This document shows positions 1 to 20,000 of a stretch of 20,000 bases of DNA, piece after piece. Made by a program: the position numbers and the translations under genes. The notes under the pieces are model-generated. The model saw only the letters and a list, made by a program, of their open reading frames with translations. It was not told the origin of the DNA and did not search any database. The stretch covers positions 55,253 through 75,252 of the IMG/VR virus record IMGVR_UViG_3300020469_000033. One strand, given 5' to 3'. This DNA is from an uncultured virus (IMG/VR IMGVR_UViG_3300020469_000033) (taxonomy: Duplodnaviria > Heunggongvirae > Uroviricota > Caudoviricetes). Position 1 is the first letter of the stretch; every line of letters begins with the position of its first letter.

Positions 1-1
1 A

Positions 2-181
2 GCGAGTTCCTTATTAGGTTTAGGTGGTGATGCTGGAGGAGCTGAAGATAATCCAGCTTGGGTAGAAGAATTGAAAACAACATTTAGAGAAACAAAAGAT
101 GTTTATATAGATGGAGGAAAAGTTACATCAGCGATAGCAAGTAGAGTAAATAAGATAGGAAGTAATTCATACGCAATATAA
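2..181 (+). CDS. C-terminal end of a gene starting upstream of the window; probable tail tape measure protein (partial)
   Basis: Open frame 2..181 translated by hand: ASSLLGLGGDAGGAEDNPAWVEELKTTFRETKDVYIDGGKVTSAIASRVNKIGSNSYAI*. The Gly-rich segment and VYIDGGKV tail resemble tape measure C-termini, and the gene lies directly before the baseplate genes. Confidence 0.55.
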   Translation, partial: ASSLLGLGGDAGGAEDNPAWVEELKTTFRETKDVYIDGGKVTSAIASRVNKIGSNSYAI

Positions 182-187
182 TATATT

Positions 188-1936
188 ATGCCAACATTAG
201 AAGAATTATTTAAAAGTAGACAACTTCCCTCACAAGGTGGTAAAACCGCTGAAGAAGCATATGCTATACGAAATTCAAAAGATATTCGTATTTCAGCAGC
301 TGACCCATTTGTGAATACAGTTGGTATGTCATTGGCTAGATTAGCTAGAAAAAATTTAGGAGCTAAAGGAAGTGAAACTCTTTTAGAAGAAGAAGTAACA
401 GGAGCTAGATTAATAAGAACGGCATCAATGCCATTTATATATGGTAGTGAATTACCAAGATTAACACTTAGAACTACTACACTTTTGGATACAATGAGAG
501 CAGCAACTGGTGGTGATGATGGTGGTGGTGGTCCATTGGGTAATCTTATCAAAAAAGGTAGAGATGCAGTACTTAATAGTAAATTCTTAGGAATTCCACA
601 AACAATAATACCAACCAAAGTAGCTACTAATACTACAATTAAAGATACTTTAAAAAGTGGTGAAATTCAAAAAAACTATTTAGAGGTATTAAAAAAAGCA
701 AAAACTGACGGTACTGGGAAACCATTAGGTCAATTTCTAAAAGGCACTGGTGGTGGTAATATAAAAGATATTGGTAAACAAGCATTAGGTAGTGCAATAA
801 AATTAGGAAAAGATAGGTTAAGAGAAGGATTATTCGGAAAAGCTGGTACAACCGGATTCAATGGGGCATCGTTAGTAGGTTTAAAAAATACAACAACAAA
901 TTATGGTAGTATTGATAGTGCCACTGGTGTAACAATTGCCCCCGCAGATGCAGATGGGATAATAGATGCTAAAGGCTTAATGTACTCCAAAACATTTAAT
1001 CTAAATATACCATTAAATAAAGATGGTAAAGATACAAGAGTTGGTTTAGATAAAAATAAACAAAATGACCCAAATCCTAACAAACTAGATTTTAGTGATA
1101 TATCAGATGAAGGTGGATTGGGTGGAAGGTATTCAAAGGCTCTAAAAGATTTAGATACCCCAAATAAGATATTATTCAGTTCAAACCCTGATAGAAAAGG
1201 AAAATCATTTGCAAGTAAGATTAGAGGACCAATATCAAAAAATGATTTTATAGAAAAGAAAAGAGGTATGGGTCAAATTGCTGATACTATTAATAATACC
1301 AATATCTTTGAAGGTGAAACTCTTACATTAGGTGATGGAACAACTTTAGATGAACAAGATTTTGTACCATTAAAATTTACCTCAATACATAGAAATAAAA
1401 CTGTACAATTTAGAGCAACATTAAGTGGATTGAGTGAAACACTTTCTCCATCTTGGGATTCTCATAAGTTTATTGGTTCACCATTCAGTAATTACACATA
1501 TAGTGGAATAGAAAGAAGTGTAACTTTTAATTTTAAAGTTTATTCATTAAATGCAGTAGAACATAAAATTGGATGGGATAAAATTAACTTTTTAAATTCA
1601 TTAGTATTCCCACAAGGGTATTATGATTCATCTGCAGTAGTTCCACCATTTATTAGATTAACAATTGGTGATTTATATAAAGGTAAATTATCATTTATAG
1701 AATCTTTATCACATACATGGGATGATAATACTCCTTGGAATGTAACTGATAAAGAAAAAACAGTATTATCGAATGCAGTAGGAATTATAACAGGTACTCC
1801 TGAGAATGCTGATATAGATATGAAAGGATATCGATTACCAATGATTACTGATGTATCAATGACTGTTAAATTTTTAATAGGTAGAAATAATACATCAGGT
1901 AGAAAATTCTATTCATTTGAACCTCAAAGTAAATAA
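188..1936 (+). CDS. Baseplate/tail-tube initiator-like protein (T4 gp48/gp54, P2 gpU-like C-terminal domain) with a long N-terminal extension
   Basis: 582 aa. The C-terminal ~200 aa (FRATLSGLSETLSPSW..IG....YTYSGIERSVTFNFKV...PPFIRLTIGDLY...IESLSHTWD..W) fit the tube-like baseplate pattern. Position between tape measure and LysM genes agrees. Confidence 0.65.
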   Translation: MPTLEELFKSRQLPSQGGKTAEEAYAIRNSKDIRISAADPFVNTVGMSLARLARKNLGAKGSETLLEEEVTGARLIRTASMPFIYGSELPRLTLRTTTLLDTMRAATGGDDGGGGPLGNLIKKGRDAVLNSKFLGIPQTIIPTKVATNTTIKDTLKSGEIQKNYLEVLKKAKTDGTGKPLGQFLKGTGGGNIKDIGKQALGSAIKLGKDRLREGLFGKAGTTGFNGASLVGLKNTTTNYGSIDSATGVTIAPADADGIIDAKGLMYSKTFNLNIPLNKDGKDTRVGLDKNKQNDPNPNKLDFSDISDEGGLGGRYSKALKDLDTPNKILFSSNPDRKGKSFASKIRGPISKNDFIEKKRGMGQIADTINNTNIFEGETLTLGDGTTLDEQDFVPLKFTSIHRNKTVQFRATLSGLSETLSPSWDSHKFIGSPFSNYTYSGIERSVTFNFKVYSLNAVEHKIGWDKINFLNSLVFPQGYYDSSAVVPPFIRLTIGDLYKGKLSFIESLSHTWDDNTPWNVTDKEKTVLSNAVGIITGTPENADIDMKGYRLPMITDVSMTVKFLIGRNNTSGRKFYSFEPQSK

Positions 1937-1939
1937 TAG

Positions 1940-2230
1940 ATGGCAAGTAGATACGAAAATAATAAAAGTAAAAAACTAAATGATGGTAGAGTAGTATATC
2001 GTTCTAATATATATCCTAAAATACCATTAAGAGATGATGATGTTTATGTAGCTACTGAAACTGGTGATAGATTAGATACTCTAGCATATCAGTACTATGA
2101 AGATGCATCCCTATGGTGGATAATTGCATCGGCAAATAATATACATAATGCTCCATTTGGTTTAAAAGATGGTACAATTTTAAGAATACCACAAAACTAT
2201 ATTGAGATATTAGTAAACTTTAGTGAATAA
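1940..2230 (+). CDS. LysM/tail-X-like baseplate wedge protein (T4 gp53/P2 gpX-like)
   Basis: 96 aa with GDRLDTLAYQYYEDASLWWIIASANNI...GTILRIP, the typical phage baseplate LysM signature. Confidence 0.85.
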   Translation: MASRYENNKSKKLNDGRVVYRSNIYPKIPLRDDDVYVATETGDRLDTLAYQYYEDASLWWIIASANNIHNAPFGLKDGTILRIPQNYIEILVNFSE

Positions 2231-2235
2231 CAGTT

Positions 2236-4545
2236 ATGGGAACATTTCCAAAATTTTCAAATATTGCGGGATATGCTACGAAAACCTTAGAAAGTAGAAA
2301 ACGTAGTGTATATAACGTATCTAAGTTAAATGCTTGGGTAAGAGTAACATCTGCCGTTTCTGGTAATAAGGGAGATGGGTTGACATTAGTATCTAATCCA
2401 AATTTTAGATTATTTGGAGCTGCTGGTGTTTCTTCTATTTATGGAATTAATAAACAAAGTGGTACTATTGGTGAAACTTGGGGAGGTTCCCCAATAAATC
2501 CATCAGAGGGGCAAGGTTATAAACCTTCTCCAATTATTGAATCTATTGAAATAGATGAGGGAGCTGGTAATTTAAGTAGAAAAGCTAATTTTACAATTAA
2601 ATGTTTTTCTAAAGACCAAATGGAATTAATAACTGAATATTTTCAAGAACCAGGATTTACTGTATTTTTAGAATGGGGATGGAATACACCAGACTCTATG
2701 AAAGGTTTAGTAAAAAAATTAAATGCAAACAATATAGCTAATTTTCAAAATTTCAAAAATCTAACAACCAAAAGAGAAGCATCTAAAGGACAATATGATA
2801 ATTATTTAGGATTTATAACTGGTGGAGGAATTGCAACTGAAGGTGAAAATTGGACTGTTGAAGTAAAATGTACGGGGTTCACCGAATTACCAGCCTATTT
2901 AGTAAATGGTGATAATTCTGGTGATGCCATTGATAAAAAATCTAAAAAAGAACCTGATTATAAAAATTTAAGTCTTGAAACTGATTTAAATATAAAACGA
3001 TGGATGTTTGCTTATAACGCATTACCATCTAATAGAAAAACTGCAGAAATTAAATCATTGGCTACTAAAACTGATGATTCCCTTAGAAAAGTACCAATAG
3101 CACAAGCAGTTAACTATATAAACTTTGATGAAACGATTACTGATAGTTTAAACAACAAAGCAGATGGAACTGCTGTTGGAAGATTCTTTGGTGTAGGTGG
3201 TTCAAAAGAAAAGGGTGAGGATGGTAACACAGAACGTATAGAAATCCCTGCAGGTACTAAAATAGTTGGTAGTGAAAAATTTATAAGATTTGGTACTCTT
3301 ATGAAGATAATGAACCAAATGATTATAAAGGGTTTAAAAATAGGAAAAAAGACAGTTTCTATGGAAATCCACTCAGAGCATACTATATGTTCAGCTTATC
3401 CAAATATATTTAGTACTGATAAAAGTAAGTTATTAATACCAAATATAAAAACACCAAGATTTAGTTTTCTTGATGCTAAAAATAATACAAAATCATTAGA
3501 AGCAATACCATCACCACCTGAAGATTGTTCGATAGAATATGATGGTAGAAAAATACAATTTCCTTTTGAAAACGCTATTAATGGTGGTTCTGTTTTAGTT
3601 GATGGTACATCCTATGATTTACAATATAAAGATGGTACTACACCAGCAAGTGAATGTATAGACAAACCACAAGGTAAATGGGGGTTTTTAGATGATTTAT
3701 ATGTAAACTTTGATTTCGCATCGGGTATTATGGGAACAAGTAACTTTACAGTAAAAGATGCTCTATATCAAATTCTAAATGGAATGTCCTCCGCTGTAAA
3801 TGATTTATGGAATTTTCAGATTATGGAAACAACTTTGGAAAATGATAAGGGAAAATTAAAAAAGGGAGACCAAATAATCACAATACAAGAAACTAATTTT
3901 ACATATAAACCAAAAGTAAACCCATATACATTTAATTTAATAGGTACTGATTCTATTTTCAAAGATGCTTCGTTAAATTTGGATATGAGTGCTGCTAAGA
4001 TGAATCAAGTTATCGGTTCAAGATTGGCAAAAAAAATTAATGGTGAAACTCAACCGCTTTTTGGTAGATTAGACGCAGGTAATATTACTGATTTAGTTTT
4101 AAAAGAAATAGATTCTAGAAAAGAAGCACCAATAGAAGAAAAAAGCGGAAAAGAAACAGATGAAGAACTAAAAGAAAAGAATTACGCTAATTTTTTAGGT
4201 AAAATAGGTACATATCCTAAAGTACAATTTGAAAAAAAGGATATAAAACCTAAGTATGTTGTGCAAGAAAAAACTTATGCATCTGTTTATGATGATAAAC
4301 AATTGCTAAAAATGGCTAAATCTGATATGGAAGAAGAAGAAGGTGTATCCATTTTATTACCAATTAATTTTACATTTACTGTATATGGTGTTAGTGGTAT
4401 AAAAAGAGGAGACAGGTTTGCTGTAAAAGGTATCCCAGCAAAATATGAAAAGCAGGGATTTTTCCAAGTTTTAGGTGTAAAACATACTATTCAAGGAATG
4501 GAATGGCTTACTGAAGTTGAAGGTGGATTTAGAAACAATACATAA
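2236..4545 (+). CDS. Baseplate hub protein (gp27/VgrG/Mu gp44-like)
   Basis: 769 aa. N-terminal ANFTIKCFS..Q.E...YFQEPGFTVFLEWGW and C-terminal GIKRGDRFAVKGIP..Y...FFQVLGVKHTI...W.TEVEG resemble hub beta-barrel ends. It follows the LysM gene. Confidence 0.6.
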   Translation: MGTFPKFSNIAGYATKTLESRKRSVYNVSKLNAWVRVTSAVSGNKGDGLTLVSNPNFRLFGAAGVSSIYGINKQSGTIGETWGGSPINPSEGQGYKPSPIIESIEIDEGAGNLSRKANFTIKCFSKDQMELITEYFQEPGFTVFLEWGWNTPDSMKGLVKKLNANNIANFQNFKNLTTKREASKGQYDNYLGFITGGGIATEGENWTVEVKCTGFTELPAYLVNGDNSGDAIDKKSKKEPDYKNLSLETDLNIKRWMFAYNALPSNRKTAEIKSLATKTDDSLRKVPIAQAVNYINFDETITDSLNNKADGTAVGRFFGVGGSKEKGEDGNTERIEIPAGTKIVGSEKFIRFGTLMKIMNQMIIKGLKIGKKTVSMEIHSEHTICSAYPNIFSTDKSKLLIPNIKTPRFSFLDAKNNTKSLEAIPSPPEDCSIEYDGRKIQFPFENAINGGSVLVDGTSYDLQYKDGTTPASECIDKPQGKWGFLDDLYVNFDFASGIMGTSNFTVKDALYQILNGMSSAVNDLWNFQIMETTLENDKGKLKKGDQIITIQETNFTYKPKVNPYTFNLIGTDSIFKDASLNLDMSAAKMNQVIGSRLAKKINGETQPLFGRLDAGNITDLVLKEIDSRKEAPIEEKSGKETDEELKEKNYANFLGKIGTYPKVQFEKKDIKPKYVVQEKTYASVYDDKQLLKMAKSDMEEEEGVSILLPINFTFTVYGVSGIKRGDRFAVKGIPAKYEKQGFFQVLGVKHTIQGMEWLTEVEGGFRNNT

Positions 4546-4895
4546 TGGATAACGATAGATATAAAGAAATAGCAAGTTCACAATCGTATATTATTGGAGA
4601 TGTAACACCATTTATTCCAACTATAACCGATAGACAATATCAGAGAGGATATATACAAAGGTGTTTTGTACAAAAATCTAATGATTCCTCATCTAATATA
4701 TTCGAAGTTTCAGTAAATGAAATTAATCGATATAAAGGTAATCCCTTTTATATTCAGACAAAATTAGATTGGAGAATAACTGGAGACCCTATCGAAGTAA
4801 AGAAATCTAATTCAATATCATTACAATTAGCATCTGAGGATATCCCCAAAATTTCATTGTATTTACCAAATCTTTTACAATTTCATAAAAAATAA
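4545..4895 (+). CDS. Hypothetical phage protein (baseplate-region)
   Basis: 116 aa ORF, coupled to the hub gene by a TAATG overlap. No recognisable catalytic motif. Confidence 0.7.
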   Translation: MDNDRYKEIASSQSYIIGDVTPFIPTITDRQYQRGYIQRCFVQKSNDSSSNIFEVSVNEINRYKGNPFYIQTKLDWRITGDPIEVKKSNSISLQLASEDIPKISLYLPNLLQFHKK

Positions 4896-4927
4896 TTTGG
4901 ATATTACAAATATTTTTCTTATATTTG
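4896..4927 (+). promoter_or_regulatory. Bacteroidota sigma70-type promoter (-33 TTTG / -7 TAnnTTTG) upstream of the PolA-like gene
   Basis: TTTG 4896-4899, 20-nt spacer, TATATTTG 4920-4927. Matches the Bacteroides/Flavobacterium consensus. Confidence 0.8.
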
Positions 4928-4931
4928 TTAG

Positions 4932-6215
4932 ATGATTGTAGTAGAATCTAATAAAGAGAAAGAGAATTTTATGCAAATGTGGGAAAACAATCCCTCAATT
5001 GTAATTCCTATATGGTCTGATTTGGATAAACATCCAATGAACAATGAACTTGCCTTCTTATTCGTAAGAGTGGGAAAAACTGACTTTATTCTCATATATA
5101 ATCATATTGATGGTAAATCCCACCATTTAGACCTTTCAACCTCAACACAACCAAAATGGGTATGGAATAAGAAAGGCTTATTACAAACTGATACAAATAT
5201 ACAAAATATTTTTGATATATCCAACTATTACTTCTTTGAAAAGAATCAAACTATACCTTATGAGGTACAAAATCAATCGTTTATCTCACATTATATCCGA
5301 ATGGGTATAAGAGATGGTTTAGGAAAGATAGCACCTATAATGAAATGGGGAGAGTATTTAAAATCATTTGTTGATAATATAAGTAGTACTATTCCCCCTC
5401 CCGATTTATCTCCTAAAAGTTGGGTTGATAATACGATGATTCCTCTATTATCTCAGATTGAACGATATGGGGTTCGGGTCGATGGAGGAAAATTTTTTGA
5501 TAGATATCCACAAGCTACTAAACATTTAAACAACAATATCGTATATACCGAATATAACCCATATACTATTACATCCCGTCCTTCCAACCGATTTGGGGGA
5601 ATCAACTTCTCTGCTTTAAATAAAAAGGATGGAACGAGAGAAGTATTTATTCCCAAAGATGGGCACATATTCCTACAAATGGATTATGATGCCTATCACC
5701 CCCGAATCATAGGTAAGTTGATTGATTACGAATTACCCGATACTTCGGTTCACCAATGGTTAGCGGACCAATATGGTGTTGATTATGGTGAATCTAAAGG
5801 AATTACATTCCAACTCCTTTATGGTGGGATACCCGAAGAATTCGATTCTATTCCTTATTATAAGAAGGTTAGAGAGTACATCGATGAAATGTGGGGTAAC
5901 GCATCCAAAAAAGGTTATGTATCGACTTACAATCGAAATATACCCCTTAGTTCGATAGAAGGTTTGAATCCACAAAAAGTATTCAACTATTTACTACAAG
6001 CAACTGAAACTGAGTTAAATATGGATACAATGAGGAAAGTGTTGGAGTTTATTGAACAAACCGACATTGAGTTAAGTTTATACACTTATGATTCATTCTT
6101 ATTTTCTTTTCCATTGGATACTCCTAAAGAACAAGCCCTTAAATTAAAAGAAATTGTAGAAAGTAATGGGTTTCCTATAAATGCTAGTTGGGGAACGGAT
6201 TACTCAAAACTTTAA
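4932..6215 (+). CDS. Reduced, divergent family A DNA polymerase-like protein
   Basis: 427 aa. TITSRPSN..INFSALNK (TGRLSS..NLQNIP equivalent), motif A FLQMDYDAYHPR, motif B SKGITFQLLYG, NYLLQATE, motif C LYTYDSFLF. No 5'-3' exonuclease domain and no clear ExoI DxE motif. Confidence 0.85.
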   Translation: MIVVESNKEKENFMQMWENNPSIVIPIWSDLDKHPMNNELAFLFVRVGKTDFILIYNHIDGKSHHLDLSTSTQPKWVWNKKGLLQTDTNIQNIFDISNYYFFEKNQTIPYEVQNQSFISHYIRMGIRDGLGKIAPIMKWGEYLKSFVDNISSTIPPPDLSPKSWVDNTMIPLLSQIERYGVRVDGGKFFDRYPQATKHLNNNIVYTEYNPYTITSRPSNRFGGINFSALNKKDGTREVFIPKDGHIFLQMDYDAYHPRIIGKLIDYELPDTSVHQWLADQYGVDYGESKGITFQLLYGGIPEEFDSIPYYKKVREYIDEMWGNASKKGYVSTYNRNIPLSSIEGLNPQKVFNYLLQATETELNMDTMRKVLEFIEQTDIELSLYTYDSFLFSFPLDTPKEQALKLKEIVESNGFPINASWGTDYSKL

Positions 6216-6223
6216 TATTTATA
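6215..6223 (+). promoter_or_regulatory. Putative phage (late-type) promoter motif ATATTTATA
   Basis: The same 9-mer recurs in intergenic gaps at 8089 and 12192. Here it lies 19 nt before the ATG at 6243. Confidence 0.45.
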
Positions 6224-6242
6224 GAATATAGGAAGAGTTACT

Positions 6243-8066
6243 ATGAACAAAAACGAATTAATCAAAGAATTATTATCTGAGTTATCTTATCGTTCTAACG
6301 AAGGATACCCTATGTTAGATAATAGAGAACAAATATCTATTCTAGCTGAGATATTAGATGAGTGGGGATATACCAAAATCAAAAACGAATTAATTGAAAA
6401 TCTTTTAGAAGCAGATGATAAAAAATTTACTGCTACAAAGAAAGATACAAACCAAACAGTAGCATTTGATAGTGAAGAAGCAAGAGATGCAGCGATTGAA
6501 AAGGGAACTCATACTAAGAAAGAAGATTCTGAAGAAGATGATTCTAAAAAAAAGAAAAAAGATATGTTTTCCTCAGAAGCTGGATATGAAGCTCCTGATT
6601 TAAAAAAGGATGATGATATTGATACAACTCCCAAATCAAAAAATTCAAAACTAAAAAAATTACCAAAAGAAGAATCAATTAAAATAGACCACAATTCAGC
6701 TGATAAGTCTCTTATGATGACTAAGACAGAAGCTAAAGCTCAAGCTCAACGAACAAAAGCTGGTGAAACACAAAATGTTGGAGCTGGGACACCTGAATCA
6801 AGAGCTGGTGAAGCTATGGTTCATAAAGGTTTAAGATTATTACAAAGTGGTAAATCATTGGAAGAAATAGAAGAGGAGTTTTCTAAAATAGTAAATTCAG
6901 ATGACCATATATTAAATTCTAAAACAGGTAAAAAATGGGTATCATCTACATTATCTAGTTTAAAAAAGATAGATGAGGTTATTGGGATAGAAAATATTCA
7001 AGATGTTGCATGGGATACTGATGCTGGTAGAATAGCTATTGGTGTAGACCCTAATTTAGAAACATCATCGGATATGTTTGTTAGAACTAAAGATGGTAAA
7101 AATATTGGGTTATCTCTTAAAAAAGATGGAAATGTATTCTTAAATAATGGTGGTTGGGCCAAACAATCTAAATTATTATTAGGTGATTTAAAATCACAAA
7201 TGGGTAATGAATCTCATAAAAAATTATCTGAAGCAATGTCAATTAAAGCATATGAGGATGATTTAACTGATAGGTTTAAATCTATCAGTAGTACTATTAC
7301 AGTAGATACTATTAAAGAAGATTTTGAAAGATTAAAGAATGAACCTGAAATATTGAAAAAATATTTTGGTGGTTCAAATCAACCGATATACTTTAGAGAA
7401 ATGGAAAATCCAGAAGTATTACATAGAAATATGGTTAATGGTAATTTGAGTAAGTATCAACAAAAAGTTTTAGCTAAGTTAACTCAAGCTTATCATAAAG
7501 AGGAATATAATCATTTAAGAAAATCTGAAGATGCATTAACTGAAAGAACATTTAATATATTGAACTCTGATAAAGAAGCCAAAGAAGGTATGAATAAACA
7601 TATCATAAAATCAATGCACATTACAGAAACACTGGGATTAAATAAAACAGTCAAAGAAGGTGGCGTAGATGGGTTCCAAACAATGTATGGTATTGAACCA
7701 GATGGTGCTGTATTAAATGAACAAACATTGATTACTTTATTTGGTTCTAATTTCCAAAATATATTACAAGAGCAAATAAAAGAGGTTAGAGATGGTAAAA
7801 AATCAGTTAAAGAATTAGAAAAAGCTATTTCTGATTCAATAGAAATTGATTATGAATCTGGTCAAATTTTATTTAAACATGAATCTCAAAAAAAGTTCCC
7901 ATTATTTAAATTACAAGGTAGAGCTAGAGGTATAGGAGCATCTCCTACAATGGAAATGTTACAAACTCCATTTATGGCCCATGCACTAAAGATGGGTACA
8001 TTCAATACCGATGAGTGGGATACAAAATCATTAGAAAGATTTAAAAAAGATATAGAGTTTATTTAA
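6243..8066 (+). CDS. Large hypothetical protein with an acidic/charged N-terminus and a putative PD-(D/E)xK-type nuclease core; possible virion-internal protein
   Basis: 607 aa. GEAMVH ... TSSDMFVRTKDGKNIGLSLKK resembles an E...D...SLK restriction-endonuclease-like site. The N-terminal helical leader with several [LI]xE sites is followed by a D/E/K low-complexity linker. Confidence 0.5.
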   Translation: MNKNELIKELLSELSYRSNEGYPMLDNREQISILAEILDEWGYTKIKNELIENLLEADDKKFTATKKDTNQTVAFDSEEARDAAIEKGTHTKKEDSEEDDSKKKKKDMFSSEAGYEAPDLKKDDDIDTTPKSKNSKLKKLPKEESIKIDHNSADKSLMMTKTEAKAQAQRTKAGETQNVGAGTPESRAGEAMVHKGLRLLQSGKSLEEIEEEFSKIVNSDDHILNSKTGKKWVSSTLSSLKKIDEVIGIENIQDVAWDTDAGRIAIGVDPNLETSSDMFVRTKDGKNIGLSLKKDGNVFLNNGGWAKQSKLLLGDLKSQMGNESHKKLSEAMSIKAYEDDLTDRFKSISSTITVDTIKEDFERLKNEPEILKKYFGGSNQPIYFREMENPEVLHRNMVNGNLSKYQQKVLAKLTQAYHKEEYNHLRKSEDALTERTFNILNSDKEAKEGMNKHIIKSMHITETLGLNKTVKEGGVDGFQTMYGIEPDGAVLNEQTLITLFGSNFQNILQEQIKEVRDGKKSVKELEKAISDSIEIDYESGQILFKHESQKKFPLFKLQGRARGIGASPTMEMLQTPFMAHALKMGTFNTDEWDTKSLERFKKDIEFI

Positions 8067-8088
8067 TTAACCCTAAAAATATTCTATT

Positions 8089-8097
8089 ATATTTATA
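8089..8097 (+). promoter_or_regulatory. Putative phage (late-type) promoter motif ATATTTATA
   Basis: Second intergenic copy (ATATTTATAG, as at 6215-6224), 28 nt before the ATG at 8126. Confidence 0.45.
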
Positions 8098-8125
8098 GGT
8101 GATTGATTAATATATAAAAAAATTT

Positions 8126-8527
8126 ATGAAAACACAATTATTGTGTACATTTACTTCAAAGGATGGGTTACAAAAGACTCTGCAGGATATCAGAGAGACT
8201 TATGTGATAGTGTATAACTATATCTATATCTTACAGAATAAGTCAAACTTAGATGAACTTTACGTTACCTATAATATTAATACGGAGTTCAAACCACCAC
8301 AACCTTTAGAAGATACAATACTAATACACAGAAAAAAAGAATCAAATACGTTATATACTATTAACGCATTAAACCAGTTAGTGAGAGAGGAAAATGGTGG
8401 TGTATTAGATAAGACATTTGTAATAGATTGGCAAAAATTTAGAAATTCAATAATACTTACAAATACTGAAGGTACTAAACGTATTCAAACTCGTATTTTT
8501 GAGGTTATCGAATTTAATCAAAAATAA
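8126..8527 (+). CDS. Hypothetical phage protein
   Basis: 133 aa ORF with an A-rich start context. Contains a motif-like HRKKESNTLYTINALN segment; function not recognised. Confidence 0.75.
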   Translation: MKTQLLCTFTSKDGLQKTLQDIRETYVIVYNYIYILQNKSNLDELYVTYNINTEFKPPQPLEDTILIHRKKESNTLYTINALNQLVREENGGVLDKTFVIDWQKFRNSIILTNTEGTKRIQTRIFEVIEFNQK

Positions 8528-8537
8528 AAAATAAGAA

Positions 8538-9149
8538 ATGGCAAAATTCACAAGAGAACAAATCGAAGAAGCATTAAATTGTAATGGGTATAAATACTTT
8601 ACAAGTGATAAAGGATATGATGTTAACATCGTTGGTATTAGAAATTCCGATACATATGGTGAAGTAACAAATAAATTTGATGATACTCTTACAATATCTT
8701 ACAAAGATTCAGATGGAAAGTGGGTTTATAACGAATATAAAGCAACAACTGATCCTGGTTCACATTGGGAAAAGAACTTATTAAACAAAGATGGTGTTGC
8801 AATCTTAAAACCAGGTCAATATAGAGGTTCTCATAAAATTGGATTACACCAAGGTAAATATGAGGCACTAAGACAACAAAAGGCTGTTAAGGTTTATAGA
8901 GATAATAACAAAGATGGTAAATATGATATGATTGAAGAAAATGTACATGAAGGTATATTTGGAATCAATATTCATAAAGCTGGGAAGTTCGTTAATGGTT
9001 CAACTCAGATTGATAAATGGTCTGCTGGTTGTCAAGTACTATCTAAAGAATCTGATTTCAACGAATTTATGGAAATTTGTAGAAAGGCTAGAGATATATG
9101 GGGAAACTCTTTCACATATACGTTGATAGAATCCAACGATATTTCGTAA
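8538..9149 (+). CDS. YkuD/L,D-transpeptidase-fold peptidoglycan enzyme; candidate endolysin
   Basis: 203 aa. GINIH-x15-SAGC matches the Hx14-17(S/T)xGC catalytic motif. It also has a DNNKDGKYD Ca-binding-like loop and no signal peptide. Confidence 0.65.
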   Translation: MAKFTREQIEEALNCNGYKYFTSDKGYDVNIVGIRNSDTYGEVTNKFDDTLTISYKDSDGKWVYNEYKATTDPGSHWEKNLLNKDGVAILKPGQYRGSHKIGLHQGKYEALRQQKAVKVYRDNNKDGKYDMIEENVHEGIFGINIHKAGKFVNGSTQIDKWSAGCQVLSKESDFNEFMEICRKARDIWGNSFTYTLIESNDIS

Positions 9150-9165
9150 AATAAAATGAGGTTAT

Positions 9166-9402
9166 ATGGCACAAGAATTATCGAAAGTAGTAAACGCAGG
9201 ATTCGAAGGTGAACCAGAACACATTGTATTTCAAATACAATCTACATTACAAAAAATAGAACCAACTGAGATACTTAAAGTTGTTGATGGTAGTATAGAA
9301 AGAGATTCTAATATGCCTAATGATATGTGGGAAGTTGTTAATAGAAACAACAATCATGAGTGTAACATTGATTTAGAAACACAAACCCTTTATTATATTT
9401 AA
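9166..9402 (+). CDS. Hypothetical protein
   Basis: 78 aa acidic ORF that fills the gap between neighbouring genes. Confidence 0.65.
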   Translation: MAQELSKVVNAGFEGEPEHIVFQIQSTLQKIEPTEILKVVDGSIERDSNMPNDMWEVVNRNNNHECNIDLETQTLYYI

Positions 9403-9404
9403 TT

Positions 9405-9953
9405 ATGACACTACCTTTATCAGGACAAATAACGGCGGGTAATATAAACCAAGAGTTTGGAAGAAGCTATTCAAGCTATATGTCTATTTGGAATGCTAGA
9501 AATGGTAGATATGGTTCTATCAATGGTCAATCGGCAAGATATCCTACAAATGGAATTAGTAAAACTAATAGCGGATATGCATTTTCAGATTGGTATGGAT
9601 ATAGACATAATGCAGTACAAGCTACAATAGGTCTTGACCAAGTTGAAAGATTTGTTGATGCTGATACCAGAGCTTGGGAATTTAGATACAATGGAACGGC
9701 TTTATCTCAAAATTGGCAGTGGAATACTACAAGACTAAGAAGGTGGTTTTATGTTCCAGTTGGTAATAGAATAGATGTTTATTTTGATAATAATATAAGT
9801 TGGGGTCAAAGTTGGAGGACTCAATTTAGAGCTATATATTCAAATCAAAGAGGATGGTTATTACGCCAAAATGTACGTCCAACAGCTTATACAAATTATA
9901 CTAATTTATTTGTTCAATCATCAGAATTAATTACTATTTACAATCAAAGTTAA
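9405..9953 (+). CDS. Putative tail-fibre tip/adhesin-like virion protein
   Basis: 182 aa. The N-terminus MTLPLSGQITAGNINQEFG...FSDWYGY resembles the MxLPxSGxISxxxIxxEFG...xSDFYG fibre-attachment module of phage adhesins. The C-terminus is beta-rich and aromatic-rich. Confidence 0.55.
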   Translation: MTLPLSGQITAGNINQEFGRSYSSYMSIWNARNGRYGSINGQSARYPTNGISKTNSGYAFSDWYGYRHNAVQATIGLDQVERFVDADTRAWEFRYNGTALSQNWQWNTTRLRRWFYVPVGNRIDVYFDNNISWGQSWRTQFRAIYSNQRGWLLRQNVRPTAYTNYTNLFVQSSELITIYNQS

Positions 9954-9961
9954 AAAATATT

Positions 9962-10201
9962 ATGGCAAATCATTATTTTAAAGATACAAATTCTTATTTT
10001 AAATTAGTAGATGAAACACATGAAATAATTTGTGTAACTACTAATTTTACAAACAAATGTATAGCAATAAGCTTTGATGAAAGTGGTGGGTATGAGAAAA
10101 TGAGAGATGCATTTATCGCTGATGGTATTACAACTGTATCCGAAGAACTTTTTGAGGCAAAAAGAGATGAAGTAAAAGATTATATAAATGAAAATTTGTA
10201 A
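9962..10201 (+). CDS. Small acidic hypothetical protein (paralog of 10204..10500)
   Basis: 79 aa. Shares aligned blocks with the next ORF. Confidence 0.7.
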   Translation: MANHYFKDTNSYFKLVDETHEIICVTTNFTNKCIAISFDESGGYEKMRDAFIADGITTVSEELFEAKRDEVKDYINENL

Positions 10202-10203
10202 AA

Positions 10204-10500
10204 ATGGGTAATTGGTTTGTAAAATCTTTTGATAACTACTATAAGTTTATAGATGATGATTCATCTATGATTATACTAACATCAGCTAGTTTAGATGAAA
10301 GTGGAAGTGATATGGTTATTTCATTTAATCATTTATCTGAAAGTGTTCCTAAATATGAAGATATGAGAGATTCTTTTCTATCATCATCTTATTTTACATC
10401 ATCATATACAGGTTCATCAGAGCCAGTACCACAAATTATTAGTGAATCCCTTTGGGAAGAAAAGAAAACAGAATTAAAAAGTTACATAATAAATAGTTAA
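10204..10500 (+). CDS. Small acidic hypothetical protein (paralog of 9962..10201)
   Basis: 98 aa. NYYKFID / ISF / YEDMRDSF / ISESLWEEKKTELKSYI align with SYFKLVD / ISF / YEKMRDAF / VSEELFEAKRDEVKDYI. Confidence 0.7.
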   Translation: MGNWFVKSFDNYYKFIDDDSSMIILTSASLDESGSDMVISFNHLSESVPKYEDMRDSFLSSSYFTSSYTGSSEPVPQIISESLWEEKKTELKSYIINS

Positions 10501-10503
10501 TAA

Positions 10504-12036
10504 ATGAAAATAGTTATAGCGGGTGGAGGAACTGCTGGTTGGTTATCAGCATTATTCCTAGCCAAACAAAATTTACACAGAGATATTCCAGCTTACGATA
10601 TTACTCTTATAGAGAGTGATGATATTCCAATTATAGGAGCTGGTGAAGGTTCAACCGGAGTACTTCAAAAAATACTTTTATCTACTTTAACTGAATTCGA
10701 TGGATTTGGAGAAAAGGAGTTTTTTGAAAATTGTAATACTACATTTAAATTAGGAATTGATTGTATTGATTGGAATGGGGTAGGTGATAGATTCTTTGAA
10801 TCGTTATCTGGAACACAAACTTCAGATTGGCCATTGGATAGGGATTTTACTATTTGTTCTAAATACGGAAAAGCTCCAGATTCCAGTCCTAACAAATATC
10901 TTTGGGAAAAAAATCTAACACCATTTTTAAAAACTGAAAATAGTGATAGTTACGAAACTGGATATGCTTATCACTTTGATGCACATAAAGTTGGTGAGTG
11001 GTTTAAAAAGATTGCATTAGAAAATGGAATTAAATTACAAAAAGGTACAATAACTGATACAAATCTAAATCCTAAAAATGGTGAATTACAAAAATTAATT
11101 TTAAAAGATGGAACTAAAATAGAATCTGATTTTTGGATTGATTGTACCGGATTCAATAGAGTATTGAGTAAGGCAGTTGGAGCAGAATGGATTTCATATT
11201 CAGAATACCTTCCAATTAATTCAGCATTAGTTTATACACATCAATATGAAAAGGATGAAGAAATTCCAAACGTAACAACTGCATGGGCAATGCCAAATGG
11301 TTGGATGTGGCAAATTCCAACTCAAGAGAGATTAGGATGTGGATATTGTTATTCTGATAAGTTTGTATCTGAGGAACAAGCTCTGAAAGAACTACAAGAA
11401 GTTACTGGTAGAAAGATAACACCTCTTAGAACTATTAAGTTCGATAGTGGTAGGTTGAAAGAAGTTTGGAAAAAGAATGTACTTTCAATAGGATTATCAT
11501 CTTCCTTCTTAGAACCATTAGAAGCAACATCAATACATTCATCCATAATTCAGTTAGTACAACTAACACAACATCACTTATCACCTTACAAAGAGGATAT
11601 GATGAGAGAATCAAACATCAAAGCAAATAACGAACACTTTAATATGATGTTAGATGAATTTAGAGGTTTGATTCAAATGCACTATATTACAAAAAGAAAT
11701 GATACTCCATTTTGGAAATATGTACATAATGATTTAAAGAGAGACCCATTAGTTGAAAAAATTTTAGAAATATGTAAATATAGAGTTCCAAATGGAAATG
11801 ATTTTCCATATTACAATGGAGCTGCTAGTTGGGGTGTATTCAATTGGATATTGGCTGGCAATGATTTAATTAGTAAAGAGGTATTGGATAAATCTCTAAA
11901 TACTCATAATTTTGAAAAATCATCTGAAAAAGTTTATAAACATATGGTAAAGCAATTTGCATTTGATAGTAAACAACACTTTCCACATACTGAATTTATC
12001 AATTGGACAAAAGATTTTTCAAAAAAACCAAAATAA
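10504..12036 (+). CDS. Flavin-dependent halogenase, tryptophan halogenase (PrnA/RebH) family
   Basis: 510 aa. GGGTAG FAD-binding motif, IGAGEGST, TFKLGI (catalytic Lys equivalent), YAYHFDA, WIDCTGF, GWMWQIP (WxWxIP) and FLEPLEATSI. Confidence 0.93.
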   Translation: MKIVIAGGGTAGWLSALFLAKQNLHRDIPAYDITLIESDDIPIIGAGEGSTGVLQKILLSTLTEFDGFGEKEFFENCNTTFKLGIDCIDWNGVGDRFFESLSGTQTSDWPLDRDFTICSKYGKAPDSSPNKYLWEKNLTPFLKTENSDSYETGYAYHFDAHKVGEWFKKIALENGIKLQKGTITDTNLNPKNGELQKLILKDGTKIESDFWIDCTGFNRVLSKAVGAEWISYSEYLPINSALVYTHQYEKDEEIPNVTTAWAMPNGWMWQIPTQERLGCGYCYSDKFVSEEQALKELQEVTGRKITPLRTIKFDSGRLKEVWKKNVLSIGLSSSFLEPLEATSIHSSIIQLVQLTQHHLSPYKEDMMRESNIKANNEHFNMMLDEFRGLIQMHYITKRNDTPFWKYVHNDLKRDPLVEKILEICKYRVPNGNDFPYYNGAASWGVFNWILAGNDLISKEVLDKSLNTHNFEKSSEKVYKHMVKQFAFDSKQHFPHTEFINWTKDFSKKPK

Positions 12037-12037
12037 A

Positions 12038-12069
12038 TTTGGTAATCTCAAAATAATTCCTTATATTTG
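12038..12069 (+). promoter_or_regulatory. Bacteroidota sigma70-type promoter P1 upstream of ssb
   Basis: TTTG 12038-12041, 20-nt spacer, TATATTTG 12062-12069. Confidence 0.8.
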
Positions 12070-12116
12070 TATCAACAAATGGAAAAATACACTTTCAAAA
12101 AAAAAATTAAAAAAGA

Positions 12117-12148
12117 TTTGGAATTGTTAAAAACTTTTCGTATATTTG
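12117..12148 (+). promoter_or_regulatory. Bacteroidota sigma70-type promoter P2 upstream of ssb
   Basis: TTTG 12117-12120, 20-nt spacer, TATATTTG 12141-12148. A-tract 12097-12114 immediately upstream is UP-element-like. Confidence 0.8.
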
Positions 12149-12191
12149 TATAAATATATGTTCAAAATTCCACTTAAAACCAGGCATTTTG

Positions 12192-12220
12192 ATATTTATA
12201 TAAGGTGTAGGAAAGACACC
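12192..12220 (+). promoter_or_regulatory. ATATTTATA motif followed by a short GC-richer hairpin in the ssb leader
   Basis: ATATTTATA 12192-12200, then stem GGTGT (12204-12208) / ACACC (12216-12220) with loop AGGAAAG. Confidence 0.45.
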
Positions 12221-12267
12221 AAAATAAAACCTAAATAATAAATAATAAACCTTTAAAATTTAAAATT

Positions 12268-13092
12268 ATGGCACTAGATTTAAGCGCAATCAGAGGTAGA
12301 CTGAACAAACTACAAAACACTTCAAACAGAACATCTAACCTATGGAAACCCACACCTGGTAAACACCAAGTGAGAATCGTTCCTTACAAATTCTCTCCTG
12401 AGAATCCTTTTATTGAATTATTCTTCCATTACAACATCAACAACAAAACGTATTTGTCTCCTTCTTCTTTTGGAAGACCAGACCCTATCGTTGAGTTCGC
12501 TGAAAAGTTGAAAAGAATGGGTGATAAAGAAGATTGGAAAGCAGCTAAGAAGATGGAACCGAAATTAAGAACTTTTGTACCTGTACTTGTAAGAGGAGAG
12601 GAATCAGAAGGAGTTAAGTTTTGGGGATTCGGAAAAACTGTCTACCAAGAAATCTTAGGTTATATTGCTGATCCTGATTATGGAGATATTACTGACCCTA
12701 CTAATGGTAGAGATATTACTATCGAATATACATCAGCTGAAGATGCAGGAACTTCTTATCCTGTAACTACTATCCGTGTTAAACCTAATGTAACTTCATT
12801 AGGAGAAGATGCAACGGCAAATCAAAACTTTATGGAAACTCAAAGTAACATTACTGATATCTATTCAGAATTATCTTACGATGAATTGAAATCAGTATTA
12901 GAAGGTTGGTTAAACCCAACAGCTGAAGAAGCTGAAGAGAGTGTTTCACAACAAACTCTATCAACTCCATCAGCACCGAAAACTGAAGCTAAAGCAGCAC
13001 CAGCTGCAGCACCTTCAAACGCGGTAAGTACTGAAGAGAAAAAGAAAATGGATGATGTTGCATCAGCATTTGATGATTTGTTTAACGGATAA
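12268..13092 (+). CDS. ssb: Single-stranded DNA-binding protein, T4 gp32-like
   Basis: 274 aa. LWKP..GKHQVRIVP...PFIELFFHY, DITDPTNGRDITI, Ala/Pro linker and acidic-hydrophobic tail DDVASAFDDLFNG. It precedes recA. Confidence 0.8.
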   Translation: MALDLSAIRGRLNKLQNTSNRTSNLWKPTPGKHQVRIVPYKFSPENPFIELFFHYNINNKTYLSPSSFGRPDPIVEFAEKLKRMGDKEDWKAAKKMEPKLRTFVPVLVRGEESEGVKFWGFGKTVYQEILGYIADPDYGDITDPTNGRDITIEYTSAEDAGTSYPVTTIRVKPNVTSLGEDATANQNFMETQSNITDIYSELSYDELKSVLEGWLNPTAEEAEESVSQQTLSTPSAPKTEAKAAPAAAPSNAVSTEEKKKMDDVASAFDDLFNG

Positions 13093-13102
13093 TATATAAT
13101 AA

Positions 13103-14221
13103 ATGGCAAAAAAAGAAATGGACTTAGCGGCGGAACTAGCTTCCGAGCTAAACAAAACAAACAAAGACCAGAAGGTTGCCTTCTTCTTAAATGAAGATGG
13201 TGCACCCACAAATGTGGATGGATGGATATCAACTGGATGTGCTATGTTAGATGTAGCCATTTCGAATCGCCCTTATGGTGGACTTCCTGTTGGAAGGATT
13301 GCTGAAGTAACTGGTTTAGAACAAAGTGGAAAATCATTAGTATCTGCTCACCTCCTTGCTGAAACACAAAAGCAAGGTGGTGTTGCGGTTCTAATAGATA
13401 CTGAAACTGCGGTAAGTAGAGAATTCTTAGAAGCAATTGGTGTAGATGTAGCAAAACTACTTTATGTATCAGCTGATTCAGTAGAACAAATTTTCGAATT
13501 TACCGAAACAATCATTGAAAAGGTAAGAACCACACAAAAAGATAAGTTAGTAACAATCGTAGTAGATTCCGTTGCAGCAGCTTCAACTAAAAAAGAGTTA
13601 GCAGCTGATTATGATAAGGATGGATACGCTACTGATAAAGCTATTATTATCTCAAAAGCGATGAGAAAGATTACCAATCTAATTGGTAGGCAAAAAATTA
13701 CCTTAGTATTCACTAATCAATTAAGACAAAAGATGAATGCTATGTTTGGTGACCCTTGGACTACTTCTGGAGGAAAAGCTCTTGCATTCCATGCATCGGT
13801 TAGACTTCGTTTGAAGAATATGGGACAAATCAAACAAAAGGTAAATGGTAAAGATAAAACCATTGGTATGAAAGTAAGATGTCAGGTTATCAAAAACCGA
13901 ATGGGGCCACCTCTTCGAGCAGCTGATTTCGAAATATTCTTTGATAGAGGAATCGATAACTTCGGTTCTTGGTTAGGAGTAATGAAAGAAAATAAGTTGG
14001 TGAAGCAAGCTGGTGCTTGGTACACTTACATTGATACGGAAACTGGAGAAGAACTAAAATTCCAATCTAAAGATTTCATTGATTTGATGGATGAAAGAGA
14101 AGATGTTAAAGAACAAATCTATAAAAAGATTTGTGAAGCAACTATCTTACAATACAAATCAGATTCAAAAGATATCGAAGCACATAAGTTAGATACTGAA
14201 GGTGCTGAAGTAGTAGATTAA
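13103..14221 (+). CDS. recA: RecA/UvsX-like recombinase
   Basis: 372 aa. GGLPVGRIAEVTGLEQSGKS (Walker A), VVDSVAA (Walker B), FTNQLR, TSGGKALAFHASVRL, KNRMGPP, AGAWY. Confidence 0.96.
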   Translation: MAKKEMDLAAELASELNKTNKDQKVAFFLNEDGAPTNVDGWISTGCAMLDVAISNRPYGGLPVGRIAEVTGLEQSGKSLVSAHLLAETQKQGGVAVLIDTETAVSREFLEAIGVDVAKLLYVSADSVEQIFEFTETIIEKVRTTQKDKLVTIVVDSVAAASTKKELAADYDKDGYATDKAIIISKAMRKITNLIGRQKITLVFTNQLRQKMNAMFGDPWTTSGGKALAFHASVRLRLKNMGQIKQKVNGKDKTIGMKVRCQVIKNRMGPPLRAADFEIFFDRGIDNFGSWLGVMKENKLVKQAGAWYTYIDTETGEELKFQSKDFIDLMDEREDVKEQIYKKICEATILQYKSDSKDIEAHKLDTEGAEVVD

Positions 14222-14236
14222 AATAAATAATAAGTT

Positions 14237-14473
14237 ATGAGCAAATTAAAAGAAATGTTAAAATCATCTGCGCAAGCAGATAAGGCAAAGGCACTCCTTA
14301 CTTTGGAGTTGTTGGAAAAGCATCCTGCAGGAATTGGAGACCACTCAACTGGTGATTTCTATGAAAATGCAGAATCAGCATTACAAATGTTGGTAGATGC
14401 AAATGATAGATTAGAAACCATTGAAGAATATTTTGGTGGTGAAGGTATCACTTATACAACAACAACTACATAA
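14237..14473 (+). CDS. Small conserved-looking phage helical protein
   Basis: 78 aa with a PAGIGDH turn between two helices, reminiscent of small PVGIGEH proteins of large marine phages. Coupled to the next gene by TAATG. Confidence 0.7.
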   Translation: MSKLKEMLKSSAQADKAKALLTLELLEKHPAGIGDHSTGDFYENAESALQMLVDANDRLETIEEYFGGEGITYTTTTT

Positions 14474-15519
14474 TGAAAGGACTCTACAAAGATATCCTCA
14501 ACGAAGTGAGTGAGGAACATAAGACTAATCATCTTCGAGAAAGGAATAGTAGGGTTTTAATTATTGATGGACTAAACACCTTCATCCGAAGTTGGACAAC
14601 CAACCCCACAATGAATGAGGATGGTGACCATACGGGTGGGGTGATTGGCTCCCTCAAATCTATTGGATACCAAATTAGAGAATTCAATCCAACCCGATGT
14701 ATTGTAACCTTTGATGGTAAAAATGGTTCTCAATCAAGAAAGAAAATCCACGAAGGATATAAAGCTGGTAGAGAGAAAAACCGATTCCGAGTAAACCGTC
14801 AATATCAAGGTATGATGGATGAGGAGCAGGAAAGACTTTCTATGAAACAACAATTTGTTTGGTTAAATGATATATTAGATTATCTTCCAGTTCAAACTAT
14901 GATTTATGATGGTATTGAGGCAGATGATACAATAGCATATTTAACTAAACATAATGAATCTGATTTAGGTAATGAAGTTGTTATTGTTTCAACTGATAAA
15001 GATTTCCTTCAATTAGTTTCTGATAAAGTAAAAGTATTTTCACCTACTAAAAAGAAAATGTACAATAGACAAGTTGTATTTGATGAGTTTGGTATATGGC
15101 CTGAGAATCTTTTATTATATAGAACATTGGATGGTGATAAATCAGATAACATACCAGGTATCAGAGGATGTGGTATAAAAACTCTTTTAAAGAGGTTTCC
15201 TGAACTTTCTGAGGATAGAACAATAACACATGAGGACCTATTTCAAATGTGTGAGGAGAAGCAAGGTAAAATCAAATTATATGATGATATCTTAAAAGCA
15301 AAAGACCAACTTCTTATGAATAAAAGATTAATGGAGTTAGATGAACCCCATATACCAACAAATCAGAAGCTAAACATCTTAGATAGATTTAATGAAAGTG
15401 ATATTGAATTTAAGAAGTTAGATTTCCTTAGAGTAGGTCAGAAATATAAGGTACTCCAAAATTGGAGAGACATTAATGATTGGTTACATTCAACCTTTCA
15501 TAATATTATTACAAAATAA
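14473..15519 (+). CDS. 5'-3' exonuclease / flap endonuclease (Pol I N-terminal domain, T4 RNase H-like)
   Basis: 348 aa. IIDGLN, FDG, YKAGR, EADD, STDKDFLQL, GDKSDNIPGIRGCGIKT (H3TH). Confidence 0.95.
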   Translation: MKGLYKDILNEVSEEHKTNHLRERNSRVLIIDGLNTFIRSWTTNPTMNEDGDHTGGVIGSLKSIGYQIREFNPTRCIVTFDGKNGSQSRKKIHEGYKAGREKNRFRVNRQYQGMMDEEQERLSMKQQFVWLNDILDYLPVQTMIYDGIEADDTIAYLTKHNESDLGNEVVIVSTDKDFLQLVSDKVKVFSPTKKKMYNRQVVFDEFGIWPENLLLYRTLDGDKSDNIPGIRGCGIKTLLKRFPELSEDRTITHEDLFQMCEEKQGKIKLYDDILKAKDQLLMNKRLMELDEPHIPTNQKLNILDRFNESDIEFKKLDFLRVGQKYKVLQNWRDINDWLHSTFHNIITK

Positions 15520-15520
15520 A

Positions 15521-15552
15521 TTAGGTTTATTCAAATATTTTTCTTATATTTG
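15521..15552 (+). promoter_or_regulatory. Bacteroidota sigma70-type promoter upstream of the helicase
   Basis: TTAG (variant -33) 15521-15524, 20-nt spacer, TATATTTG 15545-15552. Confidence 0.7.
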
Positions 15553-15573
15553 TAAAATCAAATTAAGTTATAG

Positions 15574-16932
15574 ATGCAGAACATAGATACTCTTTCCAAA
15601 TACGGACAATCATTTCAAACAAAGGTTTTATCATCTTTGATTACTGATGTTCGTTTATTGGATACTCTTAGTGAGATTATACATCCAAAGTTTTTTGAAG
15701 CTGAGGCAAACAAATGGATAGCAGAAGAGGTTGTTTCTTATTACGATGAGTTTAAGAAATCTCCAACGTTAGATGTTTTTAAATCAGAAGTTTCAAAGTT
15801 AGATGATAAAGGTTTTCAGAAAAGTGTAGTGGAGCAACTAAAATCAGTATTTACCAAAGTTGGTGATTCTGATTTAGATTATGTAAAGAAAGAGTTTTCT
15901 TCGTTTTGTATCAACCAAAACTTAAAACAAGCAATCGTTAGTTCAGTTGATTTACTAAAGGCTGGTAACTATGATAGAATCAAAGATTTAGTAGATAAAG
16001 CAATGAAGGTAGGAGTGGATTCAGATATGGGACACGATTACCTTTTAGATTTTGAAGAAAGAACTAATGAAGTTGATAGAAGTACAGTTCCAACTGGTTG
16101 GGATTGTATTAATGAACTTATGGATGGTGGTTTGGGACCTGGCGAATTAGGAGTAGCAGTAGCACCTTCTGGTGTTGGTAAAACTTGGGTACTATGTGCA
16201 TTAGGAGCAGCAGCTGTTAAGCAAGGATTAAATGTAGTACATTACTCTTTAGAATTATCAGAACATTATGTGGGACAACGATACGATACTGTATTTACAC
16301 AAATCCCATCTGCAGATGTGAAAGATAAGAAAGAAGTAGTATTGGAGAAAATCAATAGATTGAGTGGAAAACTTCTTATTAAGTATTTCCCACCTAAAGG
16401 TATATCTGCTAAAAAATTAGAATCCCATATTGAGAAGATGACAGCAGCAGGAACTAAACCTGATTTAATAATCATTGATTATGCTGATTTGTTATTATCT
16501 CATACTAATAAATCTGATTCAACTTATGGAGAGCAAGGTGGAGTTTACATTGAGTTGAGAGGTATTAGTGGTGAATTAGGTATTCCTATTTGGACAGCAT
16601 CCCAAACCAATCGTTCAGCAATTGATTCTGAAGTTATTGAAGCTGATAAAGTAGCAGATTCTTACGCTAAAGTAATGAACGCAGATTTCATTATGAGTAT
16701 CAGTAGAAAAGCTAAAGATAAATTAAACAATACTGCAAGGTTCCATATTATGAAAAACCGATTTGGACCTGATGGTATCACCTTCCCTTCTAAAATGGAT
16801 ACAAATACTGGATTCATTGAGGTGTATGATGGTAACTCTTCAGATGGAATCATCACACAAAAGGAATCTGCTAATGGAGAGCAGATGGAAAAGAAATTAC
16901 TCCATAAAAAATATGTAGAGAATTTTGGATAG
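15574..16932 (+). CDS. dnaB: Replicative DNA helicase, DnaB/T4 gp41-like
   Basis: 452 aa. APSGVGKT (Walker A), YSLEL, IIIDYADL (Walker B), WTASQTNR, KNRFG. Confidence 0.93.
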   Translation: MQNIDTLSKYGQSFQTKVLSSLITDVRLLDTLSEIIHPKFFEAEANKWIAEEVVSYYDEFKKSPTLDVFKSEVSKLDDKGFQKSVVEQLKSVFTKVGDSDLDYVKKEFSSFCINQNLKQAIVSSVDLLKAGNYDRIKDLVDKAMKVGVDSDMGHDYLLDFEERTNEVDRSTVPTGWDCINELMDGGLGPGELGVAVAPSGVGKTWVLCALGAAAVKQGLNVVHYSLELSEHYVGQRYDTVFTQIPSADVKDKKEVVLEKINRLSGKLLIKYFPPKGISAKKLESHIEKMTAAGTKPDLIIIDYADLLLSHTNKSDSTYGEQGGVYIELRGISGELGIPIWTASQTNRSAIDSEVIEADKVADSYAKVMNADFIMSISRKAKDKLNNTARFHIMKNRFGPDGITFPSKMDTNTGFIEVYDGNSSDGIITQKESANGEQMEKKLLHKKYVENFG

Positions 16933-16945
16933 TACTATCAAAATT
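16921..16945. repeat. Near-perfect 25-nt palindrome overlapping the helicase stop codon
   Basis: AATTTT-G-GATAGTACTATC-AAAATT: a perfect 12-nt core palindrome with 6-bp flanks and one bulged G. Confidence 0.6.
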
Positions 16946-17071
16946 GGTAAACTCTATAAAATATATTTTAACAGTCAATTGAAAAGTTGATTAAAAAATA
17001 TCAAAAACAAAAAAGTACTAAAAAACGTATTGGAAATATATTTTTTTTCAATATATACAATAGTTATAAAC

Positions 17072-17101
17072 ACCGAACAACATTCGAGTGTTCGGTTTTT
17101 T
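17072..17101 (+). terminator. Intrinsic terminator-like hairpin (or 5' leader hairpin) upstream of the Hc1-like gene
   Basis: ACCGAACA (17072-17079) pairs with TGTTCGGT (17089-17096), 9-nt loop, followed by a T-run to 17101. Confidence 0.6.
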
Positions 17102-17131
17102 AATTTAATTAATTTATAAAAAATAAAATTT

Positions 17132-17302
17132 ATGGCAAATTCACAACAAATTTTCGAAGAAATCACAGAACTATTTTCTCAATTTGAGGAAAATCACAAC
17201 TCATCAACTAAAGCGGGTAAATCAAGAGCAAGAAAAGCAATTGGTGAAATCAAAAAGTTGGTAACTGATTATAGAAAAGCATCTGTAGAAGAAAATAAGT
17301 AA
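17132..17302 (+). CDS. Histone H1-like protein Hc1 family (Bacteroidota-type short form); missing from the supplied ORF track
   Basis: Hand translation, 56 aa: MANSQQIFEEITELFSQFEENHNSSTKAGKSRARKAIGEIKKLVTDYRKASVEENK. KA..RARK...EI.KL...(Y/F)RK.S is the Hc1 N-terminal domain pattern. A-rich start context. Confidence 0.8.
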   Translation: MANSQQIFEEITELFSQFEENHNSSTKAGKSRARKAIGEIKKLVTDYRKASVEENK

Positions 17303-17307
17303 TTAGA

Positions 17308-17718
17308 ATGGAAGTTCTCGAATATCTCAAAAATCATTTAAAAACTGATATTGCACCATCTCCCATAGACGGAATTGGTACATTTGCACTAACTGATATT
17401 AAAGTTGGTGAACCAGTTTTTTGGTTATGGCCCAATGAAAGTAGGATTTATACGATTGATAAAAGTGAGTTCGAAGAACTTCCAGACTTTACTAAAAAAT
17501 TAATTTTAAAATCATATCTTAATAAACCTGAATATCCTCTTATTTGGTTTAGATTATTTAAAGATTGTTATTTTAATTTAGCAAACCCATTAGTTTATAC
17601 AAATACAGCTGAAAAAGATGGTAACTTTGATTCGATGAAAAGGGTAGCAATAAAACCCATAAAAGCTGGGGATGAAATTTTAGGAACTTATAATTTAAAC
17701 GATACAATATTAAAATGA
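17308..17718 (+). CDS. SET-domain protein (putative lysine methyltransferase, variant NHS motif)
   Basis: 136 aa. SPIDGIGTFALTDIKVGE (SET-N), YTNTAEKDGN (in place of INHSCxPN), AIKPIKAGDEILGTY (SET-C with terminal Tyr). Confidence 0.8.
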   Translation: MEVLEYLKNHLKTDIAPSPIDGIGTFALTDIKVGEPVFWLWPNESRIYTIDKSEFEELPDFTKKLILKSYLNKPEYPLIWFRLFKDCYFNLANPLVYTNTAEKDGNFDSMKRVAIKPIKAGDEILGTYNLNDTILK

Positions 17719-18026
17719 CATTTGATGAATTGATTGATAACATCACCCAATGGGCTGATGATAAGGGAATACTTGTTTCTGATAATATACCACAACAAAC
17801 TATGAAAGTTATGGAAGAGTTGGGTGAAACAGCAGGAGCAATTTTAAAAAATAAAAAGACAGATGAGGTCATCGATGGGATAGGTGATATCTTAGTAACA
17901 GTTATAATTTTGAGTAAACAATTAGGTTTAGACCCTACCAAATGTTTGGAATCGGCATGGAATGAAATCAAAGATAGGAAAGGTAAAACAGTAAACGGTA
18001 CATTTATAAAACAAGAAGAACTATGA
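17715..18026 (+). CDS. MazG-like NTP pyrophosphohydrolase
   Basis: 103 aa. MEELGE ... IDGIGDILV acidic motifs; AWNEIKDRKGK..NGTFIK tail. ATGA overlaps on both sides. Confidence 0.88.
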   Translation: MTFDELIDNITQWADDKGILVSDNIPQQTMKVMEELGETAGAILKNKKTDEVIDGIGDILVTVIILSKQLGLDPTKCLESAWNEIKDRKGKTVNGTFIKQEEL

Positions 18027-19300
18027 GTAACTTTGTAGATACAACAGCGGAAAACGTAAGATTCGTAATTAAGAGAAATGGTGAAAAAGTTTCATTTGAA
18101 TTAAGTAAAATGAAAAGTGCAATTACCAAAGCTATGGAAAGCATCGATAAGGTAGATGTAGAAATGGTTGAAAAGATTGCAAATAGTAGTGAAATATCTA
18201 TTTATAGAAATCCAAATCATATCCCTCATGTAGATGAGATTCACGATATAGTGGAAAACAAACTAATGGATAGTGGTTTAAATGATGTAGCAAAAGAATA
18301 CATCATCTATCGTTCAAAACACCAACCAAATATATTTAAGAAAAGAGTAAATCTTAAACCTTACGAATATCCTCAGTTAGTAGAATATGTTGATGCTATT
18401 AGACACTCATATTGGGTTCATACTGAATTTAACTTTATTTCAGATGTACAAGATTTCAAAGTACATTTAAGTGATAAAGAAAGAACTTCAGTTACAAGAG
18501 CAATGTTGGCAATCTCACAAATTGAAATCGCTGTTAAATCATTTTGGGGAGATATCTACAAAAAAATGCCAAAACCTGAGATTGGAGCAGTTGGTGCAAC
18601 TTTCGCTGAATCGGAAGTTAGACATGCTGATGCATATTCCAACCTAATTCAAGTATTAGGATTAAACTCAGAGTTTGAAAATCTTTTACAGGTACCAGGT
18701 ATCAGAAAAAGAATTAAATATTTAGATAAAACAATAAATGCAAGTAGAGCAGTTGAAAATAAAGATTACTTTGAATCAGTTGTTCTATTTTCAATGTTTA
18801 TCGAAAATGTATCGTTGTTCTCACAATTTTTAGTTATTATGTCTTTCAACAAATACAAAAATGTATTGAAAGGTACTAGTAATGCAGTTGAGGCAACATC
18901 AAAAGAAGAAAAGATTCATGCAGAATTTGGATTTGATTTAGTAAATACAATCAAAAAAGAAAATCCAACTTGGTGGACTGATGAATTAAAAGAAGATTTA
19001 ATTGATGCAACTTTAGATGCATATGATGCAGAAGCAGATATAGTTGAATGGATTTTTGAAGAAGGAGATTTAGATTTCCTAACTAAACAACAAACTTTAG
19101 AATTCATTAAACATAGATTTAACGAATCATTAAATGCTATTGGGATTGATGGTGTATTTAGTGTAGATGATAAAATATTAGAAACTACTGAGTGGTTTGA
19201 TGATGAAATTCTAACTACAAAACACACTGATTTCTTTAATAAAAGAAGTATTAATTATAGTAAAAAACAAAAGTCAATCACAGAAGATGACTTATTTTAA
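18023..19300 (+). CDS. nrdB: Class I ribonucleotide reductase small subunit with N-terminal ATP-cone (class Id/NrdBi-like)
   Basis: 425 aa. VIKRNGEKVSFELSKMKSAITKA...VDEIHDIVENKLM...VAKEYIIYR is an ATP-cone. Ferritin-like ligands QIEIAVK, EVRHADAY, IENVSLF and EEKIH follow, with a C-terminal DFFNKRSINY. Confidence 0.93.
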   Translation: MSNFVDTTAENVRFVIKRNGEKVSFELSKMKSAITKAMESIDKVDVEMVEKIANSSEISIYRNPNHIPHVDEIHDIVENKLMDSGLNDVAKEYIIYRSKHQPNIFKKRVNLKPYEYPQLVEYVDAIRHSYWVHTEFNFISDVQDFKVHLSDKERTSVTRAMLAISQIEIAVKSFWGDIYKKMPKPEIGAVGATFAESEVRHADAYSNLIQVLGLNSEFENLLQVPGIRKRIKYLDKTINASRAVENKDYFESVVLFSMFIENVSLFSQFLVIMSFNKYKNVLKGTSNAVEATSKEEKIHAEFGFDLVNTIKKENPTWWTDELKEDLIDATLDAYDAEADIVEWIFEEGDLDFLTKQQTLEFIKHRFNESLNAIGIDGVFSVDDKILETTEWFDDEILTTKHTDFFNKRSINYSKKQKSITEDDLF

Positions 19301-19317
19301 AAAGTTATAGATAAATT

Positions 19318-20000
19318 ATGAACGATAGAAAACCCTTTGAGTGGATTAATGAAGAATCCATCACCTTTCTTAGAAGAGGATATCTAAGTGAAGGAGAAGA
19401 ACCCTTACAAAGAATTAAAATTATTGCAGACCATGCTGAGAAACTATTAGGAATCGATGGATTCGCTGATAAGTTTTATGGATATATGAGTAAAGGATGG
19501 TATTCTTTATCATCACCAGTTTGGGCAAACTTTGGTAAACAAAGGGGATTACCTGTTAGTTGTTTTGGTTCAAATATTGGAGATAATATCGAATCAATTC
19601 TTTTTACACAAGCTGAAGTTGGTGAAATGAGTAAAATGGGAGGTGGTACTTCTGGTTACTTTGGAAACCTAAGAGGTAGAGGGGCACCAATTACTGATAA
19701 TGGTCATGCACCAGGCGCTGTTCACTTTATGAACTTATTCCAAAGTGTTGTTGATAACATTTCACAAGGTTCAACTCGAAGAGGTAGATTCTCACCTTAC
19801 TTACCAATAGAACATCCAGATATTATGGAGTTCTTAGAAATTGGAACTGAAGGAGCTACAATCCAAGACTTAACTCATGCCGTAACTGTAACTGATGAGT
19901 TTATGGAATCTATGATTGCTGGTGATAAAGATAAAAGAGCTGCTTGGGCAAAGGTAATTCAAAGAAGAGGAGAAATAGGATATCCTTATATTATGTTCCA
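19318..20000 (+). CDS. nrdA: Class I ribonucleotide reductase large subunit, N-terminal part (runs off the window); no ATP-cone
   Basis: Hand translation from ATG 19318: MNDRKPFEWINEESITFLRRGYL...SLSSPVWANFGKQRGLPVSCFGS...SKMGGGTSGYFGNLRGRG...SQGSTRRG...HPDIMEFL...GYPYIMF, open to the window end. Confidence 0.93.
   Translation, partial: MNDRKPFEWINEESITFLRRGYLSEGEEPLQRIKIIADHAEKLLGIDGFADKFYGYMSKGWYSLSSPVWANFGKQRGLPVSCFGSNIGDNIESILFTQAEVGEMSKMGGGTSGYFGNLRGRGAPITDNGHAPGAVHFMNLFQSVVDNISQGSTRRGRFSPYLPIEHPDIMEFLEIGTEGATIQDLTHAVTVTDEFMESMIAGDKDKRAAWAKVIQRRGEIGYPYIMF

Follow-up and report, generated by a model that had tools for sequence, protein, structure and literature searches.

A family of divergent family A DNA polymerases, divPolA1, was named in 'DNA polymerase swapping in Caudoviricetes bacteriophages' (PMC11348598, Virol J 2024), with gene 1 of Flavobacterium phage immuto_3-5A as the prototype. 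According to that paper, divPolA1 occurs in 14 phages grouped around immuto_3-5A, whose genomes measure 155-190 kb, keeps its palm residues, has a truncated thumb and is probably involved in replication; its 3'-5' exonuclease is inactivated, all three catalytic Asp residues being replaced. Each of these phages also has a regular DNA polymerase (DNAP) of family A, B or C. The regular enzymes, which sit in less obviously replicative contexts, are swapped among the three families, while divPolA1 and its neighbourhood, with a conserved array of replication genes downstream, stay fixed (PMC11348598). CcPol, another short-thumbed A-family polymerase, owes its priming ability to a small partner whose gene lies between those of polymerase and helicase (PMC7581432; PMC10061031). 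Truncation of the Klenow thumb lowers DNA affinity, processivity and frameshift fidelity, and activity stays (Minnick et al. 1996, cited in PMC10061031). In a reclassification of PolA into 19 clusters, the cited passages describe 'broken thumb' clusters and no thumb-truncated 430-aa cluster (PMC10201439), and a literature search on thumbless polymerases gave no PolA paper among the matches listed.

The window analysed here, a whole stretch of 20,000 nt, is the last 20 kb of a linear viral contig of 75,252 bases that is ~38% complete (CheckV). All its long ORFs lie on the + strand, and the contig ends 13.8 kb past the gene under study, an ORF at 4932..6215 (+ strand) that encodes a 427-aa protein. 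Alignments with relatives begin at residue 1-2, which supports its ATG start. The protein matched PHROG 17 'DNA polymerase' (E 1e-13). DNA_pol_A (PF00476) was the sole Pfam family found, over residues 310-410 only and at 29.6 bits, under the gathering cut-off of 34.3; the same scan gave no Zn-ribbon, DnaG catalytic core or Toprim. Despite this sub-threshold score, the protein is a family A polymerase, placed by its fold and motifs. When the family profile was compared with immuto gene 1, annotated 'DNA polymerase family A', hhalign aligned 437/441 residues (probability 100%, E 6.9e-85). This full-length homology means that the polymerase belongs to a family already described: it is a member of divPolA1, a family carried by large myoviruses akin to Flavobacterium phage immuto, with the conserved palm catalytic residues and truncated thumb of that family.

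The family is large. Among 7090 candidate database proteins of 234-748 aa, 4939 matched the polymerase at E<=0.001, the best 120 of which are 387-427 aa long; among cluster representatives at 50% identity, 982 matched at E<=0.001 and 458 at E<=1e-30. The 4939 matches and 458 representatives indicate that the thumbless polymerase is no chance ORF. In phage genomes, tblastn matched 75 records: one uncultured 484-kb phage (29% identity, full length), Microcystis phage Mel-JY01 (27%), four immuto records (33% over residues 164-423, E 7e-41) and 69 mycobacteriophage Pol I genes (~24%). A search for longer forms (749-2135 aa) returned a single protein of 935 aa, whose polymerase part starts from an internal Met (residue 486) and has a short thumb as well. 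Its N-terminal half is neither the 133-aa protein discussed below nor a match to any Pfam family, and the protein probably represents two genes merged in gene calling.

The region where Klenow carries its thumb is reduced to a stump of 18 residues (185-202; 5484..5537, + strand), as judged from the sequence, the structural model and the Klenow alignments. Exactly 18 residues separate IERYGVRVD (residues 176-184) from IVYTEYNPYTITSRPS (residues 203-218), whereas the equivalent anchors in Klenow, at chain residues 217-225 and 331 onward, have ~105 residues between them; ~87 Klenow thumb residues (Pol I roughly 549-653) are without counterpart in the polymerase. The family profile (n=121) aligns to Klenow as two pieces, skipping Klenow chain ~236-305, and hhalign places polymerase residues 200-425 on Klenow chain 328-602. 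The fingers are ~39 residues shorter overall than those of Klenow, with 37 residues vs 52 from the motif A Asp to the motif B Lys and 53 vs 77 from the motif B YG to the N352/N845 position. The polymerase domain proper comprises ~260 residues, almost without a thumb. An AlphaFold2 (AF2) model built from the 121-sequence alignment (pLDDT 96.2, pTM 0.93) agrees, with only two short helices, 185-191 and 193-198, at the thumb position.

This model resembles ordinary Pol I-type enzymes. The top Foldseek match in the PDB was Klenow (1kfd, E 2.2e-19, TMq 0.72), ranked before Taq, Pol theta, Pol nu and the apicoplast polymerase, and VIA-align aligned 401/427 residues, from model residue 1 to 427, with the 566-residue Bst Pol I large fragment (4f3o_A; Z 27.4, rmsd 3.9 A). 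The best 50 rows of each of these two PDB comparisons were all DNA polymerases, which also bears on a comparison with T7-like single-subunit RNA polymerases, as does the bulky His at the gate position described below. In BFVD, the best 50 rows of the fold search were ordinary viral PolAs of at most 19% identity, 48 of them longer than 500 residues and the shortest 313.

We related the active-site residues to those of E. coli Klenow by hhalign and HMMER alignments and counted them in 121 family sequences, i.e. the polymerase and 120 of 150 listed 50%-identity representatives (33% mean identity); the other 30 were set aside by eye as fragments or as rows with a match that did not reach both ends. 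Motif A (DYDAYHPR; 5682..5705, + strand), aligned with Klenow DYSQIELR, contains the catalytic D251 (= D705, Asp in 121/121) and, at the steric-gate position, H256 (= E710, His in 120/121). Motif B on the O-helix (YGESKGITFQLLYG; 5784..5825, + strand) has Y285 for R754 (Tyr in 95/121), followed by K289 (= K758, Lys in 121/121), F293 (= F762, Phe in 118/121), Y297 (= Y766, Tyr in 120/121) and G298. Motif C (YTYDS; 6081..6095, + strand), placed like motif B by the Klenow alignment, has Y386 for H881 (Tyr in 121/121), the catalytic D387 (= D882, Asp in 121/121) and S388 for E883 (Ser in 101, Ala in 16 and Gly in 4). The invariant positions are E177, R216, R236, D251, K289, Q356, E359, Y386, D387 and G421. 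The residues with which Klenow reads the primer-template minor groove are kept as R216 (= R668), N352 (= N845) and Q356 (= Q849); this points to templated, primer-dependent synthesis. Purifying selection is evident at R216, Q356, D251, D387 and K289 (121/121 each) and at Y297 and H256 (120/121 each).

These counts indicate that the His/Tyr/Ser substitutions are a signature of the family and not decay. The sequence-only reading had reported about 18 residues where Pol I-type enzymes have a thumb of roughly 100 or more, fingers shortened after the motif B YG, His for the rNTP-excluding Glu in motif A, Tyr for the motif B Arg, YDS for HDE in motif C, and retention of both catalytic Asp residues and the motif B K/F/YG, and all of these observations hold, the retained residues being invariant or nearly so across the family. 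Of the findings that it had named as speaking against it, an intact thumb in the model and relaxed selection on the Asp residues were not seen. Its view of an enzyme that is probably active but poorly processive is likewise supported, the former by the conservation of the catalytic Asp pair and the motif B K/F/Y, the latter, probably, by the truncated thumb.

The N-terminal part of the protein, ~residues 1-160 (4932..5411, + strand), is probably an inactive 3'-5' exonuclease-like domain. The structural alignments begin at model residue 1 and span the exonuclease domain of Klenow and of the Bst large fragment, which makes the N-terminal 160 residues an exonuclease-like domain and the remainder a pared-down polymerase domain. 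By sequence, neither hhalign to the Klenow exonuclease domain nor a Pfam exonuclease family gave a match. Conserved residues in this domain are H34 (115/121), H58 (116/121), D/E60 (120/121) and D95 (118/121), with D30 conserved in 80/121; they do not make up a DEDD set. D95, 98% conserved, could correspond to the ExoII Asp.

The neighbourhood of the gene is that of a replication module. Upstream lie baseplate and tail genes, with a PHROG baseplate wedge match at 1940-2230. Downstream follow, in this order, a 607-aa ORF, a 133-aa ORF, an endolysin-like gene, a tryptophan-halogenase-like gene and genes for a gp32-type SSB, RecA, a flap exonuclease, DnaB, MazG and ribonucleotide reductase (RNR). 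The 607-aa ORF (6243..8066, + strand) has tblastn homologues in 29 of 80 related metagenomic loci; it matched no Pfam or PHROG family, and Atlas pointed only weakly to restriction-endonuclease-like clusters (score 0.86), 19% of whose members carry RE_HaeIII. The gp32-like single-stranded DNA binding protein (12268..13092, + strand; Pfam gp32 E 6.4e-15) is found in 52/80 loci and the RecA/UvsX-like recombinase (13103..14221, + strand; Pfam RecA E 6.7e-60) in 42/80. The 5'-3' flap exonuclease of the FEN / Pol I N-terminal domain type (14473..15519, + strand; Pfam 5_3_exonuc_N E 1.5e-32), present in 39/80 loci, is indeed a separate gene, as noticed before, and is followed by a DnaB-like replicative helicase (15574..16932, + strand; Pfam DnaB_C E 1.2e-17, PHROG 19 E 4.7e-79). 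The SSB, recombinase, 5'-3' exonuclease and DnaB genes known downstream of divPolA1 are therefore all present in the window. In immuto, gene 1 and two small genes precede SSB, recombinase, 5'-3' exonuclease, DnaB and RNR in the same order as here, and the order of the replication genes is also common to Mel-JY01, a related contig, G002, and the 80 metagenomic loci, with the frequencies given above.

All relatives that we tested also carry a regular replicase. We searched four larger related contigs (118-148 kb, 63-84% complete) whose small polymerases are 38-66% identical to that of the window, and each of them encodes a PolB of 850-857 aa, 17-27 kb downstream of the small polymerase. The PolB of G002 has its exonuclease domains; a sliding clamp, clamp-loader subunits and a PD-(D/E)XK nuclease are encoded on its flanks, with an ATP-dependent ligase further on. 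Of the two complete genomes of cultured phages, Mel-JY01 (190 kb) has a PolB and immuto (160 kb) a 777-aa PolA. With the latter as query, none of five records was matched; PF00476 found only the small polymerase itself in three of the four contigs and nothing in the fourth. Neither a PolB nor a second PolA was found in the window's own 75-kb record, which is 38% complete. A check of the full genome for another replicative polymerase and a primase had been advised; the complete relatives have both, and neither was found in the own, 38% complete record.

Taken together, we consider it rather likely that the protein is an active, template- and primer-dependent, non-proofreading and distributive accessory DNA polymerase beside a regular replicase. 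The retained catalytic Asp pair, O-helix Lys/Phe/Tyr and minor-groove readers argue for ordinary templated, primer-dependent synthesis, and the lack of a recognisable proofreading site together with the clamp-loaded PolB of the relatives makes a distributive accessory polymerase the best reading. The enzyme would have a Klenow-like architecture in which palm and O-helix are intact, the 3'-5' exonuclease-like domain is probably dead and the thumb is a stump, and the regular replicase alongside it, the clamp-loaded PolB in the closest relatives, would here be encoded past the contig end. Its job would probably be short-patch synthesis inside the conserved module that it heads. In one version, it would fill gaps and mature Okazaki fragments with the separate flap nuclease, as a split, slimmed Pol I; in another, it would extend RecA-made recombination intermediates on gp32-coated DNA. 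We infer polymerase activity, low processivity, use of dNTPs and such a cellular role as most likely.

The sequence-only reading had headed its account with a candidate primase or non-canonical nucleotidyltransferase, and an elaborated form of this idea would be a two-component primase-polymerase that, with the 133-aa protein, starts DNA chains de novo for the neighbouring DnaB in the manner of CcPol-MP. We regard this as unlikely. It draws on the precedent of CcPol, a short-thumbed A-family polymerase that acquires priming through a small partner (PMC7581432; PMC10061031), on a small conserved basic protein encoded after the polymerase in 71/80 loci and in immuto, and on the primase searches. 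The window contains no primase family by Pfam, in line with the earlier observation that no DnaG-type primase lies in it, and searches with Toprim_2, DNAG_N, Zn_ribbon_DnaG and the immuto primase found none in the five records (the own record and the four contigs, 38-84% complete), which keeps a priming role conceivable for the clade. However, both complete genomes with divPolA1, immuto and Mel-JY01, encode homologous DnaG-like primases with weak DNAG_N matches. The immuto primase barely reaches the Pfam DNAG_N cut-off (26.2 vs 26 bits), and the five records are incomplete, so a primase may have been missed in them. Moreover, the immuto primase lies ~22 kb upstream of the major capsid gene and the window's contig begins ~1.4 kb upstream of its gp23 capsid gene; missing sequence would thus be the simpler explanation. 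With a DnaG-like primase in both complete genomes, a regular replicase in every relative tested and R216, N352 and Q356 kept as expected for primer-dependent synthesis, the headline is not supported.

The 133-aa basic protein (8126..8527, + strand) is the small neighbour on which the CcPol-like scheme depends. Its homologues in the 71 of 80 related loci always lie downstream of the polymerase on the same strand, at distances of 48 to 7119 nt, and it is the better conserved of the two proteins (~79% identity where the polymerase has 48%). In immuto the homologue is gene 2 (hhalign E 9.4e-44), whose start lies 20 nt beyond the polymerase gene. An alignment of the window protein with 52 of the 71 matches, near-duplicates and one row with an internal stop being left out, shows invariant H68, R69, K70, K71, N74, Y77, N80, A81, L82, N83 and W102. 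AF2 predicts an alpha/beta fold (pLDDT 92.9; E3-11 H15-25 E32-38 E44-52 ...). Pfam gave only scattered matches on 53 members of the family (E>=0.0025), Foldseek found nothing in the PDB at E<=0.001 (best E 0.096), Atlas gave no usable match, and the best hit of a wide VIA search (Z 6.2) covered residues 1-67 only, with generic ACT/RRM-like folds. As modelled, therefore, the protein does not look like an OB-fold ssDNA-binding partner of the CcPol-MP type, and the polymerase, unlike CcPol with its truncated exonuclease domain, has a whole exonuclease-like one. Complex prediction for the polymerase and the 133-aa protein, run without controls, gave scores of 0.00 and 0.18 (mark 0.32) and speaks neither for nor against binding. 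We entertain only as a speculative and improbable idea that the polymerase and this HRKK protein form a two-subunit enzyme, an independently evolved phage counterpart of CcPol-MP in which the small subunit would stand in for the thumb or enable de novo priming and the His gate would alter nucleotide choice, e.g. for ribonucleotide-started primers.

The substituted active site could also suggest altered sugar or base selectivity, His/Tyr/Ser letting in ribonucleotides or modified nucleotides in phages with modified DNA. In Klenow, as mutants show, R754, E883 and E710 matter for catalysis or dNTP binding, and their replacement by Tyr, Ser and His means that chemistry or substrate could differ. 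The near-invariant H256 at the Glu gate, together with Y285 and S388, would fit such a change, and modification genes do occur among the relatives: immuto has a 7-deazaguanine/DpdA cluster, and G002 encodes two Mom-family proteins. We nevertheless find this reading doubtful. His is a bulky residue that in Pol III alpha has itself been modelled as the steric gate, and Y297, the counterpart of the Tyr that pairs with the gate in Klenow (Y766), is retained, as is F293 (= F762). A His in place of the gate Glu is not in itself a sign that the site admits rNTPs. Modification systems vary between relatives while the polymerase signature is constant, and DpdA-type modification acts post-replication.

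It is quite unlikely that the enzyme is instead the core replicase of these phages, with a partner replacing the thumb for processivity and the 'regular' polymerase acting as the accessory one. This proposal has in its favour that the polymerase heads the conserved SSB-RecA-FEN-DnaB module, while the regular DNAPs vary (A, B, C) and have the less obviously replicative contexts (PMC11348598); the fixed state of divPolA1 while the main replicase is swapped would also fit a role more central than gap filling. The polymerase, however, probably has no working proofreading domain and is without a thumb, and the PolB of G002, with its exonuclease domain and the adjoining clamp and clamp loader, makes up a standard T4-type replisome. 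Finally, a catalytically dead scaffold or DNA-binding protein, to which the replaced R754 and E883 equivalents and the Pfam score under cut-off might point, is very unlikely because all 121 sequences, whose mean identity is 33%, have D251, D387, K289 and Y386.

The family divPolA1 keeps its place while the phages switch their main replicase from one family to another, a pattern that suggests a separate, conserved function in phage DNA metabolism. With thousands of sequences, divPolA1 is abundant in aquatic phage metagenomes, and it illustrates how far a Pol I-type enzyme can shrink under continued strong selection. The thumbless polymerase of the window is thus real but was described in 2024 as divPolA1, and the primase idea is not favoured. 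The His/Tyr/Ser signature, the His/Asp cluster in the exonuclease-like domain and the small basic neighbour are leads that possibly go beyond the text of PMC11348598, in whose main text (figures and supplements aside) the words 'steric' and 'ribonucleotide' are absent; the His that nearly all members have at the gate and the 133-aa basic protein conserved alongside the polymerase may be new.

Compared with known systems, the polymerase has in common with Klenow and Bst Pol I the two-domain architecture and motifs A, B and C. It differs from Klenow in the absence of ~87 thumb and ~39 finger residues and in an exonuclease domain that is unrecognisable by sequence, and from Pol I in that the 5'-3' nuclease domain is here a separate gene. 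With CcPol-MP of SCCmec it shares an A-family catalytic domain with a short thumb and a pair of downstream genes that point the same way, one for a small conserved protein and one for a helicase. The two systems are set apart, on architecture and fold rather than by sequence comparison to CcPol, in that CcPol is without most of the exonuclease domain and MP has an OB fold, against a predicted alpha/beta fold for the 133-aa protein. The divPolA2 of barbaviruses is, as described in PMC11348598, also a second divergent PolA without a thumb beside a regular PolB, but its N-terminal globular domain is unrelated, its gene context varies and its structural hits are RNA polymerase-like, none of which is seen for the window polymerase. 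The closest likeness is to immuto divPolA1, with homology over the full length, the same size class (427 vs 441 aa), the thumb truncation, the kept palm residues and the downstream genes in common. The two polymerases are only ~26-33% identical, and the window clade, unlike immuto, has the 607-aa ORF between the polymerase and the small protein. Whereas divPolA1 as published comprises 14 phages (PMC11348598), the metagenomic family to which the window polymerase belongs is far larger.

The exonuclease-like domain of the small polymerase P0001 (residues 1-160; window 4932-5411, +) carries a near-invariant residue set of its own, comprising H34, H58, D/E60 and D95, together with D30 in 80 of 121 sequences. 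Judged from sequence, this set hints that a metal site may have been kept or repurposed, rather than that the domain has merely decayed. In divPolA1 as published, all three exonuclease Asp residues are replaced (PMC11348598).

The only longer relative of the small polymerase that we found is the 935-aa database protein P0272. Because its polymerase part starts at an internal Met, residue 486, P0272 is probably two genes merged by the gene caller or through a recoded stop rather than a true fusion. Annotation of the flap nuclease/divPolA1 pair is misleading in the Microcystis phage Mel-JY01, where the separate flap-nuclease gene (L111:17408-18448) is labelled 'DNA polymerase I' and the divPolA1 gene 'hypothetical protein'.

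Elsewhere in the window lies a phage-encoded protein of the flavin-dependent tryptophan-halogenase family (10504-12036, +; Pfam E 6.7e-97), for which tblastn detected homologues in no more than 2 of the 80 related loci. An N-terminal ATP-cone (Pfam E 5.4e-21), an allosteric domain in an unusual place, is carried by the small subunit of the ribonucleotide reductase (18023-19300, +); the 331-aa homologue of this subunit in G002, one of the larger related contigs, is without the cone. A 136-aa protein (17308-17718, +) matches the SET domain weakly (E 5e-4; 20.9 bits, under the 22.4 cut-off). Upstream of the window, the structural region of its own contig (G000:C1) contains giant ORFs of ~2080 aa (L008:326-6565, +), ~3585 aa (L008:7496-18250, +) and ~3273 aa (L009:2387-12205, +). 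A major capsid gene of gp23 type (L007:1411-3009) begins ~1.4 kb downstream of the start of G000:C1.

G002, with its 66%-identical polymerase, encodes two Mom-family DNA-modification proteins, and a DruA-like protein adjoins its PolB-clamp genes. It also has CpeT, heme oxygenase and bilin reductase genes, and one of its proteins carries a T9SS sorting tail; host signals are therefore mixed. The loci behind these observations are L105:18299-19063, L106:457-1257, L106:7433-8650, L108:3143-3826 and L109:4719-5857.

Inserted between the genes for P0001 and a 133-aa basic protein is a 607-aa acidic/basic ORF (window 6243-8066, +), with homologues in 29/80 related loci and a 699-aa counterpart in G002. 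Its sole lead, a weak one, is an Atlas score of 0.86 to clusters with RE_HaeIII on 19% of members. The 133-aa protein itself (window 8126-8527, +) has an invariant HRKK...N..Y..NALN...W pattern, and searches of Pfam, Foldseek PDB and VIA returned no known family and no convincing fold match. We regard this protein as a candidate polymerase partner or DNA-binding factor. Homologues occur alongside the small polymerase in 71/80 related loci, and another is gene 2 of the cultured Flavobacterium phage immuto, whose gene 1 is the divPolA1 prototype.

Follow-up and report, generated by a model that had tools for sequence, protein, structure and literature searches.

Two short genes stand 5 nt apart near the end of a contig of a large, uncultured marine caudovirus, one coding an Hc1-domain protein and the other a SET-domain protein. 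Do they form an enzyme–substrate pair, in which the product of the second gene methylates that of the first, or are they neighbours for separate reasons? The pair had been proposed in an earlier note made from the DNA alone. As it stands, the locus holds two known kinds of gene as neighbours, and their pairing is unproven and weakened by comparative genomics: the gene identities given in the note (Hc1, and SET with a deviant NTA motif) stood, while the enzyme–substrate relation is argued from adjacency alone, and this adjacency is not conserved. The window analysed here is a stretch of 20,000 nucleotides corresponding to the final 20 kb of a 75,252-bp IMG/VR virus record (IMGVR_UViG_3300020469_000033) of 38% completeness according to CheckV. 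A relative sharing its gene order (G004) is 252,603 bp long, has a completeness of 100% and carries one SET gene; the source phage is therefore probably of jumbo size. Helicase comparison places Microcystis phage Mel-JY01 nearest among cultured phages, at 44%, followed by Flavobacterium phage immuto at 42%; Bacteroidota are a plausible host. Cellular homologues found among genome contigs amount to 8 MAG contigs, whose mixed labels are uninformative on the host.

Table 1. Genes and signals at the end of the window, in window coordinates.
Feature	Coordinates	Strand	Support
5'-3' exonuclease	14473-15519	+	Pfam
DnaB-like replicative helicase	15574-16932	+	Pfam DnaB_C E 1.2e-17
Hairpin + T-run, terminator-like	17072-17101	+	RNA fold
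Hc1-domain protein, 56 aa, ATG start	17132-17302	+	Pfam PF07432
SET-fold candidate protein-lysine methyltransferase, 136 aa, ATG start	17308-17718	+	Pfam PF00856, structure model
MazG-like nucleotide pyrophosphohydrolase	17715-18026	+	Pfam MazG E 1.8e-5; PHROG 1992 (E 7e-35), PHROG 715 (E 2e-31)
RNR small subunit, N-terminal ATP-cone	18023-19300	+	Pfam Ribonuc_red_sm E 1.9e-57, ATP-cone E 5.4e-21
RNR large subunit, continues past window end	19318-20000	+	Pfam Ribonuc_red_lgC E 2.2e-28, lgN E 2.4e-7

The genes of the locus (Table 1) are preceded farther upstream by those of a gp32-like protein, RecA and a tryptophan-halogenase-family protein, and the whole block is co-directional. The segment 17060-17112, between the helicase and Hc1 genes, has a predicted RNA fold of −11.6 kcal/mol (z −3.24), and an equally good fold was found in 1 of 200 shuffled sequences. 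A scan of the surroundings of the genes for consensus promoters and terminators gave nothing beyond shuffled expectation. It did not pick up the hairpin between helicase and Hc1, in our judgement because the loop exceeds the length permitted by the scan. This hairpin (17072-17101) is a putative terminator. A new transcription unit would begin at Hc1, after the hairpin, and Hc1 and SET would be co-transcribed.

Both ORFs are found on the + strand exactly as the earlier note had described them, the 56-aa ORF with an Hc1 pattern at 17132-17302 lying 5 nt ahead of the SET gene. The profile check proposed for the small ORF gave a match to Pfam PF07432 (E 3.8e-9, 36.7 bits for a cut-off of 23.5) that spans positions 2-56 of the 57 in the profile, and a six-frame profile search of the record repeated the Hc1 match with 35.6 bits. 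Relatives of similar length number 663 in the protein collection, and 418 relatives are found in viral contigs. Public collections include homologues as called proteins; the one of phage immuto is 56% identical and annotated as "hypothetical protein". Three pairwise comparisons with relatives gave a dN/dS ratio of 0-0.10 in the case of Hc1 and of 0.135-0.157 in that of SET. This purifying selection, together with the many relatives, establishes that both ORFs are real genes. PHROGs and NCBIfam hold no family for either protein.

The AlphaFold model of the Hc1 protein (pLDDT 95.8) is a two-helix hairpin formed by helices 4-21 and 27-55. Its Foldseek comparison with the PDB returned no match at E <= 1e-3, only generic helical hairpins and dimerisation domains, and the sequence search of the PDB gave nothing meaningful (best E 0.31). 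With 10 K+R and 9 D+E residues overall the protein has a pI of 8.06. Of these, 0 K+R and 5 D+E fall in the first half and 10 K+R and 4 D+E in the second; the N-terminal helix is acidic and the C-terminal helix basic. Chlamydial HctA/Hc1 is described as a Lys-rich, highly basic protein of ~126 aa, conserved in its N-terminal part and binding DNA by its divergent C-terminal region (PMC3469542, citing Pedersen et al. 1996). The Pfam Hc1 profile appears to correspond to the chlamydial N-terminal domain. The phage protein ends with this 57-position domain and has no Lys-rich tail. Tail-bearing or fused forms were sought among the relatives, 10 of which are longer. Neither a Lys/Ala tail nor an Hc1-SET fusion was present in the 5 sequences examined, which represent either gene calls extended upstream or fusions to unrelated parts (a SAF fragment, a membrane/cNMP protein). 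The DNA-condensing role implied by the "histone-like" label of the earlier note is thus not transferable: the phage protein consists of the Hc1 domain only, its pI is 8.06 and, the Lys-rich tail being absent, we do not infer for it a function as a condenser of the histone H1 type. It is more cautiously described as a small, presumably oligomerising protein, predicted to associate with nucleic acid or with the replisome.

The downstream ORF was called SET in the earlier note, and the profile check of this assignment had a mixed outcome: the full PF00856 profile is aligned (positions 1-105 of 105, E 5e-4), but the score of 20.9 bits is below the cut-off of 22.4. The assignment is nevertheless firm because of the Pfam matches of its relatives and of the structure model. 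SET is matched at E <= 0.01 by 18 of 19 aligned relatives (best 6.6e-6), and the score of one relative (P0093), 24.8 bits, is above the cut-off. The AlphaFold model (pLDDT 95.6) has the SET beta-fold and superposes on active SET enzymes. A dUTPase-like or SAF-like enzyme, considered in view of a weak SAF match (E 0.098) and of the nucleotide-metabolism neighbours, was rejected: all listed structural matches are SET enzymes. The window protein has a genuine SET fold and is probably catalytically active. Its family is small, with 81 relatives in the 90%-identity clusters of the protein collection, 63 in an exhaustive search of 50% representatives (25 of them with E <= 1e-10) and 192 in viral contigs. 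A tblastn search of 50,697 phage records gave nothing at E <= 0.01.

How regularly the two genes accompany each other was assessed from either side, starting with the 80 best loci of the 418 viral-contig relatives of Hc1. Almost all related loci preserve the order DnaB helicase, Hc1. SET lies directly downstream of Hc1 in 23 of the 80 and 1-2 kb downstream in 7. No SET is found in at least 2.5 kb downstream in 28 loci and none in 600-2500 nt in another 13, while 9 are not assessable; SET is thus present in the available downstream DNA of 30/71 assessable loci and absent from that of 41/71. Where SET is missing, an RNR small-subunit gene follows Hc1. Three such loci (L049-L051) have an ATP-cone R2 directly after Hc1 and neither SET nor MazG; on gene order, the window would differ from them by the insertion or deletion of SET-MazG. 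Many other relatives carry MazG without SET, in the order Hc1–R2–MazG. The SET profile was also run against whole records that bear Hc1, namely the complete 160-kb Flavobacterium phage immuto, the 634-kb record LR745206 and three fragments, and found SET in 0 of 5; it matched 5 of 5 SET-bearing records used as positive controls. Judged by this gene content, Hc1 is a core gene placed after the DnaB helicase in the lineage and SET is an accessory one.

The survey from the SET side covered the 80 best loci of 192 viral-contig relatives. Hc1 is adjacent in 22 of them, all with a SET protein 63-89% identical to that of the window (closest subclade only). In 30 loci Hc1 lies 0.9-1.3 kb upstream and in 11 loci 1.3-2.1 kb upstream; 12 loci lack it over at least 2 kb of upstream DNA, and 5 are not assessable. 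The Hc1-SET adjacency, for which the earlier note had proposed a neighbourhood survey, is therefore confined to the closest subclade, and most Hc1 relatives have no SET nearby. Of the 75 assessable SET loci, 63 do have a same-strand Hc1 within 2.1 kb upstream (12 have none nearby), but these are counts of contigs and not of independent events, because many of the contigs are near-identical and all are from one lineage, so that shared descent can explain the linkage; the Hc1-based and SET-based sets of 80 loci also share contigs. In the non-adjacent loci an RNR small subunit gene without ATP-cone mostly separates Hc1 from SET (L134, Pfam E 5.4e-62), and some add a class I methyltransferase gene (L171). 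The arrangements found are Hc1–SET–MazG–R2 (the window), Hc1–R2–SET–MazG–R1, Hc1–R2–methyltransferase–SET, and Hc1–R2 without SET.

SET is also found in other surroundings. In loci L159-L164 a SET domain 56% identical to that of the window makes up the C-terminal portion of a protein of 420 aa, whose N-terminal portion is DUF6065 (E 1.7e-70), a domain with no PDB relative by sequence; the gene lies between those of PolB (family B polymerase) and DNA ligase. One protein (P0093) has a class I methyltransferase domain fused to SET, and loci L019-L023 code a 111-aa SET protein with canonical NHS beside a folE2-type GTP cyclohydrolase. Five SET records without nearby Hc1 were searched along their length: one has Hc1 ~80 kb away (G011, 26.5 bits), another a sub-threshold match ~33 kb from SET (G010, 16.6 bits), and the remaining three, fragments, have none.

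The explanation that we favour, and consider on the whole rather probable, is that Hc1 and SET would be separately explained genes of a block for replication and nucleotide metabolism. Hc1 would be the core gene, trailing the DnaB helicase, and SET an accessory gene travelling with MazG inside the RNR gene cluster. The several arrangements among relatives argue that the Hc1-SET adjacency reflects descent, that is, an inherited gene order modified by accessory insertion and deletion, rather than selection for the pair. The SET protein would be a minimal vSET-like enzyme, predicted to be active on lysines of a protein substrate.

Four observations run counter to this separation of the two genes. 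The first is the linkage at the level of the module, Hc1 being found within 2.1 kb upstream in 63 of 75 SET loci. The second is the presence of an Hc1-like ORF elsewhere in 2 of the 5 SET records that have none nearby; on these two grounds SET may yet depend on Hc1. The third is the precedent of SET enzymes that methylate prokaryotic chromatin proteins (PMC3980110), and the fourth the compatible charge of the enzyme and of the Hc1 helix.

Some of the same observations speak for the rival explanation raised at the outset, by which the phage SET protein methylates its own or the host Hc1 protein and so tunes DNA binding for nucleoid shut-off, replication or packaging. We regard it as unlikely. 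A gap of 5 nt separates the two genes, which belong to a single co-directional block, and at the wider scale 63 of the 75 assessable SET loci have Hc1 no more than 2.1 kb upstream. The acidic SET protein (pI 5.2) is electrostatically compatible with the basic Hc1 helix and its 10 K+R residues. An Hc1-family ORF of Bacteroides thetaiotaomicron, the sole matching control genome, indicates that host homologues exist in that phylum. Precedents are described in one review (PMC3980110): cpnSET of Chlamydia pneumoniae binds and methylates Hc1 (Murata et al. 2007), and Go1-SET of Methanosarcina mazei methylates MC1-alpha in vitro (Manzur and Zhou 2005). The premise of the earlier note that chlamydial SET proteins have been reported to methylate Hc1 thus holds for cpnSET; NUE, the SET protein of C. 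trachomatis, did not methylate it (PMC3980110). Comparative data weigh further against the pair. Adjacency is limited to one subclade, 41 of 71 assessable Hc1 loci lack SET downstream and two whole phage records have Hc1 without SET, while SET itself occurs far from Hc1, without Hc1 and in unrelated fusions. No Hc1 residue co-varies with the presence of SET, the Lys-rich tail is missing and K35, the lysine of the proposed target site, is in the middle of a helix.

This target site deserves separate consideration. The earlier note had likened the stretch SRARKA to the ARKS context of histone H3, which proves a weak argument: the stretch is unchanged where SET is missing, and it lies mid-helix. 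The sequence KSRARKAIGE[IV]KKLVTDYRK is identical in 12 distinct SET-adjacent, 5 SET-near and 22 SET-less Hc1 sequences, the exceptions in the SRARKA region being R-to-K or A-to-V changes, carried by two relatives that are more distant. The more distant MAG homologues likewise keep R34 and K35 without exception, and S31, R32 and A33 almost without exception. Being the same with and without SET, KSRARKA owes nothing of its conservation to SET. K35 is placed in the middle of helix 2 of the AlphaFold model with a pLDDT of about 98. Known SET substrates bind as extended peptides, and methylation of K35 is accordingly unlikely as long as the protein stays folded. Easier to reach than K35 would be K27 and K30, where helix 2 begins, and the C-terminal K56. 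A more far-reaching reading sees the locus as a two-component "chromatin" module of a lineage of large marine phages. In it a minimal vSET-like enzyme would methylate a lysine of the basic helix of phage or host Hc1 during infection, and methylation would switch the association of Hc1 with DNA or the replisome. We hold this reading for quite unlikely.

The motifs of the SET protein bear on its activity. Those of the SET family are established: GxG binds SAM, NHSxxPN is a further signature and E-L-x-x-x-Y carries the catalytic tyrosine. GxG is present as HGIGTFA (G22/G24), which a profile-to-PDB alignment places on HGRGLF of MLL1; the C-terminal motif is present as GDEILGTY (E123, Y128), placed on GEELTYDY of the same protein. 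The NHSxxPN motif is incomplete (N99-T-A...N106). The NTA reading of the earlier note is confirmed, the window having NTAEKDGN in the columns where distant members have NHSxxPN, and the His is absent throughout the close clade, which reads N-T/A/S. The NHS His is important in canonical SET enzymes. Its replacement by Thr might therefore mean that the protein is catalytically impaired and acts as a non-enzymatic binder that sequesters, for example, a lysine-bearing host protein or SAM, a view with which its absence from the whole close clade and the Pfam score just below cut-off would agree. Such a loss of activity is improbable. In an alignment of 47 SET sequences, with identities as low as 23%, G22, G24, N99 and E123 never change, and at least 90% of the sequences conserve Y128 and N106. 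The dN/dS of about 0.14-0.16 and a fold (pLDDT 95.6) that superposes on active enzymes also argue against impairment, and PR/SET enzymes without NHS can be active. We thus lean towards a predicted active SAM-dependent lysine methyltransferase that acts on a basic host or phage protein. A basic protein is the most likely target because the enzyme is acidic (pI 5.2), and Hc1 is one candidate only.

The other neighbour of SET offers a further explanation. SET and MazG could be a functional unit in nucleotide metabolism, in which SET methylates an RNR or another enzyme of the cluster, or the two could have a joint role against host defence. The TGA stop codon of SET and the initiation codon of MazG overlap as ATGA in the sequence of the window. 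Of the 76 loci of the SET survey that could be assessed for MazG, 44 have this gene beginning at the SET stop; in 1 it lies just ahead of SET and in 31 it is absent, and the remaining 4 of the 80 are not assessable. In type B loci, moreover, the SET-MazG cassette has the RNR small subunit gene on one side and the large subunit gene on the other. Overlapping genes are a frequent feature of phage operons, however. Many relatives have MazG without SET, the 31 SET loci lack an adjoining MazG and SET was not seen fused to MazG or RNR among the relatives. The chance that SET and MazG work as a unit appears slim.

Among described systems, cpnSET with Hc1/Hc2 of Chlamydia pneumoniae resembles the window in that a single genome codes for a SET enzyme together with a protein of the Hc1 family. 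Chlamydial Hc1 differs in being a Lys-rich protein of ~126 aa, when the phage protein is a 57-position domain of pI 8.06. Go1-SET is likewise a prokaryotic SET enzyme; it methylates a small DNA-associated protein in vitro and provides a functional model for the putative pair. Unlike the phage protein it is archaeal and cellular, and the MC1-alpha family is unrelated to Hc1. The enzyme vSET of Paramecium bursaria chlorella virus 1 (PDB 3kma), a virus of eukaryotes, methylates K27 of histone H3. In contrast to it, the window phage has a host without histones, and its SET protein reads NTA at the NHS motif.

The earlier note knew of no described phage system of this kind. Phage-encoded Hc1 was in fact already published: PF07432 proteins were reported in 2025 in four complete genomes of "moraphages", which are large phages of aquatic habitats predicted to infect Flavobacteriia, and the authors speculate on genome compaction (PMC12619734). 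The note was half right on this point: the terms "SET domain" and "methyltransferase" are absent from that paper (PMC12619734). The window resembles moraphages in its phage-encoded PF07432 protein, to which the 56% identical homologue of immuto can be added; the helicase of the window is just 42-44% identical to those of its nearest cultured phages. SET folds of tailed phages are represented in BFVD/UniProt by entries labelled "uncultured Caudovirales phage" (A0A6J5L8Y2, E 2.9e-5; A0A6J5P3I3; A0A6J5PTS6; A0A6J5SSB1), which match the window SET by structure at merely 14-22% identity. Searches of the literature outside subscription journals found no work linking the SET domain with Flavobacteria phages, none with jumbo/huge/mega-phages among the papers listed, and, judging by title and start of abstract, none on phage-encoded SET lysine methyltransferases among the matches listed.

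Phage-encoded SET protein-lysine methyltransferases are thus essentially unstudied, and the present family is compact (~136 aa) with a confidently predicted fold. Its candidate partners, namely Hc1, MazG, DUF6065 and the class I methyltransferase, are testable, and bench tests of the Hc1-SET hypothesis would be inexpensive. If the pair proved true it would be the first bacteriophage-encoded writer and substrate for a nucleoid-type protein. A nucleoid-type substrate would extend the logic of chromatin writers to phage infection of bacteria, and a host protein as substrate would make SET a new kind of tool for host takeover. The dS of SET (0.36-1.13 in comparisons with relatives) is higher than that of the flanking genes, which suggests allele exchange.

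Synonymous divergence of the SET gene, which encodes the candidate lysine methyltransferase of the window (17308-17718), was compared with that of its homologs in three related viral loci (L024, L025 and L052). Its dS ranged from 0.36 to 1.13 while that of the helicase gene, calculated for the same phage pairs, was 0.12-0.36, a difference of approximately 2-3 times. The SET dS is higher also than that of the flanking MazG and ribonucleotide reductase (RNR) genes. This excess suggests that the SET allele is exchanged by recombination. The features discussed below are compiled in the table.

Features of the window and of related viral loci (L-numbers)
Feature	Position	Strand	Match
ORF of 427 aa	window 4932-6215	+	family A DNA polymerase, E 4.3e-7, 29.6 bits
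Tryptophan-halogenase-family ORF, 510 aa	window 10504-12036	+	Pfam PF04820, E 6.7e-97
RNR small subunit with N-terminal ATP-cone	window 18023-19300	+	ATP-cone, E 5.4e-21
Class I (Rossmann) methyltransferase gene directly 5′ of SET	L171:3424-4011		
Phage SET, 111 aa, canonical NHSENPN motif	L019:2965-3300		
DUF6065-SET fusion protein, 420 aa	L159:3149-4408; also L160-L164		DUF6065, E 1.7e-70

SET is found in several other arrangements. In some relatives it is adjoined upstream by a class I methyltransferase gene that overlaps it, and the two are united in a single protein of 328 aa (P0093, a relative of the window SET); pairing of the two methyltransferases is recurrent. In loci L159-L164 the SET domain, 56% identical to the window SET, is C-terminal to a DUF6065 domain for which no relative was detected by sequence search against the PDB. 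The gene of this fusion protein has a family B DNA polymerase gene on one side and an ATP-dependent DNA ligase gene on the other. The L019 SET represents a phage context distinct from the one in the window: its neighbors are a folE2-type GTP cyclohydrolase (E 1.5e-72) on one side and, on the other, an unknown protein of 176 aa, and no Hc1 gene was found within this 5.4-kb locus.

The RNR small subunit of related phages lacks the ATP-cone, is only 31-33% identical to the window protein and is positioned between Hc1 and SET or MazG. ATP-cones on the RNR small subunit have been described in Flavobacteriia.

The polymerase match of the 427-aa ORF is weak and partial, its score being below the Pfam cut-off (34.3 bits). 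This ORF may code a divergent polymerase or one that is split. No match in Pfam was obtained for the large window ORFs around it (188-1936, 2236-4545, 6243-8066). The match of the 510-aa ORF to the halogenase family, which comprises flavin-dependent enzymes, is very strong. This ORF is found amid replication genes, with the gp32-like and RecA genes just downstream; such an enzyme is unusual content for a phage replication module.
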